Source: an uncultured Erysipelotrichaceae bacterium
GTDB taxonomy: Bacteria; Bacillota_I; Bacilli_A; RF39; UBA660
Assembly: GCA_948442015.1 (NCBI GenBank)
Contig: CAOJRP010000002.1
Span: 9,841-73,840, forward strand
Length of the DNA: 64,000 nucleotides
Direction: 5' to 3'
Both the position numbers and the translations under genes were made by a program. The notes under the pieces were generated by a model. The model made no database searches. It had not been told where the DNA came from and worked only from the letters and a program-made list of their open reading frames with translations. This document shows positions 1 through 64,000 of this stretch, piece after piece (the first letter of the stretch is position 1; every line of letters begins with the position of its first letter).

Positions 1-351
1 AAAAACTTTGATAAGTTCCATAACGCTGGATATAAAGGATTATACAATGATGAAACAGCAGATGATATTGCAAAAAGAAAAGGTTTGAGATATCGAGAAG
101 ATATACTTGATAATATGGATAGTGTTGAATTGGCAGCTAATTTATTTAGAATATCTAAAACAGAGCAAAAGTTAAAAAAAGAAAATGTTAAAGGCGAAAA
201 TAAAGCAAATGAAGTTCACTATGAAGTTGGTAGTAAAGTAAGAAATACAATAAAAGAGTTAGGTGGAACTATGCCAGAAGATTTACCAACACCTAAGAAA
301 AGTTTGAAAGATTTAGAAAAAGAAAAGATAGCTAAAATAAAAAATTACTAA
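1..351 (+). CDS. dinD: DinD-like (DNA-damage-inducible protein D family) C-terminal part; the 5' end lies outside the window
   Basis: Frame 1 is open from base 1 (KNFDKFHNAGYKGLYNDETADDIAKRKGL...) and runs into listed ORF 85..351. The ELAANLFRISKTEQKL...HYEVGSKVRNTIKELGGTMPEDLPTP pattern matches DinD-family C-termini as I recall them. Confidence 0.55.
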   Translation, partial: KNFDKFHNAGYKGLYNDETADDIAKRKGLRYREDILDNMDSVELAANLFRISKTEQKLKKENVKGENKANEVHYEVGSKVRNTIKELGGTMPEDLPTPKKSLKDLEKEKIAKIKNY

Positions 352-453
352 GTCTTTCTATATTAATTCTTGAAAGAGTTCTGATGAAAGAATAATAGCA
401 AGAGTATGAATTGGTATCATAAAAATAAAAAGATAGTAAAGCTTATTAAAAAA

Positions 454-481
454 TTAGCACTCATATATTGACAAGTGCTAA
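454..481 (+). promoter_or_regulatory. CIRCE-like HrcA operator overlapping the -35 box
   Basis: Inverted repeat TTAGCACTC-atatattgac-AAGTGCTAA read directly. It matches the CIRCE consensus TTAGCACTC-N9-GAGTGCTAA, but the spacer is one nt longer. Confidence 0.7.
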
Positions 482-496
482 GCATAATATTATAAT
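468..496 (+). promoter_or_regulatory. sigma-A type promoter of the hrcA-grpE-dnaK-dnaJ operon
   Basis: TTGACA (468-473), 17-nt spacer, TATAAT (491-496). Confidence 0.75.
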
Positions 497-500
497 GATA

Positions 501-527
501 TTAGCACTTGAAGAAAAATAGTGCTAA
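501..527 (+). promoter_or_regulatory. CIRCE operator with canonical spacing
   Basis: TTAGCACTT-gaagaaaaa-TAGTGCTAA (9-N9-9), located between the promoter and the hrcA start. Confidence 0.85.
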
Positions 528-541
528 TAGGTGGTGATACT

Positions 542-1543
542 ATGGACGAAAGACAGAAAGAACTACTTAAAGAAATAGTTGAGAGTTACATCAAAACCGT
601 AAGACCTATTGGAAGTAAAGCTCTATGTAAAAAATTTAAACTATCATCGGCTACAATCAGAAATGAAATGGCTGTGTTAGAGAAATTAGGTTACTTAGAG
701 AAAAATCATGTTTCATCTGGCCGTGTACCTAGTGAACTAGGGTACAAATACTATGTTGAAAACTTGATGAAGCCAAAAGAACTTACTGGGGACGATGTTT
801 TAAAACTCCAAACAATCTTCAAAAATAATGAACTTGCTATTAGTGATACAATCAATAAATGTGTCGAAATAATTAGCGAGATTACGCATTATACAACAGT
901 AGTCTTAGGTAAGAGTTCTGTGGAGAACACCCTTCAAAAAGTAAGTATAATTCCAATTGAAAACGATAAAATCGTTGCTCTGGTTTGTACTAACAAAGGT
1001 ATCGTTGAAAACAAACAATTTAGTCTTGAAGAAAGTATTTCGGTTGATGAACTAGTTAAGACAAGTGAAATAATAAATAAAATGCTGGTTGGAGTTCCAA
1101 TAACAGAAGTAAGTCAGAGACTAGAATACGAAATTAAACCAATTATTGCTGCAAGAATCAAGCAATATGAAACTGTTTTCAACATTTTCTATGATGCATT
1201 TAATGATTTTAGTAAGAAAAATGAAGAACATGTATTCTTCAGTGGTAAATCTAATTTATTAAATCAACCAGAATATAATGATGTAACAGAAATTAAAAAA
1301 ATCGTTAACAAGTTTGAAGATGAATCTTTGGTTAGAAAAATCGAAGAAAAAGAGCAAGGAATTAATATCTACATTGGAGAAGAAAATGAATTTGATGATA
1401 GTGTCACAGTTATTAAGAGTAAATATAATATTAAAGGACAAGAAGGAACTATTGCGATTATCGGCCCTAAGAGAATGGAGTACGATAAAGTAGTAGCATT
1501 CCTAGACTACCTTAATAAGAATTTGAATGATGATGACAAATAA
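542..1543 (+). CDS. hrcA: heat-inducible transcription repressor HrcA
   Basis: N-terminus MDERQKELLKEIVESYIKTVRPIGSKALCKKF..SSATIRNEMAVLEKLGYLEKNHVSSGRVPS is the HrcA winged-helix signature. It is the first gene of the CIRCE operon. ATG 542 is preferred over the listed GTG 521, which lies inside CIRCE; RBS is aGGTGGTGa. Confidence 0.93.
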   Translation: MDERQKELLKEIVESYIKTVRPIGSKALCKKFKLSSATIRNEMAVLEKLGYLEKNHVSSGRVPSELGYKYYVENLMKPKELTGDDVLKLQTIFKNNELAISDTINKCVEIISEITHYTTVVLGKSSVENTLQKVSIIPIENDKIVALVCTNKGIVENKQFSLEESISVDELVKTSEIINKMLVGVPITEVSQRLEYEIKPIIAARIKQYETVFNIFYDAFNDFSKKNEEHVFFSGKSNLLNQPEYNDVTEIKKIVNKFEDESLVRKIEEKEQGINIYIGEENEFDDSVTVIKSKYNIKGQEGTIAIIGPKRMEYDKVVAFLDYLNKNLNDDDK

Positions 1544-1611
1544 TTTATGTAAGTAATTTTGGACTTACTATAAATAGTTATAAAACTCTTAGAAAAGAAA
1601 AGAGATGAATT

Positions 1612-2162
1612 ATGGACGAAGAAAAAATTGAAATACTAGATGAAGAATTAAAACAAGAAGAACAAAAAGAAGAAGTAAAAAAAGAAAAGAAAAAAAAGGG
1701 AAAGTTAGATAAAGAATTAGAGAGTTTAAAAAGTGAAAATGCTTTGTTAAACGATAAAATTCTAAGAATTAGTGCTGAATTACAAAACACGAAAAGAAGA
1801 GCCGAAGAACAAGTAAGTTATATGGCTAAGTATGAAGGCGAAAGTCTAATTAAAGAATTACTAGCTGTTATCGATAACTTTGAGCGAGCTATAAATATGG
1901 ATGATACTAACTTAGAAGATGAAGTATCCAAATTCTTAAGTGGTTTTAAGATGATTTACGCTAGTTTTAGTACGATTTTAACCAATTATGAAGTAAAAGA
2001 AATCGATTGTTTAAATAAGGAATTTGACCCAAATACAATGGAAGCTGTGTTAACAGAAAAAGTTGATGGAGTAAGTACAAATACTGTTATCGATGTCTTA
2101 CAAAAAGGTTATACATATCGTGGCAAAGTTATAAGACACGCTATGGTTAAGGTAGCCGAATA

Positions 2163-2163
<1 letters not shown>
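1612..2163 (+). CDS. grpE: nucleotide exchange factor GrpE
   Basis: Charged coiled-coil N-terminus, then AELQNTKRRAEE...LLAVIDNFERA...GYTYRGKVIRHAMVKV. Sits between hrcA and dnaK. Confidence 0.92.
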
Positions 2164-4491
<2,328 letters not shown>

Positions 4492-4534
4492 GAGAGAATT
4501 AATCTCTCTTTATCATAGTTATAGGAGGTAACTT

Positions 4535-5650
4535 ATGGCTGATAAAAAAGATTACTATGAAGTGTTAGGAGTTAGTAAAACTGCTACTGAGGCGGAAATT
4601 AAGTCTGCTTTTCGAAAACTTGCTAAGAAATATCATCCTGATGTCAATAAAACACCAGAAGCTGAAGCTAAATTCAAAGAAATTGGTGAAGCCTATGCGG
4701 TTTTAAGTGATGAAAATAAAAGAAAACAATATGACCAATTTGGCCATGCAGCGTTCCAAAATGGTGGCGGTGGAGCTGGCTTTGAGGGATTTAGCGGATT
4801 CCAAGGTTTTGAAGATATCGATTTAAGTAGTATTTTTGATGACTTATTTGGCGGTTCAATGTTTGGTGGAAGACGTGGTAGTAAAAGAGCTACAAAAGGA
4901 GAAGATTCCCTTTTACGTGTCAATTTAACTTTTGAAGAAGCTGTCTTTGGTTGTGAAAAAACTATTTCCCTAAATTTACTTGAAACTTGCGATGAGTGTT
5001 CTGGCAAAGGTGGGTTTGATGAAAAATCTTGCCCAACATGTGGTGGAGCTGGAAGAGTAATTCAAGAGCAAAGAACAATGTTTGGAACATTTCAATCGCA
5101 AACTACTTGCCCTAATTGTGGTGGTAAAGGTAAAACTTTTGCAAGAAAATGTAATAAGTGTTCTGGTAGGGGGCAAGTTAATTCGAAAAAAGAGATTGTT
5201 GTAACAATTCCTGAAGGCGTTGATACTGGACATCAATTAAGAATAAGTGGCAAAGGAAGTGCAGGACGTAATGGCGGACCAAATGGGGATATTTACTTAG
5301 AGTTTAATGTTAAAGAACATCCTTTATTTAAGCGCGATGAAAGTGATATTATTGTTGAAGTACCTATTACTGTTGCAGAAGCAGTATTAGGATGTAAAAA
5401 AGAAGTTCCAACAATAAACGGAACAGTTGTTTTAGAAATCGATGCTGGAACTCAATCAAAAGATAAATTACGATTAAAAGGAAAAGGAGTAAAAAATCCT
5501 AATACAAATAAATATGGCGATATGTATGTTATTATTAATGTTGTCATTCCAACGAAATTAGATCGTAAACAAAAAGAACTATTTAAAGATTTAGATAAAA
5601 CAAATTTAGAAAATAGTGAAGAATTCAAAAATTATAATAAATACTTATAG
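4535..5650 (+). CDS. dnaJ: molecular chaperone DnaJ (Hsp40)
   Basis: J domain DYYEVLGV...KKYHPD, a Gly/Phe-rich linker and four CxxCxGxG zinc-finger repeats. Confidence 0.97.
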
Positions 5651-5651
5651 A

Positions 5652-5677
5652 AGATGGGTGACCATCTTTTTATTTTT
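5652..5677 (+). terminator. intrinsic terminator of the dnaK operon
   Basis: agatgg-gtga-ccatct hairpin followed by a T-run. Confidence 0.6.
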
Positions 5678-5811
5678 GCAATAATTCGATTTTTGCAAAA
5701 ATTTAGTTAAAAACATAACTTTTTTCAAAAAAATTCACGAAAAAAAGAGGAAATTACTAAAAAAGCTAGAATGTATATAGTGAAAGGTAATTTAACAAAG
5801 GAGGTTTTATA

Positions 5812-7350
5812 ATGAAGAAAATGTTTAAATTATTTTTTATATTTGCAATTATATTTTCATATAAAATGATTGTTAGTGCTAAAGAATTAGTTTTATCTTA
5901 TGCACCATTTTATTATGAAAGAAGTGAAGAGGGAGGTGAATATAAATCCTGGAAATTTCCTAAATATGATATTGATGGCGAAACAGCTTATTGTATTCAA
6001 TTTGAAATTCAGCAAGGAACTACTTATGAAGAAGTGGACTGGCAAGAAATGGGGATTGACGAAAGTAAAAAAGAAAGATTATTACTTATAGCTTATTATG
6101 GCTATGATTATAAAGGGCATGACAATGACTATTATAGGGCAGCAACACAAGGTCTTTTGTGGGAGTTAACAGCTCATAACAATGCAACTGTTAATTTTAC
6201 AACAGAAAGATATGGAAAAGGAGATTTAGTTGATGTAAGTCGGGAAAGAGAAGAAATAGAAAATTTAGTTCTTCATCATTATGATAAACCTGATTTTAAA
6301 ACAAATTATCAAGTTAATTTGGATGAAAAACTGGAATTAAATAGTTCATTACTAAAAGATTATGACATAGTAGATAATAATGGCTTAAAAGTAGAAAAAA
6401 GTGATCATAGATTAGTTATTGAGCCAGATAAGGTTGGTAATTACTCTTTAAAACTACGAAAGAAACAAGTATACCATCATGATTATCATTTTTTAGCTTC
6501 TACAGGTTATCAAAACATGGTATCAGCAGGTAATGTCCCTAATGTTGATTTTGATATAAACATCGAAGTTTTAGGAGGAAAAATAAAGTTAGAAAAGAAA
6601 GACTTTGATACAAAAGAAAATATTTTAAAAGAGGGAATTAAGTTTAAAATAAAAAATCTCGATAATAATGAAGAAGTATGCTTTAATTCTTCTTGTATAT
6701 TTGAAACAGATGAAAAAGGATCATTTACAACAGATGAGTTAAAATATGGAACATATGAAATTACTGAAATATGTGAAAATATTTATGGATATCAATGTAA
6801 CAAGGAACCAATTAAAGTTGTTTTAAATGAAAAGACAATTATTAATAATGTTGTTTTAGTAAATTTTTACAATAAGAGATCTTTAGGAAGTGTTAATATT
6901 CATAAAGAAAACGAGTTTAATGAGTCTTTAAATAAAATAGAATTTAATTTAGAAGCCTTAGAAAATATTAAATTTAATAATGAAATAATTTATAAAAAAG
7001 GAGATACTATATCAAAGTTAATTACTGATGAATTTGGTAATGCTAGTATAGATAATTTGCCGCTTGGTAAGTACTTATTATATGAAGTAAAAACAAAAGA
7101 AGGATATATTTTAGATAATGCAAAGTATGAAATAGACTTAACTTATAAAGATGCTTATACTACTCCAACTTATGAAAAAACTTTCATTAATTATGAAGAA
7201 GGTGGAGGTAATACAGAGATTCCAGAAATACCTAGCGAGGAAGTAGTAATTCCTCCAGTAATCGAAATAGATGTTCCTGATACAATGTCCTTGAATTATT
7301 TGTATTATTTATTTAATCTTTATGCCTTTCTAAAATCTAGAAGAAGATAA
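5812..7350 (+). CDS. secreted thioester-domain (TQXA/TED) adhesin with SpaA/Cna-B-type domains and an LPXTG-like C-terminal signal
   Basis: Signal peptide MKKMFKLFFIFAIIFSYKMIVSA. Thioester Cys motif AYCIQ (Cys codon 5992-5994) and Gln motif AATQGLLW. Two prealbumin-like modules (GTYEITE..., LPLGKYLLYEVKTKEGY). C-terminus has VPDTM, a hydrophobic stretch and KSRRR. Confidence 0.75.
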   Translation: MKKMFKLFFIFAIIFSYKMIVSAKELVLSYAPFYYERSEEGGEYKSWKFPKYDIDGETAYCIQFEIQQGTTYEEVDWQEMGIDESKKERLLLIAYYGYDYKGHDNDYYRAATQGLLWELTAHNNATVNFTTERYGKGDLVDVSREREEIENLVLHHYDKPDFKTNYQVNLDEKLELNSSLLKDYDIVDNNGLKVEKSDHRLVIEPDKVGNYSLKLRKKQVYHHDYHFLASTGYQNMVSAGNVPNVDFDINIEVLGGKIKLEKKDFDTKENILKEGIKFKIKNLDNNEEVCFNSSCIFETDEKGSFTTDELKYGTYEITEICENIYGYQCNKEPIKVVLNEKTIINNVVLVNFYNKRSLGSVNIHKENEFNESLNKIEFNLEALENIKFNNEIIYKKGDTISKLITDEFGNASIDNLPLGKYLLYEVKTKEGYILDNAKYEIDLTYKDAYTTPTYEKTFINYEEGGGNTEIPEIPSEEVVIPPVIEIDVPDTMSLNYLYYLFNLYAFLKSRRR

Positions 7351-7398
7351 ATTTTGTATTATCTTTCTTTTTTTGGGTAGAATAATAATGGTGATGTT

Positions 7399-7944
7399 AT
7401 GGCAAAAGTTTTAATAATAGTTGGATCAAGAAGAGAAGGAAACAGTTTTCATCTTGCTAAAAAATTAAAAGAAGGGTTATTAGGTAGAAGAATTTCTTGT
7501 GATATAATTACTCCTGGCAATCAGAAAATATATTTATGTACGGGATGTATGGATTGTGATACAAATGGTATTTGTGATTTTAAAGATGATATGGAAAGTA
7601 ATATCAACAAAGTCTTAGATAGTGATTATTTAATATTTATAACTCCTACAAGATGGAATACTTTATCAGGCGATTTGAAAATTTTTATGGATCGCTTAAA
7701 TCCTTTATATAGTGGTAGAAAGCTCGAAAACAAGAAAATGATTGCTTTGGTGGTTGGGTCAAAGCCTAAAAGCGCTTATTCAACAGATGGTGCATTAACT
7801 TCTTTAGGAAGTTTTGGAGAGGCCGCAAAAATGAATTTGGTTTATAAATATGAATTTAATGATTGTTTGAAATTTCAAGATATTTTAGAACAAGAAGAAA
7901 ACATTAAAACAGTAATAGAAGAGATTATTTCTTTAATAGGGTAG
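7399..7944 (+). CDS. flavodoxin-like NAD(P)H-dependent FMN reductase / iron-sulfur flavoprotein family protein
   Basis: MAKVLIIVGSRREGNS nucleotide-binding start; Cys cluster CTGCMDCDTNGIC; 181 aa. Confidence 0.65.
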   Translation: MAKVLIIVGSRREGNSFHLAKKLKEGLLGRRISCDIITPGNQKIYLCTGCMDCDTNGICDFKDDMESNINKVLDSDYLIFITPTRWNTLSGDLKIFMDRLNPLYSGRKLENKKMIALVVGSKPKSAYSTDGALTSLGSFGEAAKMNLVYKYEFNDCLKFQDILEQEENIKTVIEEIISLIG

Positions 7945-8016
7945 TCTTTTTTATTGTCTTTTGAAAAAATTTACTATATAATAAAAAAAGAAATAGGGAA
8001 GTATGGGGTGTTTTGT

Positions 8017-11000
8017 ATGGATGACCAAGAAAAGCCAAAAGCAATAATAAAAAGGCCTATTAAAGGTTCTGCAAGTTATGTTAAAACTAATTTTAAATTA
8101 GTTGATGGCAAAATGGTTTATGATAGAAGTTTTAAATCGTTTGAACAAGAAGAAAATGAAAAAATTATGGGTGCATATCAAAAAAGAAATGGTAAACCTC
8201 TTAAAGAAGATGCGACGAAGATAAGAGAAGAAAACGAAAGAAGAAGAGAAGAAAGTATAAAAAGAAGAAAAGAAGATGCCAGAAAGACGAAAATAATTGT
8301 TGATAAATTACAAGAAAAAGAAACATTAACTAAAAAAACAGTTATAAGTAAAACAAATAATACGAATACACAAGTAAAAAATGTAAATTTATTTGCTGAG
8401 TTAAAAATTGGCGAAGATGATAAAAGTATTCTTTTAGATGTTATTAAATATTCTCTAAGTGCAAGAGAAATAACTATTTTAAAAGATTTTTATGGTTCTA
8501 AATATGATGGGTTAAATCGAAAGACTAATAGTAAAGAAACTAAAAGTAATGCTAGAATAGTCATAAGTAAAATTAAACCAAAATTAAAAGAAACTTTAAA
8601 AATTAAAAATGATAAACTAAAGTATCGTTACTATTTACTTAGTTTTAAAAATGAAGTAGAGTATATTTCCCAAAATATCTTTAAAGATATTCCAAAAAGT
8701 ACTTTGGAAAATGCTTATAAAAAATTAACTGTAGAAGAAGAAGGTATTGCCAAAAAATATTTTGACTCTTTAAAAGGAGAAAAATTAACAGACGAAGAAT
8801 TGATTGTTTTTTCAAATGTTATTTTTCCTAAATTAAATGTATATGTTTTTAGTCCTAAAGGAATAGATGCTTATTTTAAAGTTTATACGACAGATGAACA
8901 AAAAGTATTAAGAGATATTGTAAAATTTCTTCCTAAAAGTTATTTAGAAATAATTAAGAAAAAATTTGGTGAGAATCTTAATGGTCAAAATACAGAGAAA
9001 CTATCAAAAAGTGAAGTTTGGAATTTTAATAAAACTATCACTCCTAAAATAGAGAAAAAATGTAAAGAATTAAGTGAACAAAAAGGAACTTGTGATTATT
9101 ATATATCTTTAATTAAAGGTTTTTCTTCTCTAAATATCGAAGCAAAATGCCATGTAAAAGATGAAATTGATAAGAAAATTCTTCTTAGTCTATTAGAAAA
9201 ACTTAATGAAAGAGATTTAAATATTCTATTCACGACAGAAGAATTGTCTAATATAACTAGAAATGAGTTATCATCCAAAAGATACAGGATAACTAATTAT
9301 CTTAAAAAGAGTATTATAGAATTAAGAAAAGTTTATGATGATCAAGAATCATATAAAATCCTTTTAGAACAACTATTAAATGGTAATCCAATAAATGAAG
9401 CAAGAGAAAAACAAACAGTTAACAAGCAAGCAGATAAAATAGATTTTACAATATCTTTTGCCCATTATCTTGAAAAAGTTTCTTTAAATATTTTAGCAGA
9501 TGTTATTAATTATGCTTTAAAAGATGACGAAAAAGAATTTATTTATACTTTATTTGCTGGTGATTACGAAAAAAGTGTGGTTACTAAGTTAAAAAATAAA
9601 GTTAAGAGATTTAATAAAATAAATATTAAAATAAACTCTTTTGTTAATTATATAGTAGATTTTCTTGAAGAATATGAAGAATTTCTTGATAGATTAAAAG
9701 CTTTTCCTAAAGATGAGGATTACAATTTGTATCAAATTAAAGATCTAAAAACTTTCTTAGATATTCCTTATGATGCAAATTTAAAGTTTATTCTTAAAAA
9801 TAGTTTAGATAAAGAAGAAAAGTTGTTGCTTCAAAAAAGATTTGGTTTAGCTTATGAAGGATTTTTAGCTAGAAAAATTGATAGTAAGGAAAAATATTCT
9901 TTAATGCTTATTAAAGATAAAATTATAAAACAATATTCTTTAATAAAAGATAATAATTTAAGTGATATTGAAAAATTAAAATTCCTAAAGGAAGAAGAAA
10001 GTATAAGAAAAAAAGGTCCTTCTTTAATTGAATATCTAAATATGAAAGAAGATGAAAAAGAAAATTTAGATCTTGCTCTTGTAACACTTATTCCTAAATA
10101 TATAGATATTCTCAAGAAAAAATTTGGCCCTCTTTATGATGGTATAAATAGAGAAAAGTTAAACTCTAATGAAAATAACTGTTTTTTTGAGTTGATAATG
10201 CCTAAACTTAGGGAAGCTTTTAGAATTATTAATGAAAGTGAGGAAGTGGAAAAAGAATTAAATAAATTAACAAGTAAAAATAAATTTGGTTATCGTTATT
10301 TGTCATTATATGAATTCTTTGAATTGCAAGAAGATGAGAAAGATACTCTTCTAACGATAGTTAATGATACTTTTACTACTGATGAGATTTCTTTACTTCA
10401 AAAAAGATTTGGTCCATTATATGATGGTGTAAATATTGAAGAGATAACGGATGAAGAAAAAAAATATATTCGTATTTCTTTACTTCCAAGATTAAAAGAT
10501 GCTCTTAATTCCCAAGATTTACCGCTTTGTAAGAAAAATAAGGTTTCATTACAAGAATATTTAGGTCTAGATGATGAAGAAATTAAATATTTATCTTTAG
10601 CTATTACTACATTAAAAGAAGAACATATTTTACTTTTACAAAAGAATTTTGGTTCATTATACGTTGGAGTTAATACTAAAGAACTAACTCGAAATGAAAA
10701 AAGTCAACTAGCTCAAACAATTAAACCAAAATTAAAAGAAGTTATCCGTTTATTAAATGAGGTAAGAGAAGAACAATTAGAAGAGGAATTAGATAAATTA
10801 ACAAGTAAAAATAAATTTGGTTATCGAAATTTATCATTATATGAACTTCTAGGTTTATCACTTAGTGATAAAAATGTCCTTATTAATAGTATTAATAAAA
10901 TATTTGATAATAACGAAATTTCTTTACTCCAAAAAAGATTTGGTCCATTATATGATGGGGTTGGTATTAAAGGAGTAACTGAGGAAGAAAATAAAATTAT

Positions 11001-11865
11001 TATTCAAGTTTTAATTCCTAAATTAAAATGGAAAATAGATAAAAAATTAGGAAAAGAGAAAAAAGTAAGTAAGAACTATCGAATAAAGTCTTTATTTACA
11101 TATTTAAATATACATGAAGAACAAAAATACATTCTTTTAGATGTTATTAATATTTTTTCTTTAGAAGATAAAAAAATGTTACAAAAAAGATTTGGCTCGT
11201 CATATGATGGAGCTGATGTAGAAGAAATTACCAAAAAAGAAAAAAGTCGTCTTACTTCTACAATAATTCCCAAAGTTAAAAAAATGTTTGAAATATTAAG
11301 TAGTGTATCAAAGGAAGAATATAAAGAAACTTTAAGAAATTTAGCTAAAACTTATCAAAAGAAAAGTTATAATAATACTTTGACTAGAAAAATGACTATT
11401 GAAGAATATGAGCATGAACAAAGAAGAAATCTGACGAAAGTAGTTGCTATCGAAGAAGTAGAAATAAAAGAAGGGAAAAAAGAAAGCTATGAAAATGAAA
11501 ATATTGCTTATCTTAAAGATTTAGTCAAAATATTAGAAGAAGAGAAAAAAAAGATATTTAAAAATTATAAAAAAGAATTATGCGCTAATAAATATAATTT
11601 ATCGTTATTTAATAGTAAACTAAAAATATATGCTTTAAATTTAGTTTCCTATGGTTTTACTAAAGAAGAAGCGATGTTTATCCTTTTACTTACAACAGAG
11701 GAATTAAATATATCTAAAGCAAAATTATTATCTTTATTAGGAATAGAGGAAGAAATTTTAAGCGAAATTTATCTAAATAGTATTAACAAAATAAAGAATC
11801 TATTAAGTAACGAATTAGATAATTATCTTTCACTATTAAAAGGAAAGAGGGATAGCTATGAATGA
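8017..11865 (+). CDS. giant protein composed of about 11 tandem sigma-70 region-4-like modules
   Basis: Recurrent (L/I)LQKRFGPLYDG(V/I)N...E(E/K)K...(I/L)PKLK modules. Motif DNA is at about 8478, 8951, 9822, 10110, 10395, 10636, 10926 and 11178. ATG 8017 (RBS GGGGTG) is preferred, because the listed TTG 7954 lies in promoter-like sequence (ttgtct...tatataat). Confidence 0.8.
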   Translation: MDDQEKPKAIIKRPIKGSASYVKTNFKLVDGKMVYDRSFKSFEQEENEKIMGAYQKRNGKPLKEDATKIREENERRREESIKRRKEDARKTKIIVDKLQEKETLTKKTVISKTNNTNTQVKNVNLFAELKIGEDDKSILLDVIKYSLSAREITILKDFYGSKYDGLNRKTNSKETKSNARIVISKIKPKLKETLKIKNDKLKYRYYLLSFKNEVEYISQNIFKDIPKSTLENAYKKLTVEEEGIAKKYFDSLKGEKLTDEELIVFSNVIFPKLNVYVFSPKGIDAYFKVYTTDEQKVLRDIVKFLPKSYLEIIKKKFGENLNGQNTEKLSKSEVWNFNKTITPKIEKKCKELSEQKGTCDYYISLIKGFSSLNIEAKCHVKDEIDKKILLSLLEKLNERDLNILFTTEELSNITRNELSSKRYRITNYLKKSIIELRKVYDDQESYKILLEQLLNGNPINEAREKQTVNKQADKIDFTISFAHYLEKVSLNILADVINYALKDDEKEFIYTLFAGDYEKSVVTKLKNKVKRFNKINIKINSFVNYIVDFLEEYEEFLDRLKAFPKDEDYNLYQIKDLKTFLDIPYDANLKFILKNSLDKEEKLLLQKRFGLAYEGFLARKIDSKEKYSLMLIKDKIIKQYSLIKDNNLSDIEKLKFLKEEESIRKKGPSLIEYLNMKEDEKENLDLALVTLIPKYIDILKKKFGPLYDGINREKLNSNENNCFFELIMPKLREAFRIINESEEVEKELNKLTSKNKFGYRYLSLYEFFELQEDEKDTLLTIVNDTFTTDEISLLQKRFGPLYDGVNIEEITDEEKKYIRISLLPRLKDALNSQDLPLCKKNKVSLQEYLGLDDEEIKYLSLAITTLKEEHILLLQKNFGSLYVGVNTKELTRNEKSQLAQTIKPKLKEVIRLLNEVREEQLEEELDKLTSKNKFGYRNLSLYELLGLSLSDKNVLINSINKIFDNNEISLLQKRFGPLYDGVGIKGVTEEENKIIIQVLIPKLKWKIDKKLGKEKKVSKNYRIKSLFTYLNIHEEQKYILLDVINIFSLEDKKMLQKRFGSSYDGADVEEITKKEKSRLTSTIIPKVKKMFEILSSVSKEEYKETLRNLAKTYQKKSYNNTLTRKMTIEEYEHEQRRNLTKVVAIEEVEIKEGKKESYENENIAYLKDLVKILEEEKKKIFKNYKKELCANKYNLSLFNSKLKIYALNLVSYGFTKEEAMFILLLTTEELNISKAKLLSLLGIEEEILSEIYLNSINKIKNLLSNELDNYLSLLKGKRDSYE
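10255..11316 (+). repeat. 531-bp tandem duplication inside the region-4-repeat gene (two units, two modules per unit)
   Basis: gaattaaataaattaacaagtaaaaataaatttggttatcg at 10255 recurs nearly identically at 10786. atttctttacttcaaaaaagatttggtccattatatgatgg at 10387 recurs at 10918. The period is 531 bp in both cases. Confidence 0.75.
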
Positions 11866-13024
11866 TAAAGAACAAAATTATATTATAGAAACTTTATTAA
11901 AGTCATATTCTAATTCTAGCCTTATAAATGAAGAATATATAACTAATCTTTTAGAAAAATTAGAAGAAAAAGATTCTTCTCAAACGATATTTACTTGTAA
12001 AAATATAATTAATAATTATTTAGCCAACCAAGCAAAAGTTGATGAGAATATTTTATTTGAGTTAACAATTGATATGGTTTCTGTTAAAGAAAGAATTTGT
12101 CTTAAATTAAAATTAGATGTTAATAATCCAATATATGATGATTATTTAATGGAAGGGATCTTGAGCTATGATGGGAGTAAAAGCCTTGATTTATATTTAA
12201 GTAGTTTCCTAATGCAAAAAATAAAAATAAAATATGTTCCTCTAAAATCTAGTAAAATACTGGAATATAAAGATCATAAAACTAATAAGGATAAAGAGTT
12301 AATAAGTGGCAGTGAACCTGAAAAAATAGTAGAAGTTCCTCCTGTTATTACCTTAGAAGAAAAATCTCCAATTAGAGAAGAAGATTTAAAGATAGAATCA
12401 TCAGCTCTAGAACAAGAACAAGAAGTTTCTTTTTCAAAAGAAGATAAAATAGAGGAAGTAGCTAAAGAAGAGGTAGTTTCTACAAGTCCGCTTACTGTAA
12501 AAGATAGTTCTCTTTCATTAACGAAAAGAAGGTTAAAGAATCAAAGAAGAAGAGAAGCGAAAAAAGAACAACCACAAGCCTTAAATGAAGAGATTTCATT
12601 TGAAGTTCCCATAGAAGAATTAGAAGATTTATTAGTTTTAGATAGTGATGAAACGGAAATAATAGAAGATGTTACAAAAGATTTATGTGAACCTTTAGAG
12701 CAACATGAAGAAATAAATGGTAAAGAATTAGCTGATAGAATTTCTGAGGTTATTAATAATATTCCACCACTGGAAGAAGACAATATAGTGACAAAATTAT
12801 ATAAATTACTTGGTGTAAAAATAAATATAGAAGATAACATTTTTTATTATTACTATACTTGTTTGAGATTTGGAACAAAAGATAAAACTTATTCTTTAGA
12901 AATAATAGCTACAACACTTGGACTGTCCCTCGAAGAAGTTATTGCTTTTGAAGAATATACAATTAATCAAATAAAAGAATTATTAAATACTGTCGATAAA
13001 AATATTTCTTTAACTTTTAATTAG
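11858..13024 (+). CDS. divergent sigma-70-like protein (region-2-like stretch, acidic linker, region-4 HTH)
   Basis: Start overlaps the upstream stop (ATGAATGA). DDYLMEGILSYDGSKSLDLYLSSFLMQKIK resembles sigma region 2. The C-terminus CLRFGTKDKTYSLEIIATTLGLSLEEVIAFEEYTINQIKELL is an r4-type HTH. Confidence 0.6.
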   Translation: MNDKEQNYIIETLLKSYSNSSLINEEYITNLLEKLEEKDSSQTIFTCKNIINNYLANQAKVDENILFELTIDMVSVKERICLKLKLDVNNPIYDDYLMEGILSYDGSKSLDLYLSSFLMQKIKIKYVPLKSSKILEYKDHKTNKDKELISGSEPEKIVEVPPVITLEEKSPIREEDLKIESSALEQEQEVSFSKEDKIEEVAKEEVVSTSPLTVKDSSLSLTKRRLKNQRRREAKKEQPQALNEEISFEVPIEELEDLLVLDSDETEIIEDVTKDLCEPLEQHEEINGKELADRISEVINNIPPLEEDNIVTKLYKLLGVKINIEDNIFYYYYTCLRFGTKDKTYSLEIIATTLGLSLEEVIAFEEYTINQIKELLNTVDKNISLTFN

Positions 13025-13049
13025 GTACTTTAAAAAGTATCTTTTTTTT
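13024..13049 (+). terminator. intrinsic terminator
   Basis: ggtacttt-aa-aaagtatc hairpin (one G.U pair) followed by T8. Confidence 0.6.
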
Positions 13050-13082
13050 GTTATGATTATCTAGGATAAGGTAGGTTTAAAT

Positions 13083-13736
13083 ATGGACAATAATTTAAAT
13101 AATGTCGAATTTATAAATAAAAAAAACAATATGCAAAGAAGTACTATTTCAATAACTGTTTTATTAGGGATTATTTTATTTCTTTTACTAATAATAGGCT
13201 ATTTAATTTATACAAATTTAAAAAAACCTGATGAAATAATTGTTGATAATTGTAAAAATACGACTAATATAGAGGAAAATAAAAGTGAGGAACAAGAAGT
13301 TAAAGAAGAGGAAGAAAAAATTACAATTAATGAAGAAGTATTTAGCGAAATGTTAAAATTACTACCAACTCTTAAAGGAACAGATTATCTTGATTATCAT
13401 CTTTTTCAAAAGAAAATGTTATCGAAAGAAGAGATCTCATCTTTTAATACTAGTTTAGAACCAACAAATTTTAAAGAAGTATTTTATGTGCCATATCAAG
13501 TAGAGATAACTTCTAAGAATACTTTCTTATATCTTTATATTGTGATACATGATAAAGCAACTGATTCCTATTATGAAAGCTCTTTAGATAATGACAATCC
13601 TTTAGAAATTTCCTTATTTGATAAAAGAGATAAAGAGATATTTCAAAAATATGGTGGCAGATACAAAATAACTTACGTCAATGGAGCTTTTGGCTATTTA
13701 TTAGATAAACTCGAATATATAAGTGGAAAGAGGTAG
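13083..13736 (+). CDS. single-pass membrane protein, function unknown
   Basis: 217-aa ORF with one TM segment (ISITVLLGIILFLLLIIGYLIY) after a short N-terminus. Confidence 0.6.
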   Translation: MDNNLNNVEFINKKNNMQRSTISITVLLGIILFLLLIIGYLIYTNLKKPDEIIVDNCKNTTNIEENKSEEQEVKEEEEKITINEEVFSEMLKLLPTLKGTDYLDYHLFQKKMLSKEEISSFNTSLEPTNFKEVFYVPYQVEITSKNTFLYLYIVIHDKATDSYYESSLDNDNPLEISLFDKRDKEIFQKYGGRYKITYVNGAFGYLLDKLEYISGKR

Positions 13737-13740
13737 AAAA

Positions 13741-14787
13741 GTGCGATATTTTAAATTTAAAGGTGTTAATGGGGAAGATAGAATAATAAGAGAACAAGAT
13801 TCTTTAACTGATACTTTTATTAGTGGTAGATGGATGAGAGAGCCAAGTTTAATTGCCAAAATTAATGGGACAGATCACGATGAGACAGTAATGGAAATAA
13901 GTGAGAAAGAAGCTATGACTATTATAGGAGTTCCACAAACAAGTAAAACAAGGGGACTTATAACTTATATTGTGCCAGTTATTTTAGTTATCTTATTGGT
14001 AATTGTTGGGAGTATGGCAATAAAAAGATTCAAAGATAATAGTAAAGAGAAAAATGCTATTTATGAGAAATCTTTAAATGAAAGAATAAATGAAGTAATT
14101 AATGTCAAAGATAGTGAAGAAGATATAACAAAAGATACTTCGGAAGATTTAAAAAAAGATTTATATAATTTGATACCTTTTTCAGCAAGTTCACTAAAAA
14201 ATGCTTATCAAAGTGATAGTACAAATATAAATATGATTGATTCTGTAAATCTTTATGCGACAGCTATTACTCATTGCAATATCAAAAATGATTGTTTAGT
14301 AAGTGGCGAAGGAAGTTATAGTATTGAAGATATAAAAACAGCTATATCTCATATTTTTAATGGCTATAGTGGTTATAATGTTTTAAGCATTCCAGAATCT
14401 TTTGTATCACTAGATAATAAGTTAAAATGTGATTTAGAAGAAAATAAAACTAGTTATTATTGCCATAAAAATGCTAGTTTAGAAAACACTTATCGTGATT
14501 ATGATATTGTAAAAATAACTAAAGAAGCTGATGATATCATTCTTTATGAGTCAAGTGTTTTAGTTTATAAAGAATATGAATTTGAAAATGTTAACTATTA
14601 CACTGTTTATCGTTATAGTAATGCGACAGGGCCTATCTTAAGTTGTAATATTGAAAATCCTTGTGAAAAACTTAAAAATCCTTATGCAACTTATGGAAAA
14701 AGTTCGATTATTTATAAACATAGCTTCAAAAAAGATGCAAGTGGTAACTATTATTGGTATAACACAGAAGTAAATGGGGTATTATAG
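13741..14787 (+). CDS. single-pass membrane protein with a Cys-containing extracytoplasmic domain, function unknown
   Basis: Long ORF. GTG 13741 sits behind GGAAAGAGG (the listed start 13723 is also possible). TM segment LITYIVPVILVILLVIVGSMAI. Confidence 0.6.
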   Translation: MRYFKFKGVNGEDRIIREQDSLTDTFISGRWMREPSLIAKINGTDHDETVMEISEKEAMTIIGVPQTSKTRGLITYIVPVILVILLVIVGSMAIKRFKDNSKEKNAIYEKSLNERINEVINVKDSEEDITKDTSEDLKKDLYNLIPFSASSLKNAYQSDSTNINMIDSVNLYATAITHCNIKNDCLVSGEGSYSIEDIKTAISHIFNGYSGYNVLSIPESFVSLDNKLKCDLEENKTSYYCHKNASLENTYRDYDIVKITKEADDIILYESSVLVYKEYEFENVNYYTVYRYSNATGPILSCNIENPCEKLKNPYATYGKSSIIYKHSFKKDASGNYYWYNTEVNGVL

Positions 14788-14875
14788 TAAAAAATTACTA
14801 TGTACATTAAATGTTAAAAATGTTATAATCTTAAATACTTGATATATTTTTGAAAAAGAGTGAGGGGGAGTTTAA

Positions 14876-15562
14876 ATGGATCATAACGATGTTCTAAAAA
14901 ACTCTAATGCAATAGGGATTCCATTCTCGATAAATGAAAAAAAGAGGTTTTATTTTTTCATTAAAAGAATATTTGATATTATAGTAGGAATAATTGGTAG
15001 TGTCTTAATTCTTCCTTTAGCTATCATTATAAAAATAGCTTATTTATGTCATAAAGATTATGCCCCAATTATTTTTCGTCAAGAACGGATTGGTCAAAAT
15101 GGTAAAATAATTAAAATATATAAATTTCGTTCGATGGTACCTAATGCTGAAAAAGTATTGGAAGATTTAATGAAAAATGATCCAAAAATAAGAAAAGAAT
15201 ATTTAAATAATAAAAAATTAGAACATGATCCAAGGTTAACTAAAGTTGGTGAGGTAATTAGAAGAACTTCAATCGATGAATTTCCCCAATTTTTCAATGT
15301 CTTAAAAGGAGAGATGTCTTTAATTGGACCAAGACCTTATCTTTTACGTGAAAAAGATGATATGGAAATGTACTATAATGAAATAGTAGCTTGTCGCCCT
15401 GGTATTACAGGTTTATGGCAAGTAAGTGGAAGAAGTGATTTATCTTTTAACTATCGCCTTAAATTAGATCGTATTTATTACTTACAAAGGACACTTAGAT
15501 TTGATTTGATAATTGCTTATAAAACTTTTGGGGCAGTATTTAAGAAAAATGGAGCTAAATAA
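14876..15562 (+). CDS. undecaprenyl-phosphate sugar phosphotransferase (small monotopic PglC/EpsL/WbaP C-terminal type)
   Basis: RIFDIIVG...YKFRSM...DPRLTKVGEVIRRTSIDEFPQFFNVLKGEMSLIGPRP is the bacterial sugar transferase signature. Confidence 0.9.
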   Translation: MDHNDVLKNSNAIGIPFSINEKKRFYFFIKRIFDIIVGIIGSVLILPLAIIIKIAYLCHKDYAPIIFRQERIGQNGKIIKIYKFRSMVPNAEKVLEDLMKNDPKIRKEYLNNKKLEHDPRLTKVGEVIRRTSIDEFPQFFNVLKGEMSLIGPRPYLLREKDDMEMYYNEIVACRPGITGLWQVSGRSDLSFNYRLKLDRIYYLQRTLRFDLIIAYKTFGAVFKKNGAK

Positions 15563-15563
15563 A

Positions 15564-17018
15564 ATGAAAAAGAAAGAGAAAAAAAATTTTGATGTCATTA
15601 AATTTGCTAATATATTTAGTAAAATTTTATTTGGAGTAGTAACAATCTTTTTATTGTTGTTTCTTATAATGGTTATTTTTACTAATATCTTACCATTTAA
15701 ATATCTAATAGTTTTAATTATATTTTCTATACTTATTGAAGTGGTTTTTGCTTATTTCTTAATAAAGAAAGACACTCTTTGGTTTAAAATTACAATATCT
15801 TTTTTGGCTATTTTAATGTGTTTTTTAACTAGTATTGGAACAATATATTTAAATAATACATATAATTTTTTTAAAAATATAGTTTCTTCAGAATATGAAG
15901 GAATCAATTATAATGTTGTTGTATTAAACGATAGTAAATATTCGAATATTAAAAGTTTAAATAATGAAGTTTTAGGATTTTTAGACGAAAATAGTAATGA
16001 TGTCAAAAAAGCTTTAGAAAAAGAACTTTCTTTTCAAAATAAAATTTATGATAATGTTGGCGAATTAAAAAAAGAATTAATTGCTGAAACTATTACTGCA
16101 ATTGTTATTGATGATTCAATGTTAACAATATTAAAAGAAGAAGATGAAACTTTTGAGAAAATGATTAAAGTCATTTATAATTTTTCTGTGGAAACTAAAG
16201 TTAGCAATAATCCTACTTCTAATATAACTATTTCTAAAGATTCGTTTGCTCTTTATATTAGTGGAATTGATCAGTGGGGAAGTGTTAGTACAGTAAGAGG
16301 TAGAAGTGATGTTAATATTGTTGCAATAGTTAATCCAAAAATACATAAAGTACTACTGATTAATACACCAAGAGATTATTATGTACAGTTACATGGTAAA
16401 ACAGGGTTAAAAGATAAATTAACTCATGCTGGGGTTTATGGTATTGATATGAGTTTAAATACCTTAGAAGATTTATATGATATTAATATTGATTATTATT
16501 TAAGAGTTAATTTTGATACATTAGTAAAATTAGTTGATGTTATAGGTGGTATTGAAGTTTATAGTGACACAACATTTAATTCATCTCATAATAAAGGATG
16601 GCAAATTAAAGAAGGTATAAATAAGATGGATGGAAAACAAGCCTTAGCTTATTCAAGGGAAAGATATGCTTATAAAGAAGGTGATCGACATCGTGGTAAA
16701 AACCAACAAGATGTTATTACAGCCATTATTAAAAAAGCTTCGTCAAGCAAAGTTATTCTTACTAAATATAATTCTATTTTAGATACTTTAGAAGGATCTT
16801 TTCAAACTAATATAAGTACAGATATGATTACAGGATTTATTAAAGAGCAAATTGATAAAATGCCAAAATGGGAAGTGGAACAGATTGCTGTATCAGGAAG
16901 TGATGCTCATGAATATACTTATTCTTATGGTACTAATCAAAAATTATATGTAATGATCCCTTTCGAAAAAGATATCGAAAATGCAAAGAAAAGAATTGAT
17001 GATGTTTATGAAAAATAA
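15564..17018 (+). CDS. LytR-CpsA-Psr (LCP) family glycopolymer ligase
   Basis: N-terminal TM segments, then SGIDQWGSVSTVRGRSDVNIVAIVNP...LINTPRDYYV...GKQALAYSRERY. ATG 15564 (GGAG 10 nt upstream) starts just after the upstream stop. Confidence 0.88.
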   Translation: MKKKEKKNFDVIKFANIFSKILFGVVTIFLLLFLIMVIFTNILPFKYLIVLIIFSILIEVVFAYFLIKKDTLWFKITISFLAILMCFLTSIGTIYLNNTYNFFKNIVSSEYEGINYNVVVLNDSKYSNIKSLNNEVLGFLDENSNDVKKALEKELSFQNKIYDNVGELKKELIAETITAIVIDDSMLTILKEEDETFEKMIKVIYNFSVETKVSNNPTSNITISKDSFALYISGIDQWGSVSTVRGRSDVNIVAIVNPKIHKVLLINTPRDYYVQLHGKTGLKDKLTHAGVYGIDMSLNTLEDLYDINIDYYLRVNFDTLVKLVDVIGGIEVYSDTTFNSSHNKGWQIKEGINKMDGKQALAYSRERYAYKEGDRHRGKNQQDVITAIIKKASSSKVILTKYNSILDTLEGSFQTNISTDMITGFIKEQIDKMPKWEVEQIAVSGSDAHEYTYSYGTNQKLYVMIPFEKDIENAKKRIDDVYEK

Positions 17019-17451
17019 GAAAAAATATTTTTTGTATCTATTGCTTGTTATTTGGTTAGGCATTATTTTCTTTTTTTCTAGTCAATCTGGAGAAGTGTCT
17101 TTAAAGCAAAGTGATACAATTATTTATAAGATAACTGATATAGTAAGTAAAAAAGATGTGGAGACAAAAAAGCATCTTTCAATAAAATGGACATTCTTAG
17201 TAAGAAAAACAGCTCATTTTTTAGAGTATTTTGTTTTAGGATTAATTATTTATTTAGTCCTCGATATAAGAGGAATAAAGTATTTGCAAATAACAGCAAT
17301 TATATTAGCAATTCTCTTTGCTTCCTTAGATGAAATACATCAGTTGTTTGTTGTTGGTAGAACAGCTAAAGTATTTGATGTTTTTATTGATTCTGTAGGA
17401 GCGACTATTGCTATATTTGGAGCAAATTTTATTAAAAGAAAAAGTAAATAA
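17008..17451 (+). CDS. VanZ family membrane protein
   Basis: RKTAHFLEYFVLGLIIY...SLDEIHQLFVVGRTAKVFDVFIDSVGA is the VanZ signature. The start is uncertain (16981-17008). Confidence 0.8.
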   Translation: MKNKKKYFLYLLLVIWLGIIFFFSSQSGEVSLKQSDTIIYKITDIVSKKDVETKKHLSIKWTFLVRKTAHFLEYFVLGLIIYLVLDIRGIKYLQITAIILAILFASLDEIHQLFVVGRTAKVFDVFIDSVGATIAIFGANFIKRKSK

Positions 17452-17489
17452 GCATATATTATCTTAGGTGATATAATGCTTATTTTTTT
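17451..17489 (+). terminator. intrinsic terminator after vanZ
   Basis: agcatatat...atat(a)atgct hairpin followed by tattttttt. Confidence 0.45.
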
Positions 17490-17562
17490 ATTACTAATTT
17501 TATTATTTTTAATCTTTTTAATGTGGTGTAGTTGTAAAGTATCTAGTTATTTTGATGATTAA
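17476..17562 (+). CDS. possible 28-aa hydrophobic peptide (MLIFLLLILLFLIFLMWCSCKVSSYFDD), or the N-terminal TM remnant of a decayed gene
   Basis: ATG lies 4 nt after AGGTGA. Not in the ORF track (too short). No conservation evidence. Confidence 0.25.
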   Translation: MLIFLLLILLFLIFLMWCSCKVSSYFDD

Positions 17563-17752
17563 TGTAATAGTTCAAACTATAATATTCAAATTTTCCGTAA
17601 ATAATATTTCGTTATTAAATAGTTCTGCAAGAAACTCTACTAATGAGGATGGTGAACCAGGTATACCTCTTTATACATCAGTAGAAGTTGGACGACCTGT
17701 AAGACCTATATTAACTTTGAAAAAAGATATAAAACTAACAAGCAGAGATTAA
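17552..17752 (+). pseudogene. remnant of a C-terminal domain paralogous to the C-terminus of the 22892..24175 protein
   Basis: NSSARNSTNEDGEPGIPLYTSVEVGRPVRPILTLKKDIKL parallels LASRNFNSST...APLYSYNG...AYSIRPVLTLRSSLE. There is no credible N-terminal domain, start or RBS. Confidence 0.4.
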
Positions 17753-17895
17753 AAGAGTTAGAAAAGGAAAAGAAAGTTAAAATAAAAAATAAGAAGTAAT
17801 TTTGAATAGAGTTAATCTAAGTAGATAATGCCTTACTTTCTCCTTGTCAAAGTATTCTTAAAATGCTAAGATATTAAACGATTGGAGAGGTAAAA

Positions 17896-18366
17896 ATGAA
17901 TGAAACAGAATTTATGTATGCAATATATGATGTGCTTGGAACATTAAAAGTGGGTATTTTAGAATTAACATTGGAAAATTCAAATGAAGCAGATACACTA
18001 GAAAATATAAGAAAGAAACTTAAAAGTAATATAATTAAATTAAATCCATTAGAACTAGAAAAAATGGTTACTTATTTTGATAAAATGTCTAAAAATTTAA
18101 AATCTATTGTAAATAGTTATGGAGAACTTGGGATAAAAATAACAAAGGAAGATGAAGTGACAAATGAATTTAATGAATTTCAATTACTTGTGAGTTTTAT
18201 AATAAATACCTATATGCCAAATTTAACTCCAGATTTTAAAATTATTAATGCTGCAATAAAGACTATTAATATTGCTATAGAAGAGATAGCATTATTATTG
18301 CCACCAGTACTTGATAGTGCTGATGGAGTAGTACTTCGGAAGGTTACTAATGAATTATCCGAATAG
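17896..18366 (+). CDS. hypothetical cytoplasmic protein
   Basis: 156-aa ORF with RBS GGAGAGG and promoter-like TTGTCA-17-TAAGAT upstream. Confidence 0.6.
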   Translation: MNETEFMYAIYDVLGTLKVGILELTLENSNEADTLENIRKKLKSNIIKLNPLELEKMVTYFDKMSKNLKSIVNSYGELGIKITKEDEVTNEFNEFQLLVSFIINTYMPNLTPDFKIINAAIKTINIAIEEIALLLPPVLDSADGVVLRKVTNELSE

Positions 18367-18388
18367 TTAGGATTTTTTGACATAAAAT

Positions 18389-18417
18389 TTGACAGAGCCA
18401 TAAATTTTTAGTATAAT
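18389..18417 (+). promoter_or_regulatory. sigma-A promoter of the rplU operon
   Basis: TTGACA (18389-18394), 17-nt spacer, TATAAT (18412-18417). Confidence 0.75.
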
Positions 18418-18423
18418 TTTAAA

Positions 18424-18510
18424 TGTTTTGAAGGCGATTCATCAAAACCGCACTGAAAAGGTTATAAGTTTTTTCTAAAACACCTTAAAGGCGTGACTTA
18501 AAATTATAAG
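18424..18510 (+). promoter_or_regulatory. L21-leader-like structured 5' UTR
   Basis: About 95-nt leader between the promoter and rplU, with a gttttga...tcaaaac hairpin. Firmicutes carry a ribosomal-protein leader at this position. Confidence 0.45.
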
Positions 18511-18521
18511 GAGGTAGAAAG

Positions 18522-18824
18522 ATGAAAGCTATATTTGTTACTGGTGGTAAACAATACTATGTTTCTGAAGGTGATGTAATTTACGTTGAAAAACTAGATG
18601 CTGAAGCAGGAAAAGACGTTACTTTTGATGAAGTGTTATTTGTTGATGGTAAAGTTGGTACTCCAACTGTTGCTGGTGCAAAAGTTATTTGTACAGTAGA
18701 AAAACACGGAAAACAAAAGAAGATTATTGTGTTTAAGTATAAACCTAAGAAGAAATATCGTAAAACACAAGGTCATAGACAACCATATACGAAGTTAGTT
18801 GTTAAAAAGATTGAAACTAAATAA
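18522..18824 (+). CDS. rplU: 50S ribosomal protein L21
   Basis: [25 protein letters not shown]...GHRQPYTKL. Confidence 0.96.
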
Positions 18825-19138
18825 TGATTAAGGTTAAAATAGAAATTAAAAATAATAGTTTAAAAAAAATAATTATTAGTGGTCATGCTAATTATTCAGA
18901 TTATGGTAAAGATATTGTTTGTGCATCATGTAGTTCTATATTGGTTACAACAGTAAATGCGATTGTAGAAATAGATGAAAGTGCAATCGAATACTTAGAT
19001 AATGGAAATACTGTGACAATTAATATTTTAAAAGATAACGACATTGTAAATAAACTATTAAATAATATGTTAAGTCTTTTTAAAGAGTTAACTAAAGATT
19101 ATAAAGATTATATAAAAATAATTAAGGAGGAAAGCTAA
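18824..19138 (+). CDS. prp: ribosomal-processing cysteine protease Prp (YsxB family)
   Basis: Lies between rplU and rpmA. Contains [21 protein letters not shown] (His/Cys dyad). Confidence 0.88.
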
Positions 19139-19140
19139 TT

Positions 19141-19428
19141 ATGTTAAGAATTGTTTTAAATATTCAAAGATTTGCCCATGTTAAAGCTCAAGGTTCTACT
19201 CATAATGGAAGAGATAGTGCTGGTCGTAGATTAGGTGCGAAAGCTGCTGATGGACAAACTATAAATGCTGGCTCAATTATCTATCGTCAAAGAGGGACTA
19301 AAATTTATCCTGGATTAAACGTTGGAATGGGTAAAGACCATACTTTATATGCAACAGTAACTGGTGTTGTTAGATACGAAAGAAAAGGTCGAGATAAAAA
19401 ACAAGTTAGTGTTTATGAAGTTAAATAA
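19141..19428 (+). CDS. rpmA: 50S ribosomal protein L27 with a Prp-cleaved N-terminal extension
   Basis: [34 protein letters not shown]...[12 protein letters not shown]. Confidence 0.96.
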
Positions 19429-19454
19429 TATCATCATTGATGGTATTTTTTTTA
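19428..19454 (+). terminator. intrinsic terminator after rpmA
   Basis: atatcatc-att-gatggtat hairpin followed by T8. Confidence 0.6.
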
Positions 19455-19498
19455 TATAATAGGAAAGTCATAAAAAAATATTTTTTACAAAATTTTGT

Positions 19499-19527
19499 TT
19501 GACGAACATATATTTCCTTGTTATAAT
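19499..19527 (+). promoter_or_regulatory. sigma-A promoter in front of tnpB
   Basis: TTGACG (19499-19504), 17-nt spacer, TATAAT (19522-19527). Confidence 0.65.
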
Positions 19528-19554
19528 GAATTTAGATTACAGGGGATGATGTAA

Positions 19555-20715
19555 ATGCTAAGAAATAGAGCTTATAAATTTAGATTATATCCAACTAAAG
19601 AGCAAAGTATCTTAATAAATAAAACTTTCGGATGTACAAGACTTATTTATAATATGAGTCTTGCTAAAAAGAAAAATAATAGTGAGTTATCTTGTTATGA
19701 TTTGATAAAAGAAATACCAAAGTTTTATCTAAAATACCCTTTTTTGAAAGAAGTAGATAGTTGTACTTTAAGATGTGCAATATTTAATTTAGATAATGCT
19801 TATAAAAGATATTATAAGAGATTAGGAGAATATCCTAATTTCAAGAAAAAAGAAAGTAAAGATAGTTATAGAACAAATAATATAACAAGTACATATAAAG
19901 GTAAAAAATATGAGAGTATAAAAATAGATTTAGAAAATAAAGTAATAACTCTTCCAAAATTAAAAGAAGTAAAAATAAGAGGATATCGAAACTTAAATAA
20001 GATAAATGGAAGAATAATAAATGCAACAGTTGAGAGAATAGGATATAGATATTATGTATCAGTAGTCGTAGAAGAAGCTGTAACATTACCAGATAAAAAA
20101 GAAGATAAAATAGTAGGAATAGATATCGGAGTAAAAGATTTAGTAGTAACAAGTGATGGAAATACTTATGGGAATCCTAGATATAATGAGAAATATGAAA
20201 AAAGAATAAAGAAGTTACAGAAAGATTTAACGAGAAAAGTAAAAGGAAGTAAGAATTACATAAAGAATAAAATAAAAATCCAAGAAGTATATCGAAAATT
20301 AGCTAATGCAAGAAAAAAGATGACAGAAGAAATAGTTAATAAAATAACCAAATATAACGATATAATAATAACAGAAAAATTAAGAGTAAAAGAAATGCTT
20401 ATAAAGAAAGAAAAAATATCTCAGACTAAAACCTTAAGAAAAAATATAACAAATGCTACATTTGGACAAATAATAAGAAAACTAGAAGAGAAATGTAAGA
20501 TGTTAAATAAAAGTTTTGTTCAAGTAGATGAATATTATGCAAGTAGTCAGATATGTAGCAGATGTAATAGTAAGAATAAAGAAATGAAAGATATAAAAAT
20601 AAGAAAGTATAAATGTAGCGAATGTAAATTAGAGATAGATCGAGATGTAAATGCAAGTATAAATATCGAATATGAGGGGTTAATAAAATATTTTAAGAAT
20701 AAATATGCAAATTAG
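19555..20715 (+). CDS. tnpB: RNA-guided endonuclease TnpB (IS605 OrfB family)
   Basis: N-terminus RAYKFRLYPTKEQ. RuvC motifs VGIDIGVKD, IIITEKL and DRDVNASINI. Zinc ribbon CSRCNSKN...YKCSECKLE. Confidence 0.9.
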   Translation: MLRNRAYKFRLYPTKEQSILINKTFGCTRLIYNMSLAKKKNNSELSCYDLIKEIPKFYLKYPFLKEVDSCTLRCAIFNLDNAYKRYYKRLGEYPNFKKKESKDSYRTNNITSTYKGKKYESIKIDLENKVITLPKLKEVKIRGYRNLNKINGRIINATVERIGYRYYVSVVVEEAVTLPDKKEDKIVGIDIGVKDLVVTSDGNTYGNPRYNEKYEKRIKKLQKDLTRKVKGSKNYIKNKIKIQEVYRKLANARKKMTEEIVNKITKYNDIIITEKLRVKEMLIKKEKISQTKTLRKNITNATFGQIIRKLEEKCKMLNKSFVQVDEYYASSQICSRCNSKNKEMKDIKIRKYKCSECKLEIDRDVNASINIEYEGLIKYFKNKYAN

Positions 20716-20835
20716 AAATAAATAATAAAATAAATAGTACGGGAGCGACTCTCGGAATTTAAGTCTGTGGAGAAGGTAGGTAACGAGCTCTGTGAAGCAG
20801 AAAAAACTAATCGTGAGGTTAGTTAGTGAAAATTT
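20716..20835 (+). ncRNA. probable omega-RNA (reRNA) scaffold / right end of the TnpB element
   Basis: Locally GC-rich, hairpin-rich sequence just 3' of tnpB (gggagcgactctc; aactaa-tcgtgagg-ttagtt). TnpB guide RNAs derive from this region in characterised elements. The true 5' end is probably inside the tnpB 3' coding region. Confidence 0.45.
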
Positions 20836-20883
20836 ATTTTCATATTTGTTCAACTATGTTAAAATTTAAAAAGAGGTGTTACT

Positions 20884-21522
20884 ATGCGTTATAATGTTGT
20901 AAAAAATGCTCAAAATATTATAGAGAGTAGTTCATATTTAGTTAAAAATCCTAAATATTATAAAGGTAATTGGAAAAGTTTATTTAAGAATAACAATCCT
21001 ATTTGTTTAGAATTAGGTATGGGACGTGGTAGTTTTATTATTGAAATGGCTAAAAAACATAAAAATATTAATTTTATTGGTTTAGAACTAGATGAGGGAC
21101 AAATAGCAACTGCCCTAAAAAATGTAGCTAATGAAAATTTAAGTAATTTAGTAATGATAAATGCTAATGCGAGTGACTTGGTAGAGTTTTTTGGTCGTGA
21201 AATTGATACCATCTATCTTACTTTTTCTGAACCATGGCCGAAAAGACAAGATGAAAAGAAAAGGTTTACAAATATTTTTTACTTGAAAATATATGATAGG
21301 ATATTTAAAAAAGATAAGCACATTATATTAAAGACAGATAATAAAATTTTATTTGCCTCTAGTCTAGAGAGTTTAAGTGCTTATTGGTATGTCTTTGATA
21401 AAGTAAGTCTTGATTTACATCACGATGAACGAGGAATTGAAAACGTTATGACAGACTTTGAGCGTCAATACTTTAAAGAAGGTCGTCCAATTTATTATAT
21501 TGATGCTTCGTTTAAAAATTAA
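20884..21522 (+). CDS. trmB: tRNA (guanine46-N7)-methyltransferase
   Basis: LELGMGRGSFIIEMAKKHKNINFIGLE...LTFSEPWPK...LKTDN. Confidence 0.9.
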   Translation: MRYNVVKNAQNIIESSSYLVKNPKYYKGNWKSLFKNNNPICLELGMGRGSFIIEMAKKHKNINFIGLELDEGQIATALKNVANENLSNLVMINANASDLVEFFGREIDTIYLTFSEPWPKRQDEKKRFTNIFYLKIYDRIFKKDKHIILKTDNKILFASSLESLSAYWYVFDKVSLDLHHDERGIENVMTDFERQYFKEGRPIYYIDASFKN

Positions 21523-21537
21523 AGGATGTGTTAAAAA

Positions 21538-22812
21538 ATGTTTATAGATAATATTGTTGTTAAGTTAATTGCGGGAAAAGGAGGAGATGGTTGTACAAGT
21601 TTCCGAAGAGAAAAATGTGAACCACTTGGAGGACCAAATGGAGGAAATGGTGGACGTGGTGCGAATATTATTTTTGAAGTTGATAAGGGTTTAAAAACTT
21701 TAATTGATTTACGTTATATGAAGAAAGTTATTGGAAAAAAGGGTGTCAATGGTAAAGGAAGTAACCGAAATGGTGCTAATGCCGAAGATATAGTTATTAA
21801 AGTACCTCAAGGTACAACTTTAATTGATTATGATACTAATCTAGTTATTGCCGATTTAGTAAGTGTTGATGACTCGTTTATTGTTTGTCATGGTGGAAGA
21901 GGAGGAAGAGGTAATAAAGCTTTTGCTACGCAAAGTAATCCTGCTCCAAAGACGAGTGAATATGGGGAACCTGGAGAAGAGAGAGTTGTTAGATGCGAAC
22001 TAAAAGTTTTAGCAGATGTTGGATTAATTGGTATGCCTTCTGTCGGGAAAAGTACTTTTTTAAGTATGGTAACAGCTTCAAAACCAAAAATCGCTAGTTA
22101 TCACTTTACAACTTTAAGTCCTAATTTAGGAGTTGTTAAATTAAAAGATGGACGTAATTTTGTTTTAGCTGATTTACCAGGTTTAATTGAAGGAGCTAGT
22201 GAAGGCGTAGGATTAGGTCATCAATTTTTAAGACATGCTATGCGAACAAAAATCCTTGCTCATATTTTAGATATGGGGGCAGAAGAAGGAAGAAATCCAA
22301 TAGATGATTATAAAGTGATTAGAAAAGAAATTGAAAAATATAGTAAAAAATTAGCTAACAAAAAAGAAATTATTATTGCTAATAAAATGGATTTACCATC
22401 ATTTAATGACAATTTAGATAAGTTTAAAAAAGAATTTCCTAATTTAGAAGTTATACCTATTAGTGCTATCAATAATGAAAATATAAGTGAAGTGCTTTTA
22501 AAACTTGCTGATATCTTAGAAATGACTGAAGAAACACCACTATATGATGAAGAAGAACTAGAAAGTCATATTATCTATAAGTTTCAAAATGAATTACCTT
22601 ATACAATTACTAAAGAAGATGGTGTTTTTGTCATAAGGGGAGAGGAAATAGAAAAATTATTTAAAATGACAAAGTTTACAGAGGAAGAATCTGTGATGCG
22701 TTTTGCAAGAAAATTAAAAGGAATTGGTGTTGAAGAAGAACTAGAAAAAATGGGCGCTCAAAGAGGAGATGACGTTCAAATATTAGAATACATGTTTCAA
22801 TTTAAAGAGTAA
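21538..22812 (+). CDS. obg: GTPase Obg/CgtA
   Basis: MFIDNIVVKLIAGKGGDGCTSFRREK...GGRGG glycine-rich Obg fold; G domain GMPSVGKST / DLPGLIEGAS / NKMD; TGS-like OCT C-terminus. Confidence 0.96.
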   Translation: MFIDNIVVKLIAGKGGDGCTSFRREKCEPLGGPNGGNGGRGANIIFEVDKGLKTLIDLRYMKKVIGKKGVNGKGSNRNGANAEDIVIKVPQGTTLIDYDTNLVIADLVSVDDSFIVCHGGRGGRGNKAFATQSNPAPKTSEYGEPGEERVVRCELKVLADVGLIGMPSVGKSTFLSMVTASKPKIASYHFTTLSPNLGVVKLKDGRNFVLADLPGLIEGASEGVGLGHQFLRHAMRTKILAHILDMGAEEGRNPIDDYKVIRKEIEKYSKKLANKKEIIIANKMDLPSFNDNLDKFKKEFPNLEVIPISAINNENISEVLLKLADILEMTEETPLYDEEELESHIIYKFQNELPYTITKEDGVFVIRGEEIEKLFKMTKFTEEESVMRFARKLKGIGVEEELEKMGAQRGDDVQILEYMFQFKE

Positions 22813-22891
22813 ATGTCAATAGAATGTATTTTCTTCTTTAATTCAAAATATTTTTATGCTATAATCAATTTAGAATATGTTAGGTGATCTT

Positions 22892-24175
22892 ATGAATAAA
22901 AAATATCGAATATCTTTAATAGTTATAACTTTGATGTTAGTTTGTACAATTTTTGTGGCAACATCTTATGCTTTATGGAGTGTTACAGTAGTTCAAAACG
23001 ACACCAATATTGTTGCAACTGGATGTTTTAATGCCTCTCTTACTAATGATAATCCAATTGCCCTTGCTAATGCTTATCCCATAACAGAATCCGCTGGATT
23101 AGAAACAACTCCTTATGCTTTTACAATTAAGAATACATGTAGTATAGCTGCTTCTTATGAAATTAGTTTAGAATCTTTATCAGCTACAACTTTAGGAGAA
23201 GAATACTTAAGAGTTTCTTTAGATAAGCAAATAAGTTCTTTATACTCTTCTTTAGAAAATGCTACAACATATTTTGATAGTTCAAAGTCAGCTAAGCAAT
23301 TAGTTAAAGGAAAATTAGGAGCAGGAGAAACTGTTACATATAATTTAAGATTATGGCTAGATTATGATGCTACTCAAGATACTACAGCTAATAAAACTTT
23401 TGAAGCAAAAATAATTGTCATAAATACAGCTACTAGTTATGAAACGTTGGCAGAGAAAGTTGAATTAGGAGACTATATCAATTTGTCGCCTGTAGCAACA
23501 TCATACCAAATCCCAACATCTTTAACAGGATATAGTAGTGTTCAAACAATCAATCCAAGAGAATTAAGTCTATGGCGAGTAATAAGAAAGAATGCTAATG
23601 GTTCTATAGATGTCGTTTCAGAATATGTTTCTAATGTTGATGTCCATTTCTATGGCAAAGAAGGATATAAAAAACTTGCTGGTAGTTTAAACGAAATAGT
23701 TTCGTCCTATACTAATCCTAAATATGTAACAGCAACAAGACATATAGGTTATAATGGACAAACGGTAAATTTAACTGATGAAACCGTCTTTAATGCTACT
23801 ACTTCTCCTTTTGCAGGAACAACACAAGATAATACTAACGAAATTCATGGTGGTGGTGATATGCTTTACTTAGATGATTATGTTGCTTTACAACAAGCAT
23901 TAAATACAAGAGCAACGACAAAACAAAATGGTACAGCTTCAGCTTATTATTTAGCATCTAGAAATTTTAATAGCAGTACTAATTCTTGGAATTTTGCTAG
24001 TAAAGTGATGAATACTTCTGGTGAAATAGAAAATGCTCCATTATATAGTTACAATGGAACATATAGTGATAGTGATATTGCCTATTCTATAAGACCAGTT
24101 TTAACTCTAAGATCAAGCTTAGAACCAAATGGTGGTACAGGAGAAAGTGCTCTTACTGCGTATACTTTTGAATAA
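22892..24175 (+). CDS. secreted or membrane-anchored protein: TasA/SipW-type-like N-terminus and beta-rich N-domain, with a DUF1566/DUF6273-like C-terminal domain
   Basis: MNKKYRISLIVITLMLVCTIFVATSYALWS. The N-domain is paralogous to 55932..56498 (YAFTIKNTCSIAASYEISL / VTYNLRLWLDYD). The C-terminus has LWRVI..., YYLASRNF... and SIRPVLTL. ATG 22892 is preferred over the listed 22877. Confidence 0.6.
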   Translation: MNKKYRISLIVITLMLVCTIFVATSYALWSVTVVQNDTNIVATGCFNASLTNDNPIALANAYPITESAGLETTPYAFTIKNTCSIAASYEISLESLSATTLGEEYLRVSLDKQISSLYSSLENATTYFDSSKSAKQLVKGKLGAGETVTYNLRLWLDYDATQDTTANKTFEAKIIVINTATSYETLAEKVELGDYINLSPVATSYQIPTSLTGYSSVQTINPRELSLWRVIRKNANGSIDVVSEYVSNVDVHFYGKEGYKKLAGSLNEIVSSYTNPKYVTATRHIGYNGQTVNLTDETVFNATTSPFAGTTQDNTNEIHGGGDMLYLDDYVALQQALNTRATTKQNGTASAYYLASRNFNSSTNSWNFASKVMNTSGEIENAPLYSYNGTYSDSDIAYSIRPVLTLRSSLEPNGGTGESALTAYTFE

Positions 24176-24200
24176 AATTGTGATTAACACAATTTTTTTT
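24176..24200 (+). terminator. intrinsic terminator
   Basis: aattgtg-attaa-cacaatt hairpin followed by T8. Confidence 0.7.
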
Positions 24201-24267
24201 ATGAAAAGTTTAGAAGTTATGCTATAATTAATAATAGATAAGAGAATACAAAAGGGATAGTGATAGT

Positions 24268-25041
24268 ATGGCTAGAAAACAAGGAAAAACTATTTGTGTT
24301 TTTTCAGGTAAAGGTGGAGTTGGAAAAACAACAACAACTCTTAATTTAGCAGGGTTATATAAAACTTTAAATAAAAAAGTATTAATTATTGATTTTGATT
24401 TATATAGCGGAGGAGTAGCACTCGCCCTTAATAAAGAACCACGTAAAAGCGTTTTTGATTTATCTTTTGATTTAGAAAATAAAAAATATAAAGATTTTAG
24501 TGACTATACAGAAACCTATTCCGAATATATTGATTTCTTAGCAGCTCCAAAAGACCCTCGTAATGCCAATAGAGTTAATCCTTCGTTAGTTTCCTTAATC
24601 ATATCTAATGCAACTTATCTTTATGATATCATTTTAATAGATACAAATTCCGTTTTAAATGAACTTAATTTATTAACTTTAGATGTAGTTGATAAGATTC
24701 TTTTTGTAGTTACTAATGATCCTTTTGATATCAAAAATATGAAAACCCTTCTTGCGATATTTAAGGAACTAGAAATTGATAAATATAAGTTACTCTTAAA
24801 TAATAGTCGTGATCCATTTAAAGATTATTTTTCAATATATGATTTAAGAAGTATATTAAATACTAATATTGATTATACAATAAGCCAAAACATGTATTTA
24901 AAAGATATGGAAAATTATGTTATGAATGGTAAAATTTTGACTTTAGAACCAAAAGCAGCTAGTGTTTTTTCGAAAGATTTTAACACCCTTATGACAGCTG
25001 CACTAGATTTGATGGGAAGTGTGGAAGATGGACAAGGCTAG
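24268..25041 (+). CDS. ParA/MinD-type ATPase, TadZ/CpaE-like
   Basis: Deviant Walker A VFSGKGGVGKTTTT, directly upstream of and overlapping cpaF. Confidence 0.75.
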   Translation: MARKQGKTICVFSGKGGVGKTTTTLNLAGLYKTLNKKVLIIDFDLYSGGVALALNKEPRKSVFDLSFDLENKKYKDFSDYTETYSEYIDFLAAPKDPRNANRVNPSLVSLIISNATYLYDIILIDTNSVLNELNLLTLDVVDKILFVVTNDPFDIKNMKTLLAIFKELEIDKYKLLLNNSRDPFKDYFSIYDLRSILNTNIDYTISQNMYLKDMENYVMNGKILTLEPKAASVFSKDFNTLMTAALDLMGSVEDGQG

Positions 25042-26377
25042 TTTAGTAAAAGCTTTTAATATTAAAGAAAAAATAGATAATACGAAATATTTTAAAGACT
25101 ATGAAATATTTGAAAATAAAGATTTACTATCCAATTTAAGAGATAAGATCATTGAAAATTTAAGTAAAAAAGTATTTCAAAAAGAGGAAAATATTAGTGA
25201 ATATATAAATAAAGCAATTGATAGTGCTACGTTAGGATGTACTTTATCTAATCTGGAAAGAGGACACTTGTACAACTTAATAGATAATGAAATAAATGGT
25301 TTTGGACCTTTAACAGAAGTTTTAGAAGATCCATCTATTAGTAAAATAATGGTTAATGGAGCAGATGATATTTACATTGAAGTAGATGGGATAATTAGTA
25401 AGGATGAGAGTATTTCTTTTATTGACAATAATCATATTTTAAGAGTTATGGAAAAACTATTAAATACAGTTTCTAAAAGTATTGATGAGAGAGATCCAAT
25501 AATAGATATAAGATTAACTGATGGATCAAGACTTAATGCTATAATTCCACCAGTTTCAGCTACAGGACCTGTTATGACAATTCATAAATTTGTTAAGAAC
25601 TTGAATACAATTGATGATATGATTCGAATTGGAAGTTGTACTCCTTATATGGCGAGATTCCTAGAAGCTTGTGTTGTAGCCAAATTAAATATATTAGTTG
25701 TCGGAAATACTGGTAGTGGTAAAACAACTCTTTTAAATATATTAGGAAACTTTATTAAAGAAGAAGAACGAATAGTTACAATAGAAGATATTAAAGAAAT
25801 AGAATTAAATACTAATAATGTCATTTCTTTAGAAACAGTTAATTCTCATCACGAAAAATTAAATATTAAAGATTTGTTAAATGCATCTTTAAGAATGGCT
25901 CCTGAAAGAATTATAATTGGAGAATTAAATAGTTCAGAAACTTTTGATGTCTTGCAGGTAATGAATTCGGGACAAATTGGATTTTTAGTTACTATCCATT
26001 CTAATAACATAAATGATGCCTTAAAGAAACTTAAAACAATGGTCTTATTAACGGGAATAGATATTAAAGAAGAAATAATAGATGATTATATTAATAATGC
26101 TATAGATATTGTTGTTAATATTGAAAAGATGAGTGATGGCAAAAAGAAAATTACAAGTATCAGTGAATTAACTCTAAATAATAAGAAACTTGAAATTAAT
26201 GAAATATTTGCTTTTAGAGAAAAGAGATTGTTAAATAGTACCGAAATAGATGGAGAATATATCCTTTATGACCAGGTTCCTAAAATATATGACAAGATGT
26301 TAAAAAGTGGGATAGAACCTTTAAATGATATGTTTTCTCATAAATCAAAGGAGAATAAAATAAAAAAGAAAAAATAG
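25028..26377 (+). CDS. cpaF: CpaF/TadA family secretion ATPase
   Basis: GFGPLTEVLEDPSISKIMVNG, Walker A VVGNTGSGKTTLLN, RMAPERIIIGEL, and His box LVTIHSNN. Confidence 0.88.
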   Translation: MDKASLVKAFNIKEKIDNTKYFKDYEIFENKDLLSNLRDKIIENLSKKVFQKEENISEYINKAIDSATLGCTLSNLERGHLYNLIDNEINGFGPLTEVLEDPSISKIMVNGADDIYIEVDGIISKDESISFIDNNHILRVMEKLLNTVSKSIDERDPIIDIRLTDGSRLNAIIPPVSATGPVMTIHKFVKNLNTIDDMIRIGSCTPYMARFLEACVVAKLNILVVGNTGSGKTTLLNILGNFIKEEERIVTIEDIKEIELNTNNVISLETVNSHHEKLNIKDLLNASLRMAPERIIIGELNSSETFDVLQVMNSGQIGFLVTIHSNNINDALKKLKTMVLLTGIDIKEEIIDDYINNAIDIVVNIEKMSDGKKKITSISELTLNNKKLEINEIFAFREKRLLNSTEIDGEYILYDQVPKIYDKMLKSGIEPLNDMFSHKSKENKIKKKK

Positions 26378-26389
26378 GTGGTGGTAAAT

Positions 26390-27394
26390 ATGCAAGATAT
26401 TAGAAATTATATAGTTGTTTTTGTAACTATAAGTAGTTTTATAATTTTTTTCTATGTTCTTTTTCTAACAAAAAGAGAGAAAGAACTAGAAAGAAAGTTT
26501 AATAGCTTTGCACTATCAACTACAAAAAAATCTAATAATATTCTCGATTTTATTGCTTCTTTAATTTTAAAAATTATCAAAATATTTAGTAAATTGACTG
26601 CAAAAAGTAAGTTCTTTAATAAATTAAGTGAAAAATATGAAAAATTTATCTTACTAAGTACTTCTTTGGTTACTAAAATAGATATAATTACTTTAAAAAA
26701 TATTTGTTTTTTGAGTTGTTTTATTGCTTCTTTCTTTTTAGAATATTTTAGTATTATTAATATTAGTTATATCTCGGTAATAATTCTTTCGTTACTGGCT
26801 TATATCCTTCCTGATATAGTATTATATATTAAATATCAAAATAAAAGAAAGAATATATCTTTAGAGATAATAGATGCCATGATTTTAATTAATGATAACT
26901 TAAAGAAAGGATCAAATATAATTAATGCAGTTGAAGAAACAAGTAAAGAAGTATCTGATATTTTAAAAAATTTATTTGCTAAATTAAAATTTGATTTAGA
27001 AAATGGAAACAATTTATCTTTAGCATTTAAAAACTTTGCTGATTTAATTTGTCTTGATTCTACTTCCTATATTAGTGAAATAATGACGGAGTTATCTTAT
27101 TTAAATATAAGTGTAAATGAGACTTTTCTATATTTAGTAAAAAAGCTAAAAGAAAAGAAAAGAAAAGAAGAAAAAGGAATAGTTCATTTTTCTTCTATTA
27201 GATTAATATATAATATCGTAATATGCATACCTTTAATTATTGTTTTATTAATAATTATTTTTAAACCAAATTATTTTTCTTTGATATTTAATTCAATACC
27301 TGCTTTATTACTTTTTATAAGTCTTATTTTTATATATTTGTCTTATGTTATTATAATTGGAAGGATTGTAAAAAGAGGTGTAATTTATGAGTAA
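26390..27394 (+). CDS. TadB-like type II secretion system F-family membrane protein
   Basis: Polytopic membrane protein immediately after cpaF, with a cytoplasmic helical domain between TM blocks. The call rests mainly on synteny. Confidence 0.55.
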   Translation: MQDIRNYIVVFVTISSFIIFFYVLFLTKREKELERKFNSFALSTTKKSNNILDFIASLILKIIKIFSKLTAKSKFFNKLSEKYEKFILLSTSLVTKIDIITLKNICFLSCFIASFFLEYFSIINISYISVIILSLLAYILPDIVLYIKYQNKRKNISLEIIDAMILINDNLKKGSNIINAVEETSKEVSDILKNLFAKLKFDLENGNNLSLAFKNFADLICLDSTSYISEIMTELSYLNISVNETFLYLVKKLKEKKRKEEKGIVHFSSIRLIYNIVICIPLIIVLLIIIFKPNYFSLIFNSIPALLLFISLIFIYLSYVIIIGRIVKRGVIYE

Positions 27395-28055
27395 TCATTT
27401 ATATCAAAAAAAGACAATTAAAAGAATTGATAATAAGTTAAAGCTTTTAAAGAGTAAATATAGTACATTATTTATTTTAAACATAAGATTATTTGTCAGC
27501 TTGAGTGTTTTAGTTCTTCTAGTTTTATTCTTTGATATTGGCATAGTTCTAGGACCAATACTAGCAATCATTGTTTATTATTTATTTGAATATTTATTTC
27601 TGGATTTGAAAATTAGTAAAAGAATAAAAAAGCTAAATAAAGAGGCTTTATCTTTTTTTGAAATGCTTTTAATTGCTTTAAAAAAAGATAGTTTGTTACA
27701 AGCTCTAAATAATGTAGCAAGTAGTATGAACACTGAAATATCATTAAGTTTTCGTCAAGTAGTTAATGAAGTTTCTTTAGGAAATAGTTTAAATACCGCT
27801 TTAGATACTTTAAAAAGAAGTTTACCAAGTAAAGAAATTAGACTTTTAATTACAAGTTTACAAAATACTAATATGAGTGTCTTAATAGAAGAATTAGAAG
27901 ATAGGATAGAAGTATTAAAAGAAAAAAATGCTTTAGATAATATGTATAATAATAGACTAACACTAATTAAAGGAAATATTGTAACGTTATTATTTATTAT
28001 AGTTTTTGTATTAATTGTTCTTTATCAATTGATTATTCTAAATTTATTGGGATAA
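27387..28055 (+). CDS. TadC-like type II secretion system F-family membrane protein
   Basis: Overlaps the tadB-like stop. TM - helical domain - TM architecture, with synteny support. Confidence 0.55.
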   Translation: MSNHLYQKKTIKRIDNKLKLLKSKYSTLFILNIRLFVSLSVLVLLVLFFDIGIVLGPILAIIVYYLFEYLFLDLKISKRIKKLNKEALSFFEMLLIALKKDSLLQALNNVASSMNTEISLSFRQVVNEVSLGNSLNTALDTLKRSLPSKEIRLLITSLQNTNMSVLIEELEDRIEVLKEKNALDNMYNNRLTLIKGNIVTLLFIIVFVLIVLYQLIILNLLG

Positions 28056-28136
28056 GAGTTATTTGTTTACATTCTTTGACACTAAATTAAAAAAATTGTT
28101 AATTTGTCAATTTTTGGATTACCATCAAAATATTAA

Positions 28137-28187
28137 AACAATAATTAAGTTATTGCTAAACAGTAATTTAATTATTGTTATTTTTAT
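28137..28187 (+). terminator. probable terminator of the tad operon
   Basis: Perfect 12-bp inverted repeat aacaataattaa (28137-28148) / ttaattattgtt (28168-28179), followed by atttttat. Confidence 0.45.
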
Positions 28188-28212
28188 GTTGCAATAATCT
28201 AAAAATCGTGAT

Positions 28213-28241
28213 TTTACAAGCTTTTTTTCATATGCTATAGT
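28213..28241 (+). promoter_or_regulatory. sigma-A promoter (extended -10) for the small-peptide mRNA
   Basis: TTTACA (28213-28218), 17-nt spacer ending in TGc, TATAGT (28236-28241). Confidence 0.6.
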
Positions 28242-28357
28242 ACCACCTAAGGCACGAGTTGATGTGTCGGTTTTGCCTTTTTTCTTATTTACTTTTTAAA
28301 GGGTTGATTGATTATCAATTACTTTAGGAAGTATGGAAGATTGAAGGAGGTATATTT

Positions 28358-28438
28358 ATGAAGAAAATGAACAGAAGTTTATTAGTAATCATAGAAATAT
28401 TATTGTTTATTATAATATGGCAAATGTTATTTAAATAA
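28358..28438 (+). CDS. 26-aa hydrophobic peptide MKKMNRSLLVIIEILLFIIIWQMLFK (type I toxin-like)
   Basis: Strong RBS GAAGGAGG 7 nt upstream of the ATG. The peptide has a charged N-terminus, a single TM-length hydrophobic core and a C-terminal Lys. Too short for the ORF track. Confidence 0.5.
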   Translation: MKKMNRSLLVIIEILLFIIIWQMLFK

Positions 28439-28501
28439 GAAAAACCGATACTTTTGTATCGGAGTACCCAAAAGGCTCCGAGCAATCGCTCGTGTCTTTA
28501 T
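28438..28501 (-). ncRNA. about 60-nt convergent small RNA (candidate antitoxin)
   Basis: Bounded by a minus-strand promoter and a minus-strand intrinsic terminator: ccgatac-aaaa-gtatcgg followed by tttttc (plus-strand coordinates 28439-28462). It also contains an internal hairpin cgagc-gatt-gctcg. Confidence 0.5.
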
Positions 28502-28507
28502 AACTAG

Positions 28508-28536
28508 ATAATAACATGTTTTGATATAGAGTTCAA
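28508..28536 (-). promoter_or_regulatory. sigma-A promoter on the minus strand
   Basis: Reverse complement reads TTGAAC (28536-28531), 17-nt spacer, TATTAT (28513-28508). Confidence 0.6.
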
Positions 28537-28682
28537 TAATAAAATGTTTAAAATATGGTATTTATAGTATTTGTTTTTATAGCATTTTAAAAAGTTCCAA
28601 AATACTTAATTATTTTTGTAAAAAACATAATTGCTATTTTCTCTTATTTTTACTATAATTGAAATAGTAGAGGAGAATTATA

Positions 28683-29414
28683 ATGAAAGAAAAAATAATT
28701 CTTATAACTGGTGGAGCAAGTGGAATAGGATTAGCTACTGCTAAAAAGGTTTCGATTGATAATAAAGTCATTATTGCTGATTGCCAAAATATTGATAAAA
28801 ATTTTATTAAAAGTAACTTTGATAATTATGAAAATGTTTATTATTTTAAATGTGATATATCAAAAAAAGAAGAAATATTAAACTTGAAAAAATATATATT
28901 AGATAATTTTGGGAAATTAGATTGCTTAGTATGTGATGCTGGAATAATGCCTTTACCTTGTGGTATTGATGATATAACCGATGAAAACATAGATAGAACA
29001 ATCGATGTTAATTTAAAAGGCACTTTTAAATGTTTAAATATTCTTGGTAATCTTATAAAAGAAACATCTAAAATTGGAAGTATTGTAAATATATCTTCTG
29101 TTGATGGAATAATAGGAGAACCTTATGGTATAATTTATTCAACAACAAAAGCAGGAATCATATCTCTAACTAAGTCTTTTGCTAGATATTTTAAAGGCGA
29201 TATTCGAGTTAATTGTGTAGCACCAGGTCTTATTGATACACCTTTAACAGATAGTACAGGAGAAGATCCAAGTTGGACAACTGATTATTCGATAATTAAA
29301 AGAATTGGAAGACCTGAAGAAGTGGCAGATAGTATAATATATTTATTATCTAATCAATCATCATATATAACAGGCCAAGTTTTAGTTGTTGATGGGGGAT
29401 TTACATTAAAATAG
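28683..29414 (+). CDS. SDR family oxidoreductase (FabG-like)
   Basis: ITGGASGIGLA Rossmann motif, NISS, YSTTKAG (YxxxK) and GQVLVVDGGF. Confidence 0.88.
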   Translation: MKEKIILITGGASGIGLATAKKVSIDNKVIIADCQNIDKNFIKSNFDNYENVYYFKCDISKKEEILNLKKYILDNFGKLDCLVCDAGIMPLPCGIDDITDENIDRTIDVNLKGTFKCLNILGNLIKETSKIGSIVNISSVDGIIGEPYGIIYSTTKAGIISLTKSFARYFKGDIRVNCVAPGLIDTPLTDSTGEDPSWTTDYSIIKRIGRPEEVADSIIYLLSNQSSYITGQVLVVDGGFTLK

Positions 29415-29433
29415 AAATAAGGAGAATAAAATT

Positions 29434-30333
29434 ATGGAAGAAGAAAAAGAAACTCTAAAGGAATTAACAGAACAAATTAATAAAAATGAAATAGATAGGA
29501 AACTAAAAGAACAAGAAGATGCAAGGATTAAAGCAATTAATGAGGCGAATAAAAAAGAAATAGAAAAGAAAGATAATCAAGGACAGAATAAATATTTAAT
29601 AATACTTGTTATAATTATTTTACTTGCTTTAGCTATTGTGGGTGGACTTTATTTACATTTTAATAAAAAAGAAGAAGCTCCATCAACTGACTCGCCTTTA
29701 GAAGAAAGAATTGTTTATGTTTTAAATAAAAGATATGGGGATGAATTTAAATTCATAGAAAATGGCGTTTATGAAGATAGTAAAGGAACAAAATTTGCAG
29801 TTACGACCAACGAGAAAACGACAAGTAAGTTAATTGTTTATGATGAATATTTAGATATTTTACAAATAGATAAAATTAGTTCCAAAATTTCTAATATTTT
29901 GACAACAAATGGCTTAAATAATGTTGCTGTTACTTTATCAGGAGAAAAAGATTGTCGTTTTGTTGGTGTTTGTGCATCTGACCAATATTACTATGATACA
30001 TATAAAGATAATACAGATGAGACTTTACTTGAAAAAAGAAGTAATGAATTAGATCTATCAAAATATGTTTCGATGAGTAATAATACTTTTTTCAATGAAT
30101 ATGGATTAAAGATTAACATTACTATTAAAGGAGAATATGAAACTAGTGATATTTCTACTATCAAAAATGTTATTAGTGAGTTATTTAGAGAACTTAATGA
30201 AAGTGGTTATCAAAATAACTTGGGTTATGATATAGTTGTAAAAGCGAAAAATAATATTGAAGATATTTTAGTATTAGAAGGAGATAAAACTAGTGATAAA
30301 ACCTTTGATTTGTACTTAGCAAAAGAAAGTTAA
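29434..30333 (+). CDS. single-pass membrane protein, function unknown
   Basis: Charged coiled-coil N-terminus, TM segment YLIILVIIILLALAIVGGLYL, and an extracytoplasmic domain. Confidence 0.6.
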   Translation: MEEEKETLKELTEQINKNEIDRKLKEQEDARIKAINEANKKEIEKKDNQGQNKYLIILVIIILLALAIVGGLYLHFNKKEEAPSTDSPLEERIVYVLNKRYGDEFKFIENGVYEDSKGTKFAVTTNEKTTSKLIVYDEYLDILQIDKISSKISNILTTNGLNNVAVTLSGEKDCRFVGVCASDQYYYDTYKDNTDETLLEKRSNELDLSKYVSMSNNTFFNEYGLKINITIKGEYETSDISTIKNVISELFRELNESGYQNNLGYDIVVKAKNNIEDILVLEGDKTSDKTFDLYLAKES

Positions 30334-30387
30334 ACTTTACCTATTTATGTTTCTTTGTTATAATAATCGCAGTTAGGAGAGTTACAT

Positions 30388-30816
30388 ATGGTATATAATG
30401 ATACGTATAAATTTGTAGCAGTAGTTAATAAAAATTTAGAAATTGGCAAAGCTTTAAATGCCATAGCACATTCTTGCGCTGGATTAGTTGGAATAGCTCC
30501 TTCCGAATTAAAAGAGAAAATGAGTTTTATTGATTTTATTGATAAAGATAATTCTATACATAAAAGTATATCAGGACTATCTTTAATCGTTTTAAGAGGA
30601 AAAAATAGTGAAATAAAGAAATTAAGACAACAACTTATTGAAAATGATATTCTCTTTACTGATTTTGTTGAAACAATGACAGGGGATACTTATAAAGAAC
30701 AATTAGAAAAAACAAGTGAAACATCCAATGAAGAGATGAATTATTTTTGTCTTACTGCTTTTGGAAAAAAAGAATTGCTAGATCCTTTAACGAGAAAATT
30801 TTCTTTGTGGCATTAA
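30388..30816 (+). CDS. DUF2000-like protein
   Basis: KFVAVVNKNLEIGKALNAIAHSCAGLV start resembles the DUF2000 family as I recall it; 142 aa. Confidence 0.45.
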   Translation: MVYNDTYKFVAVVNKNLEIGKALNAIAHSCAGLVGIAPSELKEKMSFIDFIDKDNSIHKSISGLSLIVLRGKNSEIKKLRQQLIENDILFTDFVETMTGDTYKEQLEKTSETSNEEMNYFCLTAFGKKELLDPLTRKFSLWH

Positions 30817-30909
30817 AAGCAATTTCAAACTAATTCTTTTTTTATGTAAAAATATTTAAAATAATTTTTTTCAAGTTGTATGCTATACTTAAAATGGGAG
30901 TGAAAACAA

Positions 30910-33090
30910 ATGTATGCAGAAGTTTTAATAGAATATAATTCCAAAACAATTGATAAATCTTTTACTTATTTAATACCTGATAATTTAGATGGTGTTTTAA
31001 AGGTCGGAATGAAAGTAGTAGTTCCTTTTGGTAATAAACTAATAAATGGCTTTGTCACTAATATTGTTAGTGATTTTGAAGGGGACTATGAAGTAAAAAA
31101 TATAATTGAGATAAAAGATCAAGAACTCATCTTAAATAAAGAGTTATTTGCTGTAGCAGAATATTTAAAAGAAGAAACTTTATGTACAAAAATTCAGGCT
31201 ATTCAATCAATGCTTCCATCAGCTCTAAAAGTTAAAAATCAAAAAAATAATTATGAGAAACTAATAACTTACATTGAATTAAATGTTAATGAGAAAGAGA
31301 TAAACAATTATATTAGTAATAATGGAAGAAGTATTAAACAAATAGAAATATTAAAAAGAGTTTTAGAAGATAAAAGAGTTTTAAAAAAAGAAATTATGAG
31401 TAGTAGTTTAAATACACTACTTGAAAAAGGGGTACTAAAAGAAACGAAAGAACAAGAATATCGTATTCAAAATACGGAAGAACAAGAAAATGACTTGAAG
31501 TTAACTCACGAGCAACAAAGAGTTGTTGATGCAATTGATTTAAATACTAATAATACATATTTAATTCATGGTGTAACAGGAAGTGGTAAAACAGAAGTTT
31601 ATATCAAATTAATTAAGGAAGTTATAAAAACTGGTAAAACAGCTATACTATTAGTTCCTGAAATTACTTTAACTGCGCAAATAGTTGATAGATTTTATAA
31701 AAGATTTGGGAACGATGTCGCTATTTTCCATAGTGCTTTATCTGAAGGGGAAAAATATGATGAATATTTAAAAATATTAAGAAAAGAAATTCATATTGTC
31801 GTAGGAACAAGAAGTGCTATTTTTACACCTTTAGAAAATTTAGGGATTATTATTTTAGATGAAGAACATACCGAAAGTTATAAGCAAGATACTAATCCCA
31901 GGTATCATGCCAGAGATATTGCTAAGTTTCGTACAGAATATAATAATATTCCTTTTATTTTAGGAAGTGCCACCCCAACACTTGAAACAATGGCAAGAGC
32001 TTTAAAAGGAGTTTATAAGTATTTAGAATTGCCAAAAAGAGTTGGAGAGTCAAAACTTCCTAATATAGAAATTGTTGATATGACAGAAGAAATTAAACAA
32101 AGGAATTTTATTTTTAGTTCTTTATTAAAAGAAAAAATTCAAGATCGATTAGAAAAACAAGAACAAACTATTTTACTTCTTAATAGAAGAGGATTTTCAA
32201 CAATAATTACTTGTTCTAATTGTGGTTATACATACAAGTGCCCATATTGTGATATTACTATGACTTATCATAAGAGTTCTAATAATTTAAGATGTCATTA
32301 CTGTGGCTATACAGTTTTAAAAAGTGATAAGTGTCCCAAATGTCATGACGCTACTTTAAATTATTATGGACTAGGAACAGAAAAGTTAGAACTGGAATTA
32401 AAAAATATTTTTCCTCTTGCTAGAATAGTTAGAATGGATACTGATACAACAAGCAGAAAAGGAACACATGCTAAAATCATTAATGATTTCAAAGAACACA
32501 AATATGATATTTTATTAGGTACGCAAATGATTTCCAAAGGTCTTGATTTCCCTTTAGTTACTCTAGTTGGAGTTATTAATGCTGATACTACTTTAAATAT
32601 TCCTGATTTTCGTTCGGGAGAAAAAACTTTCGCTTTGTTATCTCAAACAGCGGGAAGAGCAGGAAGAAGTGATTTAGAAGGAGAAGTAATATTACAAACA
32701 TTTAATAAAGATAATTATATTTTAAATTGTGTTAAAGAAAATGATTATAAGAAATTTTATCAGTATGAAATGCATAATCGTCATAAATTAAATTATCCGC
32801 CTTATTATTATTTATGTAGTATTAAAATATCGAGTAAAGATTATGATTTAGCTAGTGGAGAAGCCAATAAAGTGAAAAAGTATTTGGAGAGTCATTTGAG
32901 TGATCAAACCATTATTTTAGGTCCTGCTACAGCATCTGTCTTTAAAATTAATAATGTTTATAATTTTCAAATAATTATTAAATATAAAAAAGATGATAAG
33001 CTTTATAAATCTTTAAAAGAACTTGATAATATTTTTGCTCTTAATAATAAAGTTAATATAAGTATTGATACTTCGCCGATGAGAATTTAG
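30910..33090 (+). CDS. priA: primosomal replication restart helicase PriA
   Basis: MYAEVLIEY...VVPFGNKLINGFV, Walker A HGVTGSGKTE, DEEH, the Cys-rich zinc module CSNCGY..CPYC..CHYCG..CPKC, and QTAGRAGR. Confidence 0.96.
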   Translation: MYAEVLIEYNSKTIDKSFTYLIPDNLDGVLKVGMKVVVPFGNKLINGFVTNIVSDFEGDYEVKNIIEIKDQELILNKELFAVAEYLKEETLCTKIQAIQSMLPSALKVKNQKNNYEKLITYIELNVNEKEINNYISNNGRSIKQIEILKRVLEDKRVLKKEIMSSSLNTLLEKGVLKETKEQEYRIQNTEEQENDLKLTHEQQRVVDAIDLNTNNTYLIHGVTGSGKTEVYIKLIKEVIKTGKTAILLVPEITLTAQIVDRFYKRFGNDVAIFHSALSEGEKYDEYLKILRKEIHIVVGTRSAIFTPLENLGIIILDEEHTESYKQDTNPRYHARDIAKFRTEYNNIPFILGSATPTLETMARALKGVYKYLELPKRVGESKLPNIEIVDMTEEIKQRNFIFSSLLKEKIQDRLEKQEQTILLLNRRGFSTIITCSNCGYTYKCPYCDITMTYHKSSNNLRCHYCGYTVLKSDKCPKCHDATLNYYGLGTEKLELELKNIFPLARIVRMDTDTTSRKGTHAKIINDFKEHKYDILLGTQMISKGLDFPLVTLVGVINADTTLNIPDFRSGEKTFALLSQTAGRAGRSDLEGEVILQTFNKDNYILNCVKENDYKKFYQYEMHNRHKLNYPPYYYLCSIKISSKDYDLASGEANKVKKYLESHLSDQTIILGPATASVFKINNVYNFQIIIKYKKDDKLYKSLKELDNIFALNNKVNISIDTSPMRI

Positions 33091-33179
33091 TTATTTGCAA
33101 TTATTAATAAAACTTTTAACCCTAATATATTTTTTAAATTTATAATCTTTTCTAATAGTTTTAATTACTTTCTTCTTGA

Positions 33180-34196
33180 TTAAGACTTAATTTCCTCATT
33201 TTTAATTTCAATCATAAATTTATCAAAATCAGACTCAAATAATCTATCTTGTTTAATTCTATATTTTTCAAATTCTGATAAAGCAAAACTTTCAGCTACT
33301 TTATGAGTTACTTTACCAGGATTATTTAAAACTTCTCTTTCATTAAATTGTAAAAATACATCTAATCTTTCTTTCCAATCTTCCATGCTCATCGGAATAT
33401 GTCTTTCAGCTTGATCTTCTGCATAATCTAAGTACATTGTAACAATTCTTTCTAAAGATTTAAGTTCTTCTTTTGTTAAATAATTTTTAGCAATTACAAC
33501 ATCAGTTGCCATTATTTTGCCAGATGGAGCATTTTTCCACGTTGTGAGACCCATATACTCTTTTTCATGATTTGCTCTTTTTACTATAACTTCTGCAGCG
33601 GTGCTGCCATGTGTTGCATAGTGCATTTTGTTTTGTACAGTTTTAAAGAACTCTTTAGTTACAGGAGAATTTTTATCATAATCCAAACTAGTAGCATAAA
33701 TATCAGTAATTTTTTGATAGAAATTTCTTTCACTAATTCTAATTTCTCTAATTTCTGCAAGTAACTCATCAAAGTAATTTTTATTCAAAAATGTTCCATT
33801 TTTAAGTCTTTCTTTATCTAGAACATATCCTTTAATAGAGTATTGTTTCAATATACTGATCGCCCATAATCTAAATTGTGTAGCTCTTTTACTATTAATT
33901 TTGAAACCGACTGCAATAATCGCATCTAAATTATAATATTTAGTCTTATAATTTTTTCCATCTTCAGCAGTATGTAAGGATTTCTTACATACTGAATTTC
34001 TATCTAGCTCGTACTCTAAAATATTATTTAAGTGCATTGTAACATTGTTTCTAGTTGTGCCAAAAAGTTCAGCCATTAGCTTTTGGCTTAACCAAACTGA
34101 TTCATTATCTACTATTACTTCAATTGTTTTTTCTTTATTTTGATTGGTAAAAATTAAAAATTCTACTGTTGAATTTCTTATTTGTAAAGTTTGCAT
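33180..34196 (-). CDS. RhuM family (virulence protein RhuM-like) protein
   Basis: VWLSQKLMAELFGTTRNNVTMHLNNI...YYNLDAIIAVGFKINSKRATQFRLWA is the RhuM signature as I recall it. Lone minus-strand gene. Confidence 0.75.
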   Translation of the reverse strand: MQTLQIRNSTVEFLIFTNQNKEKTIEVIVDNESVWLSQKLMAELFGTTRNNVTMHLNNILEYELDRNSVCKKSLHTAEDGKNYKTKYYNLDAIIAVGFKINSKRATQFRLWAISILKQYSIKGYVLDKERLKNGTFLNKNYFDELLAEIREIRISERNFYQKITDIYATSLDYDKNSPVTKEFFKTVQNKMHYATHGSTAAEVIVKRANHEKEYMGLTTWKNAPSGKIMATDVVIAKNYLTKEELKSLERIVTMYLDYAEDQAERHIPMSMEDWKERLDVFLQFNEREVLNNPGKVTHKVAESFALSEFEKYRIKQDRLFESDFDKFMIEIKNEEIKS

Positions 34197-34416
34197 TTTA
34201 TCACCTCTTGAATAAATTTTATATGCTAAAACTTCTATTTAGATTATAACTTAAATCATATATAATAACTATAGTTTTTTTAAAAATATAGTTATGTTTC
34301 GGAAATTTATATATAGAAATGTTAAATAAGTATTGAAAAAACACTTTTTTAGTTTTATATTTCTTAAAATAATAGTAAAATTAATGTATAATAGTACATT
34401 AAAAGAGGTGAGAACT

Positions 34417-35148
34417 ATGTTTTCATATCAAGATATTAAAATCAATTATAAATTTATTAATAATAACTCGAAAGAGAGTTTAGTCTTTTTACATGGTTGG
34501 GGACAAAATATTGAAATGATGGATTTTATAGCAGAACCTTTTTATAAAGAATACAACGTTTTAATAATTGATTTACCAGGGCATGGTAAAAGTGAGGAGC
34601 CAAAAACTGTATGGTCACTTGAAGATTTTGCAATAATGGTCAATAATTTAGTTAAGTCGTTGAGTCTTAAACATATTACTTTAATAGGACACTCTTTTGG
34701 AGGAAAAATATCAATTATTTATGCTGCTAAATATGAAGTAGATAATTTAATTCTTCTTGCTAGTCCTTATAAAGTAGCTATTACAAAACTTTCTTTAAAA
34801 ACTAAAATATTTAAGCGTATTTGTAAAATAAAATGTTTATCAAAGTATACAGAAAAACTTAAAAAGAAAGTTGGTTCGACAGATTACCGTAATGCAACCC
34901 CAATGATGCGAAATATTTTAGTAAAACATATTAATACGGATGTAACTGATTTTTGTAAGAAAATAACAGCTCCCACAATAATTATTTGGGGAACTAATGA
35001 TACGACTATTGGGATTGAAAATGCTTATGAACTCGAAAAACTAATTAAGGATAGTGCAGTTATTCCATTTGTTGGTGGGACACACTTTGCTTATTTAGAA
35101 AATCGTGGAAAAACAATAGCGATAATTGATTCGTTATTAAGGAGGTAA
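34417..35148 (+). CDS. alpha/beta hydrolase
   Basis: LVFLHGWGQN...DLPGHGKS...GHSFGG nucleophile elbow. ATG 34417 sits behind AGAGGTGA; the listed TTG 34333 lies in promoter-like sequence. Confidence 0.8.
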   Translation: MFSYQDIKINYKFINNNSKESLVFLHGWGQNIEMMDFIAEPFYKEYNVLIIDLPGHGKSEEPKTVWSLEDFAIMVNNLVKSLSLKHITLIGHSFGGKISIIYAAKYEVDNLILLASPYKVAITKLSLKTKIFKRICKIKCLSKYTEKLKKKVGSTDYRNATPMMRNILVKHINTDVTDFCKKITAPTIIIWGTNDTTIGIENAYELEKLIKDSAVIPFVGGTHFAYLENRGKTIAIIDSLLRR

Positions 35149-35151
35149 ATT

Positions 35152-36744
35152 ATGAAAACGATTTTTTTAGCATCATTAGTTGTTTATTCTATCTACTTAT
35201 ATTCTAAGTTAACGACTAACTTGCATGCTTTACAACAAAATAGATATAACAGAGGAAATAAATACTTAAAATGGGTTAAAGATAATATTAATAAAAATTA
35301 CTTAAATGTTGAACTATTAATAATTTTGATTCCTTTACTAATATTTATCGATTATAAATATGCTGCGATGTTATTTAATTCTCTCTACTTTATCATAGCT
35401 ATGATTATTATCTTTAAAAATAACAAAAAGGTAACAAAAATACCTTTAAAGTATACAAGTCGAATTATAAGACTTTATGTAACATTTACTATAATTTATG
35501 CTGGACTAATTTCTTTAATAATGATTAATTTTAATAGTGCTTATTTAATAGCCTACTATATAATTCTTGCTCTTTTCTCTTATTTTAATAACTTAATAAT
35601 GGTTTTAGTAAACTTAATTAATGCCCCAATTGAAAAAGTTATTGGTAATTATTATAAAAATATGGCTAAAAAGAAATTAGCTTCTTTAACTAATATGGAT
35701 GTTATCGGCATAACGGGAAGTTATGGAAAAACAAGCAGTAAAAACATTTTATATACTGTGTTAAATTCTAAATATAATGCTTTTATGACTCCAAAAAATT
35801 ACAATACACCATTTGGTCTTACTTTAACTATCAATAATGAATTAGACAAATTTAATGATTATTTTATAGCCGAGATGGGAGCTTGCAAAAAGGGTGAAAT
35901 TAAAGAATTATGTCATCTTGTTAAGCCAAAATATGGAATTATCACGAAAATTGGTTTAGCCCACTTAGAAACTTTTAAAAGTGAAGAAAATATTATTAAA
36001 ACCAAGTTTGAACTTATTGAATCATTACCACATGATGGTGTTGGGATATTAAATATGGATGATCCTAAACAAGTTAATTATCAAATAAAAAATGCTTGTA
36101 AGATTATTTGGGTCGGGATTAATAATAAGAAAGCTGATGTCTATGCAACAAATATCAAATTAGAAAATAATAAAACTACTTTTGATTGTATCTTTAAAGG
36201 GGATAAAAAGAAATATCAGTTTACAACTAATTTATTGGGGCAAGCAAATATATATAATATCTTAGCGAGCATCGCCTTAGGTTCTTACTTAGGAATATCG
36301 AAAAAAGAACTTCAAAATGCGGTTAAGCAAGTAAAACCAGTGGAACATCGTTTAGAGTTAAAAAAATATTATGATATGTATTTAATCGATGATGCTTATA
36401 ATGCTAATATTGATGGAGCTAAAATGGCCCTAGATGTTTTAAAATTAACAAAAGGTAAAAAAATCGTGATATCTTCTGGTATAATAGAATTAGGTTCTAA
36501 AAGTTATGAAGTTAACAAAGAGCTAGGATACTATATGAAAGATACATGTGATGAAGCCATCTTAATTGGGCGTGAACAAACTAAACCAATCTATGATGGA
36601 TTAATCGAAAAGAAATTTAATAAGAAAAATATTCATATACTTAATAATATAATGGATGCATTTCCATTATTGAATGAATTAAAGGATAAAGACACTTATG
36701 TATTGTTGCAAAGTGATTTACCAGATATATTTAATGAGAAATGA
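35152..36744 (+). CDS. murF: MurF-type Mur ligase with a polytopic N-terminal membrane region
   Basis: GITGSYGKTSSK P-loop, EMGA, EHRLE and DDAYNANIDGAKMALDVL, with adjacency to ddl. The first ~165 aa are 4-5 hydrophobic segments. Confidence 0.8.
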   Translation: MKTIFLASLVVYSIYLYSKLTTNLHALQQNRYNRGNKYLKWVKDNINKNYLNVELLIILIPLLIFIDYKYAAMLFNSLYFIIAMIIIFKNNKKVTKIPLKYTSRIIRLYVTFTIIYAGLISLIMINFNSAYLIAYYIILALFSYFNNLIMVLVNLINAPIEKVIGNYYKNMAKKKLASLTNMDVIGITGSYGKTSSKNILYTVLNSKYNAFMTPKNYNTPFGLTLTINNELDKFNDYFIAEMGACKKGEIKELCHLVKPKYGIITKIGLAHLETFKSEENIIKTKFELIESLPHDGVGILNMDDPKQVNYQIKNACKIIWVGINNKKADVYATNIKLENNKTTFDCIFKGDKKKYQFTTNLLGQANIYNILASIALGSYLGISKKELQNAVKQVKPVEHRLELKKYYDMYLIDDAYNANIDGAKMALDVLKLTKGKKIVISSGIIELGSKSYEVNKELGYYMKDTCDEAILIGREQTKPIYDGLIEKKFNKKNIHILNNIMDAFPLLNELKDKDTYVLLQSDLPDIFNEK

Positions 36745-36757
36745 GGAGTGATTTTAA

Positions 36758-37948
36758 ATGAAAATTAAAGTTGGTGTTATATTTGGAGGTAATTCTGTTG
36801 AACACGAGGTAAGTATTATTACTGCTGTGCAAGCTATGGAATTTATGGACAAAGAGAAATATGAGGTTATCCCAATATATATTTCAAAAGATAGAAAGTG
36901 GTATACTGGAGTTAATCTTTTTAAGATGGAAACATACAAGAATTTAAATAATATAGATGAAAAAACTTTATTAGTAAGTTTAGTTAAAAAAGATGATAAC
37001 TTTGCTTTAGTCAAACTTAATGGACTTTTTAAAAGTGTAGTTGAGACGATTGACATTGCTTTTCCAATAGTTCATGGAAAAGGAGTTGAAGATGGTACTT
37101 TAGTCGGATACTTAGAAACATTAGGCATTCCATATGTTGGATGTGACGTCCTTGCATCTTCCCTAGGACAAGATAAAGTAGTTCAAAAACAAGTATTAAA
37201 AAGTGAGAATATTCCTGTGGCAGACTTTATTTGGTTTTATGAAAATGAATACTTAAGTGACAGTGACAAGATTTTAGCTGATATTAAGAAATTAGGATAT
37301 CCAGTTATTGTTAAACCTGCTCGTCTTGGTAGTAGTATCGGTATTACTTTTGTAAATAGTGAAAAAAATATTGAAAATGCCATTAACGAAGCTATTAGCT
37401 ATGACGAAAAAATTGTCGTTGAAAAAGTTATTCCTAATTTATTAGAAGTTGATTGTGCGGTAATAGGAAATCATGATAATGCTGAAACTAGTTTAATTGG
37501 TGAAATGTTAACAGATAATGAATTTTTAACTTTTGAAGATAAATATTTATCTGGTGGCGGTAAAAAAGGTGGTGCTAAGTCTACTATTAGTAGTGGTTTT
37601 AGAATACCTGCTAAATTAGATAAAGAAGTGGAAGAAAGAATTTATGATTTATCTTTAAAGGCATTTAGAGCTCTTAACTTAAAAGGTGTAACAAGATTTG
37701 ACTTTTTAGTCAATAAAAAAACGAAAGAAGTTTATGTCAATGAACCAAATACTATTCCAGGTTCGCTTGCTTTCTTCTTCTTTACGAAAAAAGGTCTTGA
37801 TTATAAAGATTTACTAGATAGATTAATTACTTTAGGAATCAAAGATTATAAAAATAATAGTCATAAAATAACTTCTTTTGAATCAAATGTTTTAGAAACA
37901 TATAATGGTTCAAAAGGAGCGAAAGGAAAAATGGGAAATAAAGAATAA
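36758..37948 (+). CDS. ddl: D-alanine--D-alanine ligase
   Basis: IKVGVIFGGNSVEHEVSI, HGKGVEDGTLVGYLE, and ATP-grasp motifs PVIVKPARLGSSIGI and NEPNTIPGS. Confidence 0.93.
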   Translation: MKIKVGVIFGGNSVEHEVSIITAVQAMEFMDKEKYEVIPIYISKDRKWYTGVNLFKMETYKNLNNIDEKTLLVSLVKKDDNFALVKLNGLFKSVVETIDIAFPIVHGKGVEDGTLVGYLETLGIPYVGCDVLASSLGQDKVVQKQVLKSENIPVADFIWFYENEYLSDSDKILADIKKLGYPVIVKPARLGSSIGITFVNSEKNIENAINEAISYDEKIVVEKVIPNLLEVDCAVIGNHDNAETSLIGEMLTDNEFLTFEDKYLSGGGKKGGAKSTISSGFRIPAKLDKEVEERIYDLSLKAFRALNLKGVTRFDFLVNKKTKEVYVNEPNTIPGSLAFFFFTKKGLDYKDLLDRLITLGIKDYKNNSHKITSFESNVLETYNGSKGAKGKMGNKE

Positions 37949-37995
37949 CTCGACAACTTCGAGTTTTTTGATATAATAAAATAGGTGATATACAA

Positions 37996-38937
37996 ATGAA
38001 GATGAAAGATTTAAAAGTTGTTTTTATGGGAACGCCAGATTTTGCTGTCCCTATTTTAGAAACATTAATTGAAAATACAAATGTCGTAATGGTTGTAAGT
38101 CAGCCAGATGCTTATGTGGGAAGAAAAAAAGAATTAACGGAAACTCCTGTAAAAAGAATAGCTAATAAACATAATATCGAAGTCTTTCAACCGAAAAAGT
38201 TAAGAGAAGATATTGCTCCAATTATAGAAAAAAAGCCAGATATCATTATTACTTGTGCTTATGGGCAAATACTTCCAGAAGAACTTCTTATTAGACCACT
38301 TTATGGGTGTATCAATGTTCATGCCTCTCTTCTTCCAGAATATCGAGGTGGTGCTCCCATTCATCATGCTATAATTAATGGTGAAAATAAAACTGGTGTT
38401 ACAATCATGTATATGGATAAGAATATGGATACAGGTAATATCATTAATAGTGAAGAATGTCTTATTGAAGATGATGATAACGTTTTAACGCTTCATGAAA
38501 AATTAAGTCAAATAGGTGCTAAATTATTACTTAGAACTTTACCAAAAATAATTGATGGCACAAATTTTGATATCCCTCAAGATAATGAGATGGCAACATA
38601 TGCTTATAATATTACGAGGAGTGATGAAAGACTAGATTTCAATAAAACAAGTAGAGAAGTTTTTAATAAAGTGCGAGGGCTTTATCCTTGGCCTTTAGCT
38701 AATACCATCATTAATGATGTAGAAGTTAAAATATTAAAGTGTCATATTTTAGAAGATAGTCGTAATTTATCACCGGGAACCATTGCTATTTTAAATAAGA
38801 AAGAATTAGGCATTAAAACGAAAGATGGAATTGTTTTAATAGATAGAGTTAAGCCATATGGAAAAAAAGAAATGGATGTTGTTGATTACATTAATGGTTT
38901 AGATAAAGAAAAAGTAATCAATTCAATAGTCAGATGA
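37996..38937 (+). CDS. fmt: methionyl-tRNA formyltransferase
   Basis: VVFMGTPDFAVPIL, INVHASLLPEYRGGAPIHHAI, and the C-terminal beta-barrel domain. Confidence 0.95.
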   Translation: MKMKDLKVVFMGTPDFAVPILETLIENTNVVMVVSQPDAYVGRKKELTETPVKRIANKHNIEVFQPKKLREDIAPIIEKKPDIIITCAYGQILPEELLIRPLYGCINVHASLLPEYRGGAPIHHAIINGENKTGVTIMYMDKNMDTGNIINSEECLIEDDDNVLTLHEKLSQIGAKLLLRTLPKIIDGTNFDIPQDNEMATYAYNITRSDERLDFNKTSREVFNKVRGLYPWPLANTIINDVEVKILKCHILEDSRNLSPGTIAILNKKELGIKTKDGIVLIDRVKPYGKKEMDVVDYINGLDKEKVINSIVR

Positions 38938-39473
38938 AAAATAAGTTATGGATTGTTTATGCTATAATTATTTTAGGGGCTTTAAGTTATATCTTGTTTT
39001 TTATGCCAATTAAGAAAGATGAGAACTTAGAGAAAAGTAATATTAGTGAAAAAAAAGTATATGGAAATCTTGAAGATATGTTTACAATGCTCTTAAAAGA
39101 AAATTATGAATATACTTACAATATCTTAATTGATACGGAAAAATATTTATATGTTGGTAAAAAAGATGGTAATAAAGAAACAGGAACATTTACAAGTAAA
39201 AATGAAAATCAATCATATAATAAGATTAATGATTTTATTAATAAGAATTTTATTACTCCATCATATATTTATAACTTAGTTAAAGATTTAGAATATACTA
39301 AAGATAAATATGATAATATAAGAGTTTTTAATTATAGAACAAAAATAAATAATCTAGAAACTGAAATCGCTATTTATACTGATTATACAAGTATTACAAA
39401 AATTACGATAACAAATATTAAAGAACAGTATATATTAAATTATAAGAATATTGGTTTTACAACTCTAGATTGA
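38934..39473 (+). CDS. single-pass membrane protein, function unknown
   Basis: ATGA overlap with the fmt stop. TM segment LWIVYAIIILGALSYILFF. Confidence 0.55.
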   Translation: MKNKLWIVYAIIILGALSYILFFMPIKKDENLEKSNISEKKVYGNLEDMFTMLLKENYEYTYNILIDTEKYLYVGKKDGNKETGTFTSKNENQSYNKINDFINKNFITPSYIYNLVKDLEYTKDKYDNIRVFNYRTKINNLETEIAIYTDYTSITKITITNIKEQYILNYKNIGFTTLD

Positions 39474-39524
39474 CAAATAGATAGAGAAATGATAGGATAA
39501 GCAATTACAAAGAGGGTGGCATAA

Positions 39525-40184
39525 GTGAAAAGAAATAATTTTATGAAAGTATTTGTTAATATTTTAACAAGTGCAAGAGTTTTAGGAGCTTTAATTATTA
39601 TTCCTATTTATTTTAAATGGGGTGGAATAGTTGCATCTATTACTTCAGGGCTTTTATTTATAACTGATTTTTTAGATGGTCTTTTAGCAAGAAGTTTTCA
39701 TGTTCAGTCTTTCTTTGGGAGTATTATAGATGCTGTTTCTGATAAACTACTGGGAATTTCTATATTAATAGTTCTTGCTCTTCTTAACCCTCTTTATCTT
39801 TTACCAATTTTATTAGAATTAGGCATTTTAATAGTTAATACAGTTAGTTTTAAAATGGGAAATAATACTAAGACTAGTTTTAAAGGAAAAATTAAAACCA
39901 ATATATTAGACATTGTTTTAGTTATTAGTTTATTTGTAATTGCTAATTCTTTTGATAATATGATTTTAAATATTATTTTAGTTCCTTTAATTATCAGTGA
40001 ACTAATTGTTATTGTTGATTACTTTCTAAAAGCTCGAAAGAATACATCTATACATAAAAAGGAACATCTTAATATACTTCGCAAAAAAACAAATAAAGAA
40101 TTATGGCATGATTTATTTGACACTGATTTTTATTTAAAATATCGCAATGATAGTATAACAAAATTATTTTATATAGTTAAATAA
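39525..40184 (+). CDS. CDP-alcohol phosphatidyltransferase family protein (PgsA-like)
   Basis: DFLDGLLAR...GSIIDAVSDK matches D-x2-DG-x2-AR...G-x3-D-x3-D. Polytopic. The start could be ATG 39543. Confidence 0.8.
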   Translation: MKRNNFMKVFVNILTSARVLGALIIIPIYFKWGGIVASITSGLLFITDFLDGLLARSFHVQSFFGSIIDAVSDKLLGISILIVLALLNPLYLLPILLELGILIVNTVSFKMGNNTKTSFKGKIKTNILDIVLVISLFVIANSFDNMILNIILVPLIISELIVIVDYFLKARKNTSIHKKEHLNILRKKTNKELWHDLFDTDFYLKYRNDSITKLFYIVK

Positions 40185-40224
40185 TAAGTAATAATCTTGA
40201 AATCACTAAAGTACAATTTACTAG

Positions 40225-40854
40225 GTGATTTTTTTGAAATTTATAGCACATAGAGGAGTAGTAAAAAATAACATTAAGGAAAATACATTAGAGGCATTTG
40301 AAGAAGCAATAAACAATTCCAATTATGAAGGCTTTGAACTTGATGTAAGAGTTAGTAAAGATAAAGAATTTGTTATTCATCATAATTCTTTTATTAATGG
40401 GAAATTATTAAAAACATTAGATTATAAAGAGTTAAAAGAATTAGGAGTTGTAAGATTAAAAGATGTTTTAAAATTAAAGACTAATAAAAAAATATTTATT
40501 GAAATTAAAGACTTTGATATTGATTTAAAGGAACTTGCGAGACTTTTAAATAAAACTAGATTAAATATTTACTTAATGAGTTTTGATAATAATATTATTA
40601 AAAAAGTTAGCACTTATAAGCGAAAATTTAAAGTAGGAATTTTAAATTATTATCTTAATAGTGATGATAATTATCGTTATTTAGATTTTATTTGTCTTCT
40701 TTATTTAGGGATTAATGAAAAGACAATTAGAAATTTTGAAGAACAAGATATTGAAGTTATTTTATATGGTCTTCCTAATCATTTAAAAATAAAAGATTAC
40801 AATGTTTCTGTAATCGCAGATGATGAATATGTGACAAAATTAAAAAAGTATTGA
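40225..40854 (+). CDS. glycerophosphodiester phosphodiesterase family protein
   Basis: FIAHRGV...ENTLEAFEEA...GFELDVRVSKDKEFVIHHN. The start is either GTG 40225 or TTG 40234. Confidence 0.8.
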   Translation: MIFLKFIAHRGVVKNNIKENTLEAFEEAINNSNYEGFELDVRVSKDKEFVIHHNSFINGKLLKTLDYKELKELGVVRLKDVLKLKTNKKIFIEIKDFDIDLKELARLLNKTRLNIYLMSFDNNIIKKVSTYKRKFKVGILNYYLNSDDNYRYLDFICLLYLGINEKTIRNFEEQDIEVILYGLPNHLKIKDYNVSVIADDEYVTKLKKY

Positions 40855-40900
40855 CTACTTAATAAGAAATGCTATAATAATTTGCAAGTTAGGTGGTTAT

Positions 40901-41770
40901 ATGATGTTTGAACAATCAATAGATACTTTTTTACTTCAAGTTGTAATGAGATATGGAACTGAAGGAAGAGAAATTCTTACAGAATTTCGTAATAAAGACA
41001 TATTAGATACTATTAATAGTATGAGTGAGGAAACTTTAAAATTATTTTCTTATAAAATTGATGAAAATCTATCGAAAACAAAAATCTTTCTAGATTGGTT
41101 TATAAGAAATGATTATTTAGTAAAAGAAGAAAGATTTGATTATGATACATTTTATCACAATTGTTATCAAAGAATTTCTAATTTATTAAACGATAAAAAG
41201 TCAGCTGATGCTCGTTATGAAGTTCTTAAATATCAAAGAATAATTGAAAATATTAGAGCTAATATAAAAACAGCTTCCGATATTAAAGGAGTTTTTACTA
41301 CTACATATCAAGTTAAAGATGAATTAAAATTAACTGAGGCTCAAAAAATTTATCAATTTAAAAAATATATTGAAAATTATTTTAAAAAGTTAGTTAAAGA
41401 CTGTGGTTTTGATGTTAATGTTTCAATTATAACTGAAGATATTTTAATGCTTGTAGATTATATTTTAAATGGACTAGGCTGTGAAGATATTTTAAGTAAA
41501 TTATCTTTCGTTAATGGTGAAGAAAGTTTACTTGCAACTTTAAAAAATTATGAAGATGAATTTAAAGAAATTTTGGGAAACTTAGCTTTTGATAAAAATA
41601 ATAATTTTGCTATTTTAACAAATAAATTTGAAAGAGAAGAATTAGATATTTACTTATTTGTTCTTGAAGGTCTTGAAAAGACTAAAAAAGTAAATGAAAC
41701 AAATTTAATAGATAGTATTTTTAATAATCCTTCTTTACAAAAAAAGAATCCTAATTTGATAGAAGAATAG
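40901..41770 (+). CDS. hypothetical cytoplasmic protein
   Basis: 289-aa ORF with RBS AGGTGG. No recognised motif. Confidence 0.6.
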   Translation: MMFEQSIDTFLLQVVMRYGTEGREILTEFRNKDILDTINSMSEETLKLFSYKIDENLSKTKIFLDWFIRNDYLVKEERFDYDTFYHNCYQRISNLLNDKKSADARYEVLKYQRIIENIRANIKTASDIKGVFTTTYQVKDELKLTEAQKIYQFKKYIENYFKKLVKDCGFDVNVSIITEDILMLVDYILNGLGCEDILSKLSFVNGEESLLATLKNYEDEFKEILGNLAFDKNNNFAILTNKFEREELDIYLFVLEGLEKTKKVNETNLIDSIFNNPSLQKKNPNLIEE

Positions 41771-41776
41771 TTAAAA

Positions 41777-42487
41777 GTGAAAAAGAATATTTTAACTGCT
41801 CAAGATGTATTGGATTTTGTTATTAATGAAAAAGGAGTAGACTCTTCAAAGAAAATTAATTTCTTACGTTCAAAAATTATTGATAAAGAAGTTTTAATAT
41901 ATGCCCAAAAAAGATTAGAAAATTTATATATTGAAGTTAAAAGAGAATATAAAGGTTCTTTAATCGAATTAATGCAAGAAGAAAAACTTGAAGGTTGGTG
42001 TTGGCAAACAACTGAAACAGCCATAGTATTTTTTAATGATGATGATTACATTGAAAGAGGAGAAATAAATTTAGATGAAGAATGTTCTTGGTATTATCAT
42101 TCATGGATTTGTTTTAAATTTGGTGAAGAAGAATATGTGCTTGACCCTTGCTTAAATATTTTATGTAAAAAGTCCAATTATTATGAAGTCTATGAACCAG
42201 AGGTAAAAGGAAAAGTAACTGCTAAAGAAGTGAAAGAAGAATTAATAAGGCAAATGCTTGCACCGAAAAAAGAAACTGCTTTATATATAGAACAAGAATT
42301 TCAAACATTCATAAAAAGTGTTGTTTCAAAAAAGAGTTATAAAAGAGTAGAAGAGGAAGTAAGAATGGCTTATCTAGATGATGAAAATAGTCCCTTTTTT
42401 AGAAATGGTTCTGGATATACTGGAGAAATAAATAATGGCGAAATTAAAAAATTAACAGTTCATTTTTATGAGACAATATGGTATTAA
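41777..42487 (+). CDS. hypothetical protein with a transglutaminase-like Cys-His-Asp pattern
   Basis: EGWCWQTTE ... YYHSWICFKFGEEEYVLDPC, with order and spacing like a transglutaminase-core cysteine peptidase fold. Confidence 0.5.
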   Translation: MKKNILTAQDVLDFVINEKGVDSSKKINFLRSKIIDKEVLIYAQKRLENLYIEVKREYKGSLIELMQEEKLEGWCWQTTETAIVFFNDDDYIERGEINLDEECSWYYHSWICFKFGEEEYVLDPCLNILCKKSNYYEVYEPEVKGKVTAKEVKEELIRQMLAPKKETALYIEQEFQTFIKSVVSKKSYKRVEEEVRMAYLDDENSPFFRNGSGYTGEINNGEIKKLTVHFYETIWY

Positions 42488-42576
42488 ATAAGTAGAAACT
42501 GCATTCTACTTATTTTTTTAATGCGCTAATTATATCTTTGTGCTATAATGTTTTTATAGTAAAGAGGTGGCCTTAA

Positions 42577-44850
42577 ATGCAAAATGATGAACTTGAAAAA
42601 ACAAAGTGTTTAGATGATGATTTATCGGAATTAACGAATGAGAAAGAGGATATTTACGAAGAATATAAGAAAATACTTCGGGAAGAAAAATATAGTAATG
42701 TTTCCCAAGTTGCCTTGGAAGACTCTAAAGAATATGAAACTCTTGATTTAGAGCCTTTAGAAGAAAATAAAGAAAATGAAGTTAAGGAAGAAAAAACAAA
42801 AAAAGAAAAATTAATAACTAAAATAAAAAATAAATGGCATAATATGAGTAAAAAGCAAAAAATAATTTTTATTGTTATAGCAATCCTTATCTTGATTTTG
42901 CTTGTTGGTTTAATTGTCTTCTTTGTCACAAAAGGTAAGAAAGAAGAGCCAGTTATTGATAAAAAAGAAGATGTTATAGTTATAAAAGATAATTATATTT
43001 ATCGTAATGGTAGTTTATTTTTCTTAAATGAAGATGATGATGAAATTGGCGAATATGAATGTCAAAACAAAGATGAAAATAAATGTTATGTAGCTTATAA
43101 TGGAGTTACTGAAGATGAATTAAATGGTCCAGTTAATGTTTATGAAGATGGTAGTACAATTGAAAAAAGATTAGATATTTATAATGAGCGATATGCTTTT
43201 GTCTTTGATAGTGCTCAAGATGAAGATGGAATTATTCTTTATGATTTTAAAGAAAAAGATAAAATTGCTGAATATAAAATTGTTAAAGCTTATAAAGTAG
43301 GTGATTCTAACTATATAATTGTTAAAGACGATAAAGATAATTATAATCTTTTTGAAATGTCTACAGATGGCTTAGTCGAGAAAATTAAAGGGGAGTATAA
43401 ATATTTAGGTATAATTGAATCGAAAGAAAAAAATCATGTTATAGCAGCAACTACTACAGCTAATTATTTATTAGATTATGAAGGAAAAGAACTTACTAAA
43501 TTAATTACTCAAAGAATAGTTGATTATAGTGAAGATTATGTCGTTACTTTAGATAAAGGTGTTTACAGCTTATATACTTATGATAATAAAGAAAAACTTA
43601 CTGGTTCAAAGTATATGATGCTAGAAAATGACTATATTTATTCAATCGATAGTAGTAATGCTTTATTTGTCAAGGATAAACATTTTAATAAATTAAATGA
43701 AGAAGGAATAAAACTTTCAACTGAAGAATTTAAAATTAAAAATGAGTATAATAAAGAAGGTGTAAAAACTAAGAGTATCTTTGCTTTTATGGCAAATTAT
43801 GGCGAAGATAAAATAACCCTTACTTTAAGTACAGATGATAACAAAAGTTTTTCTTATGTTTATTTAAGTTTAGAAGAAGCGAAATTTAATCAAAAATTAA
43901 AATATTATAGTTATTTAGATGGAAAGTTATACTTTTATGAAGATGAAGCAAAAGGTAAATTAATTGGTTCTTATAAATGTAGTAATAAAAATGAGAAGTT
44001 TGATGGTGATGCTTTAACAAATTGTCATCCAGCATTTGATACTGTTTTTGAAGATAATGACTTAACTAACGATAAAGGTCGTATTAGTATGACTCCAATA
44101 TATAATAAAAGATATATTTTTGTTGAAGATAGTTCTAATAATACAAAAACAATTAATTTATATGACTTAAGTGATAACAATATTTTAAGTTCATATGAAG
44201 ATGTAAATACTTATACTTCTTCTAATAAAGGAGAACTATCTCTAGTTTCTGTAGGTACTACTAATGTTATCGTAAAAAATAAAAATGGAAAATATGGTAT
44301 GGTGAGTATTGGAAATGATAAGCCATCGCCAGTATATCCTTTAGATTATAATTATATGGAAATGCTTGGTGATAAAGTACTAGCAAAGAATAAAGATAAT
44401 AAATGGTTAATAATATATGGCAAAGATAATACAAGTGCTTTATTTGATGATAAAATAAGAGGATTTATTGGTAACGTTAGCTATGTTAAAACTAAATCTA
44501 ATAATGGATATGATGTTTATAAAGCAACAGGTGGTGAAAAAATAAATAAAACAAGTTATGTTTATGTTGAACTATATAATGATTTCTATGCTGGTGTAGA
44601 TGATTCAAATAAATTAATGCTTTATGATTATGAGGGAAATGAAATAATTGAAGGAACTATTGAACTTAAGAGTACTAATTATTATGGTAATGATTCTAAA
44701 GCATTTATAATAGCAACAGATGGTATAACTTATAATATTCAAGTACTAAACGGGGATATGTATAATACAGTTTCCAAAGCTAAGAAAAAGCTACTTCCAC
44801 AAGAGCCAGTAGAACCAAACGAACCTGATAGAATAGAAAACGAAGAATAG
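42577..44850 (+). CDS. single-pass membrane protein with two large WG-repeat-containing extracytoplasmic modules
   Basis: Acidic N-terminus and TM segment IIFIVIAILILILLVGLIVFFV. The G-x-Y-x-C-x-N...IYN(E/K)RY-F(V)-DS...LYD module is duplicated. Contains WG-type strands (NGKYGMVSIG). Confidence 0.7.
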   Translation: MQNDELEKTKCLDDDLSELTNEKEDIYEEYKKILREEKYSNVSQVALEDSKEYETLDLEPLEENKENEVKEEKTKKEKLITKIKNKWHNMSKKQKIIFIVIAILILILLVGLIVFFVTKGKKEEPVIDKKEDVIVIKDNYIYRNGSLFFLNEDDDEIGEYECQNKDENKCYVAYNGVTEDELNGPVNVYEDGSTIEKRLDIYNERYAFVFDSAQDEDGIILYDFKEKDKIAEYKIVKAYKVGDSNYIIVKDDKDNYNLFEMSTDGLVEKIKGEYKYLGIIESKEKNHVIAATTTANYLLDYEGKELTKLITQRIVDYSEDYVVTLDKGVYSLYTYDNKEKLTGSKYMMLENDYIYSIDSSNALFVKDKHFNKLNEEGIKLSTEEFKIKNEYNKEGVKTKSIFAFMANYGEDKITLTLSTDDNKSFSYVYLSLEEAKFNQKLKYYSYLDGKLYFYEDEAKGKLIGSYKCSNKNEKFDGDALTNCHPAFDTVFEDNDLTNDKGRISMTPIYNKRYIFVEDSSNNTKTINLYDLSDNNILSSYEDVNTYTSSNKGELSLVSVGTTNVIVKNKNGKYGMVSIGNDKPSPVYPLDYNYMEMLGDKVLAKNKDNKWLIIYGKDNTSALFDDKIRGFIGNVSYVKTKSNNGYDVYKATGGEKINKTSYVYVELYNDFYAGVDDSNKLMLYDYEGNEIIEGTIELKSTNYYGNDSKAFIIATDGITYNIQVLNGDMYNTVSKAKKKLLPQEPVEPNEPDRIENEE

Positions 44851-44860
44851 GAGAGGTCAT

Positions 44861-45853
44861 ATGGAAAAGGGAAATAAAGGGGCATTAATAATAATAGTTA
44901 TTCTTCTAATTGTTTTTGTTCCTTTAGCATTTTTAACTGCTACATATAAGTTCAAAGAAAACAAAGAAAATGAAAAGAAACCTGTAGCACCATCTTTACC
45001 AGAATTTTACGAAAATGGAACTCTTAATTTTATCGAATATAATAGTCTTATAGGAACTTATAAATGTAATAATACAAATGATTCTGGATTCTGTGGTTAT
45101 GCCTATGAGGCGATAGATGATGATAATTATGTTTTAGATTATTATGAAGATACATATTTAGACGAGGTAGGTATTATTAATAGTAAGTATACTTTTCTAA
45201 TTGATACAGATGATACTTATGATCAAAATAATACAGATAACAAAGAAGTTCTTTTATATGACATTGAACAAGGTAAAATTATTGGAACATATAAAGCTGT
45301 AAAAAATTATACTATTGGACTTAATGGAGATTATTTTATTGTTAAAGATGCTAATGATTTATGGGGTGTTATAAAACTAGAAGATGAAATTGTTATAGTA
45401 ATTCCTTTTGAATACGAATATATAGGGGTTCAAAATCAACTTGCCAATGCGAAAGAAACTTTGGATACAGAGCTTTTTGTGGGATATAAAAACCATTTTT
45501 GGTATATACTTAGTAATAACGGAACAGTGTTAAGTTCTCCTTTATCAGCAAGCATTTATGAATATGATAGTGACGTGATAGTAGGAGTTCTTAATAATAA
45601 ATATTCATTATATAATTATTATGGAAACATGTTATTAAATAGTGCTTCTTATGATGGAATAAAAATAGTAGGAAAATATGTTTTAACGCTAAGTGCTTTT
45701 GGCAAATATGAAGTAATTAATTATAATACTAATGAAGTAATATCTAGTAAAAATGTTGATATTGAAAACATCGATGATATAAAATATGATTTTAATGAAG
45801 ATGGTTCAATAAATTTATACAAAGGGGATAATATTTTAGAAACAATTAAATAA
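44861..45853 (+). CDS. single-pass membrane protein with one WG-repeat module (paralog of the upstream gene)
   Basis: IGTYKCNNTND...IINSKYTFLIDTDD...LLYDIEQGKIIGTYKAVKNY...ANDLWGVIKLEDEIVIVIPFEYEYIG. Confidence 0.7.
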   Translation: MEKGNKGALIIIVILLIVFVPLAFLTATYKFKENKENEKKPVAPSLPEFYENGTLNFIEYNSLIGTYKCNNTNDSGFCGYAYEAIDDDNYVLDYYEDTYLDEVGIINSKYTFLIDTDDTYDQNNTDNKEVLLYDIEQGKIIGTYKAVKNYTIGLNGDYFIVKDANDLWGVIKLEDEIVIVIPFEYEYIGVQNQLANAKETLDTELFVGYKNHFWYILSNNGTVLSSPLSASIYEYDSDVIVGVLNNKYSLYNYYGNMLLNSASYDGIKIVGKYVLTLSAFGKYEVINYNTNEVISSKNVDIENIDDIKYDFNEDGSINLYKGDNILETIK

Positions 45854-45880
45854 GCATTCTAAATTTGGAATGCTTTATTT
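45852..45880. terminator. bidirectional intrinsic terminator between convergent genes
   Basis: aagcattc-taaatttg-gaatgctt hairpin. It is flanked by T-rich sequence downstream on the + strand and A-rich sequence upstream, so T-rich on the - strand. Confidence 0.6.
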
Positions 45881-45929
45881 AGTTAAAATAAAAAGTTGGA
45901 TGTTTTCTAAAAGATAAACCATTTTTAGT

Positions 45930-47423
45930 TTACCTTTGATTCATAATCATATTTGGATTATACATTTGTTGATTCATCATGTTATTATTTAAGTTTGGAT
46001 TTGTTTGAGGTAGATTCATCCCTTTATTAAATTTTTGTGCTTGGTTATAATTGTAATTTTGATTCATCATCATATTGTTTGACATATTTCCAGAGGGTTG
46101 AAAGAACATATTTAAAGTTTCTTGATTATTTGTTGGTGCAATAGCTTTTTTATTCATGTTCTGTTTTGTTAATTCAGCACTACGACCAATTAAAGCATTT
46201 TTAAGCTCTTCATCACCTTCGCCAAAGTCTTCTTCTATATCTATAATTCTTAATATTTCTTCAAAACTAGTTAGACCATTAACTACTTTTTTTAGACCAT
46301 CTTGTAAAAGCGTTTGTGTTTTTCCATTACCATAAACTAGTTTTCTTAACTCTTCTTTAGGAGTACTATTAGTTATAGCATCTTTAATTTCCGTGGTAAT
46401 ATCTAGTACTTCTTGAATAGCTATACGACCTTTGTATCCATTTAAACATTCGCTACAACCAACAGGAGTATAAAGACCTTGTATATCAATTCCTAAAGCT
46501 TTTTTTATAACAATTTTTTCATATTCACTAGCATGTCTTGAACCACGACATTTAGGACATAACCTTTTGGCAAGTCTTTGACTAATAATACCAGTTAATG
46601 CAGTACCTAAAAGGTATCTTTCAACATCCATATCAGTAAGTCGCTCAATAGTATTTAATGAATTATTAGTATGAATTGTTGATAATACTAAATGCCCAGT
46701 AATTGAAGCACGAACAGCAATCCTAGCTGTTTCATCATCACGAATTTCTCCAATCATTATAATATCAGGGTCTTGTCTTAAAATACTTCTTAAAACTTCG
46801 GCAAAATTTAAACCGATTTCGGACATTACTTGAACTTGATTTAAGCCATCAATTTGCATTTCAACGGGATCTTCAACAGTAATAATATTTTTATCTGGCG
46901 TATTTAATCTTTTTAAAATAGAGTAGTTAGTTGTTGATTTACCACTACCTGTAGCACCAGTTGTTAAAATAATTCCATTTGGGACAGCTATCATTTTTAA
47001 AACTTTTTGTAAGTTATAATCGGATAAACCTAAAGTTTCAATTCCTTGCAAACTCATAGAGTAATCCAAAATACGAATAACAACTTTTTCCCCATTTACT
47101 AACGGAAGAGAAGAGACACGCATATCAACGTCTTTTCCACCAAATTCGCTTTTAATAGCACCATCTTGAGGCATTCTTGACTCTGTGATATTCATTCCAC
47201 TAATAATTTTAATTCTTGTTGTTAAATTCTTCTTAACAATTTCGGGAACAATAGCATAATCCATAAGTTCCCCATCAATTCTCATACGTACTTTAAGGAC
47301 AGTAGGTGTTGGATCAAAGTGAATATCTGATGCATTCTTATTAACAGCATCAACAATCATTTCATTAACAATATCTACAACAGCCTGATTGTCATAGTCA
47401 AACTCTCGAAGCATAGTTAACAC
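45930..47423 (-). CDS. PilB/GspE-family secretion ATPase lacking the N1 domain, with an Asn/Gln/Met-rich C-terminal tail
   Basis: ASDIHFDP...RMRIDG, Walker A TGATGSGKSTT, DPDIIMIGEIRD, His box LSTIHTNN, and tetracysteine CPKC...CSEC. The last ~75 aa are N/Q/M-rich. Confidence 0.88.
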   Translation of the reverse strand: MLTMLREFDYDNQAVVDIVNEMIVDAVNKNASDIHFDPTPTVLKVRMRIDGELMDYAIVPEIVKKNLTTRIKIISGMNITESRMPQDGAIKSEFGGKDVDMRVSSLPLVNGEKVVIRILDYSMSLQGIETLGLSDYNLQKVLKMIAVPNGIILTTGATGSGKSTTNYSILKRLNTPDKNIITVEDPVEMQIDGLNQVQVMSEIGLNFAEVLRSILRQDPDIIMIGEIRDDETARIAVRASITGHLVLSTIHTNNSLNTIERLTDMDVERYLLGTALTGIISQRLAKRLCPKCRGSRHASEYEKIVIKKALGIDIQGLYTPVGCSECLNGYKGRIAIQEVLDITTEIKDAITNSTPKEELRKLVYGNGKTQTLLQDGLKKVVNGLTSFEEILRIIDIEEDFGEGDEELKNALIGRSAELTKQNMNKKAIAPTNNQETLNMFFQPSGNMSNNMMMNQNYNYNQAQKFNKGMNLPQTNPNLNNNMMNQQMYNPNMIMNQR

Positions 47424-47518
47424 CTCAATCCTTTTTATTCTATAAACAATTATACAATAATTAGTTTGTCAAATCAATATAAATATGATAGTATATAGTG
47501 AAATTTAGGGGTGTTTTT

Positions 47519-48388
47519 ATGGATGTGTTACAACTATTAGATGATGAATTAAAGACTAAAAGTAATTGGCTTTTAAATGATAAACTAAGACATTTATATA
47601 TAAGAAGTTGTCAGTTGTTTTCTTATGATTCAAGATATAGATTATTTTTAAAATTATATCCTGAAAAAGTAGAGGAAATAGTTTTAAGAAAAATAGACTT
47701 AAGAAATGTGGAAGATTTTCGAGTATTATGTACTAGTTATTCAAGATATGCTTTTAAAAGAATGGCTCTAGAACTTTTGAATTTTGAAGTAGATATTTGT
47801 GGGCAAAATCACGAATATAATATGTTTAAACTTGATAATAGTAGATTTATCGTTGATGCAACTAATGATTGTGATTTAGAAAGAGCTAAAATGGGATTAA
47901 AAACAGAAGGATATTATGACTTAGACATAGGTAGGAGTATAAATAATAAAAGAGTTGAACAGATTGATAAAAAAATAAATTATATTGAGGAAGAATATTT
48001 TGATGATAAGTTAAAATATTTAATTAATGAATTTGAAGATGAATATAGTTATAAAGATGTAAGTGAAATTGATTATCTCTTAGCTAAATTATATCGTGTT
48101 AAAGAACTTTTTGATGAAATTAATGTTTTTCGAGAATATTCTGATGCTATGTTTTGTGTTAATCATTTATTAGATGAATTTTTTGAAAAATCAGTTAATT
48201 ACTTTAAAAGAAATAAGCTTTATGAAATGACAAAAGATGATGATTATTTATTTAGAAATCTTTTAGATGTGACATTTAGAGGCGAAAAATTTAATTTTCT
48301 TTTAGAAAAAATTAATGGTAAATATGAGTTTTATAATGTGTCTTTGAATGAAGGAAAACATTATAAAAAAGAGTTGCAAATATTTTAA
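47519..48388 (+). CDS. hypothetical protein with a transglutaminase-like core pattern
   Basis: IRSCQLFSY ... NHEYNMFKLDNSRFIVDATND resembles the C...HaWN.v.ld.g.wy.vDaT core. ATG 47519 sits behind AGGGGTG. Confidence 0.5.
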   Translation: MDVLQLLDDELKTKSNWLLNDKLRHLYIRSCQLFSYDSRYRLFLKLYPEKVEEIVLRKIDLRNVEDFRVLCTSYSRYAFKRMALELLNFEVDICGQNHEYNMFKLDNSRFIVDATNDCDLERAKMGLKTEGYYDLDIGRSINNKRVEQIDKKINYIEEEYFDDKLKYLINEFEDEYSYKDVSEIDYLLAKLYRVKELFDEINVFREYSDAMFCVNHLLDEFFEKSVNYFKRNKLYEMTKDDDYLFRNLLDVTFRGEKFNFLLEKINGKYEFYNVSLNEGKHYKKELQIF

Positions 48389-48431
48389 GTGTTACTTGCA
48401 GAAAAATTTTAAATACTATATAATATAAGAG

Positions 48432-48640
48432 AAATACGTTGAACAAGAGGAGTAGTCTTTGGTGTTTTGATAGAGAGTTAGTGGGTGGTGAAAACTAACA
48501 AACAAAGAAGATGAAGGTTGCTTGGGAGTAGAACCGTAAAATATGCGTTAAGTATTAAAAAGAGTATAACAACAGTTATAAATTAAGGTGGTACCGCGGG
48601 GTTAACTCGTCCTTAAGTTATAATTGTTTTTTTGTTAGAA
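48432..48640 (+). promoter_or_regulatory. T-box leader (valine specifier) controlling valS
   Basis: AGAGAG and GGTGGTGAAAA stem I elements. Specifier loop GAAG-GUU-G (GUU at 48517-48519). T-box AATTAAGGTGGTACCGCGGG (48581-48600). Terminator tataaattaagg...ccttaagttata followed by T7. Confidence 0.9.
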
Positions 48641-48657
48641 GAAAGGAAATGTTATTT

Positions 48658-51204
48658 ATGGAAATGGAAACAAAGTATAATCATCAAAAAGTAGAAGAAA
48701 ATAAGTATAATAATTGGAAAGAAAAAGGGTATTTTAACTCTGGAGATAAAAACAAGCCACCTTTTTGTATTGTCATACCTCCGCCTAATGTGACAGGGAA
48801 ATTACACTTAGGTCATGCAATGAATGTTTCTATTCAAGATATTATTATTCGTTATAAAAGAATGCAAGGTTTTGATTGTTTGTGGCTACCTGGTATGGAT
48901 CATGCTGCTATTGCAACTGAAGCGAAAGTAGTTAAAAGGTTAAAAGATAAAGGTATTGATAAATATGAATACGGAAGAGATAATTTCTTAAGTGCTTGTT
49001 GGGATTGGACTCATGAATTTGGCGATAATATAAGGAGTCAATGGGCTAAAATGGGTATTTCTGTTGATTATAATAAAGAAAGATTTACTTTAGATGAAGG
49101 ATTAAATAAAGCTGTTACCAAAGTATTTGTTGATTATTATAATGAAGGAATTATTTATCGGGGTGAGAAAATAATTAATTGGGATCCAGAAGCCAAGACG
49201 GCCTTATCCAATGAAGAGGTTATTTATAAAGATGTAGAGGGAGCTTTCTATCATTTAAAATATTTTATTGAAGGAACAAATGACTATTTAGACGTAGCTA
49301 CAACAAGACCAGAAACTTTATTTGGTGATACAGCAGTAGCAGTTAATCCTGATGATGAAAGATATAAACATTTAATAGGTAAAAATGTCATTCTGCCAAT
49401 AGTTAATAAAGCAATTCCGATTATTAAAGATGAACATGCCGACCCTGAATTTGGAACAGGTGTTGTTAAAATAACTCCTGCTCATGACCCTAATGACTTT
49501 GAAGTAGGTAATCGTCATAACTTAGAACGTATTGTCGTTATGAACCCTGATGCCACAATGAATGAATTTGCTTTTAAGTATGAGGGAATGACAAGAGAAA
49601 AGTGTCGTGAAGAACTACTTAAAGATTTAGAACAAAATGGTTTACTGATTAACATTGAGCCAATGACACATTCAGTTGGTCACTCAGAAAGAACAGGAGT
49701 AATGGTCGAACCTTACTTATCAAAGCAATGGTTTGTTAAGATGGGAGAACTAGCTAAACACGTTTTAGAAACACAAGAGAAAAAAGATGAAAAAGTTAAT
49801 TTTGTTCCTGAAAGATTTGAAAAAATATTAAACCACTGGATGGAAATATCATATGATTGGTGTATTTCAAGACAACTATGGTGGGGCCATAGAATTCCTG
49901 CTTGGTATAAAGATGATGAAATATATGTAGGTATGGAAGCTCCAAAAGAGAGTGGTTGGGTTCAAGATGAAGATGTTCTTGATACTTGGTTTTCAAGTGC
50001 CTTATGGCCTTTTAGTACTCTAGGATGGCCTAATAATAGCGAAGATATGGCAAGATACTTTCCTAATGACGTTTTAGTAACAGCCTATGATATTATTTTC
50101 TTCTGGGTAGCTAGAATGGTTTTCCAAGCTGAACATATTACAGGACAAAGACCATTTAAAGATTGTATAATTCATGGTTTAATTCGTGACAAAGAGGGAC
50201 GAAAAATGTCAAAAAGTCTTGGTAATGGTGTCGACCCAATGGATATGATTGATGAATATGGTGCTGATGCTCTAAGATTTTATTTGACAACAGATGTTGC
50301 ATTAGGTACTGATTTAAGATTTGATGAAGAAAAAGTTGCTAGTACTTGGAATTTTATTAATAAGTTATGGAATGCTTCAAGATTTGTTTTACTTAATATT
50401 GAAGATTTAAAAGAAGCTAGATTAGAAAATTTAAAAATTGCAGATAAATGGCTTTTAACGAAGTATGAACGGATTATTAAAAGTATTACTAAACATATGG
50501 ATAAATATGAATTTAATCTAGCAGGTGCTGAAATATATGATTTTATCTGGAATGATTTTTGCAGTAACTATATTGAAGCAGCTAAATTTAGTATCGATAG
50601 TGAAGTGACAAAGTCAGTTTTATACGGGGTTTTATCTGGAATACTTGAAATGTTACATCCTTTTATGCCGTTTGTAACCGAAGAAATTTATAGTAAATTA
50701 CCTTTTAGAACAAGTGATTCTTTAATGATTAGTAATTATCCAAAGTATGAAGAACAATTGATTTTTGATAATGAAACAAAGAGTGTTGACAAAATATTTG
50801 AGTTTATTAGTTTATTTAGGAAATTAAAACTAGAGAATAATATTGGTAGTGATTTTGAAGTAATTACTTCTCTTAAAGAAGATTTAATTCTTAATTTATT
50901 AAAACTAAATGATAAGATAGTTACTAATTCCAAATATAATGACACTTTAGAAGTGGTATTAGATAACTATAAAATAATTATTTGCTACGATAATAGTAGT
51001 AATAGTGAGGAAGAAAAAAATGCTTTATTGAAAGAAAAAGAGAGTTTAGAGAAAAGTATTACAAGAAGAGAGAATTTACTTGCTAATGAAAATTATGTCG
51101 TTAAAGCACCAGAAAATATCGTTAACCAAGAAAGAGAAAATTTGGCAAGCGAAAAAGAAAAGTTAGCTTTAGTAGAGAATAGGTTAAAAGAATTAGGAAA
51201 CTAG
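48658..51204 (+). CDS. valS: valyl-tRNA synthetase
   Basis: PPPNVTGKLHLGH (HIGH), KMSKSLGN (KMSKS), and a C-terminal coiled coil. ATG 48658 is preferred because 48649 is too close to the RBS. Confidence 0.96.
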   Translation: MEMETKYNHQKVEENKYNNWKEKGYFNSGDKNKPPFCIVIPPPNVTGKLHLGHAMNVSIQDIIIRYKRMQGFDCLWLPGMDHAAIATEAKVVKRLKDKGIDKYEYGRDNFLSACWDWTHEFGDNIRSQWAKMGISVDYNKERFTLDEGLNKAVTKVFVDYYNEGIIYRGEKIINWDPEAKTALSNEEVIYKDVEGAFYHLKYFIEGTNDYLDVATTRPETLFGDTAVAVNPDDERYKHLIGKNVILPIVNKAIPIIKDEHADPEFGTGVVKITPAHDPNDFEVGNRHNLERIVVMNPDATMNEFAFKYEGMTREKCREELLKDLEQNGLLINIEPMTHSVGHSERTGVMVEPYLSKQWFVKMGELAKHVLETQEKKDEKVNFVPERFEKILNHWMEISYDWCISRQLWWGHRIPAWYKDDEIYVGMEAPKESGWVQDEDVLDTWFSSALWPFSTLGWPNNSEDMARYFPNDVLVTAYDIIFFWVARMVFQAEHITGQRPFKDCIIHGLIRDKEGRKMSKSLGNGVDPMDMIDEYGADALRFYLTTDVALGTDLRFDEEKVASTWNFINKLWNASRFVLLNIEDLKEARLENLKIADKWLLTKYERIIKSITKHMDKYEFNLAGAEIYDFIWNDFCSNYIEAAKFSIDSEVTKSVLYGVLSGILEMLHPFMPFVTEEIYSKLPFRTSDSLMISNYPKYEEQLIFDNETKSVDKIFEFISLFRKLKLENNIGSDFEVITSLKEDLILNLLKLNDKIVTNSKYNDTLEVVLDNYKIIICYDNSSNSEEEKNALLKEKESLEKSITRRENLLANENYVVKAPENIVNQERENLASEKEKLALVENRLKELGN

Positions 51205-51259
51205 TTCTTTAGTTTTATAAAACACATTTATTGAAACTTTTAGATAAATAGGTGATATC

Positions 51260-52897
51260 ATGAATATTAAAAATTTAACGATGACTTTTGGCTTACAGGA
51301 AATATTTGATGATGTTTCCTTACAAATAAAAGAAAAAGAAAAAGTAGGTATTATTGGAGTTAACGGAGCAGGTAAATCAACATTTTTTAAAATAATAATG
51401 GGTAAATTAGAACCTGATAGTGGAAGAGTTATTTTAAAGCCTGGGACAAGAATTGGTTTCTTACCGCAAGTTATTAGTGATGAAATAAAAAGTATGGATA
51501 TATCTGTGTTTGATTATCTTTTAGATGGAAGACCAATAAAAAAGTTAGAAGAAGAATTAAATAATGCTTATATGAAAGCTAGTACTTTAACTTCCGAGAA
51601 ACAAATTGATAATATCATGAAACAAATTTCTAAGCTTCAAGCAAAACTAGAATATTATGAAGTTTATAATGCCGAAAATATTCTTTTAAAGATAATAGAT
51701 GGCATGAATATTGATGGTGATTTAATAAATATGAAACTAGGTGATTTATCAGGTGGTCAAAAAAGTAAAATTGCTTTTGCAAGACTTCTTTATTCCAATC
51801 CCGAAATTTTATTACTTGATGAACCAACCAATCATCTAGATGCAGATAGTAAAGATTATATAATTAATTATTTAAAAAAATATAATGGAATGGTTTTGGT
51901 TATTTCTCATGATATAGAATTTTTAAGTGCTGTTACAACACAAACTTTATATATTGATAAAACACTCCATAAAATGGAACTTTATCCAGGTAATTATGAG
52001 AAATATATGAAAATCAGAAATGAACGATTAAAAACAACAGAACGTATAGCCGAGAAACAACAAATTGAAGAAGAAAAGCTAAAAAAAATAATAGCTAAAT
52101 ATATCCGTGGTAATGAGAAGAAAGCCAATATTGCTAAAGATAGACAAAAAAAGTTAGCTAAACTAGAAGCTAACAAAGTTACTTTAGAGACCAAGAAGAA
52201 AACAGCAAATTTTAAAATTAAAATCAATCAACCTAGTGGCATTGTTCCTCTAAAATGTGAAAATTTAAAGTTTGGTTATAATAAAGAACAAATATTATTT
52301 GATAATCTTACTTTTGCTTTAACAAGAGGGGAAAAATTCTTAATTGTTGGAGAAAATGGTGTTGGAAAATCAACATTATTAAAATTAATTATGAACTATT
52401 TAGAGCCGTTAGAAGGGAAAATTGATATTAATCAAAAAACAGAGATTGGCTACTATGCTCAAGAACATGAATTATTAGATAAAGATAAAACAATTTTAGA
52501 AAATTTTAGTAATTACGAGTTAAGTACCAAAAATTTAAGAAGTTTTTTAGGGAATTTTTTATTTACGGGAGATGACGTCTATAAAAAAGTGTCTTACTTA
52601 TCTCCTGGAGAAAGAAGCAGAGTTGCTTTAGCGCGCCTTGCTTTAACAGGTGCTAATTTACTTATTTTAGATGAACCAACTAATCATCTTGATCCAGAAA
52701 CTCAAGAAATGATTGCTGCAACACTCAAAGACTATGAAGGGACTATGTTAGTAGTTTCCCATAACACACATTTTGTCGATAATCTAGGAGTAGAGCGAAT
52801 GCTTTTTCTTCCTAGTGGAGAAATAAGGTACTATGATAAAGATATTGTGATTTATTATCAAGAACTACATAATCAGAGTAAATATAAAAATAAATAG
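51260..52897 (+). CDS. ABC-F family ATPase (two NBDs, no TMD)
   Basis: Two Walker A motifs (GVNGAGKST, GENGVGKST), two signature motifs (LSGGQKSK, LSPGERSR), and a charged inter-domain linker. Confidence 0.9.
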   Translation: MNIKNLTMTFGLQEIFDDVSLQIKEKEKVGIIGVNGAGKSTFFKIIMGKLEPDSGRVILKPGTRIGFLPQVISDEIKSMDISVFDYLLDGRPIKKLEEELNNAYMKASTLTSEKQIDNIMKQISKLQAKLEYYEVYNAENILLKIIDGMNIDGDLINMKLGDLSGGQKSKIAFARLLYSNPEILLLDEPTNHLDADSKDYIINYLKKYNGMVLVISHDIEFLSAVTTQTLYIDKTLHKMELYPGNYEKYMKIRNERLKTTERIAEKQQIEEEKLKKIIAKYIRGNEKKANIAKDRQKKLAKLEANKVTLETKKKTANFKIKINQPSGIVPLKCENLKFGYNKEQILFDNLTFALTRGEKFLIVGENGVGKSTLLKLIMNYLEPLEGKIDINQKTEIGYYAQEHELLDKDKTILENFSNYELSTKNLRSFLGNFLFTGDDVYKKVSYLSPGERSRVALARLALTGANLLILDEPTNHLDPETQEMIAATLKDYEGTMLVVSHNTHFVDNLGVERMLFLPSGEIRYYDKDIVIYYQELHNQSKYKNK

Positions 52898-53005
52898 CCA
52901 TGATAAAAGCATGGAAATTTTAAAATTTTTGATAATAGTGGAAAAATAACTATATAAATATTAAAAAAAAGTGATATTATATTAAAATTAGTTAGGAGTG
53001 TTGAT

Positions 53006-54202
53006 ATGGTTTTATTTGAGCAAAAATATGAAAATTTAGATAGTAATAGAAAGAAAATATATAAAGATTATTATGATAGTGCTTTTATAATATCTCATTT
53101 AACAGAATTATTAATTAATTCATTTAATAATGAATTAGAAAATTTACAACCTGTTTTTTTAGATTTTTCTTATGATAAAGATTTATATAAAAATTCTAAA
53201 ATATTACTTGCAAATATTAGAAAACAATTTTTTGCATTTGAAAATAAAATATTAATAAATATGGATAATACAGATTCTTTTTCTATAGATACACAAAAAA
53301 TACTATGTATTAGTAACCAGATTAAAGTTTATATCAATAATTTTATTAATTTATTAAATAAAACAGATGATATGTATTTAAATAATTTAGTAGATTATAT
53401 TTTTCAAGATTCTGTGACTATTTCTTCATATATTACTTACTTTACAAGACAATGTCGTCTAGATAAAAGGTTATTTGAATATAAAGATGATAGTATATCT
53501 AAAATAATTAAAAAATGTTGGTTATTTTGTGATAATACTAAAACAGATTATATGTTTCAGTATTATGATGCAAATACTCTTTCAAATTCTAAACTAACAG
53601 AATTAACAGATATAGAAAGGTTTCCTAAAAGTATTAAAGTCGAAATAAAAGAGTTTTTAATGAAAATAAAAAAATCTCAATATGGTGTCATTGAAAATAA
53701 GAATATTCTTGATAAAGAGTATGAGAGAATAATTAATTTAATAAAATATTTTATTAATCAAACAAAAAAAATAATAATTGTTCGATTAATGGAAATAAAA
53801 GAAAACATTAATCAAGAATTATTGGATTATATTTTTCCAAATATAAGTTTTAAAAATTTTAATTCTGCTTGGACATCTTTAGAAAGAAAAAGTGATGATA
53901 TACCTAATATTGATGTCAATAGAGATTTAAAAGATATTTTTGATTTATTACAAAATATTGAAGATGATAAATTAGAACAAGTAATAATGTGGTATAAAAT
54001 TATCATATATATTGCAAAAAGAATATATTCAATGAATAATACTGTAAATTATTTACAAGAAATATACAATAACTATGAAAAAGAGTTTGCTTTAGATTTA
54101 AAAATTTTAGAAGCTTATGATAATGAAGATTATGAAAGGGCATTAATGTATGAAGAACAGAAAAGCAATGGAAAAAGAGTATCTTTAAATAATTGTATAT
54201 AG
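53006..54202 (+). CDS. hypothetical cytoplasmic protein
   Basis: 398-aa ORF with RBS AGGAG. No recognised motif. Confidence 0.6.
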   Translation: MVLFEQKYENLDSNRKKIYKDYYDSAFIISHLTELLINSFNNELENLQPVFLDFSYDKDLYKNSKILLANIRKQFFAFENKILINMDNTDSFSIDTQKILCISNQIKVYINNFINLLNKTDDMYLNNLVDYIFQDSVTISSYITYFTRQCRLDKRLFEYKDDSISKIIKKCWLFCDNTKTDYMFQYYDANTLSNSKLTELTDIERFPKSIKVEIKEFLMKIKKSQYGVIENKNILDKEYERIINLIKYFINQTKKIIIVRLMEIKENINQELLDYIFPNISFKNFNSAWTSLERKSDDIPNIDVNRDLKDIFDLLQNIEDDKLEQVIMWYKIIIYIAKRIYSMNNTVNYLQEIYNNYEKEFALDLKILEAYDNEDYERALMYEEQKSNGKRVSLNNCI

Positions 54203-54434
54203 AAAAAGTAAAAAAGACATATAAAATTACCCATAATACAATAAGGATTAATAATTATTCAAGAGCTCTTTTTGATTACAAAAGTCAAACCAAGAAATTT
54301 AAAATATATAAAAAATTTACATTTTCGATATTGATTTCTACGGAATTTTAATATTCTTTTATAATTAAGTAAAAAATCATGTTTAAAGGTTCATTTAATG
54401 CTATCTTTTTGATATAATTGAAGAGGTGATATTT

Positions 54435-55853
54435 ATGGCAATAAAAAATAAAGATATAACAAGTAGAGATGATGATTTTGCAAAATGGTATACAGACATT
54501 GTTCGAAAAGCTGATTTAGTGGATTATTCCTCTGTTAAAGGAAGTATGATTATCAGGCCTTATGGTTATGCTATTTGGGAAAACATGGTTAATATTTTAG
54601 ACAAGATGTTTAAGGAACATGGTGTTTTAAATATGCAAATGCCAATGTTTATTCCAGAATCTTTACTTAATATTGAAAAAGAGCATGTCGAAGGGTTTGC
54701 ACCTGAGGTTGCTTGGGTAACACAAGGGGGTAGTGTTCCTTTAGAAGAAAAAATGTGTGTTCGTCCAACAAGTGAAGTTCTATTTTGTGAGCATTTTAAA
54801 AAAATTATAAAATCTTATCGTGATTTACCTCTTGTTTACAATCAATGGTGTACGATTGTTAGATGGGAGAAGACAACAAGACCTTTTTTAAGAAGCAGAG
54901 AAATTTTATGGCAAGAAGGACATACGATGCATGCTACGAAAGAAGAAGCAATGAGTAGGACTTTAGAAATGTTACACGTTTATGAAGATTTTCAAAGAAA
55001 TTATTTAGGTATACCAGTTATAATTGGTCCTAAAACAGACCAAGAAAAGTTTGCGGGTGCTGAAAAAACTTATTCATTAGAAGCAATGATGTATGATGGA
55101 GTAGCACTCCAAAATGGAACAAGTCATTATTTTGGCAATAAGTTTGCTCATGCTTTTGGAATTGAATTTTTAAATAAAGATAATAAGCTAGTGACACCAT
55201 ATCAAACTAGTTGGGGAGTAACTACGAGAATGTTAGGAGCTTTAATTATGGTTCATAGTGATGATAACGGACTTGTCCTACCTTCTAAAATTGCTCCAAC
55301 TAAAGTAGTAATTATCCCAATTGGTGATGTAAGTGAAACACTTGATAGTATTACAATTAGTTTAAAAGAAAATAATATTTCTTATATAGTTGATGATAGC
55401 GATAAATCACCTGGATTTAAGTTTGCGGAAAGCGAAGTTAAAGGATACCCTATAAGGCTTGAAGTTGGAACAAGAGACTTAGAAAAAGGAATAATTACTT
55501 TAGTAAGAAGAGATACTTTAGAAAAAATCGAAGTAGATATAAAAGATGATATTAGTAAAAAAATCACAGAAATTATGGAAATTATGCAAAAAGATATGTA
55601 TGAAAAAGCAAGAAACCGAAGAGACTCGATGCTTTATGAAGCTAGTACTTATGAAGAGTTCAAAGATATTGCTAAAAATAAAAGCGGCTTTATCAAAGTA
55701 AATTTCTGTGGTAGTGCAACTTGTGAAAACAAAATTAAGGATGAGACAGGTTTGAAATCAAGATGTATACTTGAGGATGAAGTAGTTAATAATAATTGTA
55801 TAGTTTGTGATCAAAAAGCGAATTATAAAATATTTTTTGGAAAACAATATTAA
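54435..55853 (+). CDS. proS: prolyl-tRNA synthetase (archaeal/eukaryote-like short form)
   Basis: DFAKWYTDIVRKADL..., class II motifs, and the C-terminal zinc-type domain CGSATCENKIK...CIVCDQKA. About 472 aa without an editing insertion. ATG 54435 sits behind GAGGTGA. Confidence 0.93.
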   Translation: MAIKNKDITSRDDDFAKWYTDIVRKADLVDYSSVKGSMIIRPYGYAIWENMVNILDKMFKEHGVLNMQMPMFIPESLLNIEKEHVEGFAPEVAWVTQGGSVPLEEKMCVRPTSEVLFCEHFKKIIKSYRDLPLVYNQWCTIVRWEKTTRPFLRSREILWQEGHTMHATKEEAMSRTLEMLHVYEDFQRNYLGIPVIIGPKTDQEKFAGAEKTYSLEAMMYDGVALQNGTSHYFGNKFAHAFGIEFLNKDNKLVTPYQTSWGVTTRMLGALIMVHSDDNGLVLPSKIAPTKVVIIPIGDVSETLDSITISLKENNISYIVDDSDKSPGFKFAESEVKGYPIRLEVGTRDLEKGIITLVRRDTLEKIEVDIKDDISKKITEIMEIMQKDMYEKARNRRDSMLYEASTYEEFKDIAKNKSGFIKVNFCGSATCENKIKDETGLKSRCILEDEVVNNNCIVCDQKANYKIFFGKQY

Positions 55854-55931
55854 AATGTGTAAAATATAAGCGTTAGTGCTTGCTATTTTATTTCATTTTG
55901 TGCTATTCTTATTATAGGATATGGTGATAGT

Positions 55932-56498
55932 ATGAATTATTCTAACATATTTAAAAAGCAAACAACTTTGATTGTTGGTTCTATATGTTTATTATTGATA
56001 GTATTTTTAGGTATTTCTTATGCTTTATTTAATAAAAATTTAGAAGGAGACAAGTTAGTTGTTACTACTGGTGATTTAAAAGTTACATATACAGGAGGAA
56101 ATCAAATTGGTGGAGATATAATACCTTTATCAGATGCTGATGGTAAAGCAAATGGTTCGTTGTATTCATTTTCAATCAATAATAATGGTACAATCAATTC
56201 TTCTTACACTATTTCCATTTCGGCAGATTCCACTATAACAGGTACTAAATTACCTCATCAATATATTAAAGTTAGTTATGATGGTGAAAATCCTGTGGCA
56301 TTAAATTCTTTAACCAAAATGTCAGGAAGTAATGAAAATGACGCTGTTTACCTGTTAAAACAAAGTGGTATTGTTACTGGAGCTACGGAAAATCATACTT
56401 TAAGAGTATGGATAAGCGATAGTGTACCGACTAGCGTCGTGGGGAATGTCGTCGCCTTAAAAATAAAAGTTTTAAGTGAAGTAAATGGTGCTAAGTAG
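55932..56498 (+). CDS. small secreted protein with a TasA/SipW-type-like N-terminus (paralog of the N-domain of 22892..24175)
   Basis: TTLIVGSICLLLIVFLGISYALFNKN...TTGDLKVTY...YSFSINNNGTINSSYTISI...HTLRVWISD. Confidence 0.6.
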   Translation: MNYSNIFKKQTTLIVGSICLLLIVFLGISYALFNKNLEGDKLVVTTGDLKVTYTGGNQIGGDIIPLSDADGKANGSLYSFSINNNGTINSSYTISISADSTITGTKLPHQYIKVSYDGENPVALNSLTKMSGSNENDAVYLLKQSGIVTGATENHTLRVWISDSVPTSVVGNVVALKIKVLSEVNGAK

Positions 56499-56525
56499 AA
56501 CACGCGAAAGTAGTGTTCTTTTTTA
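56497..56525 (+). terminator. intrinsic terminator
   Basis: agaacac-gcgaaagta-gtgttct hairpin followed by T6. Confidence 0.7.
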
Positions 56526-56645
56526 TATAATTAAAAATATTACTTTAAAAAAGAGGAAATTGGGAAAAAAACGATAATATATAAGTAAGGACAGAAAGTG
56601 ACAAATTATTAAAAAATAGTTTGCTATCATCTAAATGGTGATAAA

Positions 56646-57092
56646 ATGAAAAAAGTAATTATAACAGTAGTTTTTGCCTTACTAGTTGGTACAGTTTTTG
56701 GGATTTTATACTTTAAAAATACGAAAGATAATATAGCTGATGCCCTATCTTTAGATAACGAAGCAATAGCTTTTCAAGTTGGAGTATTTAGAAAACTAGA
56801 AAATGCCCAAAATGAGGTAGTAAAATATTCTAGTGGAACAATTATTGCTGATGGGGAATTTTATCGTATATTTATTGCAATCTCTAATGACCAAGAAACA
56901 GTAAATAAATTAAAAGAATACTATGACTCAAAAAAAATTAATTACTATTTAAAAAATATTACTATTCCTGATGAGTTTATGCCCACATTTACAAATTATC
57001 AAGAAGTATTGTTAAAAACAACTTCCTATGATGAAGTAAATAAAAATTTATTAAAGGAGTATCGTGAAGTAATAAATGGAGTATATAATTAA
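56646..57092 (+). CDS. membrane-anchored SPOR-like domain protein
   Basis: N-terminal TM segment, then AFQVGVFRKLENAQNEVVKY...GEFYRIFIAISNDQETVNKLKEYY (SPOR-type beta-alpha-beta pattern). Confidence 0.45.
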   Translation: MKKVIITVVFALLVGTVFGILYFKNTKDNIADALSLDNEAIAFQVGVFRKLENAQNEVVKYSSGTIIADGEFYRIFIAISNDQETVNKLKEYYDSKKINYYLKNITIPDEFMPTFTNYQEVLLKTTSYDEVNKNLLKEYREVINGVYN

Positions 57093-57759
57093 AAAATTAC
57101 CTTTAGAAACAAGACCTAGAGAAAAGCTAAAAAAATTTGGTCCTAGTGTTCTTACTAATGAAGAGTTATTAGCTATTATTTTAAGAAATGGAACAAAAGA
57201 TAAAAATGTTTTATCAGTAGCAAGAGAAATTCTTCTGACACTCGGATTAGATAATATTAATAGTGAATCTTTAAATAAATTAAAGAAAATAAAAGGCGTT
57301 GGAGAAGTGAAAGCTCTAACTCTTTTAGCAGCTTTAGAACTAGGTAAAAGAAGTTTAAATATGAGTGATAATTATAATAAAAAGATAATTAAAAATAGTG
57401 ATGATGCTTATCGTTACTTTAAAGATGAATTAGAAAATAGCAAACAAGAGAAATTAATTGCTATCTTTTTAGATACTAAAAAAAGGGTTATTAATTCGAA
57501 AATAATTTTTATTGGCACTTTAGATCAAAGTCTTGTCCATCCAAGAGATATTTTTAGAGAAGCACTAGAAGCTAATGCCAAAAGTCTTATTATAATGCAT
57601 AATCATCCAACAGGAGAAATAGCTCCTAGTATGGAAGATGATCTTTTCACTTCTAAATTAGTTAGTACAGGGAAAATAGTTGGAATTTTAGTTATAGATC
57701 ACTTAATAATTGGTCATAATAAATATTATAGTTATAGTGATCGAGGAATGATAGAATGA
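57076..57759 (+). CDS. radC: RadC-family JAB/MPN domain protein
   Basis: ETRPREKL...LTNEELLAIILRNG...GVGEVKA...MHNHPTGE. Confidence 0.92.
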   Translation: MEYIIKKLPLETRPREKLKKFGPSVLTNEELLAIILRNGTKDKNVLSVAREILLTLGLDNINSESLNKLKKIKGVGEVKALTLLAALELGKRSLNMSDNYNKKIIKNSDDAYRYFKDELENSKQEKLIAIFLDTKKRVINSKIIFIGTLDQSLVHPRDIFREALEANAKSLIIMHNHPTGEIAPSMEDDLFTSKLVSTGKIVGILVIDHLIIGHNKYYSYSDRGMIE

Positions 57760-58379
57760 ATAAAAATAAAATTTTACTCTTTATGTTCTCTTTTATAGTT
57801 ATCGGCGTTTATACGATTGTTAATTATTATTTGATAAATGTATCCGAAAATCAGTCTAATATAAGTGAATACATTAATAAAGATTTAGAAAACAAGTATG
57901 AAACTTTACTTGATGAACAAAATATTAGCTATAACAGGGATGTCATCGGATGTCTTGTAATTGAAAGAAATATTTACAATTTCTTTGATGAAATTATTAT
58001 TAATAAGGGAAGTAGTGAAGGTATAGAAAAAGGGATGGCTGTAATTAATAGTAAGGGTCTAGTAGGAGTAATAAGTAAGACACTTGATCATACTAGCTAT
58101 GTTGATTTAATTACGAGTGGAGATTTATCTATATCAGTAAAAGTAAATAACAGTTATGGGATATTAAAAAATGGTCATATAACAAATATTGTTAATTATT
58201 CTGATATAGATGAAGGGACACCTATTTATACATCGGGTTTAACAAAAGTAGCAGAAGGTATAAAAGTCGGAGACGTAAGAAAAGTTTCCTTAGATAAATA
58301 TCAGTTAGAAAAAATTATTGATGTTGATATAAATTCTTTAGAAAATTTAAACTTTGTTTACGTTATCACAGGAGATTAA
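57756..58379 (+). CDS. mreC: rod shape-determining protein MreC (short form)
   Basis: TM anchor, then INKGSSEGIEKGMAVINSKGLVGVISKTLDHTSYVDLITS...PIYTSGL. Confidence 0.8.
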   Translation: MNKNKILLFMFSFIVIGVYTIVNYYLINVSENQSNISEYINKDLENKYETLLDEQNISYNRDVIGCLVIERNIYNFFDEIIINKGSSEGIEKGMAVINSKGLVGVISKTLDHTSYVDLITSGDLSISVKVNNSYGILKNGHITNIVNYSDIDEGTPIYTSGLTKVAEGIKVGDVRKVSLDKYQLEKIIDVDINSLENLNFVYVITGD

Positions 58380-58380
58380 A

Positions 58381-58764
58381 ATGATTTATAATATTTTATT
58401 AGATGCTATGGTTTATAATTTTACTAGTTTTCATTCCTATTTTTTCTTAACTAATTTAAAAAGTATCTCTGTAAAAGAACTATTTATAGCTATAATTATC
58501 TTATTTTTTCTAACTACTAATTTAATTCTTCCCATCTACTTAGTAATAATGTACATAATAAATAAAAAAATAAAGCTTAATATCAATAGATTAAAAAATA
58601 ATCTTCTTCTCAATCTTTTAAATTATTTCTTCTTTGTTTTAGTTTTTTCTTTAATATTTAATAAACCACTACTAAATACTATTATTTTATCATTGCCAAT
58701 TAATCTTTGTTTCTTCCTTTTAAGTTATATGTTTTTATTTCGCAGCATAAACTTAAATAGGTGA
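58381..58764 (+). CDS. mreD: MreD-like membrane protein
   Basis: Small polytopic protein directly after mreC. ATG 58381 follows the mreC stop by 1 nt. The call is by position. Confidence 0.55.
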   Translation: MIYNILLDAMVYNFTSFHSYFFLTNLKSISVKELFIAIIILFFLTTNLILPIYLVIMYIINKKIKLNINRLKNNLLLNLLNYFFFVLVFSLIFNKPLLNTIILSLPINLCFFLLSYMFLFRSINLNR

Positions 58765-58768
58765 TTAA

Positions 58769-59362
58769 ATGAATAATAATATATATACTAGTAAATTTAA
58801 AAATGCAAAGAGTAAAACAAGTAGTAATAGAATTAGTAAAATTTTTACCAAAGTATTAATTAGTATCATCTTTTTTTTAGTTTCAATGATTTATATTAAC
58901 TTTAATAGTACTAATAAAGAATTATTTAAAAAATATTTTTTTGAAGAAAACTTTAATTTTAATTATTTTACTAATCTGTATAATAAATATTTTGGGGAAA
59001 TACTTCCTCCTTCAGAAGATATAACTGATGATAAGATGGTCTTTAATGAGACGATGACTTATAAAAATATCGAAAAGTACCAAGATGGTTTTAGTTTAGA
59101 AGTAGAACAAAATGAACTTATACCTATTTTGCAAAGTGGCTTAATAGTATTTGCGGGAGTTAAAGAAAACTATGGTAATACAATTATCATTCAAGGAATA
59201 GATGGAGTTGATATTTGGTACTCAAATGTTAATTTAGAAGGATATAAATTATATGATTATGTTGAAAAAGGAAAAATTTTAGGTTCTGCGATAGATACTC
59301 ATATTAACTTAGTATTCAATAAAAATGGTACTTATTTAGGATATGAAGAATACATTAATTAA
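58769..59362 (+). CDS. membrane-anchored degenerate M23/LytM-domain protein (SpoIVFA-like)
   Basis: TM segment, then GLIVFAGVKENYGNTIIIQGIDGVDIWYSNVNLEGYKLYDYVEKGKILG. No HxxxD/HxH metal ligands are visible. Sits before an M50 protease gene. Confidence 0.6.
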   Translation: MNNNIYTSKFKNAKSKTSSNRISKIFTKVLISIIFFLVSMIYINFNSTNKELFKKYFFEENFNFNYFTNLYNKYFGEILPPSEDITDDKMVFNETMTYKNIEKYQDGFSLEVEQNELIPILQSGLIVFAGVKENYGNTIIIQGIDGVDIWYSNVNLEGYKLYDYVEKGKILGSAIDTHINLVFNKNGTYLGYEEYIN

Positions 59363-60098
59363 AATAGATATTTCCACGTATCTATTTATTTTACTAGCTT
59401 TTTTAGCTGGATATATTAAAAGTATTTTACTTATTTATTTAATTGTCATTATTCATGAATTTGGGCATTTCTTCTTTTTTAAAATATTTAAAATTAATGT
59501 CATTAAGATGGTTATTTATCCTTTTGGAGGGATAACTATTGTTGATAAAAAAATCCATGAAAGAATTTATAAAACAATAATATGTAGTTTAGGTGGTTTA
59601 ATATTTCAAATATTTTTATTTTTTATTTTTCTTTTTTTATTAAAATATAACTTTATTAATAATTATACTTTTACTTTATTTAAAACTTATAATCTAACTC
59701 TTTTTCTTTTTAATTTACTACCAATAATACCTTTAGATGGTAGTAAAATCTATTTTGCAATTCTAACCAAATATATTTCTTTTAGATTAAGTTATTATTT
59801 AATGCTAATATTAAATATGATCTTTCTAATTCTATTTGTAAGCTATATTATGATATTTAGAGTAAATGATTTTATCTTAATAACTTTTTTAGTATTAGAG
59901 TATATAAAAGAAATTAAAAATTTTAAATATACTATCAATAAGTTTTATTTAGAAAGAATATTATCACCCCATTTTTATAATGCTATTATAAATAATTGTT
60001 CTAATATTAATCATTTTAAAATTAATAAGTTCTATTACTTAAAAGAAGATAATAAATATATTAATGAAAAAGATTATTTATTAAAGTATTACTTTTAA
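59343..60098 (+). CDS. M50 site-2 protease family protein (SpoIVFB-like)
   Basis: HEFGHFFFF (HExxH in a TM segment) and NLLPIIPLDGSK (NxxPxxxLDG). Confidence 0.85.
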   Translation: MKNTLIKIDISTYLFILLAFLAGYIKSILLIYLIVIIHEFGHFFFFKIFKINVIKMVIYPFGGITIVDKKIHERIYKTIICSLGGLIFQIFLFFIFLFLLKYNFINNYTFTLFKTYNLTLFLFNLLPIIPLDGSKIYFAILTKYISFRLSYYLMLILNMIFLILFVSYIMIFRVNDFILITFLVLEYIKEIKNFKYTINKFYLERILSPHFYNAIINNCSNINHFKINKFYYLKEDNKYINEKDYLLKYYF

Positions 60099-60149
60099 TA
60101 TATTAGAATTTAAGGTATAATTTAAAAGAGAGAAGTTTGATGTATTTAT

Positions 60150-61466
60150 ATGAAAAATAATTTGAAATTAATTAGTATTATTTTCTTTTTTTGTTTATCT
60201 AGTTTTATAATTTATGTTATTCCTTTGCAAGTGAAATCTATTATTTTAATAAATGAAGTAGAAATCACTAATATTAGTTTAGTATCCCAAGAAGAAAATA
60301 GTGTAAAAGTAGCAATAAAACCATCTAAAGAGGAAAAATATTGTTCTTTAGATGATGACTTTTTTATCGAAATGCAAGATAACATTTGTACTATGTCTGT
60401 TTCTAAAAAAGGAGATAGTAATATTTATTTTAAAGATGAAAGAGAAATTATCTCAAAACCTTTAAAAATAGATAATTATGTTTTAGATATTCAAATTGAT
60501 GATATCTATTATTTAGCTTTAGGAAGTTTTTTAGATTTAAAGGATACTATTACTTATATTGGTAATAAAAAGTTAACTTATGATTATGATGAAACGATTA
60601 TTGATGTTTTAAATAATGAATTTATAACTTTAAAAAGTGGCGAAACATCTTTAGAAATTAAGTATGATAATGAAGTGATTAAAAAAAGTAAAATCATTGT
60701 CAGTGATTTAATAGAAAAACCAGTTATTAACGCCCGAAAGAAACAATTAGGTTGTAAGATATATAGTGAAGAACAAGCTAATATGCTAGATGAGATCTTA
60801 GCTTCCGGAATCAAAAAAGCAGGGAATAGTACTAGAGCAGGAGTAGTGGCAGCAGCCCGATTTTTAACTTTAGAATTTCCTTATCGTATACCTTACTTTT
60901 ATGAAAATGGTCGTTTGCATGAGAGTAGCTCGCATCATGCTGATGGGGAAGGAAGATACTATCATGTTGGGTTATACTTACATAAGAATAAATTTTCTTC
61001 AATAACTAAGAAAGTTGCTGGTCCTTCTATTTGGGGATGTGGTCTTACTAATTACCAGCCGAATCCTCCTAATTATATACCTCTTGAAAAAATACCTAAT
61101 GGTCTTGATTGTAGTGGCTTTGTTTCATGGGCAATATTAAATGGCGGATTTGATATAGGAGATTTAGGAGCAGGACCAACAAATTATAATTATGAATTAC
61201 CTGATACTGGAGAATTTGTAAAGTTAACAAAAGAAAATATTGTTTCTAATATAATTAAGCCAGGGGATTTATTAAGTATGCAAGGTCATATAGCGATAAT
61301 TATTGGAATAGATGAAAATAATATTTATGTCGCTGAATCATTACCTAGATTTAAAGGAGTGGTTGCAAATGTTTATAATAAAAATAAAATATCTAAAACT
61401 TTTTCTCATGTTATTTTAATGGATAGAGTTTATGAGATAGATGGCAATTTAACTAACATGTGGTAA
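60150..61466 (+). CDS. secreted NlpC/P60 (C40) cell-wall hydrolase
   Basis: Signal/TM N-terminus. Catalytic GLDCSGFVSWAIL Cys and GDLLSMQGHIAIIIG His. Confidence 0.8.
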   Translation: MKNNLKLISIIFFFCLSSFIIYVIPLQVKSIILINEVEITNISLVSQEENSVKVAIKPSKEEKYCSLDDDFFIEMQDNICTMSVSKKGDSNIYFKDEREIISKPLKIDNYVLDIQIDDIYYLALGSFLDLKDTITYIGNKKLTYDYDETIIDVLNNEFITLKSGETSLEIKYDNEVIKKSKIIVSDLIEKPVINARKKQLGCKIYSEEQANMLDEILASGIKKAGNSTRAGVVAAARFLTLEFPYRIPYFYENGRLHESSSHHADGEGRYYHVGLYLHKNKFSSITKKVAGPSIWGCGLTNYQPNPPNYIPLEKIPNGLDCSGFVSWAILNGGFDIGDLGAGPTNYNYELPDTGEFVKLTKENIVSNIIKPGDLLSMQGHIAIIIGIDENNIYVAESLPRFKGVVANVYNKNKISKTFSHVILMDRVYEIDGNLTNMW

Positions 61467-61528
61467 ATACATTTGACTTTATTTAATCTAATTTGCACAT
61501 ACTATTAAAAAAATCGTGGAGTGATAAA

Positions 61529-61764
61529 GTGAAACTACAGGCTGATGAGTATTCAACTGAAGAAATATTAAAAATTTTGAGAGAGTGGACTGGACTAACT
61601 CAAAAAGAATTTAGAAAAATAATTAATAGAATGAACATGGTATTCAAGCCTTGGAAACTGGATATAGACACTTAACTGTAGATACTTTACTACAAATTGC
61701 TAAAACTCATATAAAAATAGTAATGACTAAAAAATACTTCAAGGTAAGTAATATTTTTTGTTGA
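61529..61764 (+). pseudogene. frameshifted XRE-family HTH regulator
   Basis: GTG 61529 opens VKLQADEYSTEEILKILREWTGLTQKEF. The HTH continues in another frame from 61633 (EHGIQALETGYRHLTVDTLLQIAKTH...) to the TGA at 61762-61764. The break is near the A-run at 61613-61630. Confidence 0.55.
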
Positions 61765-61927
61765 AAAAAAGAACTTCAAAAAAATTTTTTGTTTAAATAT
61801 TTTTATGATATAAACTCTTTTAGAACATCATATCATTGAAGAGAAATCAAGACCTTCTAAGAATAACTACATAATTAAAATTGTCTTTTTCTTCAATTTT
61901 TCTTCTTAAAAGTGTGTTATAATTTTA

Positions 61928-62533
61928 ATGGTGAGAAAAGTGAAATTAGGAGTTAGAAATTTAATAATTAATGTAATGCCCATCTTATTTTTCTATTTAG
62001 AAATAATCGTTTTAGGAATGCCTAAATATTCATTATTTTTATTAATAATAAACTGTTTCTTAATATTTATTTCTTCAATATTTTTAGAAAAATTTAATAA
62101 TGGCTTTACTTTGATAAAAGAACAATTATTAATAGATATAATGAGTATTTTTACAAATTTTTTCTTAATTTCTGGCATTTATATTTATTTACATGGTAAT
62201 GGAACATTAATTAGTTACAGCAATTCTTTAATATTTTTGCTACTAAATTTAATTAATATTTTTAATTATTTACTAAGAATGACAGATAATAATTCTCTTT
62301 CCAATATAAGAAAAAAAACAAGTGTAATTATAATTTTAATAAATATAATATTTAGTTTAGTAATTATATATATACCAGTTCTTAATAAATTATTTAATAC
62401 TACTACTTTATATTTAAAAGAAATAATTGTATTATTAATACTAAGTTATATATTTGTTTGTTGGTATGATATTATAAAAATAGTAAGGAGAAAAAAGTAT
62501 GGGCAAAAAGAAATTAAAATCAAAGAGGATTAA
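61928..62533 (+). CDS. stand-alone membrane protein resembling the C-terminal TM bundle of P-type cation ATPases (possible gene remnant)
   Basis: IIYIPVLNKLFNTTTLYLKEIIVLLILSYIFVCWYDIIKIVRRKK resembles the Cation_ATPase_C terminus (...vP.l...F.t.pL...ew...l..s.......E..K...r). Confidence 0.5.
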   Translation: MVRKVKLGVRNLIINVMPILFFYLEIIVLGMPKYSLFLLIINCFLIFISSIFLEKFNNGFTLIKEQLLIDIMSIFTNFFLISGIYIYLHGNGTLISYSNSLIFLLLNLINIFNYLLRMTDNNSLSNIRKKTSVIIILINIIFSLVIIYIPVLNKLFNTTTLYLKEIIVLLILSYIFVCWYDIIKIVRRKKYGQKEIKIKED

Positions 62534-62918
62534 TAGTGTTTTAGCAATTTTATGCTTTGGTTTAGCTTCTACATTTATTTTACTAAGTTTAGTAAGCTAT
62601 AAAAAAGAAAGAGATTTTTTTAATAATGCTATCAAAGTAGAAGGTTATATATTTGGAGTTAGAAAGAAATCTTCTAAAGAATATGCTTTTGAGTATAAAT
62701 ACGTTGTTAATAATGAAATCTATAAAACATACTTAAGTAATTATAAAACAGAACAAGAATTAAAAGATTATGATCCATTTATGGTCTACTATGAAAAAGA
62801 TAACCCAGAAAATAACGTAATCAGTGAACCAAAAATAACTAAAGTATTTATAACAATTCCTTTTTCTTTAATTTTATTTATTTTAGGTATTTGGAGTTTA
62901 AGAAGAAAAAAGTTATAA
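62499..62918 (+). CDS. DUF3592-like two-TM protein
   Basis: TM - beta-rich domain (VEGYIFGV...) - TM architecture, with RBS AAGGAG. Confidence 0.5.
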   Translation: MGKKKLKSKRINSVLAILCFGLASTFILLSLVSYKKERDFFNNAIKVEGYIFGVRKKSSKEYAFEYKYVVNNEIYKTYLSNYKTEQELKDYDPFMVYYEKDNPENNVISEPKITKVFITIPFSLILFILGIWSLRRKKL

Positions 62919-62941
62919 TAGAAAGAAAGAGGCGAAGATTT

Positions 62942-63931
62942 ATGGATGATATGTTATATTTAAAAAGTATTTGTGAGGATTTATCTTTTGGATCCCTTTT
63001 AGAAGTTCCTGAAAGAATTAAAAAAGCTTTAGAATATAAAGTTTATAAAATAGCAACAGAACAAGGGACTTTCTCCATTAAAATTTTTAATAAAGAATTT
63101 ATTAGTAATGAACAAGATATAGCACAAATTAACTTATCTCTTAATTTAGAAAAAAAATTAAAAGAACATAATATAGATATCTTTGTCGCTAATTCTTACA
63201 ATGGAGAAAAGCTACAAAAATGCGGTGATAGATATTTTCTAGTTTATGATTTTGTCTTCGGAAAATCAATCGAATCTCACAATGTTTTGTTAGAACAATG
63301 CCGTATAATTGGTGCTCTTCTTGCTAAAATCCATAACGTTCATTATAAAGAATTAGAAAAAGTTACTCTTCCTTATATGCACATTAGATGGCGAAAATAT
63401 TTACGACTTGCTGAACATAAAGGAAGTTCACTTAGTAAAATATTAAGTGAAAATATTAAAAAATTAGAAAATATTACGGAAAATTGTAATAATTCTTTAA
63501 ATCACTTACCCAATATCGAAACAATATGTCATTCTAATTTAATTTGTAATAATGTTTTATGGACCCAAAATGGTGCTAAAATAAATGGCAATGAGTATCT
63601 AAAATATGGTAATCCCTATATTGATTTATTAAAAACAGCTCTATATTGGGCGGGAGCTTTCGAATATAATATTAATTATAATTTATTTAACTATCTAATA
63701 AAAGAATATTATAAAGATAAAGTAAGACCAAAACTTGATTGGAGTATTGTTTATCAAGTCATGTATAAAGATATGTTAAGACAGTTAGAACGATATATAA
63801 AAATGGCTTTAATGATTGATACTAATCAAGAAGAAAATAAAGAAAAAGGAGAAGAATTAGCCGAAAAGTTAATTAAGGAGATTATTTACTATAACACTAT
63901 AAAAGATGAAATTATTTCAAGGTTAAATTAA
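62942..63931 (+). CDS. aminoglycoside phosphotransferase/CotS-like kinase-fold protein, predicted inactive
   Basis: Kinase-like layout (FSIKIFN Lys; LLAKIHN). The Brenner motif reads ICHSNLICNNVLW (H-x-N instead of H-x-D), and the metal-binding IDFE equivalent reads INGNE. Confidence 0.6.
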   Translation: MDDMLYLKSICEDLSFGSLLEVPERIKKALEYKVYKIATEQGTFSIKIFNKEFISNEQDIAQINLSLNLEKKLKEHNIDIFVANSYNGEKLQKCGDRYFLVYDFVFGKSIESHNVLLEQCRIIGALLAKIHNVHYKELEKVTLPYMHIRWRKYLRLAEHKGSSLSKILSENIKKLENITENCNNSLNHLPNIETICHSNLICNNVLWTQNGAKINGNEYLKYGNPYIDLLKTALYWAGAFEYNINYNLFNYLIKEYYKDKVRPKLDWSIVYQVMYKDMLRQLERYIKMALMIDTNQEENKEKGEELAEKLIKEIIYYNTIKDEIISRLN

Positions 63932-64000
63932 AGGTGATTTAATATCTAAAATAAAAGATAAAATCTCTTGAAGAAGTATTACCTATACGATTAAACAAAT

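Follow-up and report, generated by a model that had tools for sequence, protein, structure and literature searches.

Two adjacent genes on the forward strand of the window (the whole 64,000-nucleotide stretch of DNA analyzed here) are described below, and their features are collected in Table 1. The upstream gene encodes a 1,282-aa array protein when read from an ATG at 8017; alternative starts are the GTG at 8008 of the database gene call and the TTG at 7954 of the mechanical ORF. The protein is identical to database cluster P0001, lacks a sigma core and matched no family in Pfam or NCBIfam. Its stop codon overlaps the start of the gene for a 388-aa partner, as proposed in the initial annotation and as read directly from the sequence, and the identical 8-nt overlap is found at orthologous loci L001–L003. 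The promoter-like site 5' of the array gene is a candidate whose score does not exceed the shuffle expectation for the region. At the other end, the hairpin and T8 tract of the proposed terminator are present, but its stability cannot be told apart from that of shuffled sequences and a consensus scan missed it. Two membrane proteins lie downstream of the pair, one of which (354 aa) comprises about 70 cytoplasmic residues, a single transmembrane segment and an outside domain; neither matched any anti-sigma family. They are followed by the PGT-LCP-VanZ module named in the initial annotation, which is corroborated by Bac_transf, LCP and VanZ Pfam matches at orthologous loci. The locus is chromosomal rather than mobile, and the pair is syntenic with adhesin, PGT, LCP and VanZ genes across the lineage; the two membrane proteins are not retained beside it outside the window lineage.

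Table 1. Features of the array gene and its partner gene (positions in the window)
Feature	Position	Strand	Evidence
Promoter-like site TTGTCT-17-TATAAT, just 5' of array gene	7954..7982	+	Consensus scan, 10/12 matches
Array protein	8017..11865	+	ORF list, cluster P0001, charge
N-terminal basic region, aa 1–120, net +11	8017..8376	+	Without sigma domains; kept only among close orthologs
Module 1, aa 125–191	8389..8589	+	Broad profile E 6e-13; self-HMM
Module 2, aa 221–275, partial	8677..8841	+	Broad profile E 1e-4; self-HMM 1e-14
Module 3, aa 285–349	8869..9063	+	Broad profile E 3e-19
Module 4, aa 385–434, degenerate	9169..9318	+	Broad profile E 0.006
Module 5, aa 481–541, degenerate	9457..9639	+	Broad profile E 1e-6
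Module 6, aa 575–639	9739..9933	+	Broad profile E 8e-11
Module 7, aa 669–733	10021..10215	+	Broad profile E 6e-18
Module 8, aa 763–831, first in tri-module model	10303..10509	+	Broad profile E 3e-18; AlphaFold pLDDT 85
Module 9, aa 844–909, in tri-module model	10546..10743	+	Broad profile E 4e-16
Module 10, aa 940–1007, in tri-module model	10834..11037	+	Broad profile E 4e-16
Module 11, aa 1024–1091	11086..11289	+	Broad profile E 2e-20
C-terminal cap, HTH-like terminal domain, aa about 1197–1282	11605..11862	+	Common to sigma-array fusions
Stop/start overlap, 8 nt, ATGAATGA	11858..11865	+	Read directly; SD-like AGGAAAGAGGG just 5'
Partner protein, 388 aa, pI 4.6	11858..13024	+	ORF list, charge
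Partner N-domain, aa 1–125, seven helices, putative sigma-2-like fold	11858..12232	+	AlphaFold pLDDT about 90; Foldseek
Acidic disordered linker, aa 126–286, net -19	12233..12715	+	pLDDT below 50; poorly conserved
Partner C-domain, aa 287–388, sigma-4-like	12716..13021	+	hhalign, sub-threshold Pfam, Foldseek, alignment
Terminator-like AT-rich hairpin GGTACTTT/AAGTATC + T8	13024..13049	+	Sequence and fold; weak, z -0.6

The array protein consists of about 11 four-helix modules strung like beads, each of approximately 70–80 aa, and a conserved C-terminal cap; this copy number is far above chance. With a self-derived HMM, nine modules stood out clearly (individual E from 1e-14 to 1e-34) and about three more were weak, and a broader family profile recovered 11 solid modules at E<0.01 and one marginal copy, which agrees with the earlier count of about 11. 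The motif positions listed previously also correspond to (K/R)(K/R)FG or FYG at 8959, 9835, 10117, 10402, 10642, 10933 and 11185, and the motif listed at about 8478 to a DFYG at about 8490. The statement that eight copies are obvious at the DNA level was too strong: in the nucleotide sequence, repeats can be recognized only as four copies of a 62-nt core (73–84% identical) and as a two-module super-repeat of 531 nt, and TRF detected no array. Several of the modules are neutral or acidic in charge. In the sigma-array fusions P0057, P0060, P0071 and P0052, the cap likewise lies at the very C-terminal end; that of P0057 gives a Sigma70_r4_2 match below threshold, and that of the window protein weakly resembles the partner HTH (hhalign 35%).

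In an AlphaFold model of Modules 8–10 (pLDDT 85, pTM 0.52, with low confidence at the first inter-module linker), each module consists of a short helix, two further helices, a conserved 13-residue loop (GPLYDGxNxxxLT) and a single long helix, which finishes in a basic PKLK patch and aligns with the sigma-4 recognition helix and its C-terminal continuation. The modules keep the region 4.1 helices and pattern (L..LL...L..xE..LLQKRFG) with the terminal (R/K)(F/Y)G motif. When the broad module profile was compared by hhalign with genuine sigma-4, similarity was found over 27 columns (84% probability, E 7e-6; the narrow profile gave 26% only) but ended at RFG, and the global alignment was gapped at the first HTH helix. 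A weak match to region 4.1 of S. aureus RpoD was also obtained. Direct searches with single modules, the check suggested in the initial annotation, were negative: none of 36 modules, those of the window protein among them, matched Sigma70_r4 or Sigma70_r4_2 at E ≤ 10, nor did the whole window protein; none of the 36 matched any Pfam HTH family; and the modules had no match among Pfam, NCBIfam and PDB families. The suggested structure prediction gave a helical fold but no region 4.2 helix-turn-helix after RFG, and a Foldseek search with the tri-module model returned nothing significant. The modules are truncated sigma-4 derivatives that lack the first HTH helix, not intact HTHs or, as had been supposed, an r4 core followed by two helices, and they probably do not read DNA.

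Distant relatives strengthen the link to sigma factors. In P0025, P0024 and P0026, summed partial matches to Sigma70_r4 (profile positions 2–20, and hence restricted to region 4.1) exceed the gathering score, the P0025 modules together reaching 59.7 bits. A 595-aa protein at locus L009 harbors an intact Sigma70_r4 domain within its module run, and in relatives the modules come straight after genuine sigma-4 domains or are scattered among them. Together with the hhalign result and the fusion or coupling of the module family to genuine sigma factors, this evidence for the proposed origin of the modules from sigma-70 region 4 is convergent, though indirect.

The pair does not stand alone but is part of a wider family. 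An exhaustive profile search recovered 108 relatives at E ≤ 1e-3 in uncultured Bacilli MAGs, and the array family belongs to uncultured low-GC Bacilli ('Tenericutes'-like MAGs) and is undescribed. Of the 113 family proteins, 37 have a complete sigma-70 core joined to the array, either before or after it, and 32 of the 35 large relatives contain Pfam sigma domains. Two orders occur: sigma-1.2/2/3/4 followed by the array, and the array followed by sigma-2/3/4 (P0029, P0030, P0040, P0044 and P0076); explicit sigma-array architectures were found in P0021, P0023, P0133, P0128, P0057, P0060 and P0077. At L009, a sigma gene and an array gene are adjacent, with an 8-nt stop/start overlap. Since such sigma-array genes were found again in independent samples, they are unlikely to be assembly chimeras. 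Arrays of up to about 1,900 aa occur in the family, with 8–12 modules in close relatives and from 2 to about 20 overall. Orthologs of the array protein form eight full-length clusters (37–75% identity) in which cap, coupling and synteny are kept. The co-occurrence of array and partner, which the initial annotation had expected in relatives, extends beyond the orthologous loci: partner homologs lie immediately 3' of array proteins on three further contigs from two other sub-lineages (loci L007, L011, L012 and L013), where the upstream gene contains a complete sigma core. We define a 'sigma-tail array' family by tandem profile-matching modules, a terminal cap, and a sigma or sigma-like gene that is either fused to the array or next to it. 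The window pair belongs there by its 11 modules, shared cap and coupled sigma-like partner.

The partner shows the three-part layout ascribed to it earlier, with a helical N-domain (1–125), a disordered acidic segment (126–286) and a C-domain that is helical at 288–379 in the AlphaFold model, and its sigma-like character is likewise upheld. Its top Foldseek matches are almost all sigma factors (best, sigma-32 at E 0.11; none at E ≤ 1e-3), and PhyR and NepR-bound sigma structures are among the weak fold matches. The N-domain was matched to the sigma-2 domain of SigC (2o7g; TMt 0.66, rmsd 2.9 Å) and to full-length sigma factors, and the C-domain to sigma-4 domains (4g8x, TMt 0.62). In sequence, the C-domain aligns with genuine sigma-4 (hhalign 89%, E 2e-6), and Sigma70_r4 matches below threshold were obtained in 8 of the 11 partner members (best E 0.003). 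It contains an LRFG motif and an HTH with an acidic recognition helix; the 'clear' HTH of the initial annotation is retained in shape but without the canonical -35-contacting residues (TRERIRQ pattern), all of which are missing from the alignment. The helix aligned to the recognition helix reads SLEEVIAFEEYTINQIK, and the net charge of the C-domain is -6. The proposed region-2-like stretch has some backing from fold comparison, at weak Foldseek E-values, but none from sequence, with no Pfam match to Sigma70_r2 and an hhalign probability of 0.1% against genuine sigma-2. A motif-level echo of sigma-2 DLIQEG / YATWWIRQ is present (DDYLMEG...LDLYLSSFLMQ), and the best-conserved partner segment, DDYLMEGILSYDGSKSLDLYLSSFLMQKIK, lies where sigma carries DLIQEG...FSTYATWWIRQ. 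The pI values of partner and array protein are complementary (4.6 versus 9.0).

On balance, we lean towards a sigma-factor-derived accessory pair associated with sigma or RNAP, in which the array would serve, with the partner, as a sigma-4 mimic or docking scaffold. This is the most likely role of the array because its modules keep the protein-contact parts of sigma-4 (region 4.1 and the basic C-terminal helix) without the DNA-reading HTH. The array would act in trans with its co-translated, sigma-shaped partner (sigma-2-like fold, acidic disordered linker and sigma-4-like HTH without -35-reading arginines), offering a multivalent surface to sigma-4 binders such as the RNAP beta-flap, regulatory proteins or the partner. 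The array gene of the window lineage may have lost its sigma core; either such a loss occurred or the fusion was never present. The array is unlikely to bind DNA; as a basic protein it may still bind nucleic acid. A split alternative sigma is possible but doubtful: the partner would be a divergent two-domain (ECF-like) sigma that binds core RNAP and drives the adjacent envelope genes, the array a regulatory or co-sigma subunit like the cis tail of the fusions, and the single-pass membrane protein an anti-sigma. The order of array and sigma-like gene parallels that of the array-then-sigma fusions, the partner has both sigma-like domains with DDYLMEGILSYDGSKSLDLYLSSFLMQKIK conserved at the expected position, the topology of the 354-aa protein is anti-sigma-like, and the envelope genes are syntenic across the lineage. 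However, the recognition helix is acidic and devoid of canonical -35 contacts, Sigma70_r2 signal is nil, and the membrane proteins neither accompany the pair outside the lineage nor match anti-sigma families. Moreover, because the gene upstream of the partner homologs at L007 and L011–L013 has a complete core, it would be too simple to call the partner 'the sigma' of the array.

One role raised in the initial annotation, that of intact sigma-4 HTHs that coat or bridge DNA, has some features in its favor: an RFG-type motif in the modules, an overall basic array protein and an HTH-like cap. This reading is now very improbable, since the modules are not HTHs and have no direct Sigma70_r4 matches: a loop replaces the first HTH helix, similarity to sigma-4 stops at RFG and the charge of several modules is neutral or acidic. 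In a proteome of 25% GC, besides, a pI of 9 is ordinary. Recruitment of the repeat outside transcription, in a structural or scaffolding role for the adjacent envelope machinery, is improbable; neither protein has a signal peptide or transmembrane segment in its sequence, and elsewhere the array is fused to sigma factors and has other neighboring genes, despite the lineage-wide synteny and a copy number that varies fast, as in structural repeat proteins. We give hardly any credence to a functionless relic of a sigma-array gene. The missing core and the degenerate modules would suit decay, but the 1,282-codon ORF is unbroken in DNA of 23% GC, and eight full-length ortholog clusters conserve cap, coupling and synteny.

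More speculatively, and with little confidence, the accessory-pair reading could extend to a gut Bacilli clade whose sigma factors, perhaps with the housekeeping group-1 factor among them, bear giant truncated-sigma-4 tails as landing pads for RNAP, regulators and sigma-like subunits; the window would then hold such a tail and a promoter-blind sigma mimic as free-standing, co-translated proteins. These tails might be likened, as a bacterial functional analogue, to a repetitive polymerase tail. Few bacterial proteins are as well studied as sigma factors, and no description of tandem sigma-4-derived domain arrays was found in Pfam, NCBIfam, PDB or the searchable literature. The family is marked by its sigma-fused or sigma-coupled arrays and by the conserved, sigma-shaped protein that accompanies them. 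Should these arrays serve to dock RNAP or regulators, they would represent a new mode of organizing transcription initiation in poorly known, host-associated, reduced-genome Bacilli, and the module would be a natural sigma-4 without DNA-reading function that helps to separate protein-contact roles from promoter recognition. If the repeat was co-opted otherwise, it would still illustrate clearly how a domain of a core transcription protein can be amplified.

Compared with sigma-70 region 4 (Sigma70_r4 / Sigma70_r4_2), the modules share L..L..L..xE..(V/L)L..RFG and an amphipathic basic C-terminal helix, but have the GPLYDGxNxxxLT loop in place of the first HTH helix, an extra short N-terminal helix and 2–20 tandem copies, and those of the window fall below every Pfam threshold. 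The partner C-domain retains the RFG motif and a full HTH, though not the -35-contact residues. ECF41/42/56-type sigmas, such as ECF56 with its SnoaL_2 extension (PMC7730460), resemble the fusion relatives in carrying an extra domain after the sigma-4 of a complete sigma. In those ECF sigmas the extension is one globular domain of an unrelated fold, whereas the fusion relatives carry 500–1,700 aa tails of sigma-4-derived modules on group-1-like sigmas (r1.2-r2-r3-r4) and in the window the tail is a separate protein. PhyR, an anti-anti-sigma with a sigma-like domain, is alike in principle only: its sigma-shaped domain does not read promoters and works by protein-protein binding, and partner and modules both resemble sigma parts without DNA-reading residues, but the window pair has no receiver domain, NepR-like partner or sequence relationship to it. 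In B. subtilis SigO-RsoA, two co-expressed halves encoded by adjacent genes jointly form one sigma. Compared by description, the window pair differs in combining a sigma-2 plus sigma-4-like unit with about 11 truncated sigma-4 copies in an array, and shares with SigO-RsoA the spreading of sigma functions over two polypeptides from adjacent, co-expressed genes.

The reading of the giant array protein as about 11 copies of one module agrees with profile searches, and the motif positions given for it in the initial annotation are correct. A self-HMM seeded on five copies from the giant and iterated on the giant itself recognized nine modules clearly (individual E 1e-14 to 1e-34) and some three more weakly, and the whole-family profile detected 11 at E<0.01 and one marginal. 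The accompanying statement that eight copies are obvious as DNA was too strong: repeats detectable at that level are limited to a 62-nt core in four copies and a two-module super-repeat of 531 nt, and TRF found no tandem DNA repeats. Segments of the super-repeat are 72–89% identical as DNA, a sign that a pair of modules was duplicated recently. Close orthologs of the giant contain between 8 and 12 modules.

The overlap of the giant's stop with the start of the sigma-like partner was read directly as 8 nt (ATGAATGA, in the junction ...AAAGGAAAGAGGGATAGCTATGAATGATAAA...), and a strong SD-like element lies upstream of the partner start, within the 3' end of the giant gene. Fusion of the two proteins by programmed frameshifting was ruled out because the overlap comes with a strong SD and without a slippery context. 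Base composition across the window is low in GC (23–30%). Of the terminator proposed to end the pair, the hairpin and T8 are present as a weak signal.

Coordinates of the gene pair and of neighboring or related features (window positions unless a relative's locus is named)
Feature	Position	Strand	Remarks
Giant ORF, 1,282 aa	8017-11865	+	ATG start 8017; alternatives GTG 8008 (database gene call) and TTG 7954 (mechanical ORF)
Partner ORF, 388 aa	11858-13024	+	
Promoter-like site	7954-7982		TTGTCT-17-TATAAT
Terminator-like hairpin	13024-13049		
Super-repeat	10244-10497 and 10775-11028		
Three-module segment modeled	10273-11067		
166-aa ORF	2163-2663		between grpE and dnaK, overlapping the dnaK start; no Pfam match; L003, an orthologous locus, has only a 70-aa gene at this position
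Surface adhesin	5812-7350		thioester domain (TED) and SpaA fold; C-terminus sortase-signal-like: non-canonical motif VPDTM, hydrophobic stretch, KSRRR
354-aa single-pass membrane protein	13723-14787		probable start the MRYFKF methionine (13741), as in orthologs, not GTG 13723; ~70 aa cytoplasmic, one TM segment, ~250 aa outside; anti-sigma-like, no family match
386-aa ORF	19555-20715		immediately follows rplU-ysxB-rpmA; presumably IS200/IS605-family TnpB/OrfB-like, as read from its translation
Five sigma-related genes in a row	L009:162-16382		one Bacilli MAG
Sigma-array fusion loci	L007:4911-17157; L008:554-10007		

Neither Pfam nor NCBIfam gave a significant match on the giant or its partner, and when 36 non-redundant modules taken from seven orthologs were searched singly against Pfam, not one matched Sigma70_r4 or any HTH family. 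Among PDB sequences the module profiles gave only a weak match to region 4.1 of S. aureus RpoD (E about 0.3), 24 residues of which align to ..ilLdiik.Ls.eei.lLqKrFG. In the predicted structure of three consecutive modules (mean pLDDT 85), each module consists of a 5-residue helix, a 14-residue helix and an 11-residue helix to QKRF, followed by a 13-residue loop (GPLYDGxNxxxLT) and a helix of 21–24 residues. The predicted fold has this loop and single long helix after RFG in place of a helix-turn-helix, and the earlier description of an intact r4 HTH was not borne out. The linker between the first two modules is of low confidence and the tri-module pTM is 0.52, which suggests an arrangement as beads on a string. 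Foldseek returned nothing significant for the tri-module from the PDB or a viral library, the query probably being too long for a 60-aa match; sigma factors recur among its weak matches (probability <=0.04).

Four lines of evidence converge on an origin of the module from sigma-70 region 4 (sigma-4). Among the sigma-first fusions examined, in which a complete sigma core and a module array share one chain, arrays begin only after a genuine sigma-4. The modules of three array-family proteins (P0025, at 59.7 bits, P0024 and P0026) together exceed the Sigma70_r4 gathering score, each module matching just profile positions about 2–20, that is, region 4.1. An intact Sigma70_r4 lies above threshold at 338–386 within the module run of a 595-aa protein at the L009 locus. 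Finally, hhalign aligned a broad module profile of 718 instances to the sigma-4 domains of fusion proteins across region 4.1 and RFG (probability 84%, E 7e-6); a narrow profile reached only 26%. The global alignment leaves a gap opposite TLEEIG of sigma-4 and places the long helix of the module on TRERIRQIE.KAL.KLR. In all likelihood, the module is a sigma-4 derivative lacking the first HTH helix rather than an intact HTH, and the giant a chain of about 11 such truncated domains plus a C-terminal cap. The module has no Pfam or NCBIfam family and no PDB relative; the domain from which it is built is already known, and the protein paired with the giant resembles a sigma factor. The searchable literature on sigma-4 arrays or tailed sigmas yielded nothing comparable.

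Close homologs are very rare, those of the giant forming 7 clusters and those of the partner 12 among 5.8 billion sequences. Of 185,579 species-representative genomes (GTDB), a single MAG, labeled 'uncultured Tenericutes bacterium', holds a relative, and JGI metagenomes scanned with the partner family gave no match. When 1.84 billion representatives were searched exhaustively with the module profile (hmmsearch), 108 proteins were returned at E<=1e-3, many with 10–19 matched stretches; source records of the family are 'Bacilli bacterium' MAG proteins. Pfam detected Sigma70_r4 in 32, Sigma70_r2 in 25, r3 in 24 and r1.2 in 17 of 35 large members, and a sigma core is present in 37 of 113 family proteins, including 30 of the 48 with at least 800 aa. 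P0021 comprises sigma-2 (24–91), sigma-3, sigma-4 (196–245) and then 10 modules, and P0023 comprises r1.2, sigma-2, sigma-3, sigma-4 (373–422) and then 13–16; P0133, P0128, P0057, P0060 and P0077 share this sigma-first layout. Six array-first proteins carry all modules N-terminally and sigma-2/3/4 at the C-terminus. The cap, the terminal ~80 aa of the giant, is common to the extreme C-termini of fusion sigmas and weakly resembles the HTH and tail of the partner (35%). The gene row of L009 encodes a 381-aa sigma, the 595-aa protein with Sigma70_r4 and modules, a 949-aa sigma with modules, the 1,862-aa array P0032, which the 949-aa gene overlaps by 8 nt, and, last, an array of 1,568 aa in which 18 modules are solid and one is marginal. 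Gene calls at L013 separate a 549-aa sigma from a 1,100-aa array, the two genes overlapping; in another assembly they are a single gene of 1,645 aa. Arrays are repeatedly linked to sigma or sigma-like proteins, both physically by fusion and genetically by overlap. The wolframin cysteine-rich domain (WC-rich, PF20053) reached or exceeded its gathering threshold on P0032 (45.5 bits), P0029 (27.4) and P0030 (26.0) and just under it on P0040 (20.5), each score being a sum of partial matches to profile positions about 48–95; this is probably a shared helical motif, not homology.

The three parts described for the partner appear in its model as a confident seven-helix N-domain (aa 1–125, pLDDT about 90), an acidic, disordered segment (aa 126–286) and a helical C-domain of moderate confidence (aa 288–379). 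Foldseek matches are almost all sigma factors, none at E<=1e-3: full-length sigma-32 and sigma-A align over both domains, and isolated sigma-4 (4g8x, TMt 0.62) and sigma-2 (SigC 2o7g, TMt 0.66, rmsd 2.9 A) domains also match. The stretch called region-2-like may have a sigma-2-like fold, as the sub-threshold SigC match suggests; hhalign found no relationship of the N-domain to sigma-2. As for the 'clear r4-type HTH', the C-domain aligns to genuine sigma-4 (89% by hhalign), and 8 of the 11 members of its family show sub-threshold Sigma70_r4 matches at the C-terminus (E 0.003 at best), but its recognition helix, SLEEVIAFEEYTINQIK, has neither the -35-reading arginines nor the -35-reading glutamine. 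The partner is acidic (pI 4.6) and the giant basic (pI 9.0). Neither the partner nor its profile matched PDB sequences. Since hhalign detected no relationship between module and partner, the latter is not just another module of the array. It is best described as a sigma-shaped, promoter-blind-looking protein.

All orthologous loci share the order TED/SpaA adhesin, FMN reductase, giant, partner, two membrane proteins, Bac_transf, LCP and VanZ, with the dnaK operon upstream and the 8-nt overlap retained. The pairing extends beyond this lineage: partner-family HMM matches lie directly 3' of arrays at L007 (full length, E 4e-19, after P0052), at L011 and L012 (following a sigma-array fusion of 1,645 aa, with a 4-nt overlap) and at L013. 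The two downstream membrane proteins are conserved within the lineage only and match no family, and were rejected as conserved companions or anti-sigma factors; conservation of both their cytoplasmic and outside parts does not discriminate on an anti-sigma role. Tblastn found no match in phages or plasmids, which together with the chromosomal context (dnaK and rplU operons) led to rejection of a mobile-element origin.

Overall, an association of giant and partner with sigma or RNAP as an accessory pair is somewhat favored. In sigma-70, contacts with the beta-flap and with activators or anti-sigma factors are made by region 4.1 and by the basic helix at the C-terminus. The modules retain both elements and lack the one that reads DNA; because the protein-contact parts are kept, the likeliest role for the array, tentatively proposed, is that of a docking scaffold or a multivalent mimic of sigma-4. 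Such an array would act in cis where it is fused to a sigma; in the window lineage it would act in trans, alongside the co-translated partner.

The main rival is rather improbable: it makes the partner a genuine alternative sigma, though a very divergent one, that serves the neighboring envelope genes and has the giant for a cofactor. The sigma-like fold fits it; however, the partner homologs at L007 and L011–L013 sit beside complete sigma cores in the upstream genes, and the partner therefore cannot be just the array's own, detached sigma. A search for a canonical sigma gene in the rest of the window found none. DNA coating by intact HTHs is less likely given the lack of an HTH after RFG in the predicted structure. 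Also less likely are an envelope scaffold, which the neighboring envelope genes might suggest, and a functionless relic. There is a real chance that the array reflects a more fundamental feature of how these bacteria carry out transcription.

At L007 and L008, the sigma-array fusion gene is flanked by T2SSE/T2SSF (competence-pilus-like) and ruvA-NT5C-ruvB. By analogy, these tailed sigmas might be regulators of recombination or competence: their position beside ruvA and ruvB is reminiscent of MG428, an alternative sigma of Mycoplasma genitalium that controls recA and ruvAB (PMC4446450).

Follow-up and report, generated by a model that had tools for sequence, protein, structure and literature searches.

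Organization of the module

The window analysed here, a stretch of 64,000 nucleotides from the genome of an uncultured Erysipelotrichaceae bacterium, contains one intact copy of a ~450-base module of selfish appearance in an intergenic gap behind the tad operon. At least 16 copies of this module are present genome-wide in the 1.5-Mb assembly. On the plus strand, a promoter and a leader precede a Shine-Dalgarno sequence and a short open reading frame; on the minus strand, a convergent promoter and an intrinsic terminator enclose a predicted small RNA (Table 1). A preliminary description of the gap had read it as a type I toxin-antitoxin module. The promoters, ribosome-binding site, ORF, terminator and CGAGC/GCTCG hairpin which it listed were all found where it had placed them when positions 27900-28800 were read.

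Table 1. Features of the module copy in the window (positions are those of the window).
Feature	Position	Strand	Remarks
Conserved upstream part of the repeat unit	28075..28200	+	kept in most paralogues
AT-rich 19-nt palindrome (inverted repeat I1)	arms 28137-28155 and 28161-28179		89% complementary; followed by a T-run
Promoter of the predicted toxin mRNA	28213..28241	+	-35 TTTACA (28213-28218), 17-nt spacer, extended -10 TGcTATAGT (28233-28241)
Predicted toxin mRNA, ~253 nt	28248..28500	+	start placed from the -10 element
Box A (AAGGCACGAG)	28249..28258	+	5' arm of the long-distance helix
Box B (GCCTTTTTT) and leader just downstream	28275..28291	+	anti-Shine-Dalgarno segment
Shine-Dalgarno sequence GAAGGAGG	28343-28350	+	read directly
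ORF, 26 codons, encoding MKKMNRSLLVIIEILLFIIIWQMLFK	28358-28438	+	putative membrane toxin
Predicted antisense small RNA, ~62 nt	28438..28501	-	placed from promoter and terminator positions
Intrinsic terminator of the antisense RNA, CCGATAC-AAAA-GTATCGG + TTTTTC	28445..28462, T-run 28444-28439	-	
Box B' (AAAAGGC)	28470..28476	+	complementary to box B
Local hairpin CGAGC/GCTCG	28479-28492		also flagged by the scan as a weak plus-strand terminator
Box A' (CTCGTGTCTT)	28489..28498	+	3' arm of the long-distance helix; shares positions with the 3' arm of hairpin 28479-28492
Promoter of the predicted antisense RNA	28508..28536	-	-35 TTGAAC (28536-28531), 17-nt spacer, extended -10 TGtTATTAT (28516-28508)

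Paralogues were collected by BLAST and with an nhmmer profile. The host assembly (1.50 Mb, 26% GC) contained 14 full-length and 2 partial copies, and one additional pseudogene was detected with the peptide profile alone, giving 2-3 partial copies. A congeneric genome (G001, the MAG "uncultured Tenericutes bacterium ... SRR19759446_bin.44" of the same genus) contributed 8 full and 4 partial copies. Sequence divergence between copies was 10-30%. Their neighbours are housekeeping genes, e.g. dnaB/cysS, ftsY/RNase J and lon/relA, and two tandem pairs were observed, one on C14 and one on G001:C27. The family takes up ~0.5% of the reduced genome. Comparison of the 22 full-length copies supports the type I toxin-antitoxin reading, with transcription of both RNAs and toxicity of the peptide as its putative elements.

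The substitution pattern indicates that the peptide frame is under constraint. Conservation of the ORF in homologous loci, on which the preliminary description had made its reading depend, was indeed found: a frame of 25-26 codons was open in 18 of 22 full copies and free of indels, and the pN/pS ratio over all pairs was 0.55 (pS = 0.46, pN = 0.25), with lower values in most close pairs. In contrast, the UTRs of the copies carry many indels. In each of the 21 copies in which the downstream hairpin is preserved (C11 has lost it), its distance from the ATG was exactly 87 nt. Heterozygosity at codon positions 1, 2 and 3 was 0.31, 0.17 and 0.35, and position 2 is thus the least variable, as expected where hydrophobicity is kept. 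Although identity between the peptides drops to 35%, the pattern MKK/R-x5-L-x3-I-hydrophobic-(Y/W)-x4-K/R is held. A basic N-terminus is followed by a single hydrophobic helix and a basic C-terminus. In the intact paralogues a strong ribosome-binding site lies 7-9 nt ahead of the ATG. The plus strand therefore offers what is generic for the toxin gene of a type I system, i.e. an ORF for a hydrophobic peptide of less than 60 amino acids with its own promoter and ribosome-binding site.

Both promoters were compared in 17 intact copies. The plus-strand promoter sits within a larger conserved box, GTGATTTTACAAG, and its -35 element, the TG and positions 1, 2, 5 and 6 of the -10 element were 100% conserved. 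For the minus-strand promoter, the TTG of the -35 element, the TG and the same four -10 positions were likewise 100% conserved; in both promoters the spacer varied in sequence and was constant at 17 nt in length. By themselves, promoter-like matches did not exceed the chance level of this AT-rich stretch (9 found versus 14.1 expected from shuffles), and the case for real signals is therefore their conservation across paralogues. Terminator-like sites, however, exceeded chance (3 found versus 0.1 expected). The terminator hairpin was 98.4% paired across copies, and four copies carry a compensatory CG-to-UA change. The A-run is always found on the plus-strand 5' side of the hairpin, so that the T-run exists only on the minus strand and only minus-strand transcription would be terminated. 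The convergent promoter and the minus-oriented terminator are thus conserved in the way expected for working sigma-70 signals, and this conservation argues that both transcription units are under selection.

Between these two signals lies a candidate for another generic component, an antisense RNA gene. The conserved minus-strand promoter and the terminator would delimit an RNA of ~62 nt fully complementary to the 3' UTR of the mRNA. Its end would coincide with the peptide stop codon, leaving the ORF outside the overlap. Folding of this RNA in 18 copies predicted a 5' stem-loop domain that a linker joins to the terminator.

Long-distance pairing in the predicted mRNA

In the alignment of 18 intact mRNAs, RNAalifold paired columns 3-11 with columns 264-272, corresponding to 28249-28258 and 28489-28498, and two independent runs agreed. 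This helix between boxes A and A' contains the CACGAG:CTCGTG pairing which had been proposed earlier as a closure of the mRNA ends. It was paired in 95.7% of cells, with 12 double-change cells distributed over four base pairs (AU to GC and GC to AU). None of 500 shuffles reached the observed value and slid registers gave 32-67%; the copies are mutually related and such shuffle and permutation statistics overstate independence, while the compensatory changes fall in different sub-families. One-sided changes in the core helix comprised 12 G-U cells versus 2 A-C cells. The first 42 nt formed a duplex of -23 to -35 kcal/mol with the tail behind the hairpin in all 18 intact copies. Cognate partners were on average more stable than non-cognate ones (-30.2 versus -24.7 kcal/mol, permutation p<5e-5). 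Minimum-free-energy folds of the full-length mRNAs were predicted to have closed ends in 18/18 intact copies. The predicted 5'-3' closure of the peptide mRNA is hence supported by covariation.

The two strands differ in this respect. The same duplex reached -30.2 kcal/mol with 47 wobble pairs on the plus strand versus -24.1 kcal/mol with 13 wobble pairs on the minus strand. Such a bias points to a plus-strand RNA with both arms as the molecule under selection, and thus to a peptide mRNA that spans the region complementary to the small RNA. An mRNA reaching that far had been proposed from the layout of the locus and is now supported by covariation of its 5' end with the 3' region and by a helix that tolerates G-U pairs solely on the plus strand. 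For the 3' end of the predicted mRNA, a position was deduced from the hairpin CGAGC/GCTCG with the following TGTCTTTATA and from where the 5'-3' helix stops. This end is uncertain; the plus-strand terminator behind box A' is weak, a 5-bp stem before that same run.

Two other structures of the preliminary description did not hold up in this comparison. The second proposed contact between the mRNA ends, GTGTCGG:CCGATAC, was 83% paired without covariation, and all 500 shuffles reached this value; it stands as a sequence potential only. The 5' hairpin at 28251-28268 was 80.7% paired, a value reached by 148 of 500 shuffled partners, and is not upheld as a conserved structure or as an attenuator. 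The covariation analysis suggested at that time therefore favoured the A:A' helix and the terminator hairpin, but neither of these two.

The leader contains a further segment, box B, that appears to act on translation initiation. In the minimum-free-energy folds of most copies, GGAG is paired with CCUU of box B, and the mean unpaired probability predicted for the Shine-Dalgarno region is ~0.18. The leader segment was predicted to pair more stably with the region upstream of the Shine-Dalgarno sequence in cognate than in non-cognate combinations (-14.6 versus -11.6 kcal/mol, p<5e-5). By these models, a co-evolving stem formed by the leader masks the ribosome-binding site. Sequestration of this site and/or a 5'-3' interaction in the toxin mRNA is generic for type I systems, and the predicted folds show both. 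Box B has other candidate partners. The AAAGG core of box B' was invariant across copies, the complement of box B' within the small RNA is box B itself, and folds of the B:B' duplex show compensatory changes (GCCUUUAAA/UUUAAAGGC and ACCUUUAAU/AUUAAAGGU). In some sub-families box B also matches the region of the stop codon and the A-run, with a perfect match of 13 nt in the window (cognate -11.3 versus non-cognate -9.7 kcal/mol, p = 0.003). With several partners for box B (ribosome-binding site, B' and stop-codon region), alternative conformations are likely; these alternative leader pairings are AT-rich and some could be due to chance.

The leader and the small RNA resemble each other. They are derived from a repeat that is inverted in the DNA and located just internal to both promoters. 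The small RNA starts with UAAAGACACGAGC...GCCUUUU...GUAUCGGUUUUUC and the mRNA with UAAGGCACGAG...GUGUCGGUUUUGCCUUUUUUC. In the same sense as the small RNA, the leader repeats it in condensed form, with box A, box B and GUAUCGG followed by a U-run, and both are complementary to the 3' UTR of the mRNA.

Occurrence and turnover of the family

The module was absent from ~350 other genomes of the same family and order, and a third species of the genus, represented by an 80% complete genome, contained zero copies. When 200 other genera of the family were searched with a covariance model of the 3' half of the module, the window's own genome was the sole match. A profile of the peptide gave weak matches in 150 genomes of the order (E ~1e-3 or weaker) that resemble transmembrane-helix noise. 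Scanning 185,579 species genomes with a signature pattern yielded true matches in the congeneric MAG alone, and 10 other matches were attributed to chance. In metagenomes, a scan with the promoter pattern recovered two true contigs, both from one assembly, whose intact copies are 98% identical to known sub-families; viral contigs scanned with the pattern gave no true module match. From these searches, the family is restricted to the genus. Short BLAST matches in other genera (L010-L014) were not confirmed by the module profile, and L010 may be a relic of the module.

No relationship to described RNA or protein families was detected. Searching the locus against Rfam with cmscan gave 0 matches at E<=10. 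The Rfam matches elsewhere in the window were a T-box and an L21 leader and nothing else. Five peptides of the family likewise had 0 matches at E<=10 in Pfam and NCBIfam, including the Fst-type models.

Four of the 22 full-length copies are decayed. One has lost the -10 element and the leader and has an ATA start, one lacks the end of the ORF and the terminator, one is frameshifted and devoid of a ribosome-binding site, and one contains an internal stop. Copies listed as decayed are C1:121452, C11, C20, C35 and G1L017. Such copies fit the turnover expected for toxin-antitoxin loci. At the syntenic tad-operon site, G001 carries a decayed partial copy alone and the neighbouring SDR gene is absent, while the nearest G001 relative of the window copy sits at a non-syntenic site. 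Together, these two observations suggest that copies change their location, undergo conversion or disappear on a short time scale.

Relation to known type I systems and alternative explanations

The preliminary description had likened the locus to the txpA/RatA and bsrG/SR4 systems. As in TxpA/RatA, BsrG/SR4, BsrE/SR5 and YonT/SR6 of Bacillus subtilis, a cis-antisense RNA would overlap the 3' end of the toxin mRNA. In systems of the TxpA/RatA and BsrG/SR4 type the mRNA decays in an RNase III-dependent manner, as would be expected here too, and SR4 also alters the structure of the ribosome-binding site. To our knowledge, a covarying 5'-3' closure has not been described for any of the four. Loci of the TxpA/RatA type are single-copy and lie in prophage-like regions, whereas at least 16 copies are found here between housekeeping genes. 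The toxin and antitoxin RNA family models of TxpA/RatA and BsrG/SR4 had no match at the locus, and peptides and RNAs are unrelated. Moreover, the overlap in TxpA/RatA- and BsrG/SR4-type systems extends into the ORF (PMC8594479), but is confined here to the 3' UTR, with the tail of the terminator stopping at the stop codon. The layout thus agrees with the earlier comparison, but the absence of a family match and of an ORF overlap does not.

With respect to the position of the predicted antisense RNA, the module is closer to Fst/RNAII (par of pAD1) and SprA1/SprA1as. In these systems the antisense RNA is located on the 3' side, where its overlap is with the 3' UTR/terminator region only, not the ORF (PMC8594479). 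The convergent arrangement of the two RNAs, the small single-helix peptide and the sequestration of the ribosome-binding site by a 5' structure are shared as well. However, the peptide shows no homology to Fst or PepA1 in Pfam or NCBIfam at E<=10, and the Fst/SprA1 antitoxin Rfam models gave 0 matches at this threshold. The par repeats are direct in the DNA and render the 5' ends of the two RNAs complementary, whereas the inverted repeat found here gives a small RNA and a leader of the same sense, which would compete for the 3' UTR. Complementary 5'-end repeats outside the overlap, a feature of Fst and SprA1, are lacking, and the terminator is oriented for the minus strand alone.

The closed mRNA is reminiscent of hok/Sok from enterobacterial plasmids and chromosomes and of AapA1/IsoA1 from Helicobacter pylori. 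The full-length toxin mRNA of these systems is locked by a 5'-3' interaction and a sequestered ribosome-binding site (PMC8594479, PMC6733600). Such a long-distance interaction in the full-length mRNA is predicted here too, as are likely alternative or metastable folds, and the occurrence in multiple chromosomal copies is likewise shared. In hok/Sok and AapA1/IsoA1, however, the antisense RNA is directed against the 5' part of the mRNA and activation proceeds by 3' trimming, whereas here the closure's 3' arm itself would be covered by the predicted antisense RNA. Neither an antisense RNA at the 5' or initiation region nor a Hok- or AapA-homologous peptide was found, the predicted antisense RNA lying at the 3' end and the peptide having no Pfam match. 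There is also no leader ORF, the host is of the Gram-positive type and the peptide is unrelated. Finally, Ldr/Rdl (LDR repeats) and Ibs/Sib (QUAD repeats) of Escherichia coli recall the present module: they were first recognised as repeated intergenic units of 300-500 nt, some of them in tandem, with a tiny hydrophobic toxin and an antisense RNA. Their antisense RNAs lie at the 5' UTR (Rdl) or across the whole ORF (Sib) (PMC8594479), which differs from the position found here, and a sequence relationship does not exist. The Fst/SprA1, TxpA/BsrG and hok/AapA families each depart from the module in at least one tested defining feature, and the likeness to txpA/RatA and bsrG/SR4 is one of layout only.

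Since no known toxin or antitoxin family was matched, the assignment rests on architecture. Across the copies, comparison of sequences shows a conserved peptide gene, an mRNA predicted to be closed and to have its ribosome-binding site sequestered, and a convergent small-RNA gene complementary to the 3' arm of this closure. We consider it probable that this copy is an intact representative of a multicopy, genus-restricted family resembling type I toxin-antitoxin systems. Most likely, the module represents a type I family not described before, whose layout is unusual.

The following course of events can be proposed. The strong plus-strand promoter would give rise to an mRNA of ~250 nt for the 26-residue peptide, which, by analogy with known toxins, would damage the membrane. 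This mRNA would be translationally silent and closed: box A, comprising at least the first 10 nt, would pair with box A' at the last nucleotides, a step backed by covariation, and box B (GCCUUU plus flanks) with the Shine-Dalgarno region, a step backed by the co-evolution of cognate partners. From the convergent promoter, an antisense RNA of ~62 nt would be made whose terminator abuts the toxin stop codon and which is complementary to the 3' UTR including A' and B'. A loop-loop interaction at the shared hairpin is plausible as the first contact. By analogy, binding would then extend to a duplex of ~60 bp and lead to cleavage by RNase III, an enzyme that is encoded in the host genome. Binding of the antisense RNA may also free the 5' end and strip the protective closure, so that the toxin mRNA would be degraded before it is activated. 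If the labile antisense RNA were lost, processing or refolding of the stable mRNA could free the ribosome-binding site and the peptide would be made.

Other explanations were weighed against this reading. The peptide could belong to a family of non-toxic small membrane proteins, e.g. regulators of a membrane complex, whose expression is adjusted by a structured leader and a cis-antisense RNA and which does not form part of a toxin-antitoxin pair. Regulatory small hydrophobic proteins are known, and the peptide, whose toxicity is putative, matches no toxin family. On the other hand, a reduced genome of 1.5 Mb would not be expected to carry at least 16 dispersed and tandem copies, several of them decayed, of a gene for a housekeeping small protein. 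A predicted mRNA that is locked twice, at its joined ends and at its ribosome-binding site, and is faced by a dedicated candidate antisense RNA also speaks against this explanation, as do the ~350 related genomes that do without the family; we regard it as unlikely. Slightly less probable still is that the plus-strand gene alone is real. The hairpin and the sequence downstream of it would then serve as a 3' stabiliser or terminator of the peptide mRNA, and the minus-strand promoter would be unused, with no antitoxin RNA made. The 3' boxes are required anyway for closure of the mRNA, and promoter-like matches are not above chance in AT-rich DNA. Yet the key positions of the minus-strand promoter are invariant in 17 diverged copies with a fixed spacing of 17 nt and a variable spacer sequence, this promoter lies past the paired 3' end of the mRNA, and the U-run of the hairpin is restricted to the minus strand.

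A mobile or recombinogenic non-coding element of the MITE or REP type, in which the inverted repeat has a function at the DNA level and the ORF and promoters are incidental, would account for a ~35 nt inverted repeat dispersed across many intergenic sites and for the non-syntenic location of the closest G001 relative of the window copy. This repeat is, however, internal to both promoters and away from the ends of the unit. Its mismatches are wobble pairs with a bias towards the plus strand (47 versus 13), which is a signature of RNA; the ORF shows a codon-position pattern and is devoid of indels, and the promoter hexamers are conserved in a sigma-70 pattern. We consider this explanation highly improbable. 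A MITE with terminal inverted repeats was looked for and none was found at the unit ends.

Within the type I toxin-antitoxin reading, the resemblance between leader and small RNA suggests that the antitoxin RNA and the 5' end of the mRNA compete for one and the same 3' sequence. It is conceivable, albeit speculative, that the leader is a built-in mimic of the antitoxin and that the mRNA circularises on the antitoxin target. The antisense RNA would then act by strand displacement, opening the closed, protected mRNA so that RNases could reach its two ends and a long duplex. We know of no type I system for which control by a leader mimic and strand displacement has been described. If competition between leader and antitoxin holds true, it would add a new mode of toxin-mRNA control by antisense RNA, and the example would come from a family limited to an uncultured gut lineage with reduced genomes. 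[quoted passage not shown] The more than 20 diverged copies constitute an unusually rich natural mutagenesis series that defines the promoters, the coding frame, the terminator and the covarying 5'-3' closure. The share of the reduced genome devoted to the family raises the question of what so many copies do.

The conserved unit extends beyond the two predicted genes. It begins ~130 nt upstream of the span covered by the preliminary description, near 28075. The strand asymmetry of the upstream palindrome, tested across copies, was inconsistent between them. This upstream part is possibly an insulating terminator or a regulator-binding site, and the motif CAATAAT occurs in it in about five copies.

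Copies in the window's own and a congeneric genome

Copies of the module were found as tandem or near-tandem pairs at three places, C14:17047-17832 and C13:13703-16732 of the window's own genome (G000) and C27:7606-8717 of G001, a congeneric "uncultured Tenericutes" MAG. The two C14 copies repeat at a period of ~445 nt. A 479-aa gene is flanked by the two C13 copies, and its N-terminus (MKKLKKIIPIIITFIIGISTTVGATTIFNSKDITYSSDKT...) was found again next to the partial copy at C1:87042 of the same genome. Further copies in G000 are decayed or truncated (see table). Their lesions include deletion of the -10 element and leader with ATA as start codon, deletion of the ORF end and terminator, a frameshift and an in-frame stop. 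In some truncated copies only the 5' half remains, one of these lying at a contig end.

In G001, C32:10727-11025 (loci L022, L082 and L084) is syntenic with window 28056-29433, 3' of the tad operon. Only a partial and decayed copy of the module is present there, and the 243-aa SDR gene (window 28683-29414) is missing. The nearest relative of the window module (~89-90% identity) is located on a different G001 contig, C6, with other flanks.

Upstream part of the repeat unit

The repeat unit also comprises ~130 nt located 5' of the toxin -35 element (window 28075-28200). Besides a palindrome, this part contains an outer GATTA...TAATC pairing and a CAATAAT motif that occurs about five times, in both orientations. 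The upstream part may represent an operator array or an insulating terminator, or else encode a third small transcript. The ORF segment ATTATTGTTT (28386-28409), which carries Leu-Leu-Phe codons, is complementary to the CAATAAT motif. Of the matches with 28157-28180 and 28136-28145, one is perfect over 10 nt and the other reaches 71% over 24 nt; in sequence this AT-rich, the complementarity may be due to chance.

Coordinates of decayed module copies and of further features in the window
Feature	Location	Remark
Decayed/truncated copies	C1:121452-121753, C11:31689-32023, C20:294-660	G000
Decayed/truncated copies	C35:9192-9260, C1:87042-87264, C9:53339-53458	G000
AT-rich 19-nt palindrome	arms 28137-28155 / 28161-28179	followed by T-run
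T-box leader	window 48430-48617	Rfam, 127.6 bits
Ribosomal protein L21 leader	window 18437-18508	Rfam, 39.4 bits

Similarity in another genus and Rfam matches

In a genome of another genus of the same family (G012), a 41-nt stretch directly 3' of a terminator (L010, C1:24827-24867) is 85% identical to the ORF start (ATGAAGAAAAGTAAC...TTAGTAATCATAG). Its translation is a truncated MKKSNYKYISNHSK. The nhmmer profile of module copies does not pick up this locus, which may be a relic of the module family or a chance match. Within the window, one T-box leader and one ribosomal protein L21 leader were the sole Rfam matches above gathering score.
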